From an uncultured Clostridium sp. (lineage in GTDB: Bacteria > Bacillota > Clostridia > Clostridiales > Clostridiaceae), in contig NZ_CAJURG010000004.1 of NCBI RefSeq assembly GCF_910588715.1, forward strand, positions 60,627-124,626: a stretch of DNA of 64,000 nt, read 5' to 3'. The notes below the pieces were generated by a model. That model was not told the DNA's origin. It saw only the letters and a program-made list of their open reading frames with translations, and searched no databases. The position numbers and the translations under genes are program-made. Below, piece by piece: positions 1-64,000 of the stretch. How positions within the stretch are numbered: the first letter of the stretch is position 1; every line of letters begins with the position of its first letter.

Positions 1-165
1 CCACAAAAAATTTTGTGACAGTAGTACATATATTTTATGTACTCCCAGTTATACAACCTTAAAGCATTAGTTGTATACTTCGGCGATTGCTCCTTTCTTA
101 TTGAATCACAGTGCTTTCCTCATCAATAATACTCTTAACTTTCGCGCCTCTATCCTAAGTTATTC
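1..165 (-). promoter_or_regulatory. Lysine riboswitch (L-box) aptamer; expression platform and regulated gene run off the left window edge
   Basis: Minus-strand read: GGATAGAGGCGCGAAAGTTAAGAGTA...GAGGAAAG...GGAGCAATCGCCGAAG...AACTGGGAG...ACTGTCAC. This matches the conserved L-box blocks (AGAGGCGC, AAGAGUA, GCCGAAG, CUGG, CUGUCA) as recalled from the B. subtilis lysC leader. A CACAAAA/TTTTGTG hairpin sits at the very edge. Confidence 0.8.
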
Positions 166-187
166 ACTTTTGTTATTTAATAACTTG

Positions 188-216
188 ATTATATAATCAA
201 CCAATAATATTTGCAA
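188..216 (-). promoter_or_regulatory. Sigma-A-type promoter driving the lysine riboswitch
   Basis: Minus strand TTGCAA (211-216), 17 nt spacer, TATAAT (188-193), about 25 nt upstream of the aptamer 5' end. Confidence 0.6.
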
Positions 217-234
217 TACCATTTTATAACTTTT

Positions 235-1491
235 TTAATTTTTAGCTTTTTTCATAAATGCTTCAATCTCATCTACAGTTTTTATTATATCACTTGATAA
301 ATTTATAGCTCCATCTTCTGTTACTAATATATCATCTTCTATTCTAATTCCTATACCTTCTTCTTTGATATATATTCCTGGTTCAACAGTAAATACAACA
401 CCAGGCTCAAAGGTTATATCTCTATGAGGAGTTTCAATATCATGAGTATCCATTCCCAAACTATGACCAATACTATGATAATAATATTTTTTAACATCCT
501 TTTTATCTTCTATAAGTCCTAGTTTTATACACTCATCAGCTATTAAATCAGTTGCCTTTTCATTTATATCTTTATATCTCATTCCTGGTTTAATTGATTT
601 AATAATTTCCTCATTTACTTTTAAAACCGAATTATAAACTTCTTTTTGTCTCACTGTAAACTTACCATTAACAGGAAAAGTTCTTGATATATCTGCGTTA
701 TAGCAATTATATTCTGCTCCTAAATCAAAAAGAATTAAATCATTATCTTTAAGTTCTGCATTATTATCAATGTAATGCAATGTTGTAGCATTTTTTCCTG
801 CTGCTGCTATAGTTGTAAAAGCTAAATCTGTAGCCCCCTTTAGTTTACAATTAAAATCAAAGTATGCTTCTAATTCATATTCTTTCATTCCTATACGTGC
901 TTCAGTCATTAACCTTTCAATACCGCTCTTTGTGATTTCTATGGCTTTTTTAATTTTCTCTACTTCTTCATCTGACTTTCTTAGTCTTAATTCTCCAATT
1001 TTTCTATAAATATTATTTACTCTAACTTGAGGATATTTAATAACTATTTCATTAGCAAATTTATGAGATATTTTTTCATTACCATTTAAACCAATTCTTT
1101 CTAAATCTAAATAAATATTTATTTCTTCCTTCATTGTAATCATTCCATGAATATCAGCATCAAATTGACTCTTAAATTTAACTTCATCTACTGCTGAAAC
1201 TTCAATTGCTTCTTCTTTTCTAATAGTCTTTCCATTCCATTTTTCAAGTTCTAAATTAATATCCTTTATATAAAGCTTAGATGACTTTACTCCATTAATT
1301 TTTGACATAACTAATATATGTTCTTCTTCTTTTATTCCTGTTAAATAATAAAAATTTCTATTTGGAGTAAAGGGATAATTTTGATCCCCAGTTTTTTGAA
1401 TGGCTTTTCCCGCAAATAAAATCACCATAGAATTATCTTTAATCTTATCTAAAAGATTATTTCTATTTATTTTATAAATATTTTTTATCAT
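235..1491 (-). CDS. M24B family Xaa-Pro aminopeptidase/dipeptidase
   Basis: 418 aa. C-terminal pita-bread metal-ligand motifs: DLGAEYNCYNADISRT, HSIGHSLGMDTHD, EPGIY, IRIEDD. Confidence 0.9.
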   Translation of the reverse strand: MIKNIYKINRNNLLDKIKDNSMVILFAGKAIQKTGDQNYPFTPNRNFYYLTGIKEEEHILVMSKINGVKSSKLYIKDINLELEKWNGKTIRKEEAIEVSAVDEVKFKSQFDADIHGMITMKEEINIYLDLERIGLNGNEKISHKFANEIVIKYPQVRVNNIYRKIGELRLRKSDEEVEKIKKAIEITKSGIERLMTEARIGMKEYELEAYFDFNCKLKGATDLAFTTIAAAGKNATTLHYIDNNAELKDNDLILFDLGAEYNCYNADISRTFPVNGKFTVRQKEVYNSVLKVNEEIIKSIKPGMRYKDINEKATDLIADECIKLGLIEDKKDVKKYYYHSIGHSLGMDTHDIETPHRDITFEPGVVFTVEPGIYIKEEGIGIRIEDDILVTEDGAINLSSDIIKTVDEIEAFMKKAKN

Positions 1492-1535
1492 TAGAATATC
1501 TCCTTTATATAAATATTTTATAATACTACTTTTTC

Positions 1536-1976
1536 CTATTCTGCAGCTAATAATTTAACATTTCTAACATAGGGTAAAGAATTTAGTTTTGCCGCTAAGT
1601 ACTTAACACTTTTTTCCATATTAGAAATATCAATTGTAACTGTAACATTAGCTGATAAATTTATTGGAATATCTTGATTTATAGTTAGTATATTTCCCTT
1701 ATAAAGTGCAATACAATCTAAAACTCTAGATAAAGCTCCTAGCTTATGAGTCATTAATAATATTAAAGTCACTTTTTTAGATTTCATATCTTGTGACATT
1801 AAAAATACATTATCCTTATATTTATAATATGTACTTCTGCTAATTCCAACTAATTTTATAGCTTCACTTATATCCTTGGCATTACCAAGTTCAATATTCT
1901 CTTTTACTTCAATTACTTTTTTAAATATATCCGGTAATGATTTTTCGTTTACAATATAAAATTTTTCTTCCCTCAT
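1536..1976 (-). CDS. pheB: ACT domain-containing protein (UPF0735/PheB-like)
   Basis: About 146 aa with an N-terminal HTH-like segment and a C-terminal ACT-like fold (LLMTHKLGALSRVLD...). Start moved to ATG 1976 (MREEKFYIV), preceded by GGTGGAG 8 nt upstream. Confidence 0.65.
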   Translation of the reverse strand: MREEKFYIVNEKSLPDIFKKVIEVKENIELGNAKDISEAIKLVGISRSTYYKYKDNVFLMSQDMKSKKVTLILLMTHKLGALSRVLDCIALYKGNILTINQDIPINLSANVTVTIDISNMEKSVKYLAAKLNSLPYVRNVKLLAAE

Positions 1977-2201
1977 AATAATTTCTCCACCCATTTATTT
2001 TTAGTAATATTATATCTCTAAATTTTTTATATTGCATTAAAAATTTTACATATTATCTCACTATAACCATATTAATACCTTAAATTAATTATAAAAAATG
2101 AAATATTAATTCATAAATAATGAATACTTAAAATAATAAAAATTTTTATTCATTAAATAATGACATTAATATTTCACTTTTTATTCTAATTAACTAAATA
2201 T

Positions 2202-2726
2202 CTATAATATCATAAGTTTTACCATAAGAATTGCCATAATAATTGCAGTCATATCTGCCATTATTGCAGCCCATACTGTATGACGTGTTTTTTTTATTTT
2301 AACTGCCCCAAAATATACAGTTACAGTATAAAATATAGTTTCTGTAGTTCCCATAATTACAGAAGATATTAATCCTATTGGAGTATCTGCACCATAATTT
2401 TTTAAAATATCCGTAAATATTCCCATTGCACCACTACCTGAAAGTGGCTTAATTAAAACTAAAGGAACAACTTCTTTAGGCAAATCAATTAAATTACAAA
2501 TTGGCGAAATAGCATTATTTAATATATCTAAAAGCTTAGCTTCTCTAAATATCTGTACAGCTATTATCATTGCTAAAAGGTAGGGAAAAATATTTAAACA
2601 CACCTTTAGTCCTTCCTTTGCCCCTTCTATAAACCAATCATATACTTTTCTTCCCTTTATCATTCCATAAGTTATAATAATTAAAACTATTATTGGAATA
2701 ATGCTCTTAGTTATATAGTTAAACAT
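2202..2726 (-). CDS. spmB: Spore maturation protein B (nucleoside-recognition domain membrane protein)
   Basis: 174 aa polytopic membrane protein directly downstream of the spmA-like gene. Typical spmAB pair arrangement and size. Confidence 0.8.
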   Translation of the reverse strand: MFNYITKSIIPIIVLIIITYGMIKGRKVYDWFIEGAKEGLKVCLNIFPYLLAMIIAVQIFREAKLLDILNNAISPICNLIDLPKEVVPLVLIKPLSGSGAMGIFTDILKNYGADTPIGLISSVIMGTTETIFYTVTVYFGAVKIKKTRHTVWAAIMADMTAIIMAILMVKLMIL

Positions 2727-2742
2727 TTATTCACCTCCCACC

Positions 2743-3318
2743 TTAAAAATATCTTTGTAAAATTTTACAACAAATTACACCAACAATTGCTGCTATACCT
2801 GTAGATATTATGGCAGGAAGTATTATCACCCCTGGATTTGAAGAACCTGCTGCTGCTCTTATAGATAATACAGTTGATGGAACTAACTGAATACAAGCAG
2901 CATTTAAAACTAAAAATAATGCCATATCATTACTTGCTGTTCCTTTTTCCGAATTTAATCTATCCATTTCTTCCATAGCTTTAATTCCAAAAGGAGTCGC
3001 AGCATTTCCAAGCCCCATCATATTTGCTGTTATGTTCATAACTATAGCTCCTAATGCTTTTTCATCTTTAGCTGCATCTTTAAATATAAGCTTTAATATA
3101 GGTTTCATAAGTTTTGCTAATTTTTCAGTAAATCCACTATTTTGTGCAACCTTCATAACTCCACACCAAAAACACATTAATCCAACAAGTCCTATAATAA
3201 AAGTAACTGTAGTATCAATAGAACTTATTATTGAATTAGAAATTCCCTCACCGTTTCCTGTAAATATCCCAACTAATAACCCCAAAAAAATCATTATAAA
3301 CCATATATAGTTAATCAT
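2743..3318 (-). CDS. spmA: Spore maturation protein A
   Basis: 191 aa membrane protein starting MINYIWFIMIF..., with a nucleoside-recognition (Gate) type sequence, paired with spmB. Confidence 0.8.
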   Translation of the reverse strand: MINYIWFIMIFLGLLVGIFTGNGEGISNSIISSIDTTVTFIIGLVGLMCFWCGVMKVAQNSGFTEKLAKLMKPILKLIFKDAAKDEKALGAIVMNITANMMGLGNAATPFGIKAMEEMDRLNSEKGTASNDMALFLVLNAACIQLVPSTVLSIRAAAGSSNPGVIILPAIISTGIAAIVGVICCKILQRYF

Positions 3319-3525
3319 TTTTTACTTCCTCCTACTTATTTTTTCTTTACAATATATGCCTTGCAACACCTATTTATTAGTGATAGGATAAAGATATAAA
3401 CATAAGTTTAACTTAAAAATTGCAAGTATTAATTTAATAATCTTTTATTAAATTAATATATATTTTTATTATTTATAAAAAAGTATTTTTAAACCTTTTA
3501 TTTACATAACAAAGGAGATACGCCC

Positions 3526-3711
3526 ATGAAAGAATCAAATTTAAAATTAGCTCAAATGGATATTGATGACGCATTAAAAGCTGTAGAAGAAATGGAAAAT
3601 TGCATTAGTGAAGGAAATGAAACAAACACTATAATAAAAGAAAAGTTTATTACTCTAACAGAAAAAGTACAAAAACTAGAAAACTTATTAAAAACTGAAG
3701 GAATAATTTAA
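3526..3711 (+). CDS. Small acidic coiled-coil protein, function unknown
   Basis: 61 aa ORF with AAGGAG RBS (3511-3517) and an intrinsic terminator directly downstream. Confidence 0.6.
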   Translation: MKESNLKLAQMDIDDALKAVEEMENCISEGNETNTIIKEKFITLTEKVQKLENLLKTEGII

Positions 3712-3722
3712 TAAATAGAAAA

Positions 3723-3755
3723 AAGAGGATAGTTAAAACTACCCTCTTTTATTCT
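3723..3755 (+). terminator. Rho-independent terminator
   Basis: AGAGGATAGT-taaa-ACTACCCTCT hairpin followed by TTTTATT. Confidence 0.75.
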
Positions 3756-4000
3756 AAATACCAAAATAGCAATTATTTTACTCTATAAATTTGATAACTT
3801 TTATTACACCATAATTCTCGAATCCCATTATAAAATTATCTATACCTAATTGACTGTGTACCCTATTTAAAAATAACTGCTTTTAGTAAACGTTATCAAA
3901 TTAATACTATTATATCATTTTTTTCCTATTACTTCAACAAAATTTTATAAAAAATTAACTATCTTTAATTTTTATACTAAAATTAAAGATAGTTAATAAG

Positions 4001-4999
4001 TTATTTAGAACTTTCTCTTTTTATTAATTTATAATCTAATACATATTGATCTTGTTCTAAAGGCTTATTGTTTAATATTTTAATAAGCATTCTCATAGCA
4101 ACTGATCCCATATCATAACTTGGTTGTTTAACTGTAGTTATCTTAGGATAAAAATATGATGCAACAGCATTATCATTAAAGCCCACTACACTTACATCTT
4201 CTGGAACATTTATTCCATTTTCTCTTAATGCATTAATTACACCCATAGCAATTTCATCAGATGAACATATTACACCATCAAACTTTTTACCAGTAGCTAA
4301 GAATTTCTCAACAGCCTTATATCCACTATTGACCTTCAAATCTTTAAGGAACTCCAAATCTTCATCAATAGAAAGACCATTTTCCTCTAATGCCTTTTCA
4401 TATCCCTTATGTCTTTCTCCCCAAGCATTAGCAGCATCCTTACTTACTCCAACAAAGGCAATATTTTTTAATCCATTATCAATTAAACTCTTTGTGGCTT
4501 CATATGATGCTTGTATATTATCTATAATTACACTTGGTAATTTTCCTTCTTTATCTTTAGATTCTGCAAGAACAGTTTTTAAATCTAATTCATTTATTAT
4601 ATCTAAAGTTTCTTCTTCTAAACAAGAACTCATATATATAACACCATCAACCATTTTTTCTTTAAGAACTCTTAAATAATCTTTTTCTTTGTCATAGTCA
4701 AAATCAGAATTACATAATATTACATTATAATCATAAATATTGGCAACATCCTCTGCTCCTCTAACTATTTCTGGATAAAATCCACTTGAAATATCAGGAA
4801 CTAGTATTCCAACAGTTTTTGTTCTTTGTGTCTTTAAACTTCTTGCAACAATATTCGGTCTATATCCAAGCTTTTTAATAGCATCTAATACCTTCTTTTT
4901 AGTATCCTCATTAACAACATCTATATCATTTAATACTCTAGATACCGTAGCTATTGAAACGCCTGCTTCTCTAGCAACATCTTTTATAGAAGTAGCCAT
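4001..4999 (-). CDS. LacI family transcriptional regulator (CcpA-like)
   Basis: 332 aa. N-terminal HTH is IKDVAREAGVSIATVSRVLN, followed by a periplasmic-binding-protein-like sugar-binding core. Confidence 0.9.
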   Translation of the reverse strand: MATSIKDVAREAGVSIATVSRVLNDIDVVNEDTKKKVLDAIKKLGYRPNIVARSLKTQRTKTVGILVPDISSGFYPEIVRGAEDVANIYDYNVILCNSDFDYDKEKDYLRVLKEKMVDGVIYMSSCLEEETLDIINELDLKTVLAESKDKEGKLPSVIIDNIQASYEATKSLIDNGLKNIAFVGVSKDAANAWGERHKGYEKALEENGLSIDEDLEFLKDLKVNSGYKAVEKFLATGKKFDGVICSSDEIAMGVINALRENGINVPEDVSVVGFNDNAVASYFYPKITTVKQPSYDMGSVAMRMLIKILNNKPLEQDQYVLDYKLIKRESSK

Positions 5000-5170
5000 A
5001 TCAACATCACTCCATTTTCATTTTAATTATTAATTATACCTTTTTTTTAAAATCAATACAACGAATTTGATTATTTTTTACATTTTTTCAATAAATAGTT
5101 GAAACTATTTATTAGTAATAAAAAAATTATGTAATTTAATACTATTATTTAATTATGATATTATTGTTTG

Positions 5171-5208
5171 AAAAAAGGATAGGAATTATTACTTAATCCC
5201 TACCCTTT
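5171..5208 (-). terminator. Rho-independent terminator of ileS
   Basis: Minus strand AGGGTAGGGATT-loop-AATTCCTATCCT (two G.U pairs) followed by TTTTTT, 15 nt after the ileS stop. Confidence 0.7.
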
Positions 5209-5223
5209 GTAACAAAGCTAAAA

Positions 5224-8200
5224 CTATCTAATCACTTCTACAGTCATATTTAACTTTTCACCATTTATAACTGTTTCTGAATAATCAGCTTCTTGATTGT
5301 AAACTATTTCTTGAGTTAAGGTTTCCTTCTTAATAACTTCATTAAACTTTTTAATTACATCTAATAACATTTCGTTATCTGATACATATAATTTAATTTT
5401 ATCTGCAACCTCAAACCCTTTATCTTTTCTCATATTTTGAATCTTAGAAATTATTTCTCTTAAATGACCTTCTTCTTTAAGTTCTTCTGAAATATGAGTA
5501 TCTAAAACAACACCAATTGAACCTTCACCAGCAAATGCATAACCCTCTAGCCCTTGCATAGTAACTAATAAGTTTTCCTTATTTAATTCAATTTCTGTTC
5601 CGTTAACATTAATAACAACAACTCCACCATTTTGAATAGTTTGAGCTAATTCCATTTGATTTTTTGTTGCTATTTCTTTTCTTATTCCAGGTATTAGCTT
5701 ACCATATGCTTTTCCTAGTACTGGCAGATTTGGCTTAATTTCAAAGTTAACATGAGTAGAAAGGTCAGCACCAAATTCAACAGCTTTTATATTTAACTCA
5801 TCTGTTATTATTTCTCCGTAATATTCTGGAAGTGAATCTGTAGAAACTAACATTTTAGAAAGTGGCTGTCTATTTTTAATATTAGCACCATTTCTTGCAC
5901 TTCTTCCAAGCTTAACTATTGTATAAGCTAAATCCATTTCCTTTTCTAAGTTTTTATCTATAGCACTTTCATCAACTTCTGGCCAACTACATAAGTGAAT
6001 GCTTTCTGGTGCATTTTCATCTAATCCAACCACTAAGTTTTGATAAATATTTTCTGTAATAAATGGAACAAATGGAGCTGCTACTTTAATTAAAGTAGTT
6101 AATACTTTATATAAAGTTACATAAGCACCTATTTTATCATCTGTTAATTCCTCAGACCAATATCTACCTCTATTTCTTCTTACATACCAGTTTGATAATT
6201 CATCAGTAAAACTTTCTATAGCTAATGCAGCTTGAGTTATTTGGTATGAATCAAGCATAGAATCAATATCTTTAACTAGTGTATTAAGCTTTGACATAAT
6301 CCATTTATCCATTACGTTTTCTGATACAAATTCACCATACTTTAATGGATTAAATTGATCTAATTCAGCATATAAAACATAGAATGAATAAACATTCCAT
6401 AATGTTCCCATGAATTTTCTTCCTGCTTCTCCAACATCATCTATAGAGAATCTTGTTGGTAACCAAGGAGCACTGGCAGTATAGAAATGCCATCTAGTAG
6501 CATCTGCACCTTGTGCATCTAATACTTTAAATGGATCTACAACATTACCCTTAGATTTTGACATCTTTAAACCTTTTTTATCAAGAACATGCCCTAAAAC
6601 TATACAGTTTTCAAACGGATTTCTATCAAATATAGCAGTTGAAATTGCAAGTAAAGTATAGAACCATCCTCTTGTTTGGTCAACAGCTTCTGATATAAAT
6701 TGAGCTGGGTAATTTTGATCAAATAATTCTTTATTTTCAAATGGATAATGTAATTGTGCAAACGGCATTGAACCTGAATCAAACCAACAGTCAATTACTT
6801 CATTAGTTCTAGTCATTTCTTTTCCACACTTTTCACATTTTAAGTGTACATTATCTATATATGGTTTGTGTAATTCTATATCATCCGGAACATTAATTCC
6901 CTTTTCTTTAAGTTCTGCAATGCTTCCTATACATTCTTTGTGTCCGCATTCACATCCCCAAATTGGAAGTGGAGTTCCCCAATATCTATCTCTTGAAATA
7001 CCCCAATCAATAACATTTTCTAAGAACTTACCAAATCTACCTGTTCTTATATTATCTGGATACCAATTAATTTTATTATTATTTTCTAAAAGCTTATCTC
7101 TTAATGTTGTCATTGCAACAAACCAGCTTTCTTTTGGATAATAAAGAAGTGGAGTGTCACATCTCCAACAATGTGGATATGAGTGTAAATGCTTTTCAGA
7201 TTTAAACAACTTATTGTTTTCTTCTAACCATTTACAAATACCTTCATCACATTTTTTAACGAACTTTCCAGCCCAAGGAGTAACATCTTCTACAAATCTA
7301 CCTTCTCTATCAACTAAGTTAATGAAAGTAATTCCATTAGCTTTTGCTACTAAACTATCGTCTTCACCATATGCAGGTGCTATATGAACTATACCTGTAC
7401 CGTCTGATAAAGTAACGTAATCACCATGAATTACTTCAAAAGCTTTTCCCTCTACTTTACCAAAAGGCATTAATTGTTCATATTTAGTTCCTAAAAGTTC
7501 AGCTCCAGAGAATTCTCTAACTATTTCGTAATCTTCTCCTAAAACCTTATCTGCTAAATCTTTAGCTAATATTAATATTTCATCTCCAACTTTTGCTTCT
7601 ATATAAGTATAAGCTTTGTTTATACATAAAGCTAAGTTTGAAGGTAATGTCCAAGGAGTTGTTGTCCAAGCTAATATGTACTTGTTATCTTCCCCTTCAA
7701 CTTTAAATTTAGCAATACAAGTTAAATCTTTAACATCTTTATATCCTTGTGCAACTTCGTGAGATGATAATGCTGTTCCACATCTTGGGCAATATGGCAT
7801 TACCTTGTGACCTTCATATAAAAGTCCTTTATCCCACATTTGTTTTAATGCCCACCAAACTGATTCAATATATGGATTATGATAAGTTACATATGGATTT
7901 TCCATATTAACCCAATAACCAATTTGATTAGTCATCTTTTCCCACATACTTACGTAAGTAAATACGCTATCCTTACATTCCTTAACGAATTTTTCTACGC
8001 CATATTCTTCGATTTGTTCTTTACCTGAAATTCCAAGCTTCTTTTCTATTTCAAGTTCTACAGGAAGACCATGAGTATCCCATCCTGCCTTTCTTATAAC
8101 TTTATACCCCTTCATAACCTTGTATCTTGGGATAATATCCTTCATAACTCTTGTTAATACGTGTCCAACGTGTGGCTTACCATTTGCTGTTGGAGGTCCA

Positions 8201-8334
8201 TCATAGAAAGTGAAATATTCACCATCTTGATTCATATCAAAATTCTTTTTTATAACATTTCTTGCAGTCCAAAGATTTGCTACTTCTTTTTCAAGACCAA
8301 CAAAACCATTTGGTAGTTCTACTTTTTTGTACAT
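5224..8334 (-). CDS. ileS: Isoleucine--tRNA ligase (long, about 1036 aa form)
   Basis: HIGH motif as [13 protein letters not shown] motif present, CP1 editing region, Zn-type CxxC pairs (CPRCGT, CWRCDT). Confidence 0.97.
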
Positions 8335-8407
8335 AAGAATTCTCCTTTCTTTACAACTATTAATTATTAAAATTATTCTCTTAAAGACATATTTTAATCA
8401 TTTATTT

Positions 8408-8665
8408 TAAAATAAAAAAAACTTCATCCCAAAAGGACGAAGTGAATTCGCTATACCACCTAAGGTTAATAAACTTATAATATTCTATAAGCTCTAAATT
8501 CAGATACTTTCATATCCTATCCCTTAACGCGGGATAACGTGATAGCTTAATTGTAAAAACTTTCAGCCTCAAACTCCTAGGTGATTTTCCTTAAGTTATC
8601 TTATGATTTTACACCAACCAATCACTCTCTTAAAAGAATAAACTAAAGTACTTATCCTAATCATA
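8408..8665 (-). promoter_or_regulatory. T-box leader (Ile specifier) with terminator/antiterminator
   Basis: Minus strand shows the stem I AGAGAG and GGTTGGTG elements, a candidate specifier AUC followed by A (..GCTATCACG..), the T-box sequence GGTGGTATAGCG, then the terminator CTTCGTCC-tttt-GGGATGAAG plus a T-run. Confidence 0.8.
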
Positions 8666-8680
8666 GTCTTTAATGAAATT

Positions 8681-8710
8681 ATTATATATTAAACAATTGT
8701 AATTTGTCAA
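8681..8710 (-). promoter_or_regulatory. Sigma-A-type promoter of the ileS T-box leader
   Basis: Minus strand TTGACA (8705-8710), 18 nt spacer, TATAAT (8681-8686). Confidence 0.6.
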
Positions 8711-8902
8711 TTGAACCTAAAATTTCATATTTATTTTTTACCTTTATATAAATAATTGTAATCAATTAATAATTGTTCTTATTTAATGTTGACTATTTTG
8801 ATATACTATGATTTAATATAGTTGTTGAAACGTATTACGCAAAATTTAATTAATAATTAATTTTTGTATTTCCTAATATCTTTGTATTTTGGAGGATTCG
8901 TT

Positions 8903-9115
8903 ATGGAAAATAACTTAAATGCTGATATCCTTGATAAAATTACAAAAGTCTGCACTTGTAAATCTATCTCTAGAGCTAAGATTAAAGAAACTATTAAAAA
9001 TGGTGCCCATACCGTTGAGGAAGTTTCTAAAATAACTGGTGCATGCACTGGAAGCTGTCATGGGTTTAGATGCAAATCAAAGATTCAGAGTTTAATCGAA
9101 GATTATTCAAAATAA
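8903..9115 (+). CDS. BFD-like (2Fe-2S)-binding domain protein
   Basis: 70 aa from ATG 8903 (GGAGGA RBS at 8891-8896; the tracked 8864 start is a TTG without RBS). Cys pattern CTC...(35 aa)...CTGSC...C is typical of BFD-like [2Fe-2S] domains. Confidence 0.7.
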   Translation: MENNLNADILDKITKVCTCKSISRAKIKETIKNGAHTVEEVSKITGACTGSCHGFRCKSKIQSLIEDYSK

Positions 9116-9151
9116 TACAACTCCAAAACTCCCCTATAAGTTTAACGATTT

Positions 9152-9182
9152 AAACCACTTACAATTGTAAGTGGTTTTTTAT
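9152..9182. terminator. Palindromic (potentially bidirectional) terminator
   Basis: AAACCACTTACA-at-TGTAAGTGGTTT followed by TTTTTT on the plus strand. It lies between convergent genes. Confidence 0.75.
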
Positions 9183-9269
9183 TTATATATTATTAAATTA
9201 TATTTTTAAATGCAATAGTTGTAGTTAAATCTAAAATAATATTGTTGTAAATTGTTAAAATATCTCTAA

Positions 9270-11063
9270 TTATTCTTTAAAATATTCAATAATACTTTCA
9301 ACTAATAAATTTATTTCTTCGTTTTCATTAAGTATAAAAACATTTTTGTTAAAATAATTATTTAAAATCTTTTTACATTTCTTTAACTCAATATTGCTTA
9401 CTTTATAATAATTATTTCCTGTTATTGACCATTTATTATTTTTTAACAAAGGAAATAATACAAGTGCTATAATCTTACCTTGAGTTAAGCTTTCAATATA
9501 AGAAATTGTTCTCTCTATATATTCAATTTCATCTGTAACATTTACACATAATATTATAGCATCGGGATTGCTAGCTAATAATAACTCATGTTGTGCTAAA
9601 GGATAAAACCCTATATTTCCACTAGTATATGGTATTGTTTGAGATTGAGATCCTACTAATATAATATCATTTTCTCCATTATCAATTTTCGAAAGTTTCT
9701 CATTAATAAATATTATAGATTCTTTTCCTCTTATATTGACTGTTGAATCATATCCTATTGGATAACAAAAATCCATTCCAAATAATAATGCTGATGGCTC
9801 AGTTCCTAATTGACCAATTTTATATCCTTTTTCTAACAAAGCTTTTCTTAAATTTAACTGCAATGTATATTTTCCTTGCTTAGAGCTTGTTCCAAATATA
9901 CCCAATACCGGTATAGATATTTCATGTAATTTATTCAAATTTTTATTAGAAATATTTTCTTCACAAACATAAGGATAATAAACCCAATTACCTTGTGATT
10001 TTAAAATTTTTAATAAATCTTCATATTTGTTCAAACTATCGAAAGCATATAAATTCTTTTTATATTCTATACATTTTTTTAATATATATATAATAAAATC
10101 TTCTTTAGCTAAATTTGATAATATTCTCGTATGACCTAATATAAATGTATCAAATTTATCATTCCAATTTATTTTTCTTAAATCTTGAACTAAAAACTTT
10201 TTATTATCAATAATTTGTGAACCAATATTACAAGTTAATCTATAATCATATATTCCACTAATATCAAACTTTAGCATATCCTTAAATCTTATTATGCTAT
10301 GTATCTCTTTATTAAAAGGAAAAATTATAGCATTATTTATTTCTCCAATTTTACTTAATGCCTCCTCCTCCTTAACTTTTAATACACTAATAGCACTATG
10401 TTCTAAAATATCCATAATTTCAGACTTAGATTTTATTTTCTTATTAATAAGATTTGAAATTTTCGCAGTAATATATGGTGCTGCAAAACTGGAACCAGAT
10501 ACATTTTTATAAGAATTATTTATCCATGGTAATCTTTGCTCTCTTCCTATTGCCAAAAAATTAACACTACTATTTTTGACCATGAAATAATCAGTTGGAT
10601 TAATGCAATCAATATTCCAATCAACTCCTATTACGGACTTATAAGCTGCTGGATATGAAATTGCACCATTATTATCAAATGCTGCAACTATAATGATTCC
10701 TTTTTCTATTAACCTATTACATATTTCTTCTAACTCAATTTTTTGAGTAGTTTCTGTTACTCCATTACTAATATGTATTATATCAATATCTAAATTTTCA
10801 TAAATATAGTTAAGTGCAAATATTAAATCCTCTGTTGTAGTTTCTTTGTAAGAATCAAATAATTTTATTATATATATTTCTGAGTTTGGAATTAGTTTTT
10901 TAATCTGATATGTAATTGCCGTACCATGCCCTACTGTATCTTTTATATCTTGATTTACAAAATATTTATCATCAAATTCTATATTAATTCCTTTAAATTT
11001 ATATTCTTTCAATTTTTCATGTTCTTCTTCTACTCCACTATCTATTATTGCAATTTTAACCAT
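9270..11063 (-). CDS. Subtilase (S8) domain fused to a C-terminal domain of about 330 aa with a DUF1611-like P-loop; putative leader peptidase/maturation protein of the RiPP cluster
   Basis: 597 aa. Asp-His-Ser triad motifs in order: IAIIDSGV, VGHGTA, GSSFAAPY. The C-terminal half carries GTSSKQGKYT, which resembles the GTDxxxGK motif I recall for DUF1611-type proteins. AGGGGA RBS; start lies 33 nt after the precursor stop. Confidence 0.75.
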   Translation of the reverse strand: MVKIAIIDSGVEEEHEKLKEYKFKGINIEFDDKYFVNQDIKDTVGHGTAITYQIKKLIPNSEIYIIKLFDSYKETTTEDLIFALNYIYENLDIDIIHISNGVTETTQKIELEEICNRLIEKGIIIVAAFDNNGAISYPAAYKSVIGVDWNIDCINPTDYFMVKNSSVNFLAIGREQRLPWINNSYKNVSGSSFAAPYITAKISNLINKKIKSKSEIMDILEHSAISVLKVKEEEALSKIGEINNAIIFPFNKEIHSIIRFKDMLKFDISGIYDYRLTCNIGSQIIDNKKFLVQDLRKINWNDKFDTFILGHTRILSNLAKEDFIIYILKKCIEYKKNLYAFDSLNKYEDLLKILKSQGNWVYYPYVCEENISNKNLNKLHEISIPVLGIFGTSSKQGKYTLQLNLRKALLEKGYKIGQLGTEPSALLFGMDFCYPIGYDSTVNIRGKESIIFINEKLSKIDNGENDIILVGSQSQTIPYTSGNIGFYPLAQHELLLASNPDAIILCVNVTDEIEYIERTISYIESLTQGKIIALVLFPLLKNNKWSITGNNYYKVSNIELKKCKKILNNYFNKNVFILNENEEINLLVESIIEYFKE

Positions 11064-11096
11064 AATATCCCCTAAATTTAAAATATTTAATTAAAA

Positions 11097-11180
11097 TTAG
11101 CAACTACAAGCAAACCATCCATTTTCTGCATATAAGCAAATTTTGTTTTGCTTTTTATTTTTTTTCACAAGCTTTTTCAT
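11097..11180 (-). CDS. 27-aa Cys-containing RiPP precursor peptide MKKLVKKNKKQNKICLYAENGWFACSC (not in the ORF track)
   Basis: Hand translation of the minus strand: ATG at 11178-11180, TAA at 11097-11099. AGGAGG lies 8 nt upstream of the ATG. Lys-rich N-terminal part, C-terminal part with 3 Cys plus Trp/Tyr/Phe. Sits between the ACP-like gene and the S8 fusion, co-directional with two rSAM/SPASM genes. Confidence 0.7.
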   Translation of the reverse strand: MKKLVKKNKKQNKICLYAENGWFACSC

Positions 11181-11363
11181 ACACCTTTCCTCCTTTCCTA
11201 TTAAATTTTAATTATTATTAAAATAATAAACCTGTTTTAATTAAGTCTTTATTTTTAATAAACAGGATAACTAAAAATACTAATTATAGATAATTAAATA
11301 TATAACTTTAAAGTTAATATCTTTAATTATCCTGTTTAATTCAAACTTTTTAAAATTTTATTC

Positions 11364-11585
11364 TTATAAATATTTTGAAATTATATTTTCAAAAGCTAAT
11401 ATACTATTAAACTCTTCAACTAATAATTTTTCATTTTCTATTTCTATTGAAAAAAAATCTTCTATTTCCATTAATATACTAATAAATGTTAAAGAATCCA
11501 TATCAATAGTTTCTTCTAAGTTTTCTTCATTTACCTCAATAGCATTATCTTTAAAAATCTGAATAATATTATTTTTAATGTCCAT
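11364..11585 (-). CDS. Acyl-carrier-protein-like small protein
   Basis: 73 aa, acidic. IDMDSLTFISILMEIEDFF reproduces the ACP helix II signature (D-S-L with the candidate phosphopantetheinyl Ser, followed by an acidic helix). Confidence 0.7.
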   Translation of the reverse strand: MDIKNNIIQIFKDNAIEVNEENLEETIDMDSLTFISILMEIEDFFSIEIENEKLLVEEFNSILAFENIISKYL

Positions 11586-11601
11586 ATTTTATTCTCCCTT
11601 A

Positions 11602-12939
11602 TCATATATCTATGCACTTATTAAAATTACTTGCATTTATAGCTTGCAATCTAAAAAGTTCAATAATTTCATATTTTCTACAAGCAATTTCTGATTTTTT
11701 CAGTTTTTCATAAGAGCATCCTACCATTCCACAAAAAGGTAATACGCTACAGTTAAAACAATCTTTCTCCCTTTTGTTTAAGCCTGTCCATAAATTTGAT
11801 TTTTTAATATTTACCTTATCTAATGAATTATTAATATTACCTATATTATTTAAATCTTTAAATTCTTCATCATATATTGCAAGTGTACATTTATTCAAAC
11901 TTCCATCATAGTTAACTATAAATCCATTTTTTTTACTTCCATCACAGATAGATTGATATTTATTATATTCATAAAAACGAGGTAATTGAATATTAAGTTC
12001 AGTTGCCCTATTCATCCATTTTAATAAAATATCACTTTCTTTATTTATAATTTCATTTTTTATATTCTCTATTTTAACTCCTCCCCAATCTTTTACTCTT
12101 TCTAAATATAAATAAAATCTTCTATCATCTCCAAATTCACTTTTATAAAATTTAAGAAAATCTTCTCTATATTTATCAATTTCTTTAGTTAAATTTACTC
12201 TTATAGCTATTTGAAAAACCTTTAATTTGATATTATCCCTAATATCACGCAAATTATTTATTATAGTATCAAATGATTCTTGTCCATTTTTAAATCGTCT
12301 ATATTTATTATGTGTTTTATTAATCCCATCAATAGTAATTTGATAAAATAAAATATTATTTCTAATTAATTTATTAAATGTAGAAATATCTAATTCTGAA
12401 CCATTAGTAGTAATTGAACCTATAAAATTCACCTTATTTTTTTTACATATATTTTTAATTTCACTAGAAATATTTATAACTTTATCTTTACATATTAATG
12501 GTTCTCCACCAAACCAATTTAAACTTAAATGCTTATAATTATATATATTTACCGAAACAAATTTCATTAATGACTTTATCACAGTATCACTCATATAATG
12601 TACTTGATCTTGTTGATAACAGTACTTACAATTAAAATTACAAGCATCAGTTGGAACTATTGTTAAATTCATAAAATCATATCCATAAATCGATTTTTCA
12701 ATTTCGTCTTTCACAATTTTCATTTCATTAATATCCGATTTAACTATAATCCCCGTATCTAACATTTTTTTTACTAAATTCTTATTGGTAATTTTTAAAT
12801 CATTATTCAATATTTTTAATACTTCATCTTCATTTTCTTTTGAAATCCTTAACATTTTATTTGAATATGTATTAATAATTAATAAATTATTATTAATATC
12901 TCTACATTTTATATTAAAAATTGATTTATTATAATTCAT
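11602..12939 (-). CDS. Radical SAM/SPASM peptide maturase with N-terminal RRE-like extension
   Basis: CNFNCKYC (CX3CX2C) at about residue 100 after an N-terminal extension. C-terminal auxiliary-cluster Cys motifs: CDGSKKNGFIVNYDGSLNKC and CFNCSVLPFCGMVGC...C. Start moved to ATG 12939 (GGGGGTG RBS), overlapping the upstream gene by 11 nt. Confidence 0.85.
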   Translation of the reverse strand: MNYNKSIFNIKCRDINNNLLIINTYSNKMLRISKENEDEVLKILNNDLKITNKNLVKKMLDTGIIVKSDINEMKIVKDEIEKSIYGYDFMNLTIVPTDACNFNCKYCYQQDQVHYMSDTVIKSLMKFVSVNIYNYKHLSLNWFGGEPLICKDKVINISSEIKNICKKNKVNFIGSITTNGSELDISTFNKLIRNNILFYQITIDGINKTHNKYRRFKNGQESFDTIINNLRDIRDNIKLKVFQIAIRVNLTKEIDKYREDFLKFYKSEFGDDRRFYLYLERVKDWGGVKIENIKNEIINKESDILLKWMNRATELNIQLPRFYEYNKYQSICDGSKKNGFIVNYDGSLNKCTLAIYDEEFKDLNNIGNINNSLDKVNIKKSNLWTGLNKREKDCFNCSVLPFCGMVGCSYEKLKKSEIACRKYEIIELFRLQAINASNFNKCIDI

Positions 12940-13963
12940 TACTTTTTTCACCCCCATATTTTCCTTGAAATAGTAAACAATTTTTTATTGGTAATGATAA
13001 ATTATCATGAAGTTCTTTATTCATTGCTCTACATGGTCTACATCTATTTTTATATAAACACTTATTACATAAGGAAGAATTATCATTACTATTATTTCTT
13101 AACTTATATAATACTTTTGAGTTTTTCCAGTAATCCTGTATATTTTCAAATGCTTCTCTATGATACAAATGAGTGCATGGTAAAAACTCCCCTTTTTTAG
13201 TTATTGCACAAAATGTTTTTCCTGCATTACATCCAGTCATTTTAGGTACATTACCATCAAAACAAAATGCCCCTAAAATATTATAGCAATTTTGTATAGT
13301 TATATACTTATCATTGTCATTTTTTTTAATAACTTCTCTAACTAATTCATAATCTGATTTAGTTAACTCTGAATTTATTTCTCCATAACTTGTTAATTTA
13401 TTAGCAACTATATTTATTTTAAATGCTTTAAATCTTTTAGCTAAATTAATCATATTAATTAAATCTTTAACATTATCATGTCTTGCTACCCAATTTATAG
13501 AATACTTTATATCTAATTTAAATAATAAATCAATAGCTTTCATTGTTATATCAAATCCATCTCTAGATTTATTGTGTATATATTTATTAGATCCATTTAA
13601 TGATAATAGGAATTCTACCTTGGTTCCCTCCAGCTTTTTCAAAAATATTGTGTTTATTCCATACCCACTTGTAAAACATACAGGAATAATATCTGCTTCA
13701 GAAATCCTCCAAATAATATCTATTATTCTACTATGAAGTAAAGGCTCTCCCCCATTTAAAACTATTTTCTTTACACCAATACTTTTTGCTTCATTTATTA
13801 TCTGTAAAATCTTTTCATAACTCATTTCACCCTGTCTTTTTAGATCTTTATAACATTGTTTACAATGTAATGGACAAATATCCGTTATTTCCACTTGTAG
13901 TAACTTTGGATTAATTAAATATTTATTTTTCTTTAAAAACTTTAATTCAGTTAAGGTATTCAT
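12929..13963 (-). CDS. Radical SAM/SPASM-like enzyme (short, no N-terminal recognition domain)
   Basis: 344 aa. CPLHCKQC (CX3CX2C) near residue 30. C-terminal Cys cluster: CNAGKTFCAITKKGEFLPC...CNKCLYKNRCRPC. Confidence 0.85.
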   Translation of the reverse strand: MNTLTELKFLKKNKYLINPKLLQVEITDICPLHCKQCYKDLKRQGEMSYEKILQIINEAKSIGVKKIVLNGGEPLLHSRIIDIIWRISEADIIPVCFTSGYGINTIFLKKLEGTKVEFLLSLNGSNKYIHNKSRDGFDITMKAIDLLFKLDIKYSINWVARHDNVKDLINMINLAKRFKAFKINIVANKLTSYGEINSELTKSDYELVREVIKKNDNDKYITIQNCYNILGAFCFDGNVPKMTGCNAGKTFCAITKKGEFLPCTHLYHREAFENIQDYWKNSKVLYKLRNNSNDNSSLCNKCLYKNRCRPCRAMNKELHDNLSLPIKNCLLFQGKYGGEKSNEL

Positions 13964-14009
13964 TGTTCTTCTCCCTAATTACTTATTAAATAATAATCTA
14001 TGTTAATTA

Positions 14010-15668
14010 TTAAATTACACACTTCAAACTTAAATTATCATAACTATCAATTTCTACTATTTCTCCCTTATCCATAACTATAATTTCATCATACCTTTGT
14101 AATAATTCTTTATTGATTTTATGAGTTATAGTTATTATTGTAAGGTCTTCTTGATTTAATAACTTATCTTCAATATCATATGCTGTTTTATTGTCTAGAG
14201 ATGAGGTTCCCTCATCTATTACTAATATAGGTGTATTTTGAATAATCGACCTAGCTATAGCTACCCTTTGCTTTTCACCACCAGATATATTTTTCCCATT
14301 TTCCCCTACTGAATAATCTAATCCATCTTCTAATTTATATAAAAATTTATTTACTCCACTTGCTTCTAATGCACTTTTTATCTTTTGATCATCAAATTCT
14401 TTCCAAAGTAAAATATTATTTTTTATACTATTATCAAACATATAAACATTTTGATGAATAATTGATAATAACTTACTTAAACTTTCATATTTAACCTTTT
14501 TAATTTCTTGATTATCTATTGTTATACTACCATTATAGGTATCATAATATCCTAAAATAAGCTTTATTAAAGTGCTTTTACCACAACCACTTTCTCCAAT
14601 AATGGCATACTTTTTATTCTTTTTAAATGTACAATTTATATTCTTTAATACGTTTTTGTCACTTTCATAACCAAAATCTAAATTTCTTATTTTAATTTCA
14701 TGATTAAATGAACCTACTTCTTTAAGATTATTACTACTATTTTCAGTATTTATTATATCTATAAGCTTTTTATTTACGCTTTTCATACCATTAATTTGAG
14801 TAGCTCTTTGAATTATCCACATTATAGGCCCATGAATTCCGTTTCCTAATTGTATTACAGCTATTAAGCTTCCTATAGATAAACTTCCCCTTAATATAAA
14901 AAATCCACTAATAATTAACCCAGTTATTTGACAACCTATAGCTAAAAATGATGAAATTGAATCGGTAAATGCTCTAATATTATCGCTTTTAAACCTATAA
15001 TTTGAAAGAGTAATATTTTTTTTATTAAACTCTTTATTTATGATTTTATTTAAGTTATAAGATTTAATTACCTCATAACCTAAAAACATATCTTTTATTA
15101 TGTTTGTGAATACACCTAATTTAGTAGATAATTCTAGTTGATTTTTATCTATTATTTTACTAAATATAATTGGCACTACTAACATTAACATGGCAGTTAA
15201 AAATAAAGATAATGTAACCCATACATTTAAAGATAAAAGAATTATAACTGTTCCAATAAACATAACTATATAACCAATCATTAATATTATTGGATTTATA
15301 TAATTATTTTCTACTAAAGAAATATCATTAGTTAAATGTGAAATATACTCTGCTGTATTATGAGAAGAAAAATCTTTATATCCTTTTTTAAATAATCCCT
15401 TAAATAAATCTTCTCTTAGTTTACTTACAGTTTTTTGTAAATACTTAGCATAAGTTGCACCTGTTAAATACTCAAAAAAGCTAAGAGTTAACGAATATAA
15501 AATAATAAATATAGCTAACCTTGCAAATTTATCAACATCACCATTCATTACAGTATCAACAATTTGTTGTAATAATAATGCAATAAAAACATACATAAGC
15601 GAAGTAGTAACTTTAAAAATTACAGTTAAACTTAATAATATTTTATATTTTAAAATATATTTTTTCAT
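14010..15668 (-). CDS. ABC exporter, fused permease/ATPase (no N-terminal C39 peptidase domain)
   Basis: 552 aa. About six N-terminal TM helices, Walker A GESGCGKST, signature ISGGEKQR, Walker B LVIDEGTS. Confidence 0.9.
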   Translation of the reverse strand: MKKYILKYKILLSLTVIFKVTTSLMYVFIALLLQQIVDTVMNGDVDKFARLAIFIILYSLTLSFFEYLTGATYAKYLQKTVSKLREDLFKGLFKKGYKDFSSHNTAEYISHLTNDISLVENNYINPIILMIGYIVMFIGTVIILLSLNVWVTLSLFLTAMLMLVVPIIFSKIIDKNQLELSTKLGVFTNIIKDMFLGYEVIKSYNLNKIINKEFNKKNITLSNYRFKSDNIRAFTDSISSFLAIGCQITGLIISGFFILRGSLSIGSLIAVIQLGNGIHGPIMWIIQRATQINGMKSVNKKLIDIINTENSSNNLKEVGSFNHEIKIRNLDFGYESDKNVLKNINCTFKKNKKYAIIGESGCGKSTLIKLILGYYDTYNGSITIDNQEIKKVKYESLSKLLSIIHQNVYMFDNSIKNNILLWKEFDDQKIKSALEASGVNKFLYKLEDGLDYSVGENGKNISGGEKQRVAIARSIIQNTPILVIDEGTSSLDNKTAYDIEDKLLNQEDLTIITITHKINKELLQRYDEIIVMDKGEIVEIDSYDNLSLKCVI

Positions 15669-15708
15669 ATTCCCTCCCTAATAATACTTTTTTAATTATT
15701 ACTTTTAT

Positions 15709-16767
15709 TTAATAATTTTCTAATATAAATTTTTCCATAATCTCTTTTACTTTTGATAAGACAATTCTTTCATTTTCATGAAAATCAATTAAATTTTTTA
15801 CAACTACATCAATATTTTTTCCGTTCCCATTTAAGTCATATTTAAGTGCTAAATTAAAGGCTATATATAATTTATTCGTTATATACTTATCTAATAAAAC
15901 AATATTATTTAAAGTAATATTATTAATTTTAAATAAATAATTAATTCTTTCATATAATATTTCTCTATAATCTATAATTTTCCTAATGTTAGTAGAATAA
16001 AAATACTCCTTGTCAGAATAATTATTTAATAAAATTTTTTCACCTGCATTTATTAAATCTTGTATACAAGCTAAATACCCATCATAAAACTCTACATCAT
16101 TCTTTAAATTATTATTTGTATATTTATATTTTGTTTCATTACATAATTCTAGAATATCATAGTACAACAAAAATATATTATCATCATAACTATATCCATT
16201 TTTCACCTTTATAAGATTGATTGGATAGTGATATTCTCTTTTATATAACAAAGTTTGTCCAATTTTATTTATATCTATTTTATCTAAATAAGAATAAGCT
16301 TTTTCTATATCTATATATGGTATTTCTTCAATGTCCCAACCTTTTTTCCCAAGAATAGGACATAAAAATACTTTTTTAATATCATCATATCCGAATATAA
16401 TCAATTCATGTATATATAATTCTTCAGTAGTATTCTCTACTCCTAAAATAGAATAATTGCATTCTAAAATAATATAATTATTTTCTTGAATACTTTGTTT
16501 AATGAAATTAATAATTTTATTAGATTTTATTTCTTTGTGTAAAAAACCCTTTATATTCAAAATATCATTATAAACACTAAGTTGATTATATATCTTACCT
16601 TTAACACCAAAAAAAACATTTCCATTACCATCAGCATAAATCTTATTATATTTTTCAAATTTCCAATTTTTCAAATTATCATATGCTTCTATTATGGCAA
16701 ACCTAAAAAAACTCCAGCATTCTGTTTCCAATCTATTCTTTAATGATATAGGTAGAACTTTTTTCAT
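15709..16767 (-). CDS. Hypothetical 352-aa protein, first gene of the RiPP operon (possible papain/BtrH-like fold, weak)
   Basis: GGAGGA RBS, no TM or signal peptide. N-terminal Cys (LETECWSF) and later His-Asp (IHELIIFGYDD) are spaced as in Cys-His hydrolase/acyltransferase folds. No motif I can assign with certainty. Confidence 0.6.
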   Translation of the reverse strand: MKKVLPISLKNRLETECWSFFRFAIIEAYDNLKNWKFEKYNKIYADGNGNVFFGVKGKIYNQLSVYNDILNIKGFLHKEIKSNKIINFIKQSIQENNYIILECNYSILGVENTTEELYIHELIIFGYDDIKKVFLCPILGKKGWDIEEIPYIDIEKAYSYLDKIDINKIGQTLLYKREYHYPINLIKVKNGYSYDDNIFLLYYDILELCNETKYKYTNNNLKNDVEFYDGYLACIQDLINAGEKILLNNYSDKEYFYSTNIRKIIDYREILYERINYLFKINNITLNNIVLLDKYITNKLYIAFNLALKYDLNGNGKNIDVVVKNLIDFHENERIVLSKVKEIMEKFILENY

Positions 16768-16802
16768 ATATCCTCCAACTCTATTTCTAATTTATACATA
16801 AA

Positions 16803-16831
16803 ATTGTATCATTTACCATAAATTATGTAAA
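16803..16831 (-). promoter_or_regulatory. Sigma-A-type promoter of the RiPP operon
   Basis: Minus strand TTTACA (16826-16831), 17 nt spacer, TACAAT (16803-16808), about 35 nt upstream of the orf352 start. Confidence 0.55.
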
Positions 16832-17098
16832 CGATTTTATTTACTTTTAACACTTTATTAACATATTTATTTTACTAAATTTATACACTATTTTGTAATT
16901 TATTGGTTATTAAAAAATAATTATGCTTTATTTAAGAAATTTTCAAATTTAATTAAAATAATTAATCTAATACTATAAATATATTAAACAAATTGTTATT
17001 AAATAAATTTATATAACTACTAAATTAAATTTTTTATTATTCTTTAATACTTATGTTATAATCGTATGAGAATTAATAGAAAAGGAGTAATTAATATT

Positions 17099-18274
17099 AT
17101 GGCATGTAAATTTTTCTTACATCAAGGAAAAAATAAAAGAGCCGAGCAAGGCCGTCCTTGGATATACATAGATGAAATAAACGAATATGATGGTGATTAT
17201 GAAAATGGAGATATTGTTGAAGTTTATAATCATAAAAACTACTTTATAGGTAAAGGCTACATAAATGATAGAAGTAAAATTACTATAAGAATAATGACTA
17301 GAGATATAAACGAAGAAATAGATGAAGAATTTTTTAAGAAAAGATTTGCCGCTGCATGGGATTATAGAAAAACTGTTATTGATACTTCATCTTGCAGATT
17401 TATATTTGGTGAAGCTGATTTCTTACCTGGTTTAACTGTTGATAAATTTGAAGATTATTATGTAATTCAAATATCAACTTTAGGAATGGATAAATATAGA
17501 GAATTAATTGTAAAAATATTAGTTGAAGAATATGGTGCTAAAGATGTTTATGAAAGAAGTGATATAAAGACTAGAGAAATTGAAGGGTTAGAACAGACTA
17601 AGGGATTCTTAACTGCTCCATTTAATACTGATATTGAAATTATTGAAAATGGAGTTAAATACATAGTTGATTTAGAAAACGGACAAAAAACAGGATTTTT
17701 CTTAGATCAAAAAGAAAATAGAGCTGCTATCCATAGAATTTGCAAAAATAAAGATGTCTTAGATTGCTTTACTCATACTGGTTCATTTGCTTTAAATGCC
17801 GGTATTGCTGGTGCAAAATCAGTTCTTGGAATTGATGTATCTCAACATGCTGTAGATTGTGCTACAAGAAATTCTGAATTAAACAACTTACAAGATGTTG
17901 TAAAATTTGAATGTCATAATGCCTTTGATGTACTTGGAGATTGGTCAAGAGAAGGCAGACAATTTGATGTTGTTATTTTAGATCCTCCAGCATTCACTAA
18001 ATCTAGGAATACTGTTAAATCAGCAATTAGAGGTTATAAAGAAATTAATCTTAGAGGCTTAAAAATGGTTAAACCAGGTGGTTATTTTGCTACATGTTCC
18101 TGTTCTCATTACATGAGTGAGGAACAACTAAAGAAAACTGTTCTTGAAGCAGCACATGATGCTAGAAGAACTTTAAGACAAATTGAAGTTAGAACCCAAA
18201 GTTCAGATCATCCAATTCTTTGGAATTCTGATGAATCATATTACTTAAAATTCTTTATTTTCCAAGTTGTTTAA
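17099..18274 (+). CDS. Class I SAM-dependent rRNA methyltransferase, RlmI/YwbD-like (PUA plus MTase)
   Basis: GRPWIY N-terminal PUA-like motif and VILDPPAF SAM-MTase motif IV. Start set to ATG 17099 because an extended -10 (TGtTATAAT, 17054-17062) sits only 4 nt before the tracked ATG 17066. Confidence 0.85.
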   Translation: MACKFFLHQGKNKRAEQGRPWIYIDEINEYDGDYENGDIVEVYNHKNYFIGKGYINDRSKITIRIMTRDINEEIDEEFFKKRFAAAWDYRKTVIDTSSCRFIFGEADFLPGLTVDKFEDYYVIQISTLGMDKYRELIVKILVEEYGAKDVYERSDIKTREIEGLEQTKGFLTAPFNTDIEIIENGVKYIVDLENGQKTGFFLDQKENRAAIHRICKNKDVLDCFTHTGSFALNAGIAGAKSVLGIDVSQHAVDCATRNSELNNLQDVVKFECHNAFDVLGDWSREGRQFDVVILDPPAFTKSRNTVKSAIRGYKEINLRGLKMVKPGGYFATCSCSHYMSEEQLKKTVLEAAHDARRTLRQIEVRTQSSDHPILWNSDESYYLKFFIFQVV

Positions 18275-18319
18275 TCTTTAAAAATAAACATAATATCTTA
18301 TCTTGTTATTAGATTTCTT

Positions 18320-18344
18320 GGCTACTAATAAAACGTTAGTAGCC
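18320..18344. terminator. Hairpin terminator between convergent genes
   Basis: GGCTACTAA-taaaacg-TTAGTAGCC. The T-tract is weak (TCTAACTTTT). Confidence 0.5.
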
Positions 18345-18394
18345 TCTAACTTTTAAAATTAATAAAAAACTATTTATAAAGTTGTTAACTTATT

Positions 18395-19321
18395 CTATTT
18401 AAAATCTTTTCCTTGCCAAATATTATTATCTACAAGTGCCTTATCAATATCATTTAAAACTTCCCATTTTTTTAAACTCCACATAGGTCCAATTAAACTT
18501 TGTCTTGGAGCATCGCCCGTTAATCTATGTACTACCATATCCTCTGGTATCATAGCTACACCCTTACATATTAAATCAATATAATCCTCTTTGCTTAATA
18601 GCTTTAATTCTCCACTTTCATATTGTTCAACCATTTTAGTACCTTCCATTAAATGCAATAAGTGAAACTTGATTCCTTGAGCTTTAGAGTGTGCAACATA
18701 ATCTATAGTTTTTAACATATCCTCTTTAGTTTCTCCTGGAAGCCCAAATATAGTATGTACAACAACTTCTATTCCTCTTTCTTGTAATTTCTTTAAACTA
18801 CTATCAAAAACCTCAAAATCATATCCTCTATTAAAGTTATGCGCTGTTTCATCATTTATAGTTTGTAACCCTAATTCAACCCAAAGATAAGTTTTTTTAT
18901 TTAATTCTTCAAGATAGTCTAAAACATCATCATCTAAACAGTCTGGTCGAGTTGCTATAGATAAAGCAATAACATTTTTTTGAGATAATGCTTCCTCATA
19001 TTTTCTTCTTAATTCTTCAACTGGAGCATAAGTATTAGTATATGCTTGAAAATAAGCAATATACTTACCATCCTTCCACTTCTTCTCCATCATTTCTTTT
19101 CTATCCTCAAATTGCTCTGTAATTGATAATATTCTACTTCCTGCAAAATCTCCTGAACCTCTGGCACTACAAAAAGTACATCCTCCTTTTGCAACCTTTC
19201 CATCTCTATTAGGACAAGTAAATCCTCCATCTAATGATATTTTAAATATCTTTTCTCCAAATTTATTTCTTAGGAAATAATTTAAACTGTGATACCTTTT
19301 TCCATTCCATTCCTTCATCAT
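18395..19321 (-). CDS. TIGR01212-family radical SAM protein (YtqA-like)
   Basis: FTCPNRDGKVAKGGCTFCS motif is typical of this family. Start moved to ATGATG at 19316-19321, preceded by AGGAG. The N-terminal 26 aa of the tracked ORF have no RBS. Confidence 0.85.
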   Translation of the reverse strand: MMKEWNGKRYHSLNYFLRNKFGEKIFKISLDGGFTCPNRDGKVAKGGCTFCSARGSGDFAGSRILSITEQFEDRKEMMEKKWKDGKYIAYFQAYTNTYAPVEELRRKYEEALSQKNVIALSIATRPDCLDDDVLDYLEELNKKTYLWVELGLQTINDETAHNFNRGYDFEVFDSSLKKLQERGIEVVVHTIFGLPGETKEDMLKTIDYVAHSKAQGIKFHLLHLMEGTKMVEQYESGELKLLSKEDYIDLICKGVAMIPEDMVVHRLTGDAPRQSLIGPMWSLKKWEVLNDIDKALVDNNIWQGKDFK

Positions 19322-19444
19322 TTTTCTCCTTATATTAACTCTTTCATTTACCTTAAAATTAATTTTTATAATTAAAATAGAGGTCATGTATTTAAACATT
19401 AACCTCTTTTATTTTTACTATATTATAAATTACTTATCTATTAA

Positions 19445-20527
19445 TTACAATTTAATCATTTCTTCAGACTTTATATTTAAACTATACTTACCAGTACTAT
19501 TATCATTAGTACCATCTGTTTTATAAACACTTATAATTAATTTGTCTCCATCAAAATTCTCTGCTTTAACGCTATATATATCTTTATTAAAAGTATCATC
19601 TAATTTAGAGCTTATTTTAGATCCATCATCTGCTTTATATATATTTAATCTTTCTATTCCTGATTTATCTTTATAATTAACAGCTATATTATCATCTTCT
19701 TTAGAAAAAATAAAATTTTCTATTTGAACATTGTTTAATAAATCTACAGGTACAACCTTACTTGTAATAGGTTTTTCTAATATTTCTTGTAATTCACTTA
19801 TTTGATTACCTTGAGAAGCCGTACCACTTGTTACATCATCAGTACCATTTTGCATTAATGTATTATCAATATAAGCAATACAAATAAATGCATTATTATC
19901 ATCTACAGTAGAAATAGCTATCTTTTCTCCTGTAAATCCTAAAACTACTTTTCCAAAGTTATTATTTGGCACCTTTTCTTTATATACCATAATTTTATTA
20001 TCTTTTAAATATGTATCCTTTGGAATATTATTTAAGCTTATTACTAAACTACTTTTTCCCCCTTTTTCTCCTATTATTCTTAATGAATTATTTTTTATAT
20101 ATAATTCCCTTTGTGGCTTTGCCTTAACTTCACTTATGCTGTAATTATCTCCATTTCTATTTACTTTTATAGTATAACTTTCTAAATCACTTTTTGGCTC
20201 TAAATTTGAATCTCTAACAACATTAAAAATATAATATGCAAATTCAGTACCTGCTATTGTTTTATCAAGTTGAAAACCAGCTAAATTTGAAACTCCTTCA
20301 GATAAATTAATATTACTTGAAACTAACTCATCTAAACATGCTTCATTAGCTTTTTCAATATTACCATTACTAACATTTATTAAGTAATTTGTTGCTAAAT
20401 CCTTTCCTTTAAATACATCAAATAAATCTATAGCTACTTCACTTTTTTTTTCTAATTTACTACATCCACTTAACATACTTACAGTCAAAAGTAATGTAAC
20501 ACTTAAAAATCTTTTAATGCTAAACAT
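19445..20527 (-). CDS. Lipoprotein of unknown function
   Basis: Signal peptide with lipobox (LLTVSMLSGCS). 360 aa, Asn/Ser/Lys-rich. Confidence 0.75.
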   Translation of the reverse strand: MFSIKRFLSVTLLLTVSMLSGCSKLEKKSEVAIDLFDVFKGKDLATNYLINVSNGNIEKANEACLDELVSSNINLSEGVSNLAGFQLDKTIAGTEFAYYIFNVVRDSNLEPKSDLESYTIKVNRNGDNYSISEVKAKPQRELYIKNNSLRIIGEKGGKSSLVISLNNIPKDTYLKDNKIMVYKEKVPNNNFGKVVLGFTGEKIAISTVDDNNAFICIAYIDNTLMQNGTDDVTSGTASQGNQISELQEILEKPITSKVVPVDLLNNVQIENFIFSKEDDNIAVNYKDKSGIERLNIYKADDGSKISSKLDDTFNKDIYSVKAENFDGDKLIISVYKTDGTNDNSTGKYSLNIKSEEMIKL

Positions 20528-20676
20528 ATTAATTAATCTCCTCGCATATTTATTTCACCTATAAAAAATCTCTTAAATTTATTTTACCTAATAAAATATA
20601 GCTTATTCACAAAAAAAGAATAATTGTAATGTAACCTTTATATATTAGATATTAGAAATATATTGGGGGGATATGC

Positions 20677-21735
20677 GTGAAGAAAGATTTCACTAAGATT
20701 TTTCAAATTGCTGCTGTATTTATTGGAACAATTGTTGGTGCTGGACTTGCTTCTGGTAAAGAAATTACTCAATTTTTCACTTCTTTTGGTATAACTAGCT
20801 TTTTGGGAATACTCTTTTGTGGAGTATTTTATATATTGATGGGCTCAATAATAGCAAAAATAGGTATGAAATATAATCTTAATTCTTATAGTGATGTTTT
20901 AAAAATAATAAGTCCTAATTTACTAGGTAAAATAACTGGAATCATAACAACTTTTTATTTAATTTCTAGTGCCTCAATCATTCTTGCAGGAAGTGGTGCT
21001 TTAATTAATCAGTTCTTTGGAATACCTAAAATTATTGGTACGTTAATAATGCTTTGTCTTGCTTGCATCTTTTTACTTAGAGATACAGAAGGACTTATTG
21101 AAGTAAACTCCTTTATTGTTCCTGCTCTATTGTGTACAATTACTTTTATTTTAATTTTTTATTTTTTATTTTCTAAAGATTCAATTTCACTACAACATAT
21201 ATCTAGCTTTGAACCTCCTAAAAATGGTGTTATTGTTTCTACCATACTTTATGCTGGATATAATATACTTTGTTGTTCTGGTGTTTTGGTTCCATTAAGT
21301 AATGAAACTAAAAACTCTAAAGTCATGGTTTATGGTATTGCCTTAGGTGCTTTAGGATTAACCTTATTGTCTTCCGTTATTAATTTATTACTTTTAGCAA
21401 ATCAACCTTATATATTTGAACTTGAAATACCATTACTTTTAGTTGCACAAAGATTCGGTAACATTATGCAGGCTTTATTATTAGTAATAATTTGGCTTGA
21501 AATGTTTTCTACAGAGGTTTCTGATGTATATTCAATTAGCAAAACACTAGAACAAAGTTTTAATATTAAATTTAAGAAAGGAATTTTTATAGTTTTAGCA
21601 GTAGCACTACCAATATCTCAAATTGGCTTTTCAAATTTAATCTCAACACTATATCCCCTTTTTGGTCTACTAAGTTTAATATTCATAACACAATGTATTT
21701 ATTTTTATTATAAACATAAATCAGAACTTAACTAA
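20677..21735 (+). CDS. YkvI-family membrane protein (APC-superfamily-like transporter)
   Basis: 352 aa, about 10-11 TM helices. N-terminus IGTIVGAGLASGKEITQFF resembles the YkvI family. GTG start with GGGGGGA RBS. Confidence 0.7.
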   Translation: MKKDFTKIFQIAAVFIGTIVGAGLASGKEITQFFTSFGITSFLGILFCGVFYILMGSIIAKIGMKYNLNSYSDVLKIISPNLLGKITGIITTFYLISSASIILAGSGALINQFFGIPKIIGTLIMLCLACIFLLRDTEGLIEVNSFIVPALLCTITFILIFYFLFSKDSISLQHISSFEPPKNGVIVSTILYAGYNILCCSGVLVPLSNETKNSKVMVYGIALGALGLTLLSSVINLLLLANQPYIFELEIPLLLVAQRFGNIMQALLLVIIWLEMFSTEVSDVYSISKTLEQSFNIKFKKGIFIVLAVALPISQIGFSNLISTLYPLFGLLSLIFITQCIYFYYKHKSELN

Positions 21736-21742
21736 ACTGCTC

Positions 21743-21785
21743 ATTACGTGGAAATAAATTTTAAAGTTTTTTATTTCCACGTAAT
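21743..21785. terminator. Bidirectional terminator
   Basis: 16-bp perfect stem ATTACGTGGAAATAAA / TTTATTTCCACGTAAT with A/T runs on both sides, between convergent genes. Confidence 0.8.
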
Positions 21786-21801
21786 AAGCAAAATTATTTA
21801 A

Positions 21802-23136
21802 TTAATCATCAAAGTAATTCATTTTTGGTACTTCTTTTGAATTTAATATATCAAAAGATAATGGTGGAATAAACGTCCTTTGTTTAACAGATGACCTTAA
21901 TTCTGCAATTCTAGTTACTCCAACATATACATCTGATATTTTATACCAAGTTGCATAATCTACAACTCCTGTTTGTGGTAAATTAAATACTCCTTGAAAT
22001 ACCTTAACTGCTTCTGCTGTCTTTGAACCATAAATTCCATCAACTGCTGATTTAGGTATTAAAGGATAGTTTTTAGATATTCTATTTAATTGTTCTTGAA
22101 TTGTTTCAACTTCAGTTCCACTAGAACCTATAGTTAAATCATATCCAGGATAAGAACTAGGACTTCCCTTTACAACTTCTGCTGTAACTAATTCAATATC
22201 ATTTCCATAGAAACTTGTTAATATTTCATATGGAGTTTTTCCTTCATCTCCAAGATATTTACTTCCCCATTGCGTCATCCATCCAGGACATTTAACATTT
22301 TTACCATCACAGTATTGAGTTAATAAAGGTTGCTTCCTTCCTTCCCTTCTTATATATCTTGAAAAAATATCATCAACGACTACGCTTATACTGTCATATA
22401 TATTTCTTCCATAAGTAAAAGCATGATCATATGCTGTTGAATTTGTAATATCATAATTTTTTCCCTTTCCTCTATACCATTCTGTATAAATTCTATTTAA
22501 GGTAAATGATATTATTGCATAAATATTTGCCCTTATTGTACTTTCTGGCCAAGTTGAATATATTTCACAAGATGCTACATTTTTAATGTAATCTTTATAT
22601 AAAACTTTATAATTTGGTGCTGATGTATTACTTGGTGTTCCTGTATGAACTGTTATAAATTCAGGAACAACAGGCTTTGGAAGAACAACTCCACTAGTTG
22701 GTGGTGGCAATGGTTTATCTACTTCTTCCGGAATTTTGGCTGGATAATTACCATTTAAAGTATTAGGAGATATATTTATTACGTCCGCTCTTTGCAATCC
22801 TCTATTTTTATTTTCTATTAATTGACATTGTTGTATAGCTGTTTGCCCTGGGAAAATTTGAATTCCATTTATAACAAGACTTTGAAACCCTTCTCTTTCT
22901 ATTCTTAAATCATATAAACTATAAGGTGTTGGTTGTGATGGCTCTTGTGAATATTGTAATGGTGGTGCATCTAACTCTATTGTTTGAGATTCACCTGATG
23001 AGTTAGTAACTAAATTTACTTCTTTACTATCTCCTGTTTCATTTGCTGATGGTATTAAAACTGCCTTACTTCCATCTACTGGTATATAAGTATCACCTAC
23101 AAAACATTGTATTTTTAATCTGCCCTTTTCAGCCAT
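21802..23136 (-). CDS. sleC: Spore cortex-lytic enzyme SleC (pre-pro form)
   Basis: 444 aa. N-terminus (KIQCFVGDTYIPVD...PYSLYDLRIEREGF) closely parallels C. perfringens SleC as I recall it. C-terminal PG_binding_1 repeat (GIYGSKTAEAVKVFQGVFNLPQTGVVDYATW). Confidence 0.9.
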   Translation of the reverse strand: MAEKGRLKIQCFVGDTYIPVDGSKAVLIPSANETGDSKEVNLVTNSSGESQTIELDAPPLQYSQEPSQPTPYSLYDLRIEREGFQSLVINGIQIFPGQTAIQQCQLIENKNRGLQRADVINISPNTLNGNYPAKIPEEVDKPLPPPTSGVVLPKPVVPEFITVHTGTPSNTSAPNYKVLYKDYIKNVASCEIYSTWPESTIRANIYAIISFTLNRIYTEWYRGKGKNYDITNSTAYDHAFTYGRNIYDSISVVVDDIFSRYIRREGRKQPLLTQYCDGKNVKCPGWMTQWGSKYLGDEGKTPYEILTSFYGNDIELVTAEVVKGSPSSYPGYDLTIGSSGTEVETIQEQLNRISKNYPLIPKSAVDGIYGSKTAEAVKVFQGVFNLPQTGVVDYATWYKISDVYVGVTRIAELRSSVKQRTFIPPLSFDILNSKEVPKMNYFDD

Positions 23137-23203
23137 AATTACTCCTCAATATATATTAATCCATTAATATTAATATGCTTATTATATATCTTTAGTTACT
23201 AAA

Positions 23204-26200
23204 CTATATTTCTTTAGGTTTTCTTACAAATAAATTTCCCACACTATATTCATCATAACTATTCATTTCTCTAGATGTGTCTTTTTGACCATAGACTTCT
23301 TTTATAATATCAAATACTCCCTGCAAATCAAAAATTCCATATCCCCATTCTATATTTGGATAAATATCTCCACTTCTTGTCCTGCTTCCTGCAATAATAT
23401 ATGATCTTACTTGTGGTGTATATATTGCTGGTTGATTTTTATTAACTATTGCCCATTGTAAAATCAAAGCACATCCTCCAGCTACTACAGCTCCAGCTAC
23501 TGAACCACCAGTTGCTACTCCTGTTCCTCCACCAGGTTTAAGAACTGTTGCACTTACACCACCAGCTGTTATATCAGGCTTTATTCTATTATCCCTTGTA
23601 TATCCTCTACCCGATTCACTTACAATGGCATTATTATTTTGATTATAATATGAAACACTAATAGCACCAGTAGATGAACTAGGAACTGTTAATGTTGTAT
23701 TTGAAGTAGAATTTAATAACTTAGTATCTGGTTCTAATAATTCTCTCTGAGGTATCCAAGCATAATAACTTCCATCAACTATATATAAACCTTTTAATCT
23801 TAATTTCCATACTCCTTCTCTTAAATTACTAGCTTTTATAATAATTACAGAATCACCAGTTATATAATCAGGACTACTAAAATTTATAATCATTTCCGTT
23901 TCTTCATAAGTAAATCTTATTTTTTGATTTCTAGACAACTTTGATGTTAAATTACCTATTACCTCCCCAGATGGTGATACTATTGATAGACTTACAATAT
24001 TAGGCTTATTAATATATATTTGAATTGGTAATACTTTCTGATTTTTTCCTACTCTAAGTTCTATATCATTAATATCACCAGCATTTTTAATTGCTCCTTC
24101 AACATGTGTTTCAGTATTTCCTTGATTTCCTGTATTAGTTACTATTAATGTTCCAACTTGCCTTGAATAATTTTCTATAGGTCTCTCCAAAATACCATCA
24201 CCAGAATGTGCAGCCATATTAGTTCCAAGTGGTATATATATAACTATTGGCCTATTAAATTCATTCCCTACCGATACTGCATATCTAAGTCCTAAAAGTA
24301 TATTCCAAGCAGTATATGCAACTTTTCTAGAATCTATATATGATTGATTTAGTTCAACCTCACTTGCTCTTTTAAGCTTTACCACTACAAATTCACAATC
24401 TGGTGCTGCTCCTTTTAATTCTGGATTTATACCCCTACCTCCAACAATACCAGAAACCATTGTTCCATGACCAATTTCATCTTTAGATGGAACTATTGAA
24501 TAGGGATCTTGTCCTTTTTCTTTTGTTGATATAGCTTCAGTTATTTGTTCTTCTGTAAATTCTTTACCATACTTAATACCATATATATTTTCTGTTGAAT
24601 CTAATGTTTGATCCCATATTCTAAGCACTCTAGATGTCCCATCTTCTCTTTGAAATTCCTCACTTAAATAATCTATTCCTGTATCAATTATTCCTACAAG
24701 CACACCTCTACCATTTAACCTTAAATATGGATTATTATTAAACGTAGATGCACCACTATCTTCAACTGGAGATATATCACTTAATGTAAATATTGGTGGC
24801 AAATCAAAATCAACTATGCTATTAGCCAACTTATCTATTTCACTAATTTTATCGCTTGGAGCTATTATAATTGCAAAAGTTTCAGATATCATTGTTCCTT
24901 CCACACCTTGTATTTTTAAAATTTCGTTAAGTCTTTCTTTATTAGGAACTTCTATTAATAATACCATTGAAGCTTCATCTTGATCACTTTTACTATTATT
25001 AGAGTTAATTTGCTTAACTACGTTTCCTTGACCTGATTTTATAGATTCGTCTTTATTTGTATTAGAGTTTGGTTCATCTTGTCTAATTAATTTATCAAAC
25101 CTAGACCCTAATTGTTCTAAAGTTAATCCAATGCTATTATATGCACATACTTCTCCATATCCCCAAGCCGGATCTGGATAAATAACTCCTCTTTTTTCCT
25201 TTTTAGCTCCACTAATTAAATAATACTTTAATCTTTGACCATACAAATAAGGGTCATTTTTTTTAACTATTCCCCATTGCATCATTAATGCACATATACC
25301 TGAAACATTTGGTGTTGCCATAGATGTTCCTGTTTTTCTATCAAAAGACTTATCAGGAATTGAAGAATAAATATTTTCTCCTGGAGCTACTATATCTGGC
25401 TTTATATATTGACCAACATAAGGCTTTCCTCTTCCACTAAATGGTGAAATATTATTTGTCAAATGGTTATAACTTCCAACAGAAATAACATTGTTTACAG
25501 TTGCAGGAATTCCTAACGTATTATCTATAGTTGGATCTAAAAACTTTGTTGTTATATTCAGCCCTTCAGATATTGGTAACCATATATTAAAAGCTCCCTT
25601 ATACTCATCCACTTTTTTAATAATTAACTTCCATTGTCCCGGTGATACAAATTCATTAACTCCCCTAAGTATAATTCCAACTTCTCCACTAATATCAAAA
25701 GGCTTAGATCCCGTATCATATATTTCAAAAACAGTTCTTCCAAGCCTTCCTTCTCTAAAGCCTTCTGCTAAAAACATTTCTCCACTACTTACACCACATG
25801 GACATTCAAGCTCTATGCTAATCTTAGGTAAAATTGATTTATATATGTTTAATGCTATAATAGCTTCTGCATCCCCTACATTAAAATAAATTTCATTTAC
25901 ATTTTTTAATTCTCCTGAAATATGATGTGATGCCTCTGCTTCATTACCTGCCGCTATTACTATAGTTTCTTTTTCTAATATTGTTGCTATATTTATATAT
26001 TGTTCAAGTAAACTGCTTCCATTATGAGCCCCATCATTAGTACTTAAACTCATATTTATAACTAAAGGTAATTCTAATTCTTTTGATTTATCTCTTAAAA
26101 ATTTTAAACCTTTCATTATTTGAGTACTAAGTGCAAATCTAGTTCTCGCAACTTTAACCATAGCTATTGAGCTATTTGGTGCTACTCCATAAAACCTCTT

Positions 26201-26710
26201 ATCTATTTTTCCACCACCACAAGCAATTCCAGCTACATGTGTTCCATGACCAGCTAAATCTATAGAATTAACTATAGAAAACGGATCTGGTGATTTTAAT
26301 GCTTCATTTATAGCATTACTATCAAATATTTTTCCACCTTGATCTAAATCATAAATATATTTTATTCTAGTTGTTCCATCTTCATTTATAAATGAAGGAT
26401 GAGTATAATCTATTCCTGTATCTATAAATCCAACTAATATTCCACTTCCATCTAAATTGTATGAACTAACAGTTTGTGGAATACAAGACGCCCTATTTGC
26501 TGATTGATCTGTAGTATACAAACTCTTTGGTAGTTCTATATATTGAATAGCAGGATTCAATGCTAAATCAACTAACTTATCCACAGGAATTGTAACAATT
26601 CCAAAATTATACCCTAAATCTTCATACTTTCCTCCTAAGTTATCCACAATTTGAGTTACTTTATCCACACTATCCCCAGAAATTATAATAACTTCTATTT
26701 CTGATTGCAT
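23204..26710 (-). CDS. cspBA: Germination-specific double subtilase, CspB-CspA-type fusion
   Basis: Two complete prodomain plus S8 units. Unit 1: GFIDTGIDY / GHGTHVAG / GTSMATPNVSG. Unit 2: GIIDTGIDY / GHGTMVSG / GGSVAGAVVAG. Start is uncertain. ATG 26710 (MQSEIEVIIISGD) fits the Csp prodomain N-terminus; the tracked GTG 26839 has no RBS and sits next to an upstream terminator. Confidence 0.85.
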   Translation of the reverse strand: MQSEIEVIIISGDSVDKVTQIVDNLGGKYEDLGYNFGIVTIPVDKLVDLALNPAIQYIELPKSLYTTDQSANRASCIPQTVSSYNLDGSGILVGFIDTGIDYTHPSFINEDGTTRIKYIYDLDQGGKIFDSNAINEALKSPDPFSIVNSIDLAGHGTHVAGIACGGGKIDKRFYGVAPNSSIAMVKVARTRFALSTQIMKGLKFLRDKSKELELPLVINMSLSTNDGAHNGSSLLEQYINIATILEKETIVIAAGNEAEASHHISGELKNVNEIYFNVGDAEAIIALNIYKSILPKISIELECPCGVSSGEMFLAEGFREGRLGRTVFEIYDTGSKPFDISGEVGIILRGVNEFVSPGQWKLIIKKVDEYKGAFNIWLPISEGLNITTKFLDPTIDNTLGIPATVNNVISVGSYNHLTNNISPFSGRGKPYVGQYIKPDIVAPGENIYSSIPDKSFDRKTGTSMATPNVSGICALMMQWGIVKKNDPYLYGQRLKYYLISGAKKEKRGVIYPDPAWGYGEVCAYNSIGLTLEQLGSRFDKLIRQDEPNSNTNKDESIKSGQGNVVKQINSNNSKSDQDEASMVLLIEVPNKERLNEILKIQGVEGTMISETFAIIIAPSDKISEIDKLANSIVDFDLPPIFTLSDISPVEDSGASTFNNNPYLRLNGRGVLVGIIDTGIDYLSEEFQREDGTSRVLRIWDQTLDSTENIYGIKYGKEFTEEQITEAISTKEKGQDPYSIVPSKDEIGHGTMVSGIVGGRGINPELKGAAPDCEFVVVKLKRASEVELNQSYIDSRKVAYTAWNILLGLRYAVSVGNEFNRPIVIYIPLGTNMAAHSGDGILERPIENYSRQVGTLIVTNTGNQGNTETHVEGAIKNAGDINDIELRVGKNQKVLPIQIYINKPNIVSLSIVSPSGEVIGNLTSKLSRNQKIRFTYEETEMIINFSSPDYITGDSVIIIKASNLREGVWKLRLKGLYIVDGSYYAWIPQRELLEPDTKLLNSTSNTTLTVPSSSTGAISVSYYNQNNNAIVSESGRGYTRDNRIKPDITAGGVSATVLKPGGGTGVATGGSVAGAVVAGGCALILQWAIVNKNQPAIYTPQVRSYIIAGSRTRSGDIYPNIEWGYGIFDLQGVFDIIKEVYGQKDTSREMNSYDEYSVGNLFVRKPKEI

Positions 26711-26886
26711 ATTTTTTGCTAAAAAACTGTTTGACACATTTAATTTTCCCAAAACTTGAGATGGTAAGTTTTTTAATAATCCTAAATAATTTTGATTTGA
26801 GCTATTAGTTTCTATATTATCAACTCCTGATAAAATCACTTTTTATATTATATGCTTTTACATTAATTTTGAGTTAATGGTATAAA

Positions 26887-26909
26887 AAAAAGTGCTTAAT
26901 AGCACTTTT
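26887..26909 (-). terminator. Rho-independent terminator after the XRE-family gene
   Basis: Minus strand AAAAGTGCT-atta-AGCACTTTT followed by a T-run. Confidence 0.75.
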
Positions 26910-27584
26910 CTATAATCTAATTTCTATTCTTTCCAATTTTGCAATTACTGATATCTCTTTAGATTCTACAGTTTCAGTCATAAGAGCTCCCCCGTTACTT
27001 ACAAGAAGTAACTTTGAATTTCCTAGACTCTTTATTTGTCTTACTTTCCTACTTCCCTTGTAATCAACTAAAAATATACCATTATTACTTACTTCTTTTA
27101 CTAAATGTGCAAAAGCTAAATCCCCTTGCATCATTCTAAATCCAGACATTTCATTATCTTGAATTTCTAAATACATAACCTTGTCTTGTGGAAAACCTTC
27201 TACCTTATTTGAATGTATAGGTAATTCAATTTTCCCTTTAACATTTTTTAAACTATAATCATAAATTGGAACATTCTTTAAAACAGATGAAAATGCATTA
27301 TCCCAAACTTCCTCTGTTTCTATATTTGCTGGTTTTTTATTAATTGTAGCATAACTTTTTCTTTCTTCCATTAACGCTTCATCTGTTACAACCATACTTA
27401 CATCATTTAAATCTGTTTTTAAAATTTTAGCAGCTTTATCTATAAATGATTCTTGTACAATTCTTCTTCCTGTTTCAACTTCATTTATAAATTTTTCTGC
27501 AACTCCTAATTTTTTTGCAAGTGCTTTTTGTGTCATTCCAGACTTTACTCTTGCTTCCTTTATTTTTTCACCAACTCTACTCAT
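26910..27584 (-). CDS. XRE-family HTH regulator with C-terminal S24/LexA-like domain that appears non-catalytic
   Basis: HTH is MTQKALAKKLGVAEKFINEVETGRR. The C-terminal beta-rich domain has DNEMSG where S24 peptidases have GDSM. Start ATG 27584 overlaps the upstream stop (ATGAGTAG). Confidence 0.75.
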   Translation of the reverse strand: MSRVGEKIKEARVKSGMTQKALAKKLGVAEKFINEVETGRRIVQESFIDKAAKILKTDLNDVSMVVTDEALMEERKSYATINKKPANIETEEVWDNAFSSVLKNVPIYDYSLKNVKGKIELPIHSNKVEGFPQDKVMYLEIQDNEMSGFRMMQGDLAFAHLVKEVSNNGIFLVDYKGSRKVRQIKSLGNSKLLLVSNGGALMTETVESKEISVIAKLERIEIRL

Positions 27585-27951
27585 TGCTCTTTTCCTTTCC
27601 AAATTTTAAATTCCATTCTTTCTCATTTATTAAATACTTAATAAGATAACTTATTTTCCAATTAATAAATTGTTGTGTTACTACAGCTAATATTCCATCT
27701 TTAATGTTTTTTCTTGTATCTACCATTGCTTTTTTAACTTCTTCTTGTGATAAATTATTATATAGTATTATCTTTTCTTCAACCGGACAATTGTTAAATA
27801 TCTCAAATTTCAAACCAATTATAATATCTATTAATATCATTTCACACATTTCCGGAGTTATTTCTATTAACTTATATCCTAAATTTCTTAACCTTAAAAT
27901 CTCCAAACTAGATAATCCATATACTAAAATACACTTATTATTATCAAGCAT
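27577..27951 (-). CDS. Hypothetical 124-aa protein, translationally coupled to the XRE regulator
   Basis: ORF with an 8-nt overlap onto the downstream gene. No motif recognised with certainty. Confidence 0.6.
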   Translation of the reverse strand: MLDNNKCILVYGLSSLEILRLRNLGYKLIEITPEMCEMILIDIIIGLKFEIFNNCPVEEKIILYNNLSQEEVKKAMVDTRKNIKDGILAVVTQQFINWKISYLIKYLINEKEWNLKFGKEKSNE

Positions 27952-28065
27952 TATTGCTCACTCCAGTATACACATATAAATTTAATTTAAGGCTGTATTA
28001 AAAATAATTGTGAAATCACATTTATTTTAATACAGCCCTTAAAAGCTTAAACATTACTTGAAATA

Positions 28066-28590
28066 TTAGTCTTCTATTATTTCAGGTTCATCAAACTTTT
28101 CACCAAAAGTTTCTACAGTTACTTTTTTCATTACTTGATCTTCATATGGCTTATCACTATAATCTCTCTTAGTATTAACTATCTTTGTAGCAACATCTAA
28201 TCCTTCTATTAATTTACCAAATGAAGCATATTGACCATCTAAATGTGGTGCATCTTCAACCATTATAAAAAATTGGCTGCCTGCTGAATCTGGATGCATT
28301 GCTCTAGCCATAGATAAAACACCTTTTGTATGTTTTAAATTATTGGCAAATCCATTTCTTGAAAATTCACCTTTTATACTATATCCAGGACCTCCAATTC
28401 CCATTCCTTCTGGACATCCACCTTGGATCATAAATCCTGGGATAACTCTGTGGAATATTAAACCATCATAAAATCCTCTATTTATTAAATCAACAAAATT
28501 CTTAACAGTATTTGGAGCTATTTCTGGATATAACTCCGCTTTCATTACATCTCCGTTTTCCATTTCTATAGTTACTATAGGATTCTTCAT
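28066..28590 (-). CDS. ppiB: Peptidyl-prolyl cis-trans isomerase, cyclophilin type
   Basis: 174 aa. FHRVIPGFMIQGG, GxxSMA and SQFFI motifs. Confidence 0.95.
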   Translation of the reverse strand: MKNPIVTIEMENGDVMKAELYPEIAPNTVKNFVDLINRGFYDGLIFHRVIPGFMIQGGCPEGMGIGGPGYSIKGEFSRNGFANNLKHTKGVLSMARAMHPDSAGSQFFIMVEDAPHLDGQYASFGKLIEGLDVATKIVNTKRDYSDKPYEDQVMKKVTVETFGEKFDEPEIIED

Positions 28591-28705
28591 AAAATTACCT
28601 CACTTTCATTTTTTGGTATAATTTATTATTATCATATTTTTATATAGTAATTCAATCTTTTGAGTAAATTTTTTATTTTTTTAAACTAATTTAATAAAAG
28701 ACAAA

Positions 28706-28731
28706 GAAAAAAGCCTCGAAAAACGAAGCTA
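28706..28731 (-). terminator. Rho-independent terminator
   Basis: Minus strand AGCTTCG-ttttt-CGAGGCT followed by TTTTTTC. Confidence 0.6.
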
Positions 28732-28794
28732 ATAAATCATAGAATATAAATAAATATTTATTGAAATATATTATAAATCAATAAAAACTTTCAT

Positions 28795-29073
28795 TTATTG
28801 TTGAAATGCAGTTCCTAAAACTACTCTTGAATAGTCACTATAGTTTGACAAATTTTTAACATCAATTTGTTTAAAAATATAGTCTCGTCCAAATTTATTC
28901 ATTAAATCTGTAAATAAACATATTAAAAAGGTTGATGGAATTCTTTCTAAACCGTCAAAATCTAAAGTTACACCTGTATCTAAATTGTTTTTTACTATTT
29001 CTCTTAATAAAATAGCATCCTCTATTGAATAACTTTCTCCTAAAAATTCTTTTATTTTTATATTTATACTCAT
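28795..29073 (-). CDS. STAS-like small protein (DUF4325-like)
   Basis: 92 aa. The pattern ...VTLDFDGLERIPSTFLICLF... resembles DUF4325/STAS-like proteins. From memory only. Confidence 0.5.
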   Translation of the reverse strand: MSINIKIKEFLGESYSIEDAILLREIVKNNLDTGVTLDFDGLERIPSTFLICLFTDLMNKFGRDYIFKQIDVKNLSNYSDYSRVVLGTAFQQ

Positions 29074-29200
29074 ATTGTCCCCACGCTCCTTTTTGAATTT
29101 TCTGAAAATTCTTTCTATAATAATACTATATACTTTTGCTTAAATATTGTCAACTATTTAACAATATTTTTTTAAAATTTTCCTATTTTAGATATAAATA

Positions 29201-29227
29201 AAAAAACGCCCATTGGCGCTTTTTTTG
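29201..29227 (-). terminator. Putative terminator of murI
   Basis: AAAAAACGCC-catt-GGCGCTTTTTTT. Short GC stem with flanking A/T runs. Confidence 0.5.
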
Positions 29228-29228
29228 C

Positions 29229-30005
29229 TTATAGTTGCTGAATTAATTTTAAACTTAAATCAATAACCTTTTGATCATGTAATGAATTATATATAGTTAT
29301 GTTTCCTGTTTCTTCTCTATCACTTAATAAATCTTTTTCTTTTAATCTTCTTTTAATTTCCCTTGCTGTTCCTTCTCCACCATCTATTATTGCAACATCA
29401 TTTCCCATAATTTTTGATATAGCATCCTTAACAAAAGGATAATGAGTACAACCAAGGACTATAGAACTTATTTCTTCTTTATTATATAAAGATAATTTTT
29501 CTTCTAAGTAATCTTCTAATTCTTTTCCACTTAAAACTCCATTTTCAATAAACTCCATAAGACCTGCACATGGTATTGGAACTATCTCAGCCTTTTCTTT
29601 ATATTTATTAAGTAATAAATTAAACTTTTCTTGCTTTATAGTCATTGGTGTTGCCATTATTAATATTTTACCATTTTTATTTAGTTCTACTGCTGGCTTT
29701 ATGGCTGGTTCTATTCCAACAAGAGGCATATCAGGATATACTCTTCTTAATTCACTTACTGCTGCACTTGTTGCGGTATTACATGCAACAACTAGTCCCT
29801 TTATTCCCTTTTCCATCAAAAATTCAACTACATTAAATGTTAAATCTCTAATTTCATTTCTTTCCTTTACACCATATGGAGCATTTTTTGAATCTCCAAA
29901 ATATATATAATTTTCATTAGGCATTATCTTTATTGCTTCCCTCATTACACTTAAGCCCCCAACGCCTGAATCTAAAAAACCTATTGGTAAATCCTTTTTT
30001 TCCAA
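29229..30005 (-). CDS. murI: Glutamate racemase
   Basis: 258 aa. GFLDSGVGGLSV, VVACNTAT and LGCTHYP motifs (two catalytic Cys). Confidence 0.95.
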   Translation of the reverse strand: MEKKDLPIGFLDSGVGGLSVMREAIKIMPNENYIYFGDSKNAPYGVKERNEIRDLTFNVVEFLMEKGIKGLVVACNTATSAAVSELRRVYPDMPLVGIEPAIKPAVELNKNGKILIMATPMTIKQEKFNLLLNKYKEKAEIVPIPCAGLMEFIENGVLSGKELEDYLEEKLSLYNKEEISSIVLGCTHYPFVKDAISKIMGNDVAIIDGGEGTAREIKRRLKEKDLLSDREETGNITIYNSLHDQKVIDLSLKLIQQL

Positions 30006-30147
30006 GTCATCTCACTCCAATTTATATATTAATTAATTTTATTTTATACCTTAATTAAATGTAAATCTACTTTGATTTACTATAATATATAGATTATGGT
30101 CTATTTTTCTTTCAACAAAAAATTATCAATTATTACATATTAAAATA

Positions 30148-30180
30148 AAAAAGAGGGTGCAAAAAACATCCTCTTTTTTA
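30148..30180. terminator. Terminator downstream of carB
   Basis: AGAGGGTG-caaaaaa-CATCCTCT flanked by an A-run and a T-run. Confidence 0.7.
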
Positions 30181-30184
30181 TTAA

Positions 30185-33100
30185 TTAAATTTCACTTATA
30201 TCAAAAACTTCTAAATCTTTCTTATCAACTTTAGTTACCTTAACATCAGCAATCGCTCTTAAAGTGTCTAAAGCCGTAATAACTCCTATATTTCTTTCTA
30301 TAGCAGCTCTTCTAATTAAGAATCCATCTCTCTTAGAATCATTTCCCTTAGTTGGAGTATTAACAACTAAATCAACTTCTTTATTCTTAATAACATCTAA
30401 TATATTAGATGTTTCTTCATTTAATCTTCTTACTTCTTCAACATCAACCCCTGCTTCTCTTAGTAGTTTGCAAGTACCTTCTGTTGCTATAAATTTATAA
30501 CCTGCCTTAGCTAAATCTTTTGCTATTGGTAAAAACTCTGCCTTATCATGCTTATTTATTGTAGCTAATATTTTTCCTTTTTCCATTGAAGGATACATTC
30601 CACCACCAACAAATCCTTTATATAAAGCTTCCTTAACATTTCTTCCTACTCCTAAAACTTCTCCTGTAGATTTCATTTCAGGACCTAAAGATACTTCAAC
30701 CTTAGGTAATTTTTGAGTTGAAAATACTGGAACTTTAACTGATACTAGTTCTGGTTCTGGATAAACATCTATTCCATATCCTAAATCAATTAATTTTTCT
30801 CCAAGCATAACCTTTGTAGCTAAATCTACTATAGGAACTCCACTTACCTTACTAATATAAGGAACTGTTCTTGAAGCCCTTGGGTTAACTTCTATTACAT
30901 AAAGATTACCTTCAAATTCTATAAACTGAATATTTATCATACCTTTAATACCTATAGCTAAAGCTAATTTTTTAGTATAATCTAAAACTTTTGCTTTTAT
31001 TTCATTACTAATATTTTGACTTGGATACATTGTTACAGAATCTCCAGAGTGAACCCCTGCTCTTTCTAAATGCTCCATTATACCAGGTATTAAAATATTT
31101 TCTCCATCGGATATAGCATCTACTTCTATTTCTCTACCCATTAAATATTTATCTATAAGAATTGGATTCTTTTTGTCTTTCATAAAGGCATTTTTTAAAT
31201 AGTATGTTAACTCTTCTTCATCATGAGTTATTTCCATACCTTGACCACCTAAAACATAAGAAGGTCTAACAAGTACTGGGAACTTTAGTCTTCTTGCTTC
31301 TTCTATCCCCTCTTCTAAAGACCAAACTCCCTTTCCCTTTGGTCTTGCTATATCAAATTTTTCAAGCAATTCTTCAAATCTCTCTCTATCTTCAGCCATA
31401 TCAATTTGATCTGCTGTAGTTCCTAAAGTTTTAATTCCCTTTTCCTTTAAGAAGTTTGCAAGTTTGATTGCTGTTTGACCACCAAATTGAAGAATAACCC
31501 CATATGGTTTCTCTTTTTCAATTATGTTTAATACATCTTCTTCTGTTAATGGTTCAAAGTAAAGCTTATCTGATATATTAAAATCAGTACTTACAGTTTC
31601 AGGATTGTTATTAACTATTATAGTTTCAATTCCCATCTTTTTTAATGCCATTACACAATGAACTGAAGCATAATCAAACTCTATACCTTGTCCTATTCTT
31701 ATAGGTCCTGAACCTATTACTATTACCTTTTTCTTATCTGATACTTCAACTTCATCATATTGCTCATAAGTTGAATAATAATATGGAGATAAAGCTTCAA
31801 ATTCGCCTCCACAAGTATCAACCATTTTATAAGCTGGTCTTATATTCCAAATACTTCTTAATCTATAAATATCATCTGGATTAACCTTTAACATATCTGC
31901 TATTGCTTTATCTGAGAAGCCCTTTTTCTTAAGATTTAACAACCACTCTTTATCTAAATCATCTATTTTACTTAATTTTAATCTAGTTTCTTCGTGTACT
32001 ATCCATTTAAATTTTTCTAAGAAGAAAATATCTATTCCAGTGATTTTAGCTATACTTTCTATTCTATAATCTCTTCTTATCATTTCTGTAAGAGCAAATA
32101 ATCTTTCATCATCTGGCTTCATTACAGCTTCTTTTAATTCCTTTATACTCATTTCTTTAAACTTTGCATGGTCTAAAGAATATTTTCCTATTTCTAAACT
32201 TCTAATTCCCTTTAGTAAAGCAGATTCTAAATTAGCACCTATAGCCATTATTTCTCCAGTTGCCATCATTTTTGTACCTAAAGCTCTATCTGCTGTAAAG
32301 AACTTATCAAAAGGCCATTTTGGAATTTTAACTACTACATAATCTAATGTTGGTTCAAAACATGCATAAGTTTTTTGAGTTACTGCATTTTTAATTTCAT
32401 CTAATCCATATCCTAAAGCTATTTTTGCTGCAAGTTTTGCTATTGGATATCCTGTAGCTTTTGATGCTAAAGCTGATGACCTTGAAACTCTAGGATTAAT
32501 TTCTATAACTGCATATTCAAAAGAGTTTGGATTTAAAGCAAATTGTACATTACATCCACCTTCAATTCCTACTGCATTAATAATATTTATTGATGCACTT
32601 CTAAGCATTTGATATTCTTTATCTGATAAAGTTTGAGACGGTGCTACAACTATACTATCTCCAGTATGAATTCCTACTGGGTCAATGTTTTCCATATTAC
32701 ATACTGTTATACAATTTCCGTACGAGTCTCTCATTACTTCATACTCTATTTCTTTCCAACCCTTAACTGACTTTTCTAATAAAACTTGTCCTATAGTGCT
32801 TAATTGTAATCCAGATGCAAGAATAGTTCTTAACTCCTCTTCATTTTCAGCTATTCCTCCACCTGTTCCTCCTAATGTATAAGCAGGTCTTACTATAACT
32901 GGATAACCAATTTTATTTGCAAAAGCCATTCCTGTTTCCATATCTGTTACTATTTCAGACGTAATAACTGGCTCATTGATTCTGTGCATCATATCTCTAA
33001 ATAACTCTCTATCTTCACCTTCCTTGATAGAAGTTATCGACGTTCCTATAACTTTAACACCATACTTTTCTAATATTCCTGCATCATGTAAATCTACAGC

Positions 33101-33394
33101 TAAATTAAGACCAGTTTGCCCACCCATACCTGCAAGTAAACTATCAGGTCTTTCCTTTTTTATTACCTTTTCAACAAATTCTAATGTTAATGGTTCTATA
33201 TAAATTTTATCAGCAACTTCTCTATCAGTCATAATAGTAGCAGGATTAGAATTAACTAATACAACTTCTATTCCTTCTTCCTTCAATGCTTGACATGCTT
33301 GAGTTCCTGAATAATCAAACTCTGCAGCTTGACCAATAACTATTGGTCCTGATCCTATAACTAAAACTTTTTTAATATCTTTATTTAATGGCAT
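30185..33394 (-). CDS. carB: Carbamoyl-phosphate synthase large subunit
   Basis: 1069 aa with duplicated ATP-grasp halves ([19 protein letters not shown] and [17 protein letters not shown]) and a C-terminal MGS-like domain. Confidence 0.97.
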
Positions 33395-33407
33395 TTTTTA
33401 AACCCTC

Positions 33408-34457
33408 CTATAGTGCGTATTCCATAAATCTGTCAAATATATATTCACTATCCTTTGGACCTGCTGCGGCCTCTGGGTGGAATTGAACTGAATATATAGG
33501 TAAAGTAATATGTTTCATACCTTCTATTGTTCCATCATTTATATTTAAGTGTGTTGCTACAGTTCCTTCTGGTAACTCTTGAACTACATATCCATGATTT
33601 TGAGAAGTTATATGAACTTTATTTTTTTCTAAATCTTTTACTGGGTGATTACATCCTCGGTGTCCAAATTTTAGCTTAGTAGTTTTTCCACCTAAAGTTA
33701 ATGCCAATAATTGATGACCTAAACAAATACCAACTATCGGTTTAACTCCAACTATTCTTTTAATGTTTTCTATTACATTGCCTAAATCTTCTGGATCTCC
33801 AGGGCCATTTGATAAAAATACTAAATCAGGATTAACTGACAATACTTCTTCTGCACTAGCTGTCATTGGAAATACTGTTATCCTACAATTTCTCCTTTGG
33901 AAATTTCTAATTATATTAGTCTTTATTCCAAAATCTATTATTGCAACATGCTTACCTGTTCCTTCAATTGTATAAGTTTCTTTAGTTGAAACTATGCTAA
34001 CTGCATCCTTATTTGAAAAAGCTTCTAGCTTTTCTTCTACCTCTTCTAAGCTCTGACTCTCTAAAGAAATAATTCCTTTCATAGTTCCGTTATTTCTTAA
34101 AACCTTTGTTAAAGCTCTTGTGTCTATTCCTTCTAATCCAATTATTTTATTTTGTTTTAAATAATCTTCAAGTCCAATTTCGCATCTAAAGTTATTTGGG
34201 AAACTACATTTTTCCCTTACTATAAACCCTCTTACTTTTGGTTCTTCAGATTCATTATCTTCTAAATTTATTCCGTAATTTCCTATTAAAGGATATGTCA
34301 TAGTTACAATTTGTCCATAGTATGATGGGTCTGTTAATACCTCTTGATAACCAGTCATTCCAGTTGTAAATACAACTTCTCCTACGCTATCTTTTAAATA
34401 TCCAAATGCCTTACCTTCAAAAGTCATACCATTTTCTAATATAAGCCTTGCTTTCAT
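33408..34457 (-). CDS. carA: Carbamoyl-phosphate synthase small (glutaminase) subunit
   Basis: GICLGHQ catalytic Cys and the QFHPE motif. Start moved to ATG 34457 (GGGAGGG RBS 7 nt upstream). Confidence 0.95.
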   Translation of the reverse strand: MKARLILENGMTFEGKAFGYLKDSVGEVVFTTGMTGYQEVLTDPSYYGQIVTMTYPLIGNYGINLEDNESEEPKVRGFIVREKCSFPNNFRCEIGLEDYLKQNKIIGLEGIDTRALTKVLRNNGTMKGIISLESQSLEEVEEKLEAFSNKDAVSIVSTKETYTIEGTGKHVAIIDFGIKTNIIRNFQRRNCRITVFPMTASAEEVLSVNPDLVFLSNGPGDPEDLGNVIENIKRIVGVKPIVGICLGHQLLALTLGGKTTKLKFGHRGCNHPVKDLEKNKVHITSQNHGYVVQELPEGTVATHLNINDGTIEGMKHITLPIYSVQFHPEAAAGPKDSEYIFDRFMEYAL

Positions 34458-34564
34458 TCCTAGCCCTCCCAAAATTTATGTATATAACAGCTAAAAATAC
34501 ACTTTCTAAAAGCTCTTAAATTAAATATACTCTATAAAATTTATTAAATTCTTAATAAATTTAA

Positions 34565-34735
34565 CAGAAAAGGATAGCAAGGAGACATTTAACTATGTAA
34601 TCTCTCCATACTATCCTTATAATATTTTAATTTAACTTTAGAAAATTTCTTTGATAAATCGATGTAACTATTGCTATTTACGTATAACATACCTACATAC
34701 TCCTTTCTGGCCTCTCTGGACCAATTTAAAGTGTA
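34565..34735 (-). promoter_or_regulatory. PyrR-binding transcription attenuator in the carAB leader
   Basis: Minus strand GGUCCAGAGAGGCCAGAAAGGAG (34700-34722) matches the PyrR binding-loop consensus (UCCAGAGAGGC...AAGG). Downstream hairpin AAGGATAG..GGAGA...TCTCC..CTATCCTT plus TTTCTGTT (34569-34618) is the terminator. Confidence 0.75.
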
Positions 34736-34786
34736 CTTTTTAACTAATTAACTTATCTATATAATAATTTACTATCTTTGTATATT

Positions 34787-34815
34787 ATTCTATATTGCAT
34801 GCTAATTAATGTCAA
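34787..34815 (-). promoter_or_regulatory. Sigma-A-type promoter of the carAB leader
   Basis: Minus strand TTGACA (34810-34815), 17 nt spacer, TAGAAT (34787-34792). Confidence 0.6.
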
Positions 34816-34897
34816 TACTAAAATAGTTATATTACCCACTTTATGTATTAATATTCCTTTTAATAACTACATTTAAAAAATATAACTTGTTTTTTCA

Positions 34898-35674
34898 TTA
34901 CCTTAAATTATTTTTTAATACTATCTTTCTTGAAATACTTCTAGGTATTAATTTATTTCCCATAACTAACAATTTATTTTTAAATCCCGGAATTATTATA
35001 ACTTTTCCCTTATAAAAATCTTTATAACAAATTTTAGCTACTTCTTCTGCATCCATTAAATATTTCTTAGCTGATTTACTTTTTTTAATTCCAGCTTTAT
35101 CTTGAAAACTTGTTTTAACTGGACCGGGACAAAGACATGATATTTTTATTCCTGCTGCTTTATATTCTTCATAAATAGCCTCTGTCAAATTAAGAACATA
35201 AGCTTTTGAGGCATAATATGTAGCCATTCTAGGGCCTGAACAGAATGCTGCAGTAGAAGCAACATTTAAAATTCCACCTTCTTTTTCCTTTACTACTTTA
35301 GGTAAAAAATATTTTGTTAATTTAGTTAATGCTTTTATATTAATATCTATTAGTGCTTCTTCACTTTTCCATTCAATATTATTAAAGTCTCCAAACGTTC
35401 CTATACCAGCGTTATTTATTAAAATATTTATGTTTAACTTATTTGCTTCTATATAATTAAATAAGTCTTGAATATCTTCACTATTTTTTAAATCTAATGC
35501 TAATATTTTTATATCTATATTGAACTTTGATAATTCATTTTTTACATCTTGTAACTTAAGTATGTTTCTTGAAATTAAAATTAAATTACGTTTATCTTTT
35601 GCAAATAATTTCGCTAATTCATAACCTATTCCCATAGATGCACCAGTTATTAATGTATATCTTAAATTTTTCAA
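34898..35674 (-). CDS. SDR family oxidoreductase
   Basis: TGASMGIG cofactor motif, NNAG, and catalytic YYASKAYV (YxxxK). Confidence 0.9.
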   Translation of the reverse strand: MKNLRYTLITGASMGIGYELAKLFAKDKRNLILISRNILKLQDVKNELSKFNIDIKILALDLKNSEDIQDLFNYIEANKLNINILINNAGIGTFGDFNNIEWKSEEALIDINIKALTKLTKYFLPKVVKEKEGGILNVASTAAFCSGPRMATYYASKAYVLNLTEAIYEEYKAAGIKISCLCPGPVKTSFQDKAGIKKSKSAKKYLMDAEEVAKICYKDFYKGKVIIIPGFKNKLLVMGNKLIPRSISRKIVLKNNLR

Positions 35675-35812
35675 ATTGCTCCCTACCTCTCTTTTTATAT
35701 TTAATTATAAAATATTTTTAAAATAAAATTATATATTTTATTTTAAGAAAACCCTAAATTAAATAAAATTTAAAAAATATAAGACATTAAAATAACCTTA
35801 TAAAGTTACATT

Positions 35813-36409
35813 TTAATGTAACTTTATAAGGCATAAAAAGAAATCTTTAATTTGCGCTAATAATTCTCTTCTTTTATACTTTTTCATTCTATCATATTCT
35901 CTCATATCAGAGGCAATACCATATGCCTCAATACCTAACCTTCTTGCAATATATATAGCCCTAGGTAAATGATAACTATTAGTTGATATTATTGCAGTTT
36001 TTATATTAAATATATTTTTTGCTCTATACATACTATCAAATGTACAAAATCCATAATTATCAATAAGTAAGTCTTCTTCTCTAATATTTACGCTTGTATA
36101 ATTATTCATAATCCAATTTTTCATAACCTTAGGTTCATCATGGCTTTCTCCACTCTTATCTCCAGTTAATAAAATTGTTTTACTTATTCTTCTAACATAT
36201 ACTTTCGCTCCAGTATCTAATCTATCAGCTAATATATCACAAGGAGTCCCATCTGGTCTTATCCCAGCACCAAGTACAATTACCGTATCACAATTCTCTG
36301 GAAGGTCTTTCATTTCTAAAATATATTTCTGTCCATGTCTATCCATTACAACAAAAATCTCTAAAATAATTAACAGTACCATTAAACAAAAAATCAATAC
36401 ATATGCCAT
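35813..36409 (-). CDS. SanA/YdcF (DUF218) family membrane-anchored protein
   Basis: 198 aa with an N-terminal TM helix. VLGAGIRPDGTP and SNSYHLPRA motifs are typical of DUF218/SanA. Confidence 0.75.
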   Translation of the reverse strand: MAYVLIFCLMVLLIILEIFVVMDRHGQKYILEMKDLPENCDTVIVLGAGIRPDGTPCDILADRLDTGAKVYVRRISKTILLTGDKSGESHDEPKVMKNWIMNNYTSVNIREEDLLIDNYGFCTFDSMYRAKNIFNIKTAIISTNSYHLPRAIYIARRLGIEAYGIASDMREYDRMKKYKRRELLAQIKDFFLCLIKLH

Positions 36410-36478
36410 ATACTATTACTTCTCGACTATTTCTATTAATATATGGTATGTATTGACCTTTGTATTTGTACATTATTT

Positions 36479-36925
36479 TTATAATTCTATTTTCATTTTA
36501 ACGTGTGGTATATTAACCTCATCATATATATCTGATACCACCTTAAATCCTACACTTAAATACATTTCTTTTGCATATTCTTGAGCAGATAGAACAACTA
36601 CATTTTCATTTAAGTTATTTTTTATAAATTCAAGTGCTGATTTCATCATTTTTTGTGCTATACCTTTTCTTCTATATCCTTTAAGAACTAAAACTCTTCC
36701 TATTGAAATATTTTCATATGCAACTTTCTTAGGAACAATTCTACTATAAGCAATAATCCTTCCTTCATCTTTTAACATCACATGATAAGATACCTTGTCT
36801 TTATCATCAAAATCTTGTTCGTCTGTTATTTCTTGTTCACAAACAAAAACTTCAAATCTCGATTTTGCAATTTCATACATTTCATCAATTGTTAATTCAT
36901 TAAACATCTTTATTTCAAAGTACAT
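36479..36925 (-). CDS. GNAT family N-acetyltransferase (ElaA-like)
   Basis: RRKGIAQKMM acetyl-CoA-binding motif (R/Q-x-x-G-x-A/G). Start moved to ATG 36925 (GGGAG RBS). Confidence 0.85.
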   Translation of the reverse strand: MYFEIKMFNELTIDEMYEIAKSRFEVFVCEQEITDEQDFDDKDKVSYHVMLKDEGRIIAYSRIVPKKVAYENISIGRVLVLKGYRRKGIAQKMMKSALEFIKNNLNENVVVLSAQEYAKEMYLSVGFKVVSDIYDEVNIPHVKMKIEL

Positions 36926-37078
36926 AATATTTTCTCCCACTTGTAGTATAATTTTTTAATTTAAACATTCTATTTACTTCATTTATAATTGTAAATTAAA
37001 GCAACCAAATTACCAATTAGATAACTTCCACTAAATAAATCATAGATTTATGGTATCAGTTAAAATTTTGGCTTTCAC

Positions 37079-38323
37079 TTATCTTATTTGACCATTTCCA
37101 TAAATTATATATTTAATAGTAGTAAGTTCTTTAAGTCCCATTGGACCTCTTGCATGAAGCTTTTGAGTACTTATTCCTATTTCTGCTCCAAACCCAAACT
37201 CTTCTCCATCTGTAAATCTAGTTGAAGCATTTACATAAACAGCTGCTGCATCTACCTTTTGCATAAACTTTTGTGAATTTGCATAATCATTAGTCACTAT
37301 AGCTTCAGAATGCCCTGAACCAAAGTGATTAATAATGTTAATAGCTTCATCTATACTTTTAACTATCTTAACTCCAATTATATAATCTAAGTATTCATTA
37401 TACCACTCTTCATCTTTTGCTTTTATTATTGACGAATCATACAAAATTGAAGATTCATCTCCTCTAACCTCAACATCCTTTTCTTTTAATGCTTTTAAAA
37501 TTATAGGCATAAACTCTTTAGCTATGTTTTCATGTACTAATAACTTTTCTGCTGCATTACAAACTGATGGTCTTGAAGTTTTAGCATTTAAAACTATATC
37601 CTTAGCCATTTTTAAATCTGCATATTCATCAACGTATATATGACAATTTCCTGTTCCTGTTTCAATTACAGGTACAGTTGCATTTTTAACAACTGCTTGA
37701 ATAAGTCCTGCACCACCCCTTGGAATTAAAACATCTATATAATCTTTTAATTTCATCATTTCAGTTGCAACTTCTCTACTTGTATCTTCTATTAATTGAA
37801 TTGAATCTTCTGGTAAATTTACAGATTTAAGTCCTGCTCTTAAAATCTTAACTATAGCCTTATTGGAATTAATAGCTTCACTTCCCCCTCTTAAAATAAC
37901 TGCATTACCAGCCTTAAAGCAAAGCCCTGCTGCATCACTTGTTACATTTGGTCTAGCCTCATATATTATTCCTATAACCCCTAAAGGAACTCTCTTTTGT
38001 CCTATTTGTAGTCCATTTGGCCTAGTCCACATTCCTAAAACCTCACCAACTGGATCTGGAAGATTAGCTACTTGTATTAATCCATTTGCCATGCCTTCTA
38101 TTCTATCTTCATTTAAAGTTAATCTATCAAGCATAGATTTAGATGTACCTTTTTCTATTGCTATTTGTAAATCTATCTTATTAGCTTTAATAATTTTATC
38201 TTTATTATTAACTAAAAAGTCAGCCATTTTTTCTAAACCCTTATTTTTTTCACCTGTACTTAAATTTCCTAATATAAAAGAAACCTCTTTAGATTTTTTT
38301 CCCTTAACAATTAATTCACTCAT
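37079..38323 (-). CDS. proA: Glutamate-5-semialdehyde dehydrogenase
   Basis: 414 aa. ALDH-type catalytic region (SRPSVCNAAEKLLVH), directly downstream of proB. Confidence 0.95.
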   Translation of the reverse strand: MSELIVKGKKSKEVSFILGNLSTGEKNKGLEKMADFLVNNKDKIIKANKIDLQIAIEKGTSKSMLDRLTLNEDRIEGMANGLIQVANLPDPVGEVLGMWTRPNGLQIGQKRVPLGVIGIIYEARPNVTSDAAGLCFKAGNAVILRGGSEAINSNKAIVKILRAGLKSVNLPEDSIQLIEDTSREVATEMMKLKDYIDVLIPRGGAGLIQAVVKNATVPVIETGTGNCHIYVDEYADLKMAKDIVLNAKTSRPSVCNAAEKLLVHENIAKEFMPIILKALKEKDVEVRGDESSILYDSSIIKAKDEEWYNEYLDYIIGVKIVKSIDEAINIINHFGSGHSEAIVTNDYANSQKFMQKVDAAAVYVNASTRFTDGEEFGFGAEIGISTQKLHARGPMGLKELTTIKYIIYGNGQIR

Positions 38324-38344
38324 TTTATTGACCCCTCTCTATAC

Positions 38345-39151
38345 TTATTTTTTTATAAACAATGTTCCAATTTCTTTTCCACCAATAATATCTAATAATA
38401 TTGATGGATTATCTCCATTAGCTAATATCATATTGCATCCTGAATTTATAGCTCTTTTTGCTGCTGTTAATTTTGTAGCCATCCCTCCAGTTCCATGAGA
38501 ACTTCCTGCACCACCTGCACAACCTTCTAGTGTTGGCGTAATTTCTTCTACTGTTTTTATAAGCTTTGAATTTTTGTTCTTTCTTGGATCTGAATCATAA
38601 AATCCATCTATATCAGATAATATAATTAATAAATCTGCTGATACTAATTCTGCAACTATTGCAGATAAATTATCATTATCACCAAATCTAACTATGTTTT
38701 CTATCTCATCTATAGAAACAGTATCATTTTCGTTAACTATTGGTATTATTCCATTTTTTATTAAAGTTTCAAATGTATTAACCACATTTTCTCTTATATG
38801 ATTATCTTCAACAACGTCTCTTGTTAAAAGAATTTGACCAACAACATGACTATACTCTCCAAAAAGCTTACTATATATATACATAAGTTCACATTGTCCT
38901 ACCGCTGCTACTGCTTGTTTTTCCTTTATGCTCTTTGGCTTTTCTTTTAATTTTAATTTATTAACTCCAACACCAATTGCTCCAGAGGAGACAAGTACAA
39001 TTTCCCTTCCTGAATTCATTAAGTCAGATAATACTCTTGTTAATTTTTCTATTCTTGTTAAGTTTATATTTCCATTATCATATATAAGAGTGGAAGTTCC
39101 AACTTTAACAACAATCCTTTTGCATCCCCTTATCTGATTTCTATAATTCAT
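38345..39151 (-). CDS. proB: Glutamate 5-kinase (short form, no PUA domain)
   Basis: 268 aa. VVKVGTSTL, SSGAIGVG and FGDNDNLSA motifs. Confidence 0.95.
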   Translation of the reverse strand: MNYRNQIRGCKRIVVKVGTSTLIYDNGNINLTRIEKLTRVLSDLMNSGREIVLVSSGAIGVGVNKLKLKEKPKSIKEKQAVAAVGQCELMYIYSKLFGEYSHVVGQILLTRDVVEDNHIRENVVNTFETLIKNGIIPIVNENDTVSIDEIENIVRFGDNDNLSAIVAELVSADLLIILSDIDGFYDSDPRKNKNSKLIKTVEEITPTLEGCAGGAGSSHGTGGMATKLTAAKRAINSGCNMILANGDNPSILLDIIGGKEIGTLFIKK

Positions 39152-39446
39152 TTTTTCAACCCCTAAATCTTAAATTATTATTTCTATTATTATAATTATC
39201 TTTATTCATCTATAATATAAAAATTCCCTTCATAATATATCAAACTAAATTCCTATTTAAATGATTTCTAAGAATAAAATTGAATAAAAAGTTTATAAAT
39301 TCCATTATTTCTGCATAAAAATTGAATTTTATAAGCTTTTTTAGATTTTTTATGCATAAAAACTATTGCTTTTTAACATTCTTGCATTTAAAATTAACAT
39401 AGATGAATAATTATAAATACTTATGTATAAATATAAAGGAGATAAA

Positions 39447-40826
39447 ATGGAGATTTCAAAATTAAAACCATTTAATGATAATAATAAAGTTACCTTAAAA
39501 GATAACTTAAAATTTATAATTCCTTCTATAATTGGTATCTTATTATTTATGATTCCAATAAAACATGAAGGTGATGTAACAATTCCAATTGCTATTTTCT
39601 CAGGAATGTTTGTAGATTTCCTTGGTAAATATCTGATATACATAATTGCTGGAATCTTAACAATATCAGCAACACTTAGTTTAATAACTACATTATTTAA
39701 ACCAAAGTTTATTACTAATAATAAGTTTTTAAACTCAATATTTAGTACTACTCCATTGTGGTTAACTGCTAGAGTTCTTGGTGGAATATTTGGAGTTCTT
39801 GCAACATTTCAAATAGGTCCTGAAATGATAATAAGTGCAGATACTGGCTCATTTGTATTAAACGATCTTTTAACTGTGTTATTTTCTATATTCTTATTTG
39901 CAGGATTATTCTTACCACTCCTACTTAACTTTGGGTTATTAGAGTTTTTTGGTGCTTTATTAACTAAAGTAATGAGACCTGTATTTAAATTGCCTGGTCG
40001 TTCATCAATTGACTGTATTACTTCTTGGTTGGGTGATGGTACTTTAGGAATAATGTTAACTAATAAGCAATATGAAGATGGATTTTATACAGAAAGAGAA
40101 GCTGCTACTATAAGTACAACATTCTCTGCGGTTTCAATTACTTTTAGTTTAGTTGTAATAAATACAGTTGGACTTGGAAATATGTTTATTCCATTTTATT
40201 TAACTGTTACTTTTGCTGGAATAGTTGCAGCCATAATAATTCCAAGAATTTATCCATTAACAAAAAAGAAAGATACTTATTATAATGGTAAAACTGAAAA
40301 AATAGATGAATCTATTCCTAAAGGATATAACTCTTTATCATGGGGATATGAACAAGCTATAATAAAAGCGAGAAAAAATTCTAGTGTAAAAGAATTTTTT
40401 GCTGATGGTGGTAAAAATGTTTTAGATATGTGGATTGGAGTTCTTCCTGTTGTTATGTGCATGGCAACAATAGCTCTTATAATAGCAACATATACTCCAG
40501 TATTTAAGATATTAGGTTTACCATTTGTTCCAATACTTCACTTATTACAAGTTCCAGAAGCACTTGCTGCTTCTCAAACATTAGTTGTTGGATTTGCTGA
40601 TATGCTTCTTCCTTCAGTTGTTGCTTCAACAACAATAACTAGTGAAATGACAAAATTTATAGTTGCTGCCGTATCTGTAACTCAACTTATATATATGTCT
40701 GAAGTTGGTGGAGTTTTGCTTGGTTCAAAGATTCCAGTAAATATAAAGGAATTAATAATAATATTTATAGAAAGAACTTTAATAACTTTACCTGTTATAG
40801 TTATAATTGCAAATTTCATATATTAA
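39447..40826 (+). CDS. YjiH-like nucleoside-recognition-domain membrane protein
   Basis: About 459 aa polytopic membrane protein. Start moved to ATG 39447 (AAGGAG RBS at 39436-39441). Confidence 0.65.
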   Translation: MEISKLKPFNDNNKVTLKDNLKFIIPSIIGILLFMIPIKHEGDVTIPIAIFSGMFVDFLGKYLIYIIAGILTISATLSLITTLFKPKFITNNKFLNSIFSTTPLWLTARVLGGIFGVLATFQIGPEMIISADTGSFVLNDLLTVLFSIFLFAGLFLPLLLNFGLLEFFGALLTKVMRPVFKLPGRSSIDCITSWLGDGTLGIMLTNKQYEDGFYTEREAATISTTFSAVSITFSLVVINTVGLGNMFIPFYLTVTFAGIVAAIIIPRIYPLTKKKDTYYNGKTEKIDESIPKGYNSLSWGYEQAIIKARKNSSVKEFFADGGKNVLDMWIGVLPVVMCMATIALIIATYTPVFKILGLPFVPILHLLQVPEALAASQTLVVGFADMLLPSVVASTTITSEMTKFIVAAVSVTQLIYMSEVGGVLLGSKIPVNIKELIIIFIERTLITLPVIVIIANFIY

Positions 40827-40857
40827 AAAAATGACTGGACAAATTCCAGTCATTTTT
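40826..40857 (+). terminator. Rho-independent terminator
   Basis: AAAAATGACTGGA-caaa-TTCCAGTCATTTTT. Confidence 0.8.
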
Positions 40858-40924
40858 ATTATATAAGATAAAAAATAGGAGCAAACTTAATGTTTAACTC
40901 CTTAATCCTTGATATGGTGACCTG

Positions 40925-40999
40925 TAGGGGGATCGAACCCCTGATTTCACCGTGAGAGGGTGACGTCTTTACCTCTTGACCAACAAGCCATTATTAATT
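40925..40999 (-). tRNA. tRNA-Glu (anticodon CUC), CCA encoded
   Basis: Hand-folded 75-nt cloverleaf. Acceptor GGCUUGU/ACAGGUC, anticodon stem UCACC/GGUGA with loop CUCUCAC, T-arm AGGGG-UUCGAUC-CCCCU, discriminator A plus CCA. D-arm GGUCAAGAGGUAAGAC is typical of tRNA-Glu. Confidence 0.8.
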
Positions 41000-41073
41000 T
41001 TTCTTTATAATATTAATATTACCATATTAAAGGAAAATATACTAGATATTTTTTCCATTTTAAAAATTAATTA

Positions 41074-42765
41074 TTATTTAATTTTTAAATTTCTAAATCT
41101 ATTATAAGCACTTAACAATTCTTGTTTTCTTACAATGGCAAGACTTCCGTATCCACCCTTTATATTATCAATATTAATAAGATTTTTATTTATCTCACTA
41201 ATAGCCTTATCTACAATTTCAATTAAAGTCAAATCTTTTCCCATTAATTTATTCTCAACATATTTCATTATCGCACCTATAGTATTTAATTGTTCACTAT
41301 CAACAATTTGTTCTACAGCTCTTAAATCTATATTTTCTCTATTAATAGAAATTCCATCTTTCCCCAAAGTTTTAATCTTAACTCCTTTAGGTCCACTTTC
41401 TATTGTTCCTTTAAGTAGCACTCTATTAAAATCTATATTAATATCTATATTTTTATTATGCTCTATATTCCCCTTGCTTAAATTCTTAGCTTTTTCTGTA
41501 ACCTCATATGGTTCGTAATTATCCATTTGAATAACTAAATCTGCAATATCAAAAAAATCTCCAGAACTACCTGCAACTAATATTGTAGATATCCCCTTTT
41601 GTTTATAAAGGCTTCTTGCAACATCAATAAATGGAGTTATTGGTTCCTTATCCTTTGCTACAAGCTTTTGCATAATTGTATCTCTAATCATGAAATTAGT
41701 AGCTGAAGTGTCTTCGTCAATTAAAAATACTCTTGTATTACTTTCAATTCCTTCAATAATATTAGCCGCTTGTGATGTGCTTCCACTTGCATTTTCCGTA
41801 TAAAATTTTATTGTATCCTTTCCATTAGGGAGATTATTTATAAATAATGAAATATCAGTTTTTGTTATTGCTCTTCCATCTTCAGCTCTAACCTTTAAAG
41901 CACTTTCATCTGTAATGACAAATTCTCTACCATCACCTTCAATATGATTATATATACCAAGCTCTAATGCTCTAAGAAGTGTAGACTTTCCATGATATCC
42001 ACCACCAACTATAAGAGTTATTCCTTCTCGTATCCCCATTCCCTTTATAATTCCTCTGTTAGGTGTATTAAATTCCACCTCTAAGTTTTTAGGTGAGATA
42101 AATTTTTTTCCATTCCTTAAGGGTCTTTGAGAAACTCCACTTTCACGTGGCAAAATAGAGTAATTTGCTACAAAAGCGACTAATCCTTTCTTTTTAATTT
42201 CTCCTCTAATAAATTCTTGATCTTCAACAAGCTTTATTCTTTCAATTAAGAATTTTGTATTTATATTTGTATATATTAAAGTATTTTTCACTATATTAGG
42301 TAAAACATTAAATAATATTTTTTCTAATTCTGCTGATAATACACTTCTTCCCCTTGCTGGAAATCCCACATAAAATCTAGCTTCAATTTTATCATCATCT
42401 ATTATTATTGAAGTTCTTTCTAATATTTGTTGAGAACATCTACTTATTTCTAAAACTCCACTTTTTCCTGAACCAAATATTTTTTCACTATATTTATGTA
42501 TATTTTTACTGAATAATCTAGTTAAAAAATCACATAAAGCAATTTTTTTATACTTCTCATTAAATAATTGCCTAGGAAATTTATTAATATCACTTTCTAT
42601 TATTATTCTTACCCTTGATGGTGATGCAAATGGATCACCTTGAACATGATCTATGCTTAATATATAATCATTAAACTTGTATTGACCTTCTAATTCTTTA
42701 TATGACTTATATCCCTTGCCATTTATTTTGTCTAAATCTCTTTTTAAATCATTTGAATTTTTCAT
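41074..42765 (-). CDS. ABC-class ATPase domain protein (COG3044-like)
   Basis: 563 aa soluble protein. P-loop GGGYHGKSTLLRAL and Walker-B-like VFLIDEDTSATNF. Confidence 0.75.
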   Translation of the reverse strand: MKNSNDLKRDLDKINGKGYKSYKELEGQYKFNDYILSIDHVQGDPFASPSRVRIIIESDINKFPRQLFNEKYKKIALCDFLTRLFSKNIHKYSEKIFGSGKSGVLEISRCSQQILERTSIIIDDDKIEARFYVGFPARGRSVLSAELEKILFNVLPNIVKNTLIYTNINTKFLIERIKLVEDQEFIRGEIKKKGLVAFVANYSILPRESGVSQRPLRNGKKFISPKNLEVEFNTPNRGIIKGMGIREGITLIVGGGYHGKSTLLRALELGIYNHIEGDGREFVITDESALKVRAEDGRAITKTDISLFINNLPNGKDTIKFYTENASGSTSQAANIIEGIESNTRVFLIDEDTSATNFMIRDTIMQKLVAKDKEPITPFIDVARSLYKQKGISTILVAGSSGDFFDIADLVIQMDNYEPYEVTEKAKNLSKGNIEHNKNIDINIDFNRVLLKGTIESGPKGVKIKTLGKDGISINRENIDLRAVEQIVDSEQLNTIGAIMKYVENKLMGKDLTLIEIVDKAISEINKNLINIDNIKGGYGSLAIVRKQELLSAYNRFRNLKIK

Positions 42766-42768
42766 ATT

Positions 42769-43341
42769 TTACTCCTGTTTTGAAAAAAATTCATCAATTA
42801 ATTTTTCGCTCATTCTTCTATACATATTACTCATGTTTACTAAAGAACATAACAATAAAAATCTTTTTTCAAATTCATCATTTAATAATTTATTTTTCTC
42901 AATCTTATCATCTATTTTTTTAATTTTGTTAATAACATCTTCTTTAAAATTACTTTCATCATTAATGCAATTTTCTAAGAAACAAGTATATAAATCTCTT
43001 AATGAATGTCTTTCTTCTTCTGGATTATCTATAATTTCTTCTAAAGAAGCTTTTATATCATTAATAGATAAAGCTCCTTTTAAATTATAAATTAAAGACA
43101 TTAATATTATATGTTCTTTTGAATATTTTTTATTTTTTATTGGTAATAATAATTTCCCTTTAGCATAATTATTAATCATTGTTTTAGTTAATATTTTTTC
43201 ATCTTCATTTCTTTTTTGTTCACTTAATTTTGATTCAAATAATTGAATTACTTGATCCATATATAAATCAATTTCTGGTATTTCATCTAGCTTTATATTA
43301 TTTTCTAAATTTAAATTATTTAATATTTCTAATATTTCCAT
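42769..43341 (-). CDS. DUF1836-like protein (putative DNA-binding)
   Basis: 190 aa. LTKTMINNYAKGKLLLP...KKYSKEHIILMSLIYNLK resembles the DUF1836 signature as I recall it. GGAGG RBS. Confidence 0.6.
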   Translation of the reverse strand: MEILEILNNLNLENNIKLDEIPEIDLYMDQVIQLFESKLSEQKRNEDEKILTKTMINNYAKGKLLLPIKNKKYSKEHIILMSLIYNLKGALSINDIKASLEEIIDNPEEERHSLRDLYTCFLENCINDESNFKEDVINKIKKIDDKIEKNKLLNDEFEKRFLLLCSLVNMSNMYRRMSEKLIDEFFSKQE

Positions 43342-43353
43342 AGAATCCTCCTA

Positions 43354-43370
43354 GTAGTTTTAAAAACTAC
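43354..43370. promoter_or_regulatory. Palindromic operator-like site 1: GTAGTTTT-A-AAAACTAC
   Basis: Perfect 8-1-8 palindrome, 13 nt upstream of the DUF1836-like start codon and downstream of a candidate promoter (TTGCAA, 17 nt spacer, TATTAT, 43392-43420, minus). Confidence 0.5.
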
Positions 43371-43516
43371 ATCTTGTAATTATCATATTTAATAATAATA
43401 GCATTTTCTAATATTTGCAAGAAAATTTAATCTAATTAATGATAATTTCCTTAAATCCCCTATTATAAACTTTGACTCTTTTGCACATATAATAAATAAT
43501 ATTAATATAATATCAT

Positions 43517-43533
43517 GTAGTTTCAAAAACTAC
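43517..43533. promoter_or_regulatory. Palindromic operator-like site 2: GTAGTTTC-A-AAAACTAC
   Basis: Near-identical copy of site 1 (22 of 25 nt identical including the flank ..CTACATnTTG). It begins 6 nt after a TATAAT (43506-43511) upstream of the hemolysin-III-family gene. Confidence 0.5.
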
Positions 43534-43558
43534 ATATTGAATGAGAGGTGTATATTAT

Positions 43559-44206
43559 ATGTATAAAAAATTAAGAGAACCTATTAATTCTATTACTCAT
43601 CTTGCAGGAGCTTTATTTTCATTAATTGCTTTAATAGCAATGTTAATTAAAGCTATATCAACAAATGCTTCTAGTGTTGGCATATTATCTGTTACTATTT
43701 TTGGAATTAGTTTAATTCTTTTATATATAACTTCTGGAACTTATCACGGAATAATTTCTAGCGATAAAGTAATTTCTATTTTTAAAAAATTAGACCATTC
43801 TATGATTTTTGTTTTAATTGCGGGATCTTATGCACCATTTTGCTTACTTACTATTGGTGGAAAATTTGGTGTTACTATGTTTATAATAATGATTACACTT
43901 GCTGTTTTAGGTATAATATTTAAACTTTGTTGGTTTACTTGCCCATGTTGGGTTGATAGCACAATGTATATTGGACTAGGATGGGCAGCTTTATTTATGA
44001 TTAAACCATTAGCTTCTATTTTACCTGCTATAAGTTTGTTTTTATTAGTTCTTGGCGGAATTTTTTATACAATTGGTGGAGTTATTTATGCTAGTAAATC
44101 TAAAAAATTAACTATTGGTAATTGGGGCTTTCATGAAATATTTCACATATTTATATTGCTTGGTAGTTTAAGTCATTTCATTTGTGTATATACTTATGTA
44201 ATATAA
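43559..44206 (+). CDS. Hemolysin III / PAQR family membrane protein
   Basis: Seven TM helices with N-terminal EPINSITHLAG, the HS..F motif (LDHSMIF) and C-terminal HEIFHIFIL. Start moved to ATG 43559. Confidence 0.9.
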   Translation: MYKKLREPINSITHLAGALFSLIALIAMLIKAISTNASSVGILSVTIFGISLILLYITSGTYHGIISSDKVISIFKKLDHSMIFVLIAGSYAPFCLLTIGGKFGVTMFIIMITLAVLGIIFKLCWFTCPCWVDSTMYIGLGWAALFMIKPLASILPAISLFLLVLGGIFYTIGGVIYASKSKKLTIGNWGFHEIFHIFILLGSLSHFICVYTYVI

Positions 44207-44234
44207 TCAAACTTATTTGAAAGGAAACCTAATT

Positions 44235-44450
44235 ATGATTAATCTTAATTTATATGAAGAAGGTATTGAAGCTGGAATAGAACAAGGGCAATATCTATTA
44301 TTAATTAAATTATTAAATAAAAAATTAGGAAGAATATCTAATAAATATCTTAATAAAATTCAAAATTTAGATAATAATAAAATTATCAAAATTGCATTAG
44401 ATATTTTTAATATAGAAAATACTGAAGATTTAAGTAAGTATTTAGTATAA
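44235..44450 (+). CDS. Stand-alone DUF4351-like fragment (C-terminal domain of Rpn/YhgA-type putative transposase/nuclease)
   Basis: EEGIEAGIEQGQYLLLIKLLNKKLGRISNKYLNKIQNLDNNKI..ALDIFNIENTEDLSKYL mirrors the E-G-x-x-E-G repeat plus LLxxLLxxRFG tail of Rpn-family C-termini. No nuclease domain lies upstream. Confidence 0.45.
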   Translation: MINLNLYEEGIEAGIEQGQYLLLIKLLNKKLGRISNKYLNKIQNLDNNKIIKIALDIFNIENTEDLSKYLV

Positions 44451-44461
44451 TTTTTTATTTT

Positions 44462-44503
44462 AAAAATGACTGTATTTAAATTAATTCAAATACAGTCATT
44501 TTT
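44462..44503 (+). terminator. Rho-independent terminator
   Basis: AAAAATGACTGTATTT-loop-AAATACAGTCATTTTT. Confidence 0.8.
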
Positions 44504-44677
44504 ACTTTTTATTACACTTTTTAATATTAAATCATTTTTTTCATATTAAATTTTTACAATGATTTTTTTTGAAAATTTCTCACTAATTCACTATCTTAAT
44601 ATTGTATATTTTCATGAAAATATAAAAACTTTATGTTATAATATCGAAAGAACAAGAAATGAAATGAGGTATGTTGA

Positions 44678-46267
44678 GTGATAAATGTTTTAAATGTAAG
44701 TTTAAGATTTGGGTCTCGTAAATTATTTGAAGATGTTAATATCAAGTTTACTCCTGGAAACTGCTATGGTGTTATTGGTGCTAACGGAGCGGGAAAATCT
44801 ACATTCTTAAAAATATTATCTGGAGAAGTTGAACCAAACACTGGTGAAGTAATAATTGCTCCAAATACAAGAATGTCTGTTTTAAGCCAAGACCATTATA
44901 AATATGATGAATTTCCTGTTTTAGAAACAGTTATAATGGGTAATGAAAGATTACATACTATAATGAAAGAAAAGGATGCTTTATATGCTAAACCTGACTT
45001 TTCAGATGAAGACGGAATTAAAGCGGCTGAATTAGAAGGTGAATTTGCAGAATTAAATGGTTGGGAAGCTGAGTCTGAAGCATCATCTTTATTACAAGGC
45101 TTAGGAATTGGAACTGATGCACACTATAAATTAATGTCTGAATTAACAGGAGCTGAAAAAGTTAAAGTATTACTTGCTCAAGCTTTATTTGGTAACCCTG
45201 GCATATTAATATTAGACGAGCCTACTAACCACTTAGATATTAAATCAATTAAATGGCTTCAATCTTTCTTAGGTGACTTTGAAGGTACAGTTATAGTTGT
45301 ATCACATGATAGACATTTCTTAAATGAAGTTTGTACTCACATGGCTGACGTTGACTTCGGTAAGATTAAACTTTATGTTGGTAACTATGATTTCTGGTAT
45401 GAATCAAGCCAATTAGCTACTCAAATGGCTAAGGATCAAAATAAGAAAAAAGAAGAAAAAATTAAAGAATTACAAGACTTCATTGCAAGATTTAGTGCTA
45501 ATGCTTCTAAATCTAAACAAGCAACATCTCGTAAAAAGTTATTAGAAAAAATTACTTTAGACGATATAGAACCGTCAAGCAGAAGATATCCATTTGTTGG
45601 ATTTAAACCTGAAAGAGAAGTTGGTAATGATATATTAGTAGTTGAAGGACTATCTAAAACTATTGATGGAGTTAAAGTTTTAGACAATGTAAGTTTTAGA
45701 GTAAATAAAGATGAAAAGATTGCTTTTGTAGGAAATGAAATTGCAATTACAACTTTATTTAAGATAATCAATGGAGAAATGGAACCAGATGCAGGTGAAT
45801 TCAAATGGGGTATTACTATAACTAAAGCATACTTCCCTAAAGATAACTCTGAATTCTTTAATGATTGTACATTAAGCTTAGTAGATTGGTTAAGACAATT
45901 CTCTGAAGAAAAATCTGAAAGTTATATTAGAGGATTCTTAGGAAGAATGTTATTCTCTGGAGAAGAAGCTTTAAAAGAAGCTAATGTATTATCTGGAGGA
46001 GAAAAGGTTAGATGTATGCTTTCTAGAATGATGCTTTCTAGTGCAAATGTATTAATTTTAGATGGACCTACTAACCACTTAGACCTTGAATCAATCACAG
46101 CTGTAAATAATGGATTAAAAGATTATAACAGTAATGTATTATTTGCTTCTCATGACCATCAATTTGTTCAAACAGTTGCAAATAGAATTATAAGAATAAA
46201 TGATGATGGATCTATATTTGATAGAACTATGACATATGATGAATTCTTAGAAAAATTCGGTGAATAG
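44678..46267 (+). CDS. ABC-F family ATPase (YbiT-like, translation-associated)
   Basis: 529 aa with two ABC cassettes (GANGAGKST / LTGAEKVK / LILDEPTNHLD, then LSGGEKVR / LILDGPTNHLD), no TM domain, and a Lys/Glu-rich linker. GTG start; extended -10 TGtTATAAT at 44634-44642. Confidence 0.9.
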   Translation: MINVLNVSLRFGSRKLFEDVNIKFTPGNCYGVIGANGAGKSTFLKILSGEVEPNTGEVIIAPNTRMSVLSQDHYKYDEFPVLETVIMGNERLHTIMKEKDALYAKPDFSDEDGIKAAELEGEFAELNGWEAESEASSLLQGLGIGTDAHYKLMSELTGAEKVKVLLAQALFGNPGILILDEPTNHLDIKSIKWLQSFLGDFEGTVIVVSHDRHFLNEVCTHMADVDFGKIKLYVGNYDFWYESSQLATQMAKDQNKKKEEKIKELQDFIARFSANASKSKQATSRKKLLEKITLDDIEPSSRRYPFVGFKPEREVGNDILVVEGLSKTIDGVKVLDNVSFRVNKDEKIAFVGNEIAITTLFKIINGEMEPDAGEFKWGITITKAYFPKDNSEFFNDCTLSLVDWLRQFSEEKSESYIRGFLGRMLFSGEEALKEANVLSGGEKVRCMLSRMMLSSANVLILDGPTNHLDLESITAVNNGLKDYNSNVLFASHDHQFVQTVANRIIRINDDGSIFDRTMTYDEFLEKFGE

Positions 46268-46310
46268 AAAAAATATCACTAGCAAATAAAATTTGCTAGT
46301 GATATTTTTT
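46268..46310 (+). terminator. Rho-independent terminator
   Basis: AAAAATATCACTAGCAAA-loop-TTTGCTAGTGATATTTTT. Confidence 0.85.
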
Positions 46311-46368
46311 ATTATTTTAATTAATCCTTATTTCTTATGCTACTTGTCCTTAAAATTAGTATATTATT

Positions 46369-46683
46369 TTAAAAACCATAATATACAGCTGAACCTACTG
46401 GATCATAAATAGCTACTGATGGTGTTTGTGCACTAACAGTTCCAGTTCCATAAACTCTTCCTGATTCCCTCATTTGACTACCAGAAAATACTCTTACATT
46501 TGTATAATGATACTGTTTTGCTTTTACAAATCCTGAAGCATAACAAACACCCGAAGATGTTTTAATAACTCTATGCCCCGAATCTTCTACTCTTCTATCT
46601 ATAGCCATTGCTGTAATTCCTATAGTAGAAAAGAAAGTTGCTGTTAATACTCCCAAAGTTAATTTTTTTAAATTCTTATTCAT
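46369..46683 (-). CDS. Small secreted protein, possibly lactococcin-972-family bacteriocin-like
   Basis: 104 aa with a Sec signal peptide ending AMA. The mature part of about 77 aa is beta-rich (..QYHYTNVRVFSGS...GRVYGTGTVSAQ...GSAVYYGF). Its spacing resembles Lcn972 (H-x-a-t-V ... A-G-x-W-A-x-A ... Y-Y near the C-terminus). GGGGGGA RBS. Confidence 0.4.
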   Translation of the reverse strand: MNKNLKKLTLGVLTATFFSTIGITAMAIDRRVEDSGHRVIKTSSGVCYASGFVKAKQYHYTNVRVFSGSQMRESGRVYGTGTVSAQTPSVAIYDPVGSAVYYGF

Positions 46684-46804
46684 GATTCCCCCCTAATATG
46701 TAATTTTTTACTATAATATTATACAATAATATACATATTATTGTAATTTTTTTCAAAAACATATAAAATTAATATATATTAATTTTACCAAGGGAGGTTA
46801 TCTA

Positions 46805-48043
46805 ATGCTTTTTTCAGTAAAAAAAATTAAATTCTATCAATTATTTCTTATAGTAATAATATTTGTACTTTTAATATTATTCAATTCCCTTCATAAGTCT
46901 GTGTCCTTACAATCTGAATTAAATTCATTAGATTCTGATAATGGATTTATTCAATTAAAAGATAATTATGATGGAAATAAAAATAATTTATCAATCTTTG
47001 AATTTTTTAATAAAAGTGGCTCATTAGAAAAAATGATGAACTTATATAATACAATTTCTAATGATAAAGATATTAAATACTATGAAATACTAACTCAACC
47101 ATTAGAATATATAGGTGAGTATAAAGGAGAGATTAAATTTACTCAAGGTGAGGAACTTATTAATCAAAAAATAGATAATAACTGTATAACTCCTTTAAAT
47201 TCTATACAAATAGGTGAAAAAGCAAGTGAATATTTACATTTATCTAATAATATTTTATATGGAGAGTATTTTTCAAAAGATGATTATTTATTAAATGATA
47301 CTCAAGAAGTTCCTGTTGTTTTAGGGAATTCCTATTTAGGCATTTATAACCTAGGAGATTCTTTTGAGTGTTATTACCTAGGAACAATGAAGTTAAAATT
47401 AAAAGTAATTGGTTTTTTGAAAGAAAATAGTAAATTTTCTTTAGAATATGAATATTTATTAGATAATGAAATTATTTTACCAGTGCTTAACATCAATGAT
47501 ACTTTGCTATTAAAAAATAAAGATTTCTCTAATATACTCTATTCTTTAAAAAATACTGGTTATATCCACTATACTAATAATGATGACTATAATTATATAA
47601 TAAATAAAATTAAAAACTTAGTTCAAGTTATTAATATAGATTGGGGTTATAGGGGTAAAGTAGACAACCCATTTAAAGAAAAACCTATTAATATATCTAT
47701 AGAAACAAGTAATAAACTTCGAATATTTGCCTATTTATTAACAATAATTTTATTTATATTAGTTTATTGTTTAGAAAAAAAATATTTATCTCTTTTAAAA
47801 TTTGATTCAAATAAAAGAAAATGTCTTATATTAAAAACTAAAATATTTTTCAAAGCTTTAATAACTGTGCTTATATTATATTTAATTTTATGTTTTATAC
47901 TATTATTTTTATTACAAAATACCCCTTTATATTTCGTAATAAAAAATGTTCAAATAGAACTTATTCCTATAATATTACTTTGTTTTATAGCTTTAACTTA
48001 TGTATGTAACTTAAATATAAAAAAATCAATAAAGGAGTGCTAA
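46805..48043 (+). CDS. Membrane protein with FtsX/MacB-like topology (TM1, extracytoplasmic domain of about 270 aa, 3 C-terminal TM helices)
   Basis: 412 aa with GGGAGG RBS. Topology inferred from hydrophobic stretches (res about 10-30, 305-325, 345-370, 385-405). No ATPase partner gene is adjacent. Confidence 0.6.
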   Translation: MLFSVKKIKFYQLFLIVIIFVLLILFNSLHKSVSLQSELNSLDSDNGFIQLKDNYDGNKNNLSIFEFFNKSGSLEKMMNLYNTISNDKDIKYYEILTQPLEYIGEYKGEIKFTQGEELINQKIDNNCITPLNSIQIGEKASEYLHLSNNILYGEYFSKDDYLLNDTQEVPVVLGNSYLGIYNLGDSFECYYLGTMKLKLKVIGFLKENSKFSLEYEYLLDNEIILPVLNINDTLLLKNKDFSNILYSLKNTGYIHYTNNDDYNYIINKIKNLVQVINIDWGYRGKVDNPFKEKPINISIETSNKLRIFAYLLTIILFILVYCLEKKYLSLLKFDSNKRKCLILKTKIFFKALITVLILYLILCFILLFLLQNTPLYFVIKNVQIELIPIILLCFIALTYVCNLNIKKSIKEC

Positions 48044-48708
48044 TTTTGAATTTAGTTACTAATGCAATTTATTCAGCTTTGCCTTTTTTTATCACATCAA
48101 TTCCCTTAATATTAATTAATCTTTTTATTATTAAAGAAAAAAGAAATTTATTAAATATAAGTTTTAACCTTAAAGAAAAAATATCAACAATTTGTTTTAT
48201 GTTAAGTATATTATTTATTTTAGGTATAACAATAGGTAATAATACTTCCTTTAGTTTTAGTAATATATCCTTAAACAATATAAATATAATTCCTTTCAAA
48301 GGAATATATACTCAGTACATATTTTCTCTTAAAGGTGATATACACTCAATAGTAAACCTATTTGGAAATATTATTATATTTTTACCTTTTGGATTTTTCT
48401 TATCTCTATATTATAAAGATATTTATAAAAATAGCCATAAAATTTTATTAATTGCCTTTTCTGTTTCATTATTTATAGAATTATTACAATTATTTCTAGG
48501 ACGTTCTACTGATATAACTGATATTATTTTAAATACATTTGGTGTATTTTTAGGCAAATTATTATTTCAATATTTTTATATAATTTTTGAAAATTTCTTT
48601 TTAAATATTAACTTAAGAGATGGAAATACCAATAATTCTAAAATTAATTATTTAAATTTAATACAATACGGTTTCTGGATAGCTTTCTTGATATTAAATT
48701 TAAAATAA
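48037..48708 (+). CDS. VanZ family protein
   Basis: NLFGNIIIFLPFGFFLS and ELLQLFLGRSTDITDIILNTFGVFLG are VanZ-like motifs. The start may be TTG 48046 (GGAG 8 nt upstream) rather than GTG 48037. It overlaps the upstream stop. Confidence 0.8.
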   Translation: MLILNLVTNAIYSALPFFITSIPLILINLFIIKEKRNLLNISFNLKEKISTICFMLSILFILGITIGNNTSFSFSNISLNNINIIPFKGIYTQYIFSLKGDIHSIVNLFGNIIIFLPFGFFLSLYYKDIYKNSHKILLIAFSVSLFIELLQLFLGRSTDITDIILNTFGVFLGKLLFQYFYIIFENFFLNINLRDGNTNNSKINYLNLIQYGFWIAFLILNLK

Positions 48709-48726
48709 AATATATTATTTTATGTA

Positions 48727-48761
48727 AAAACTATGCACTTAATAATTAAGTGCATAGTTTT
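48727..48761. terminator. Bidirectional terminator
   Basis: AAAACTATGCACTT-aataatt-AAGTGCATAGTTTT between convergent genes. Confidence 0.8.
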
Positions 48762-49315
48762 CATTTAATTACTAATCCATCAAACATTATATCTACAATT
48801 TTTTTCATAGATTCTTCATAATCTAAATTTTCTTTATGTAAATTATTATCTTCGATTATTGTTCTAATGCTACCAATTAAAATTCTCTTCATAAGTGATA
48901 AATTTACTTTTTTAATTATTCCTTTTTCAATACAATTATTTATTAATATCTTTGTTGGCTCCCAGCCTGTTTCTAATCTATTAATTATTTTTTCATAAAT
49001 ATTTGGATAAAACTTATTTATCTCATGTATTTTAGTATAATCAATAGTATTATATGAAGTTGGAATTATTGTTAAAAGTCTTTTTAGCTTTTCTAAATCA
49101 CCTATACTATCATCTGCAATTATCATTTTCCCTTGTTCTTTAATTGAATCAAATACTTCATCAACTAATAAATCTAATAATTTTTCTTTACTATCTATAT
49201 TTTCATAAAGGGTTCTTTTGCTAACAGATAACTTATTTGCAATATCATCCATTGTAAATTTAACTCCCTTTTCTCTAAAAATATCTATAGTTGCATTTAT
49301 TATTTTTATTTCCAA
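48761..49315 (-). CDS. TetR/AcrR family transcriptional regulator
   Basis: HTH is FTMDDIANKLSVSKRTLYENI. The likely start is TTG 49315 (GGAGAGGAG RBS) rather than the tracked 49342. Confidence 0.85.
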   Translation of the reverse strand: MEIKIINATIDIFREKGVKFTMDDIANKLSVSKRTLYENIDSKEKLLDLLVDEVFDSIKEQGKMIIADDSIGDLEKLKRLLTIIPTSYNTIDYTKIHEINKFYPNIYEKIINRLETGWEPTKILINNCIEKGIIKKVNLSLMKRILIGSIRTIIEDNNLHKENLDYEESMKKIVDIMFDGLVIK

Positions 49316-49521
49316 ATGCTTTTCTCCTCTCCAATTTATCAAATTACTTTTTTAAAAACTACTTTAAAGTTTTATATTTATATTTTTAACAAATTTCATA
49401 TTATATAATGTTAATGAATTAATAAATAAAAATATGTTAATATATTATAAGAATATTATTGTATATTTGATTATAATAGATAATGGTATTTTCTAACTAT
49501 AAAAATTTATGAGGTAAATTT

Positions 49522-50409
49522 ATGATACAGGTTTATAATAGAAAAACAAATAAATATGATACTGAAAATGTTGCTGGAGACAAATATATAAAGTGGGCTT
49601 ATGAATCTCCAATAGGAAAAAGTTTTGTAGAATTGTTTATAAAAAGAAAACTTTTTTCTAAATTATACGGTAACTTTTGTGACAGTAAATTAAGTGTTAA
49701 AAAAATTAATTCATTTATTAAAAATTTTAATATTGATACCGATATATTTACCAATGACCCTTCTGACTTTAAAAGCTTTAATGATTTTTTTATAAGAAAG
49801 CTAACTCCGGAATCTAGACCTATTAATAAAGATAAAAATATATTAATATCTCCTGGAGATGGGCGTTTGTTAGCTTATACTAATATTGATATAAATTCTT
49901 TAATACAGGTAAAAGGAATAACCTATAGTCTTTCCGAATTATTAGAAGATAATCCTATTGCAAATGAATATGCTGGTGGAACATGTTTAGTTTTAAGATT
50001 ATGTCCAGTTGATTATCATAGATTACACTTTATTGATGATGGTATTCCTGAAAAATCAAATATAGTTAATGGAAATTACTATTCTGTTAATCCTACGGCC
50101 TTAGAAAGAATCCCTAAGTTATATTGTCAAAACAAACGTGAATGGTCAATTTTTCACTCAGAAAATTTTGGTGATGTAATTCTTATGGAAGTAGGGGCAA
50201 CTTGTGTTGGCTCTATAGTTCAAACTTATGAGCCTAATAAAAAAGTTTCTAAGGGAGATGAAAAGTCTTATTTTAAATTTGGTGGTTCTACTACTATTCT
50301 TTTCTTTAAAGAAAATACAGTAACCATAGATGATGATATACTTATCCAATCATCCTTTGGATTTGAAACAAAAGTTATTATGGGTGAAAAAATAGGAGAA
50401 AAAATTTAA
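49522..50409 (+). CDS. psd: Phosphatidylserine decarboxylase proenzyme
   Basis: 295 aa. Self-cleavage motif [12 protein letters not shown] (G-S-T) and the DYHRLHF motif. Confidence 0.9.
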
Positions 50410-50430
50410 CTAAAGTGCATTGCACTTTAG
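50410..50430. terminator. Short palindromic hairpin between convergent genes
   Basis: CTAAAGTGCA-t-TGCACTTTAG. It overlaps the stop codon of the minus-strand gene. Confidence 0.45.
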
Positions 50431-51560
50431 TTATTTATTATTTTCTTGACTTCTTTAATAAATTTTTCTTCATTTCCATCAAAAATAATTAAATTAATTC
50501 CCATCTCTTTTGCCCTTATTTTTACTGGAGATTTAATTGGTTCTTTTGTTGCAACCAAAATTTTATATGAATTTTCTCCACCAAACTTAGAGGCATATAC
50601 ATTTAATTCATTTAAAGCCATTTCATTATATTTATCACTATCTTTACAGGAAATAAAAATTGGAACCGAATCTTTTACTGCTACTACATCAAGTTCATTT
50701 CTAACAGATTGATTTGCATCATTCCATAAAAACATAACTCCATTTTTAGCTTCATCAACCTCTTCAATTTTATTAATTAATTTATTTGTCTCTATTTCTA
50801 ACCATGTTCCACTTTTGAATATAAAAGCCTTTAAATAGTCATTATTAAAATTAACAGTTATTTTATCATCTTGCTTTTTATAATTAATTTCCTTCATTTC
50901 TTTTAATTTTAATAATATTTTATCTAATAAATTAACTTCTTCATTTTCTAAAGCTTTAGTATGAATATATATTCTTTGTTGTTCCATACTATCATGTTCA
51001 AATATACTTGCATCATATAATTGTTGTTTATATTTATGCCATAATTCCAAATTGCTAGATATTTTTTCTGCAAAATAAATTAAATCTTTTTTATTACATA
51101 ATTCTGAAGAATCTTCAACTATTTTTCCTCCAGAAGCCTTAACAATATCATCAATTTCTAAATCTTCAAAAGTCTTTTTATGTATTATTATACTTTCCTT
51201 AAATTCATACATAACTTTTTTCTTGATATCTATATATAAAGCTATAAGATTTTCTCTTATACAAAGCTCTAATAAAATTAAAGAATTTATTTTATTTCCA
51301 CCAGTTAAATTAATTAAAACATTCTTATCTTTTATATTTTTTATTATTTTTTCTAATCCTTCTTTATCTCCTTCTTCAACTGAAAATTCTTCAATCTTAA
51401 TTTTGGGAAAATTTTTTTCATAATATAATTTAAGAGTTTTCATTTTTTCTTCAGAATCTTTATCTTTTATAAAATAGACTGTGCTAGGATTAAATTCTTG
51501 AGTTGCTAGGATATTACTTTCATTATGTTCATCTACTTGATTTATTAATATATCAATCAT
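50427..51560 (-). CDS. CARF domain plus PD-(D/E)xK nuclease-fold protein (Card1/Can2/DUF1887-like)
   Basis: 377 aa. The N-terminal Rossmann-like domain has NLTGGNK (CARF GG(T/N)K-type loop). The C-terminal part has GTWLEIE ... NELDVVAV ... IFISCKD, laid out like the Card1 restriction-endonuclease-fold motifs (E ... D ... ExK), but Ser replaces the usual Glu of ExK. Confidence 0.6.
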   Translation of the reverse strand: MIDILINQVDEHNESNILATQEFNPSTVYFIKDKDSEEKMKTLKLYYEKNFPKIKIEEFSVEEGDKEGLEKIIKNIKDKNVLINLTGGNKINSLILLELCIRENLIALYIDIKKKVMYEFKESIIIHKKTFEDLEIDDIVKASGGKIVEDSSELCNKKDLIYFAEKISSNLELWHKYKQQLYDASIFEHDSMEQQRIYIHTKALENEEVNLLDKILLKLKEMKEINYKKQDDKITVNFNNDYLKAFIFKSGTWLEIETNKLINKIEEVDEAKNGVMFLWNDANQSVRNELDVVAVKDSVPIFISCKDSDKYNEMALNELNVYASKFGGENSYKILVATKEPIKSPVKIRAKEMGINLIIFDGNEEKFIKEVKKIINN

Positions 51561-51626
51561 AATTTTTCTCCTCTTTATTCTAACTCTAAGAATAGTTTTC
51601 CTATAATATAAAATTTTATAAATAAA

Positions 51627-51657
51627 AAAGAACTGTTGAAAATCAACAGTTCTTTTT
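51627..51657 (-). terminator. Rho-independent terminator after tRNA-Arg
   Basis: AAAAAAGAACTGTTGA-aaa-TCAACAGTTCTTTTTT, a perfect palindrome flanked by A/T runs. Confidence 0.85.
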
Positions 51658-51732
51658 TGGCAGAGCGTAAAGGAATCGAACCCTTAATGCGCCGTCCGTA
51701 GCGGCGTGTTATATCCGTTTAACTAACGCTCC
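51658..51732 (-). tRNA. tRNA-Arg (anticodon ACG), CCA encoded
   Basis: Hand-folded 75-nt cloverleaf. Acceptor GGAGCGU/ACGCUCU (G1.U72), D-arm GUUA-AACGGAUA-UAAC, anticodon stem CGCCG/CGGCG with loop CUACGGA, T-arm AAGGG-UUCGAUU-CCUUU, discriminator G plus CCA. Confidence 0.8.
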
Positions 51733-51810
51733 ATAGTGTTAACAAATTTATGTTAACACAAAAATTAGAATTTATCAACAATTAAAATATTTTCATTTAA
51801 ATTAATTATT

Positions 51811-52581
51811 TTATATGTTTTGTTTTTCATTATATACAGATATATAAGTTAAACCAAACATTAATATGATTCCTCCAATTAAAATAAAATATCCTCCAAT
51901 CGGATAAATTAAATTAATTATTGCAGGTAAAGTAACTGCATATAATGAAAGCTTTAACAGTTCATTATATGAGACTTTTTTATTTCCAAGTAAAGAGCTT
52001 AATAAACCTACTAATGAAATTAATAAAGCCTGTATTATTAATTGAACAAAATTGAAAATTATAATAATTGGAATGATTATATATTTAATTACATCAAACT
52101 TCTCTAAAAGAGAAATTACAAAGTTATTATCAAAATCAATTTTATCTAATCCTAACTCTGAATACTTGCCTATAATATTTTCTGAACCACCTTTAATCAT
52201 AAATCCATCTTTAAGTAATACAGTAACCATTTCTTTGTGAACAGTAATACTTCTTAAAGATTCTAGTTCATCTAAATTTTTATTTGTATCTATATATAAT
52301 AATACTTGACCTTCTTCTTCCTTTATAGGAGATGATTTAAAACTTAATAATCCATTTTTCATTTCAAATTGAACTTCATCTTGTTTTAAAATCATTTCTG
52401 TTGCTTTTTCTAAGCCTGAAATAATTACAGTACTCATAACTCCTTGGATAACTCCAATTATAAGCGAAAGAACTAAAACATATAAAAAAGCCTTACTTAA
52501 CTTATCCTTATATAAATAAACGTATTTCTTAGGATTAATACTAAAAATAAATTTATTTCTCATTTTTATTTTCTCGTTCAT
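51811..52581 (-). CDS. DUF1189-like membrane protein
   Basis: About 256 aa with an N-terminal cytoplasmic stretch, then TM helices. Start moved to ATG 52581, since the GGAGG formed by the tracked first codons sits 5 nt upstream. Confidence 0.6.
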   Translation of the reverse strand: MNEKIKMRNKFIFSINPKKYVYLYKDKLSKAFLYVLVLSLIIGVIQGVMSTVIISGLEKATEMILKQDEVQFEMKNGLLSFKSSPIKEEEGQVLLYIDTNKNLDELESLRSITVHKEMVTVLLKDGFMIKGGSENIIGKYSELGLDKIDFDNNFVISLLEKFDVIKYIIIPIIIIFNFVQLIIQALLISLVGLLSSLLGNKKVSYNELLKLSLYAVTLPAIINLIYPIGGYFILIGGIILMFGLTYISVYNEKQNI

Positions 52582-52764
52582 TAATTCCTCCATAAAACAT
52601 AATTATTTTAATTTTAAAAAATACTATATTAATATTTTTACACTTTGATTATAACATATTTTACTAAATTTTCTTATGTACTTTTTATGAATTTCCCTTA
52701 AATATGTTTAAAAATAAAGAAATTGGTCAATTATTAATAATAAAAAAATAAGGAGGTATTTTTT

Positions 52765-53967
52765 TTGAGAAATTTATTTCAAAAACCTAAAAAAGGTGTT
52801 TTTAAAATTCTCACAATTATTTTTGCTGTATTTCTAATAGGATTTGCTGCTAATTATTATATAAATTACAAATACTCTTTAATTACAAATGAGTTTGTTG
52901 CAAAATTTAATAATAATGATTTTGATTCTGCAAAAGAAATAATTGCAAGTAATGATTTTTATTTAAAATTAAAGAAGAAAACTTTAAATAAAGATTTAAA
53001 TGAATATTTTTCTTCAAGAGTAAAAGGCTTATGTGATTCTTCTTTAAATACTGAGGAAAATAAATCAAAGTCCTTGGTAATTTTAAATGAAATTAAAAGC
53101 TATAACATATTAGATTCATCCTTGAATAAATTAATAATTTCATTAGATAAAAACTATATTCCAGAAAGTGATTCTGATTATAAAGCAATTTTAGATTTAG
53201 GATTAGATAATTGTAATAATGGTGATTTTATTACTTCCATTAACTTACTAAAAAAAATCCCTGACTCTTCAAAGTATTATAATGAAGCAAATAAATACAT
53301 AGAAAAATGTAAAAATGATTATAAGGAAAACTTATTTAAACAAGCAGATGAATTAGTTAAAGATGATTATTATACTAAGGCTATAAATTTGTTATCTAGT
53401 GCTGATACTTCTATAATTTCAAAATCTGATGCTGAAATCACTAGTAAAATTAACACTATAACTGAAGCTAAGGAAAATTATTTAGCTTCTATAGATTCTA
53501 ATGATAATCAAAATTCAACCTTAACATCTAGTCAATTGCTTCAATCAATTACTACTAATAATATAAACACTTTAAATATAGAAAGTTTAACTCCATATTT
53601 AGTATACGTAAATCTTTCTGAACAAATGACTTATGTTTATAAAGGAACTATGAACAAATGGGATAATATTAAATCCTTTACCTGTTCTACAGGAGTAGAT
53701 GATGAAAAAACACCACCTGGAATCTTTGATGTTCGTGAGAGAGGGGAGTGGTTCTTTTCAGATAAATATGAACAAGGCGGAAAGTATTGGGTTCAATTTT
53801 ATGGAGATTATTTATTCCATTCAGTTCCTTACAACAAAGATCAAAGTGAAGTTGTAGATAATACTTTAGGAACTCCAGCTTCTCATGGATGTATTAGATT
53901 AAAAACAGAAGATGCTAAATGGATTTATGATAATATCGAATTTGGCACAAAAGTTATAATTAATTAA
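52765..53967 (+). CDS. L,D-transpeptidase (YkuD domain) with N-terminal TM anchor and helical repeat region
   Basis: C-terminal GTPASHGCIRL catalytic motif. TTG start with AAGGAGG RBS. Confidence 0.9.
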   Translation: MRNLFQKPKKGVFKILTIIFAVFLIGFAANYYINYKYSLITNEFVAKFNNNDFDSAKEIIASNDFYLKLKKKTLNKDLNEYFSSRVKGLCDSSLNTEENKSKSLVILNEIKSYNILDSSLNKLIISLDKNYIPESDSDYKAILDLGLDNCNNGDFITSINLLKKIPDSSKYYNEANKYIEKCKNDYKENLFKQADELVKDDYYTKAINLLSSADTSIISKSDAEITSKINTITEAKENYLASIDSNDNQNSTLTSSQLLQSITTNNINTLNIESLTPYLVYVNLSEQMTYVYKGTMNKWDNIKSFTCSTGVDDEKTPPGIFDVRERGEWFFSDKYEQGGKYWVQFYGDYLFHSVPYNKDQSEVVDNTLGTPASHGCIRLKTEDAKWIYDNIEFGTKVIIN

Positions 53968-53970
53968 AAA

Positions 53971-54016
53971 ATAAAGGCAATATATTAAAGACATAATATA
54001 TTGCCTTTATTTTTTA
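53971..54016 (+). terminator. Rho-independent terminator
   Basis: ATAAAGGCAATATATTA-loop-TAATATATTGCCTTTAT plus TTTTT. Confidence 0.85.
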
Positions 54017-54087
54017 CTTTTATCTTTTTTAACCAATCTTTATGATAAAATTAGATTAATAAAAACTTAATTTAGAGGATGATTTTT

Positions 54088-55428
54088 ATGTTTATTTATA
54101 TACCTGATAATGTTCAATTTATTATAGATACGTTTTATAAAAATAATTATGAAGCTTTTATGGTTGGGGGCTGTGTAAGAGATTCTTTACTTGGAATTAT
54201 ACCTAAAGATTATGACATAACAACCTCTGCCCTTCCAAATGTAACAGAATCACTATTTGATAAAACAATTCCAACTGGAATAAAACATGGAACAGTTACT
54301 ATTGTATTGGATAATGAAAATTTAGAAGTTACTACTTACAGAACAGAAGGAAATTATTTAGATAATCGTCATCCTGAATCTGTTGAATTTGTTTCAAGTA
54401 TAAAGGAAGATTTATCAAGGCGAGATTTTACAGTCAATGCTCTAGCTTATAATAAAAAAGAAGGGTTTATAGATTATTTTAATGGAGTAAATGATATAAA
54501 AAATAAAATAATTAAAGCAGTAGGTGATCCAAATAAAAGATTTCAAGAAGATGCCTTAAGAATGTTACGTGCAATTAGATTTAGTTGTCAATTAGGATTT
54601 AAAATTGAACCACTAACATACTTAGCTATAAAGAAAAACTATAAATTAATTAAAAATATTAGTATGGAACGTATTAGAGATGAATTATGTAAAATACTAA
54701 TTTCTGATAATCCTTCTGATGGATTAACCCTCTTAAAAGATACAAGAATTTTAGAAATAATTCTGCCCGAAATTTATAGTTTAGTTGATTACACTCCACT
54801 TTGTAATAATCATAATAAAGATGTTTTTAGTCACACTTTAAATGTAATAAATAATACTTCAAGCAATGATTTAATTTTAAGATTATCAGCACTTTTCCAT
54901 GATGTTGGTAAGCTTAATACATTAAAACAATTGCCTAATGGTCATTATTATTTCCCCGGGCACGCTAAGGAAGGTGCAATTATATGCAAACCAATATTAT
55001 CAAGACTTAAATTTGATAATTCAACTATAGATAAAGTTTCTAAAATTATTTATGATCATTTAGTATTAGATGTAAATTATATGCCTACAGATGGTGAAAT
55101 TAAAAGATTATTAATACGTGTTGGAAGCGAAAATATATTTACGCTTTTTGAACTTCAAAAAGCGGATACAAACTCACTTTGGAGTCCTGCTCCCTTTTTA
55201 AAGAAAATTGATTATATTTCTAATAAAGTTCAAAAAATACTTGAAAATAATGAGCCACTTTATATAAAAGATTTAGCTATTACAGGTGCAGATTTAATGA
55301 ATCATTTAAATCTTAACCCTGGCAAAATCATTGGAGAAATACTACTATTTTTATTAGAAAAAGTGTTAGATGATAAAAGTTTAAATAATAAAGAAACTCT
55401 TTTGAAAATTGCTGAAAACTTTATTTAA
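54088..55428 (+). CDS. cca: CCA tRNA nucleotidyltransferase with HD domain
   Basis: GGCVRDSLLG...DYDITT polymerase-beta-type head, RRDFTVNA, and HD domain (LFHDVGK). ATG 54088 or 54079. Confidence 0.9.
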   Translation: MFIYIPDNVQFIIDTFYKNNYEAFMVGGCVRDSLLGIIPKDYDITTSALPNVTESLFDKTIPTGIKHGTVTIVLDNENLEVTTYRTEGNYLDNRHPESVEFVSSIKEDLSRRDFTVNALAYNKKEGFIDYFNGVNDIKNKIIKAVGDPNKRFQEDALRMLRAIRFSCQLGFKIEPLTYLAIKKNYKLIKNISMERIRDELCKILISDNPSDGLTLLKDTRILEIILPEIYSLVDYTPLCNNHNKDVFSHTLNVINNTSSNDLILRLSALFHDVGKLNTLKQLPNGHYYFPGHAKEGAIICKPILSRLKFDNSTIDKVSKIIYDHLVLDVNYMPTDGEIKRLLIRVGSENIFTLFELQKADTNSLWSPAPFLKKIDYISNKVQKILENNEPLYIKDLAITGADLMNHLNLNPGKIIGEILLFLLEKVLDDKSLNNKETLLKIAENFI

Positions 55429-55579
55429 AAGTTTTATATTTAATTGTTATATTGTTAATAAACTCATAAAAATAATTATACTTCCTTTGCTCTACACAAT
55501 TAAAAATCTAATAAAAATTAATGTATATCTATTAATACTATGGTAGAAAATAAATATTATTGATATATGGAGGAAATTT

Positions 55580-56554
55580 ATGTGTACAGCAGCGACTTAT
55601 AAAACAAAAGACTTTTATTTTGGTAGAAACTTAGATTACGAATTTTCGTATAACAATGAAATAACAATAACTCCAAGAAATTTTGAATTTACTTTTAAAG
55701 AAATGGATAGTATGAAATCTCATTATGCGATAATTGGAATGGCATTTGTTGTTGATGATTATCCATTATATTATGATGGTATCAATGAAAAAGGGTTAGG
55801 AATTGCAGGATTAAATTTTGTTGGAAATGCTAACTACAAAGAAAAAGTATCTGACAAAGATAACATAACTCCGTTTGAATTTATTCCATGGATTCTATGT
55901 CAATGTTCTACTGTAAAAGAAGCAAGAGCTTTAATTGAAAAAATGAATATGTTAAATGTTCAATTTAACGATAAATTACCTCTTGCAGAGTTGCATTGGA
56001 TTATTTCAGACAGTAAAGAATCTATTACGGTAGAATCAGTTTTAGAAGGAATTAAAGTTTACGATAATCCTGTAGGTATTTTAACTAATAATCCTACTTT
56101 TGATAAACAATTATTTTCATTAAATAATTATAGAGGTCTTTCTCCAAAATCCCCTGAAAATACATTTAGTAATGACTTAAACTTAGATAGTTATAGTCGT
56201 GGAATGGGTGGAATAGGACTTCCTGGTGATTTATCTTCACAATCTAGATTTGTAAGAGTAGCATTTACTAAAATGAATTCTACTTCTAGTGATGATGAAA
56301 AGGAAAGCGTAAGTCAATTTTTCCATATTCTTCACTCAGTTGATCAACAAAGAGGTTGTTGTAATTTAGGTGATGATAAGTTTGAAATAACGCTTTATTC
56401 ATCATGTTGTAATGCTAATAAAGGAATTTATTATTATACTGCTTATGATAATCATCAAATAACAGCAGTAGATATGAATAAAGAAGATTTAGATGGAAAT
56501 CAACTTATAACATATCCTTTCATAAAAGATGAACAAATAAATTACCTAAATTAA
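55580..56554 (+). CDS. Choloylglycine hydrolase family Ntn-hydrolase (bile salt hydrolase / penicillin V acylase type)
   Basis: MCTAATYKTKDFYFGRNLDYE gives the nucleophile Cys2 directly after Met, with R-N-L-D following. 324 aa. Confidence 0.9.
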   Translation: MCTAATYKTKDFYFGRNLDYEFSYNNEITITPRNFEFTFKEMDSMKSHYAIIGMAFVVDDYPLYYDGINEKGLGIAGLNFVGNANYKEKVSDKDNITPFEFIPWILCQCSTVKEARALIEKMNMLNVQFNDKLPLAELHWIISDSKESITVESVLEGIKVYDNPVGILTNNPTFDKQLFSLNNYRGLSPKSPENTFSNDLNLDSYSRGMGGIGLPGDLSSQSRFVRVAFTKMNSTSSDDEKESVSQFFHILHSVDQQRGCCNLGDDKFEITLYSSCCNANKGIYYYTAYDNHQITAVDMNKEDLDGNQLITYPFIKDEQINYLN

Positions 56555-56565
56555 ATAAATATTTT

Positions 56566-56609
56566 AAAAATAAGCTGTATCAATACAAATTTAGATACAG
56601 CTTATTTTA
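56566..56609. terminator. Terminator between convergent genes
   Basis: ATAAGCTGTATC-loop-GATACAGCTTAT plus TTTT. Confidence 0.8.
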
Positions 56610-56635
56610 ATTTTTTACCAAATAAAATATAAGTT

Positions 56636-57133
56636 CTAAATAAACATACTTACTTTATTCTCAGCTAGTTGATTGCTTTTAATATTATTATCGATAATAA
56701 ATTTAGCTAATTTTATATATTCACTTTCTAATTTATATTTTACTTCTTCAAAAAAACTTTTTGTAATTAAGATTTCAGACAATACATTTGAAGAAAAATA
56801 AGAATTATTTATTAAAATTTTCTTATTATATATATCATTATAAATATTTGCAATCTTATTTCCGTTTTTTTCATAAGCTTCACACTTATTTTTTAGTTCA
56901 TCTAATAATTCAAAACAGTTATCTTTACCTCTACCATTTATTAAATTAAGTGCTTCTTTAATATCTTCAATTAACTCCTTAGTTGTAGATATTAAATCAA
57001 GATAATCATAATAATGTTTATCATCTTGACTTTTTTTCTCAGATAGTTTCTCCTCACATTCTTTGAATTTTGTTTGATATTCATCATAAATGTTTAAAAC
57101 TGATTTTAAGTTTAAATATAAATCGATATTCAT
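56636..57133 (-). CDS. Hypothetical coiled-coil protein
   Basis: 165 aa ORF with GGAGGGGA RBS. No recognisable motif. Confidence 0.55.
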   Translation of the reverse strand: MNIDLYLNLKSVLNIYDEYQTKFKECEEKLSEKKSQDDKHYYDYLDLISTTKELIEDIKEALNLINGRGKDNCFELLDELKNKCEAYEKNGNKIANIYNDIYNKKILINNSYFSSNVLSEILITKSFFEEVKYKLESEYIKLAKFIIDNNIKSNQLAENKVSMFI

Positions 57134-57261
57134 AAAATCCCCTCCTTATTCAAATATAAGGTAATTTTAACAAAAAAAAAATGTTCAAATAAATGTTATT
57201 TACTTTAATTCAAAATATATCAATTTATTAAAATAAATGTTTATGGTAAAGTTTAAAACAA

Positions 57262-57306
57262 AAAAGATTTATATAAATAGATATCATTTATATAAATCCT
57301 TTTTAA
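57262..57306 (-). terminator. Terminator of addBA
   Basis: Minus strand AGGATTTATATAAAT-loop-ATTTATATAAATCTT plus TTTTGTTTT. Confidence 0.7.
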
Positions 57307-57314
57307 TTTAAAAA

Positions 57315-60300
57315 TTAAATTTCTAATTTTATTTCTTTATCTATGCTAAACAAATATAAATAACCTTCCTTAACTTTCTTTTCCGTTATTTTTTCTAAAG
57401 CATTTTTATAATAATTAAGTTGAGTTTTATATTTTTCAACTATAACATCAATTTTTCCTTCTTCAACATAATCAGTCTTATAATCTAAAAGAACTATTCC
57501 ATCCTCTTCTTCAAAGAAACAATCTATTATCCCTTGAAGTCTGATCTTTTCATCACTATAAATATCCTTATTTAACTCTAAATCATACTCCACACTACTT
57601 AATTCTGTAAAGAAAGGCAACTCTCTTTTTATTAATCTGTCCTCTTTATAAGCTTTTAATAATCTTTTACCTAATTTACTATTAAAGAAATTATATATTT
57701 TTTTATACCATATAGATGATGCCTCTCTTTCTGTTAATGAATTATCTAAAACCATTTCTTCTATTTGTAATTTAATTTCATTAATTGAATTTGCTCTATC
57801 ATAATTAAGCCTTTGCATAACATAATGAATAACAGTTCCTCTTTCAGCAGAAGATAATCCTTTCTCTTCTTTTAAAAATTTAGGTTTTAAAACCTCTTTT
57901 TCTTTAAATACTTCTACTGTATCATGTATCTCATCACCATAAGTAAATTCCTTTTTCTTTAAATCTGACACTGAAATATTACTTGGTAACATTGCACCTT
58001 CTATAAACTTATATTTATAATCAAGCCTTCTCTTTATTTCTTTATTAATAATAACATTTTTAAAATCATTAGATTTTTCACTTTCTTCAAAGTTATCCAC
58101 AGCCTCTAAAGATTTATCCACCGTTAGTAAGTCTTTTGTCCAGAACTTTATGTTCCATTTAGACCTTTCATCATTAATTAAATCTATAGTGGCTCCTGTA
58201 ACCCCTCTTAATTTTTTTCCACAAGCATGTTTACATAGTGCCATAGCAATCCAATCTAAATATGACTTTCCCTTTAAAACTTCTGATGGTAAAATTATAT
58301 TTTTATCTAATGAAGCTGATGAAATCCAACTCTTAATTGATTTTTCCAAATTGCTAGTTGCTCCAGTAATAATTAATTTTTCCTTTGCTCTAGTAAAGGC
58401 AACATAAAGTATTCTCATTTCTTCTGATAAAGTTTCTAGTTTTACTTTTTTCCTTATAGCTTCCTTTGCTAAAGTTGAATATGAATTTCTAGTTTCTAAA
58501 TTAACATAACTAGGACCAAAGCCTAATTCTTCATGATATAAAACAGAATTTGTTAAATCCATTAAATTAAATTGTTTACCCATTCCACTAGCAAATACTA
58601 CTGGAAACTCAAGTCCTTTACTCTTATGAATACTCATAATTCTTACTACATCTTCATTTTCTCCAAGAACCTTAGCACTTCCCATATCTCCAGAAGATTT
58701 TCTTAACTTATTTATAAAATTTATAAAATTAAATAATCCTTTAAAGCTTGTGCTTTCATATTGTTTTGCTCTTTGAAAAAGAATTTTTAAATTTGCCTGT
58801 CTTAACTTTCCATTAGGCATTGCTCCTACATATCCATAAAATGCAGTATCCATATAAAGATACCAAATAAATTCATCTATTGGAGTATATATTGCCCTTT
58901 CTCTCCACTTAGATAAGTTTTCAACAAAAGTATCGCATTTTAATTTCAACTCTTCATTTACTGTTAAATTTTCTTCATGAATTTCCTTTATTATTTCATA
59001 AAAATATAAATCCTTATTTAATAATCTTAAATCACTTAATTCTTCAGCATTAAATCCGCATATAGGCGACCTTAACGTTGCTATCATTGGCACATCTTGA
59101 AGTGGATTATCTATTATTTTTAGTAAGGACATTATAGTTCTAATTTCAATAGATTCAAAATATCCACTACCCGTATCAGCATAAACAGGAATTCCCTTTG
59201 AACCTAACTCATCTAAAAATATTTCTGACCAATTTTTTGTTGCTCTTAAAAGAATAACTATATCTTTGTATTTAATATCTCTATATTCATTAATATCTTT
59301 ATCAAATACCTTAAATTTTTTTCCGTCCTTGCTTTCAAACAATTCATGTATTCTTTTTGCAACAATTTTTGCTTCAAGAGTAATAGCATCTAAGTCTTCT
59401 TCCTCTTCTTTTTTGTTTCCTTCTTCCTCTTCTTCATATAAAAGCTCTTCTTCTTTAATAATACCTGATTTATCTAATATATGAAGTTCAGTTTCTCCAC
59501 CTATTACTGATTCTTCATCAGTAACTTCTTTAAAATTTGCACCTAAGTTTAAGGCTTCTTCATCAGTATATTCAATTTCACCTACTGTATTAGACATAAC
59601 AGTCTTAAATATATAATTTACAGCATCAATAACTTCTTCTCTGCTTCTAAAATTTTTATATAGTTGAATTTTTCTATCTTTACTTCCTTCTTCTAAAGAA
59701 TATCTATTATATTTATCTAAAAATAGTTCTGGTTTTGCCTGTCTAAATCTATATATACTTTGCTTAACATCTCCAACCATAAATACATTAGATTCTTTAA
59801 ATTTTCTTCTTGAAACTAAATCTATTATAGTTTCTTGAACGTTATTAGAATCTTGATATTCATCTACTAATACCTCATCAAAAAACTCCATAAAATGTTC
59901 TGCAACTTTAGATGGAATAATATTATTATTTTCATCCTTATTAATTAATATTTTTAAACAAAGATGCTCTAAATCATTAAAGTCTAATATATTTTTTTCC
60001 CTTTTCTTTTCCTCAAACCTTTTTGAAAATTCAAGAGTTATATTTACTAAAGTCTTCATAAAAGGATATACATTTATTATTCCATCTAAAGCTTCTTGTG
60101 GTGTAAATTCAAAGGTACTTTCAATTAATAATTTTATTTTTTTCTTAACAGAATCTCTTATGCTTTTAACTGAGTTTTGAGCATCCTCATCTGAAACTTG
60201 GTTTTTCTTAACCGTCTTTAACTTAATAAAAGAAATAGAATTTAAAGCAGTATAAATATCATTTAAGCCACACCCTAAACTTTCATAAGCCATTATTAAA

Positions 60301-61073
60301 TAATTATAATCACTATTAAAGGCATCTAAATATGGCTCTAAACCATCAGTATCATTAATTATATCAATTGCTTTTCTATACATATTTAAAAATCCTGATA
60401 ATTCTACTTTTAAGCTTTCTCTTAGAACACTTACCCACTCACTATTATCAAGCTCTTCTAAAGTACTAATATTGAATGCTTCAGCCTTTTCAATAAGCCA
60501 TTTTTCTGGCCAAGGCCCACTCATAGAAAATCTATATAAAGAAAGTATCATTTCTTTTAATTTTTCATCATCCTTAGAACCACTATATGCTTCTATTAAT
60601 TCCTTAAAGTTTTCATTTTCTTCTTCGTAGTATTCTTCAAAAAGCTCCTCAATTATTTCATTTTTCATTAAACTTGCTTCTGTTTCATCACTAATTCTAA
60701 AACTAGGATCTAAGTCTATAGTATAAAAATAATTTTTAATTACATCTAAACAAAAAGAATGCATAGTAGTAATATTTGCTCTACCTAATAAAGTAAGTTG
60801 CCTTTGAAGATTTTTAGAGTTAGGCTTTTTCTCTAATTCTTTAGATATAGCTGCTGCTATTCTCTCCCTCATTTCTGATGCTGCTGCACTTGTAAATGTA
60901 ACAACTAAAAGCTTATCAATATCCACAGGAGTTTCTTCATTTGTTATAATTCTTATGATTCTTTCAACTAAAACAGCAGTCTTTCCTGAGCCAGCAGCTG
61001 CTGCTACAAGTAAGTTACAATTTCTTGTTTCTATTGCTTGAAGTTGTTCATTTGTCCATTTAGTCTCTCCCAT
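57315..61073 (-). CDS. addA: ATP-dependent helicase/nuclease subunit A
   Basis: UvrD-type motifs ([16 protein letters not shown]) and a C-terminal RecB-type nuclease (GIIDCFFEE...LLDYKTD). Start ATG 61073 (GAGGAG RBS) overlaps the addB end. Confidence 0.95.
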
Positions 61074-64000
61074 CTCTAATCTCCTCTGCATTTATTTTAT
61101 TATTCATTGCATTCCATAAATCATCTTTTTTCTTTTTTAATATTATTTTATATTTATTATCTTTTATTGAAGTATCAAATTGACAGATTGATGAATAATC
61201 ACAATAATCACAATATGTTACTTTTGATGATTTACAAGGTTCTATTTTAACATCACCACTAAGCATTTCTTCACATATTTCAATCATTTTATCATTAACA
61301 TATTTTCTTAATAATTCAAATTGTTCTTCTGTAACTACAGAACTTGTGCTTGTAAAATCTCCATCTTTTTTAAATGCAGCTGGAATAATTAGCGAGTATG
61401 TTTCCATGTCTTTATCCATTAATTTAACAAGTTCTGCATTTTTTAATAATAATCCATCCATCTTCAATTTTTTTAATACTTCAGTTTGAATTTCCTCTTC
61501 TGTTAAAGCTTTTTTTGATTTAATAATTGGATTATCAATCTTAAAATATAATATTCCTCCAGGCATATATTGTGTTTTTAAAATTTTATCTGCAGATTTT
61601 AATATTGCATCTAAATAAACTAATAATTGTATTTGAAGACCATAATATAATTCATTTAAATCAAAACTTTTAGAGCCAGATTTATAATCAACAATTCTTA
61701 TGTAGGTTTCTCCATTTAAATCTACTTTGTCAATCCTATCAACTCTACCTTTTAAATATACTGTTTCTTTTGAAGGTAATTCTAACTTTATTGGTTCTGA
61801 ATCTTTAAAATCTCCAAAATCAAATTCACTTTTAAATATGTCAAACTCACCTTTTCTCATTTGTTCTGATATTACTGTTACAGATTTAGTAATAGTCTTT
61901 TTAAATCTTTCTGAGAAATACTGATATTTTTTATTACTATTTAATATAGAGTTAGTTTCATTTTTAAGCTTAATATTAACAAGTTCATTAACTATTTCAG
62001 CACATTTATCTCTTGTTAAATCTCCCCATAATATATTTTCTTTTTTTATTTTATTTGTAAATTGATCTAATATATCATGCATAAATGAACCTAAATCTGG
62101 TGCAGTAAATTCATATAACTTTCTATCCTTAGCCTTTAATCCATATTGAACGTAATAACTAAATGGACATTGTGCATACTTTTCTATTCTAGAAACACTA
62201 AACATTAATCTTCCATTATCGTTACTATATAGTCTCTTTATTTTTTCTCTCGGTATTTTTTCAATTAAGTTAGTATAGTGCAATCCATTAAAAATAATTT
62301 TTGTTTTATCTTTAAATTCATGATTTTCTTCAAACCACTTATGCACCTCTTCCCAATAACCTTCAAATTCTTCTTCATCTTCATATTTTTTTCTTAAAGC
62401 TTCTATAAGCTTATTAAATGTTGGGACTGGTGCAGTTATGTCAGGATATGTATCAATAAATAAGTTATTACTAAATCTTTCACTTTCTTCTTTGAGCCTT
62501 GGAAGAATCTTTTTTAGTCTAGGTATGATTATTGATGGTCTTAAGGATTTACCCTCAAAGTCTGCCATAGGATAAGTAATTGCTAAATAATTTGATGGTA
62601 TTGTTAATGCAGTATAAACCATAAATTGCTCTTCAAATACTCTACTTCTTGTATCACTAGCAAGTTCAATTCCTATACTTTTAAGTTGAATTCTATCTTC
62701 ATCAGATAATATTCCCTCATCTTTATTTGTTGATGGTAATACACCATCATTAACACCTACTATATAAAGTGCTTTTACATCTCTACCCTTTATTCTAGCT
62801 ATATCACCTATATTTACTTGATCTAATGCCATTGGAATTACACCAATTTCTTTTTCTTCAAATCCTGATGTTAATATTTTAGAAAATGTTTTTAAATCAA
62901 CCACTTCATTTCCTAAAACTTCTACAGCTTGATCTAACATATCCATTACTATAGATGGTACTTGAGTATATTCTTTAATTTTGTCTTGCATTCCCTTATC
63001 ATTAAAATCTTCAAGCCACTTATCCATGATTTCAAAAGCATTTATTTCTATTAAAAATTCATATAAAGCAATGCAGTATTTTCTTACTGTAACATCACCC
63101 TTTATTTTATTATATAAATTAATTATTGGTCTTCTGATTTCCTCCATGTATTCAAAAATTTCAATTTCTTCTTGTGTAAGCTCTTTATCTTGAGATATTA
63201 TTAAATCCCTAGTCCATTTATATCCCTTTATTCCATTAGCTAAAATATAATTTTCTAATTTATCAATAAAATTTACTTCTAAATTTATAAGCCCACTTTT
63301 CACATACTTAAAAACACTTTCATAAGACCAATTTGTAGTTAATATTTCTAAAGAAGATATTATTAATACAATTAAAGGATTACTTAATATATCTCTTTTT
63401 TTATCTAAAAAATATGGAATATTATATTCATTAAATATAACTGAAGTTATTTTATCGTAGCTATCAATTTCTCTACAAACAACAGCAATATCTTTATACC
63501 TATATCCCTTATCTCTAACAAGCCTTAATATATCCTTTGCTACCCATTCTATTTCAGAATAATTGTTATTTGCCTTATATAATCTAATATCCTTACACTT
63601 ATCCTCATATATTTTAAAAGGATAATTAAAGAAATACTTTTCTATATGCCCAAGTTCTTTACTATCCTTAAATCTATAAATATTTTTCTTATTTAAATTA
63701 ACAGGTTCTTTATAAAAAATATTATCTTCGCTCATTATTTTTAAAATTCTATTTTCTGTATTTTTAATTACATCAAATATATCAGTTTCACCTTCAATAA
63801 ATTGAATTTCTCCATCGCTACACAAAGTAATATTAACATTCTTACATTGTTTTGCTAATACTCTTAATACTTCTAATTGCTGTGGAGTAAATGTTGTAAA
63901 TTCATCTACCCAAATTTCAGCATCTTTATATAAATCACATTCTTTTAGTTTTTTACCTAAAATAGATAATATGTCTTCAGAATCTATATATCCCTTGTGC
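61060..64000 (-). CDS. addB: ATP-dependent helicase/deoxyribonuclease subunit B, 5'-truncated by the window edge
   Basis: The frame stays open to position 64000 (..[20 protein letters not shown].. precedes the tracked TTG at 63825). C-terminal nuclease with Fe-S Cys set (CPFSYY ... [10 protein letters not shown]). Confidence 0.93.

Follow-up and report, generated by a model that had tools for sequence, protein, structure and literature searches.

A probable radical SAM RiPP precursor encoded by an overlooked 27-codon gene in an uncultured Clostridium

Introduction

The question raised by this locus is whether a 27-codon open reading frame (ORF), lying between a gene for an ACP-like carrier protein and a gene for a fusion protein with an S8 protease domain, encodes a peptide and, if so, what the radical SAM (rSAM) enzymes encoded beside it would make of that peptide. 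The ORF had been picked out by a sequence-only reading of the window (the whole 64-kb stretch of DNA analysed here), in which it was taken for an unannotated three-Cys precursor.

Results

Sequence and signals of the ORF

On the minus strand, positions 11180..11097 read MKKLVKKNKKQNKICLYAENGWFACSC followed by TAA, exactly as had been proposed, and the Shine-Dalgarno sequence AGGAGG claimed 8 nt upstream of the ATG was located at 11194..11189 (minus strand, spacer aaaggtgt). The reported gap of 33 nt to the next gene was likewise recovered, the stop codon occupying 11099..11097 and the ATG of the 597-aa S8 fusion lying at 11063, as was the placement of the ORF after the ACP-like gene (11585..11364), 183 nt upstream of it. 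The gene is unannotated, as stated: its exact 27-aa sequence is missing from about 15 billion proteins, and the GenBank entries MCI9303725 (ACP-like) and MCI9303726 (S8) are consecutive. No match to the peptide was found in Pfam or NCBIfam, even at E<=10, and 9 of 10 relatives' peptides tested from other genomes were, like the window's own, absent from the 15-billion-protein collection.

The window DNA is rich in ORFs of 20-30 aa: within the surrounding 3.4 kb, 33 ORFs reach 20 aa or more, three others of exactly 27 aa among them, such that the length of the ORF alone is no more than chance expects. This abundance and the missing database match are what would favour reading the ORF as a chance product of AT-rich intergenic DNA. 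The ORF nevertheless stands above chance because of its rare AGGAGG-N5-10-ATG site and its strong family conservation. Sites of this kind number six in the 64-kb window (both strands, 26% GC), four of them preceding ORFs of 165-1069 aa and one belonging to the 27-aa ORF.

Conservation of the precursor family

The comparative set consisted of 80 genomic loci with homologues of the S8/DUF1611 fusion. The sequence-only reading had stated that its claim would fall if homologous clusters lacked a small ORF in the corresponding place; when this was examined, 53 related small ORFs were found, spread over 43 of the 80 loci. All 53 share the strand of the S8 fusion gene, and the end of 35 of them lies no more than 400 nt upstream of that gene. 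Precursor-type ORFs lie kilobases from the S8 gene in 9 loci. A family HMM, built with the window sequence left out and scored against 2128 six-frame segments of the window, retrieved the 27-aa ORF at E=3.5e-10, the next-best segment reaching 0.45. Among precursor orthologues pN/pS is 0.08-0.29, third-position changes are in excess and the flanks diverge, a pattern that shows purifying selection. The within-species variants (L083-L087) are identical in both ORF and upstream spacer and therefore give no selection signal for the exact window peptide. Tandem precursor copies were also encountered, which may differ solely in the core (e.g. IW/VH/VV in L009), may be identical (the two copies of L081, the closest relative) or may reach 4-5 in number (L014).

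Set against a perfect and rare Shine-Dalgarno sequence, the family HMM, the concordant strand of all relatives and a pN/pS well under 1, the chance-ORF reading is effectively refuted and retains a negligible probability. The 27-codon ORF is a real gene overlooked by annotation pipelines.

Spacer DNA and RNA

Between the ACP-like gene and the precursor, the spacer contains a promoter-like TTTAAA-18-TATAAT site (11283..11312, minus strand, 10/12 matches in a consensus scan). This is weak evidence, since shuffled versions of such AT-rich DNA give matches of this kind no less often. The promoter-like site is spanned by a long imperfect inverted repeat (11252..11345, given without strand; 37-nt arms, 78% complementary), the RNA of which folds into a 25-bp hairpin (fold z = -3.5, 0/200 shuffles as stable). 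A hairpin is found immediately 3' of the stop codon in some strains. No known RNA was returned by an Rfam scan of 11097-11363, and the reading of this interval as a known ncRNA was rejected on that ground.

Another reading of the ORF is that of a regulatory upstream ORF (leader peptide or attenuator) for the S8 gene rather than a substrate, in keeping with its position directly upstream of that gene and with the long hairpin upstream of it or, in some strains, right after its stop codon. The ORF, however, carries no run of regulatory codons, and its conservation at the amino-acid level with a hypervariable Cys-bearing C-terminus fits a substrate, as do the tandem arrays, with as many as 4-5 copies in L014, and the 9 loci in which the ORF lies kilobases away from the S8 gene. 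A regulatory role is thus considered very improbable.

Leader, core and cysteines of the precursor

The family motif reads MKKLxKK...[VI]-x-L-[YF], followed by E-x-G and usually by two C-terminal Cys. In the column statistics of 41 relatives, the leader has a K/R content of 37% and its end is marked by V/I at P4 (32/41), Leu at P2 (34/41) and Tyr (34) or Phe (7) at P1. These columns place the leader/core boundary at about Tyr17, with a putative Lys-rich leader of residues 1-17 (MKKLVKKNKKQNKICLY, 11130..11180, minus strand) ending in [VI]-x-L-[YF]; since the conserved leader reaches this far, the putative core comprises about 10 residues (residues 18-27, AENGWFACSC, 11100..11129, minus strand). 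The earlier division into a 13-residue leader and a 14-residue C-terminal part is revised for the same reason.

Within the core, Glu19 and Gly21 are conserved, and Cys25 and Cys27 are the donor candidates. A Glu is found at most 6 residues past the Tyr in 39/41 relatives and two core Cys are present in 34/41, the Glu-to-Cys distance being anything between 2 and 13 residues. Past the leader, conservation is highest at Tyr and Glu, and core aromatic residues are variable among relatives. The description of the peptide as a three-Cys precursor consequently holds only in part: the C-terminal Cys pair is a family feature, whereas Cys15 falls at a variable leader position, and "three-Cys" overstates the donor set because Cys15 is unconserved and a leader Cys occurs in only 3/41 relatives.

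Radical SAM enzymes and the nature of the modification

An rSAM/SPASM peptide maturase of 451 aa with an N-terminal RRE-like domain is encoded at 11602..12957 (minus strand), and homologues of it occur in 67/80 loci. Its AF2 model (pLDDT 89.9) gave CteB (5WHY/5WGG) as best Foldseek match over the full length, and its CxxxCxxC motif (C106/C110/C113) and SPASM Cys are invariant among homologues. The leader had previously been judged very short for an RRE-dependent system, an objection countered by the confidently predicted N-terminal strand/helix domain of this partner enzyme and its full-length alignment with CteB. The best profile matches all represent maturases of Cys-rich peptides, namely TIGR04463 (186 bits against a cutoff of 525), Clo7bot (TIGR04334, 162/600), CefB (124/600) and PapB (113/340); the SCIFF maturase (TIGR03974), CcpM (TIGR04068) and QhpD models gave 62.6/425, 73/500 and 50/453 respectively. 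Ten homologues of the window rSAM scored 150-217 bits against the TIGR04463, Clo7bot and CefB models, likewise under the cutoffs, and membership of these three maturase families was ruled out since all scores fall below the curated values. A predicted RRE-bearing rSAM/SPASM with auxiliary Cys thus lies beside a Cys-containing precursor, which is the gene arrangement of ranthipeptides and sactipeptides.

A second rSAM/SPASM of 344 aa (12929..13963, minus strand), overlapping the first by 29 nt and regarded as accessory, is closest to PqqE (6C8V, 1e-11) and AhbD/NirJ2. It is present in only 13/80 loci, and in these all precursors end in Cys or Trp. The affinity of this enzyme to PqqE, the precursor ends seen beside it, the conservation of Tyr and Glu and the position of the universal rSAM family far under all curated thioether-maturase cutoffs would agree with a genuine precursor whose defining modification is other than a Cys thioether. 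This could be an rSAM C-C/C-O cross-link on Tyr17, Trp22 or Phe23 (cyclophane or PqqE-like Glu-Tyr), an MftC-like C-terminal oxidative decarboxylation, an epimerisation, or the use of Cys as metal ligand or in a disulfide. The universal rSAM is, however, structurally nearest to the thioether synthase CteB and its top profiles are those of Cys-rich-peptide maturases, the C-terminal Cys pair is the most constant core feature (34/41) while the core aromatics vary, and the PqqE-like enzyme is missing from 67/80 clusters. A non-thioether modification is therefore regarded as unlikely. A PqqE-like Glu-Tyr cross-link as family-wide chemistry was rejected, the enzyme being found in only 13 of the 80 clusters.

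The protease fusion and the remaining cassette

The 597-aa fusion (9270..11063, minus strand) joins an N-terminal QhpE-like S8 domain to a TIGR04066/DUF1611 (DgcN-fold) P-loop domain. The S8 domain is devoid of signal peptide and pro-peptide, and its best NCBIfam match is QhpE (125 bits, cutoff 165); its triad D8/H46/S192 and the P-loop G391..G397-K398 of the second domain are invariant in 22 homologues. The C-terminal domain matched TIGR04066 over the full length (100 bits, cutoff 200) as well as PF07755, and its model (pLDDT 90) matched 2G0T, 2OBN and 7XRJ (DgcN) in Foldseek, with E from 4e-13 to 3e-10 and TM of 0.6-0.7. This structural match and the conserved P-loop assign it, at the level of the model, to the DUF1611/DgcN N-acyltransferase fold. 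Clustered at 90%, homologues of the fusion number over 1000 distinct sequences from Clostridia, Bacilli and their relatives, with species of the human and animal gut among the carriers.

The ACP-like protein (73 aa, 11364..11585, minus strand) matches PF00550 with 23.9 bits and TIGR04069 with 20.6 bits (cutoff 70). It has homologues in 68/80 loci, and its DSL serine motif is kept as [DES]-S-[LIVF] in 66 of 74 copies, which qualifies it as a predicted carrier with a candidate phosphopantetheine-attachment Ser. No ACP-loading enzyme or GNAT was found in the cluster.

A 352-aa protein (15709..16767, minus strand) belongs to a BtrH_N/C39-like papain-fold family and carries Cys17 and His120. A homologue search of a large database returned only the protein itself; an iterated HMM run locally on the retrieved loci, from which matches to rSAM ORFs were left out as later iterations had drifted into these, put the family at about 60 loci. 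Among 34 members, 8 match BtrH_N (1.8e-8) and 3 Peptidase_C39_2, and His120 and Gly126 are kept in 31 and 34 respectively. Of the Cys-His-Asp triad expected of a papain-fold transacylase, the candidate nucleophile Cys17 is found in the window, L081, L001, L005, L042 and L038 and is missing from most members. An ABC exporter of 552 aa (14010..15668, minus strand), composed of ABC_membrane and ABC_tran only and having no peptidase (C39) domain, has homologues in 71/80 loci. In the window the cassette has IleRS, a BFD-like protein and an rRNA methyltransferase-like protein as neighbours; the 64 kb showed no evident gene for immunity or regulation, and no dehydrogenase subunits were found near the cluster.

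Discussion

Taken together, the comparisons of the 80 loci mark the ORF as translatable, under selection and a member of a precursor family found in company with a single conserved cassette, which as predicted from homology is composed of an rSAM/SPASM with predicted RRE, the ACP-like protein, the protease-DgcN-like fusion, the BtrH_N-like protein and the ABC exporter. The ORF very probably encodes the ribosomal precursor of a small secreted modified peptide (radical-SAM RiPP), which would be made by the pathway proposed below. The precursor reading is well supported, and the thioether chemistry and possible N-acylation are inferred by analogy. The curated family thresholds (NCBIfam models) are reached by no component, neither the peptide nor the enzymes, and the chemistry is therefore extrapolated from distant relatives.

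In the proposed pathway, the CteB-like maturase would bind the Lys-rich leader (about residues 1-17) through its RRE-like N-terminal domain and link Cys25 and/or Cys27 to an acceptor N-terminal of both. As acceptor, the nearly invariant Glu19 is the best candidate, judging from the Cys-to-Asp/Glu thioethers of QhpD and PapB, and the product would be a macrocycle of 7-9 residues. The accessory second rSAM would add a lineage-specific change, possibly on the C-terminal residue, after which the cytoplasmic QhpE-like S8 domain would cut the leader off, probably after Tyr17, to give AENGWFACSC. A more speculative step might follow, in which the DgcN-fold domain, the ACP-like carrier and the BtrH-like protein acylate or otherwise cap the new N-terminus, and the product would be exported by the ABC transporter. 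The most likely biological role is that of an antimicrobial or competition peptide, and signalling may be another.

A more specific form of this proposal is that a single enzyme couples leader removal to carrier-dependent acyl capping (or cyclisation), the S8 domain exposing the N-terminus, the DgcN-fold domain transferring an acyl group from the ACP-like protein and the BtrH_N-like protein assisting, with an N-capped, reverse-topology thioether macrocycle of 8-10 residues as product. It is put forward tentatively and is more doubtful than not. If true, it would define a new RiPP subclass, apparently frequent in gut Clostridia, Bacillus, Paenibacillus and Lactococcus, whose precursors would systematically escape annotation because their genes, stop codon included, are shorter than 90 nt.

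The cluster type is widespread in gut and soil Firmicutes and chemically uncharacterised, and the substrate peptides of cassettes marked by the S8/DUF1611 fusion are almost never annotated. In a related Roseburia cluster, an earlier survey failed to locate the structural gene (PMC4573289). With a defined precursor motif, in its mining form MKKLxKK...[VI]xL[YF]-x-E-x-G...C(x)C, such clusters can be mined, and a concrete 10-residue product is available as a search target ([M+H]+ 1087.397 minus 2.016 per cross-link, hence a calculated 1085.381 or 1083.366 for one or two links). RiPP tailoring chemistry of a new kind may lie behind the conserved trio of ACP-like, DgcN-fold and BtrH-like proteins.

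Comparison with known systems

No papers describing the cassette were found in the literature on DUF1611, COG3367, TIGR04463 or ACP-plus-ranthipeptide. The closest named system, as far as homology indicates, is CLI_3235/CcpM, of which SacP23 from Paenibacillus polymyxa is the sole studied example; the product of this cluster type is antimicrobial and has a blocked N-terminus (PMC10731318). Both systems have a short precursor beginning M[KR]KLVK[KR] with an aromatic residue ahead of a Cys-bearing core, and both combine an rSAM/SPASM, a TIGR04066-type protein, an ACP-related protein (TIGR04069), a subtilase and an ABC exporter. Only the first seven leader residues align, however (MRKLVKR in CLI_3235, MKKLVKK in the window), and the CLI_3235 core has about 40 aa and many Cys against about 10 aa and two Cys here. 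The window rSAM is nearer to TIGR04463/Clo7bot than to CcpM (TIGR04068), the protease and the TIGR04066 protein are one polypeptide, and the BtrH_N-like protein is an extra conserved component. The window peptide, L081 and other relatives had no match to TIGR04065 (threshold 26 bits) at E<=10, while SacP23 as positive control scored 40.2 bits. With the cutoffs of TIGR04065, TIGR04068, TIGR04066 and TIGR04069 all missed, these models give no support to membership of the CLI_3235 family, the rSAM, the TIGR04066-type protein and the ACP-like protein being homologues and not members. The reported 3404-Da mass of SacP23 fits many equally good fragments, none of which starts after Phe18.

The CteA/CteB (thermocellin), PapA/PapB (freyrasin) and SCIFF systems share an rSAM/SPASM with N-terminal RRE and auxiliary-cluster Cys, and ranthipeptides and sactipeptides share Cys donors within the core, their mature products being defined by a Cys sulfur joined to the C-alpha (sacti) or C-beta/gamma (ranthi) of the acceptor. 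In PapB, CteB, QhpD and sactipeptides the acceptor is C-terminal to the Cys. The window Cys lie at the extreme C-terminus, and therefore any acceptor would have to lie on the N-terminal side of its donor, an order opposite to that of CteB, PapB and sactipeptides. The acidic nature of the candidate acceptor, on the other hand, is shared with PapB (PMC12373016). Ranthipeptides and sactipeptides further differ by a much longer core and by lacking the ACP, DgcN-fold and BtrH-like components. SCIFF was ruled out, the window precursor having 27 aa and three Cys against about 45 aa and six Cys, with a TIGR03974 score of 62.6/425.

The QhpC/QhpD/QhpE system follows the same logic of a Cys-to-Glu/Asp link made by an rSAM/SPASM, intracellular subtilisin-like leader removal and ABC export. 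It matures, however, the quinohemoprotein amine dehydrogenase gamma subunit, whereas the window product would be a free small peptide, and membership was ruled out by the QhpE (125/165) and QhpD (50/453 bits) scores and by the missing dehydrogenase subunits.

For the putative capping step, the BtrH_N family members BtrH (butirosin) and CtaG (closthioamide) are carrier-protein-dependent transacylases (PMC7183216). The cassette resembles these systems in pairing an ACP-like carrier with conserved Ser and a BtrH_N-like, predicted papain-fold protein with Cys17/His120, but sequence-level family membership is absent here and only a subset of the BtrH-like family keeps the nucleophile Cys. DgcN (7XRJ), an N-acetyltransferase, has the same fold as the domain that is fused here to a protease that would expose a fresh peptide N-terminus, and N-acylated RiPPs are known in the goadvionins.

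The small ORF and its surroundings

The precursor ORF is contained in a co-directional minus-strand cassette (16767..9270) encoding a 352-aa protein without database family match, a 552-aa ABC exporter without peptidase domain (no C39), a 344-aa radical SAM (rSAM)/SPASM enzyme with weak AhbD/NirJ2/PqqE similarity (12929-13963), a 451-aa rSAM/SPASM enzyme whose best profiles are TIGR04463, Clo7bot, CefB and PapB, a 73-aa ACP-like protein (PF00550) and a 597-aa fusion of an N-terminal S8 protease with a C-terminal TIGR04066/DUF1611 match. Re-reading of the minus strand bore out every factual statement of the sequence-only reading on the ORF: positions 11180..11097 (ATG AAA AAG ... TGC TAA) translate to MKKLVKKNKKQNKICLYAENGWFACSC, an AGGAGG (11194..11189, -) stands 8 nt ahead of the ATG, the stop is 33 nt from the ATG (11063) of the fusion and the upstream ACP-like ORF ends 183 nt before the precursor. 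ORF length by itself proves nothing: with a minimum of 20 aa, 33 ORFs can be read in the same 3.4 kb, and three have a length of exactly 27 aa. The ribosome-binding site, on the other hand, is informative; AGGAGG-N5-10-ATG occurs only six times on both strands of the 26%-GC window, four times ahead of ORFs of 165-1069 aa and once ahead of the precursor ORF. The ORF is also unannotated as claimed, since the GenBank accessions of the ACP-like (MCI9303725) and S8 (MCI9303726) proteins run consecutively, leaving no annotated gene between them, and the exact 27-aa peptide was not found in a collection of ~15 billion proteins.

The spacer from the ACP-like gene to the precursor carries an imperfect inverted repeat with 37-nt arms (11252-11345; 25-bp RNA hairpin, z = -3.5) enclosing a promoter-like TTTAAA-18-TATAAT, and a third AAACAGG copy (~11227-11240), with a U-rich tract after it, could offer the second arm another pairing partner. 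In other strains of the same species (locus L084, 1180-1225; also L085-L087), a 39-nt insertion directly after the precursor stop, equivalent to window ~11096/11097, folds into a 16-bp hairpin without mismatches, AAUUAAGAUAGGAUA-AAUUA-UAUCCUAUCUUAAUU, that separates the precursor from the protease gene and could be a stabiliser or a partial terminator setting the precursor-to-enzyme ratio. The window and L083 are without this insertion, and TAATTT direct repeats flank the junction.

The cassette of this uncultured gut Clostridium is flanked by housekeeping functions, namely a BFD-like ferredoxin, IleRS preceded by a T-box leader, and an rRNA-methyltransferase-like gene. The BFD-like [2Fe-2S] ORF (8864-9115, +), convergent with the S8 gene and separated from it by a near-palindromic terminator-like hairpin (9152-9177), measures 83 aa from a TTG start and 70 aa as called in related contigs. 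The T-box leader (Rfam RF00230, 118.6 bits; 8430-8673, -) is an ordinary one upstream of the isoleucyl-tRNA synthetase gene (8334..5224), with a terminator-like hairpin (8443..8421) and a perfect TTGACA-18-TATAAT promoter (8710..8681) in its region.

Conservation and selection

Homologues of the S8/DUF1611 fusion number more than 1000, and 80 genomic loci carrying them (fusion identity 33-47%; Lachnospiraceae, Oscillospiraceae, Paenibacillus, Tumebacillus, Sutcliffiella, Lutispora and others) were compared. The conserved small ORF that had been proposed as a check was present in homologous clusters: a mechanical small-ORF scan upstream of the fusion gave MKKLSKKKVDQFKVVLYGENGNCGIC in L001, MKKHLAKPQKKVSNVSLFIENGILNCCR in L003, MKKLTKKAKSKKNVVLYGEKNGFIACC in L008 and MKKLRKNRNILKVSLYVENGVFACCW in L014, and profile searches of all 42,257 six-frame segments gave 53 family members in 43 of the 80 loci. 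All 53 share the fusion gene's strand, and 35 of them end at most 400 nt upstream of it. Run against the 2128 six-frame segments of the window itself, a window-free profile retrieved the window ORF with E=3.5e-10; the runner-up reached only 0.45, so the match is not explained by AT-rich DNA yielding Lys-rich segments. Among the orthologues of L001, L002, L005 and L006, pN/pS was 0.08-0.29 with substitutions concentrated at third codon positions, and the spacers flanking the precursor were barely alignable. The pN/pS values, the window-free profile match and the strand agreement of the 53 relatives leave effectively no room for a chance ORF or a regulatory uORF. The comparison shows the ORF to be a coding gene that is conserved, evolves under selection and co-occurs with the cassette. 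Family conservation, selection and the rSAM cassette support the original reading as a modified-peptide precursor, and the ORF is very probably a genuine RiPP precursor.

Prodigal-type callers apply a 90-nt minimum and the family ORF plus stop takes 78-90 nt, which would explain its systematic omission from annotation. Of ten short family members taken from other genomes, nine were not found in the ~15-billion-protein collection, the remaining one being a 44-aa variant named 'hypothetical protein'. The cluster most closely related to that of the window (L081; S8 52% identical) has two identical copies of MKKRLVKPSKSANTVVLYMENGWLGCC, and the public annotation there (L081:7611-7939) wrongly calls a 45-aa ORF that overlaps the first real copy in a different frame. 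For three cassette loci (L046, L076, L080), the source MAG is labelled Alphaproteobacteria, Paludibacteraceae or Bacteroides, which could reflect horizontal transfer or binning contamination.

Anatomy of the peptide family

Column statistics of 41 peptides display an N-terminus M-K-K-L-x-K-[KP], a leader rich in K/R (37%) and poor in D/E (1.7%), and a leader end [VI]-x-L-[YF] (V/I 32/41, Leu 34/41, Tyr 34, Phe 7). Within six residues after the leader end comes an acidic residue (Glu in 39/41, usually as E-x-G), then a hypervariable tail with exactly two Cys in 34/41, as CC, CxC or CxxC, located at the C-terminal end or close to it. Because of this pattern, the leader/core boundary is predicted near Tyr17, not at residue 13 as first suggested, with AENGWFACSC as core. 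Classical subtilisins prefer a hydrophobic P4, Leu at P2 and an aromatic P1, and the leader end, if assigned to this cleavage site, would fit that preference. The three Cys are present as first described, but probably not all of them serve as donors: with Cys15 at the variable P3 position and a leader Cys in only 3/41 peptides, Cys15 is an unlikely conserved cross-link donor, whereas the two C-terminal Cys are the family feature.

Tandem precursor arrays occur in L009 (three genes, 5141-5522) and L014 (four to five genes, 6457-6885, one copy apparently with a non-ATG start, LKKLKK...), with identical or near-identical leaders and cores differing at one to three residues. Differences between tandem copies are confined to the tail (KEKGIWCC, KEKGVHCC and KEKGVVCC in L009).

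Enzymes of the cassette

Homologues of the 451-aa rSAM occur in 67 of the 80 loci, and conservation of the CxxxCxxC motif and of seven Cys in the SPASM region is complete or almost complete. Its profile scores (TIGR04463 186 bits, Clo7bot 162, CefB 124, PapB 113) are all far under cutoffs, and none of ten tested homologues reached any curated NCBIfam cutoff (150-217 bits vs 525-600). In the AlphaFold2 model from 50 homologues (pLDDT 89.9), three to four strands and then three helices make up residues 9-91, an RRE-like arrangement; the best Foldseek matches were CteB 5WHY/5WGG (E ~2e-17, 465-474 aligned columns, full length), followed by anSME, TigE, ChlB, SuiB and SkfB. The second, PqqE/AhbD-like rSAM (344 aa) is accessory, being found in 13/80 clusters; besides the window, L001, L002, L005-L007, L025, L026, L031, L051, L067 and L069 encode it. 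Where it is present, the very last residue of the precursor is always Cys (8 of 13) or Trp (5 of 13); elsewhere this holds for 22/43 (hypergeometric p ~8e-4, computed by hand and ignoring phylogeny), a difference that gives only a hint of a link.

The S8 domain has QhpE as its best NCBIfam match (125 bits, cutoff 165) and has an invariant triad, D8/H46/S192. It begins at residue 2 of the fusion, leaving no signal or pro-peptide; since the ABC transporter likewise has no C39 domain, leader removal is probably cytoplasmic and ahead of export, as the QhpE precedent suggests. The C-terminal domain (358 residues) covers the TIGR04066 model from end to end (100 bits, cutoff 200), and its predicted structure (pLDDT 90) matches DUF1611 structures 2G0T and 2OBN as well as 7XRJ, deposited as 'N-acetyltransferase DgcN' (E 4e-13 to 3e-10, TM 0.6-0.7), with an invariant P-loop, G391-x5-G397-K398. 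The ACP-like gene is found in 68/80 loci, nearly always co-directional, with [DES]-S-[LIVF] kept in 66/74 copies.

The 352-aa protein (15709-16767, -) belongs to a very divergent family (11-23% identity, ~60 loci), of which 8 of 34 members match Pfam BtrH_N (best 1.8e-8) and three Peptidase_C39_2. Its H[DE]xLIYGYD motif holds His120 (31/34) and Gly126 (34/34). Only a subset, which includes the window and its nearest relatives, retains Cys17, the candidate nucleophile, and the majority of the family may therefore be pseudo-enzymes. BtrH, CtaG and AdmF are papain-fold transacylases acting on carrier-protein thioesters (PMC7183216).

Proposed maturation pathway

The RRE-like domain of the 451-aa rSAM would bind the leader, and the enzyme would then make thioether(s) from Cys25 and/or Cys27. 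With Cys at the extreme C-terminus, the acceptor would lie N-terminal to the donor, in an order that the streptococcal NxxC type resembles and that is the reverse of CteB, PapB, QhpD and sactipeptides. The near-invariant Glu19 would be the best candidate acceptor by analogy with PapB (PMC12373016) and QhpD, which perform Cys-to-Asp/Glu chemistry. Cys thioether formation specifically is somewhat favoured; a real precursor undergoing non-thioether chemistry, such as a C-C cross-link or C-terminal decarboxylation, is improbable. After thioether formation, the second rSAM might optionally modify the peptide, the S8 domain would cut after Tyr17 and the ABC transporter would export the product. Speculatively, the DgcN-fold domain, ACP-like carrier and BtrH-like protein might act on the N-terminus freed by cleavage, capping it with an acyl group taken from a phosphopantetheinyl thioester. 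The purified product of the related SacP23 system of Paenibacillus polymyxa resisted Edman degradation, compatible with a blocked N-terminus (PMC10731318), but an ACP-loading enzyme is not present in the cluster and the BtrH-like Cys is not conserved, both counting against these steps, and capping is doubtful. The full explanation as written is likely. A competition or antimicrobial role is favoured from the SacP23 precedent and the diversified tandem cores, and a signalling role is possible in view of the small size and the lack of an immunity gene.

Comparison with known systems

Among named systems the CLI_3235/CcpM cassette is nearest; according to Haft, it reportedly comprises TIGR04065/66/68/69 plus a subtilase and an ABC transporter. 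SacP23 is its sole experimental representative, antimicrobial against Gram-positives and of unsolved structure (PMC10731318), and a survey of a related Roseburia cluster did not find the structural gene (PMC4573289). Both systems share the parts list and the leader start (MKKLVKK in the window, MRKLVKR in SacP23). However, the window peptide does not match TIGR04065, for which SacP23 scores 40 bits, and the other scores fall below threshold (CcpM 73 vs 500, TIGR04066 100 vs 200, TIGR04069 ~21 vs 70). The window core has ~10 aa and 2 Cys against ~40 aa and many Cys; unlike CLI_3235/CcpM, the window system fuses the protease to the TIGR04066 protein and has a conserved BtrH-like member. It is a member of no curated family, and its pathway would work like that of ranthipeptides/sactipeptides, with a logic like that of QhpCDE.
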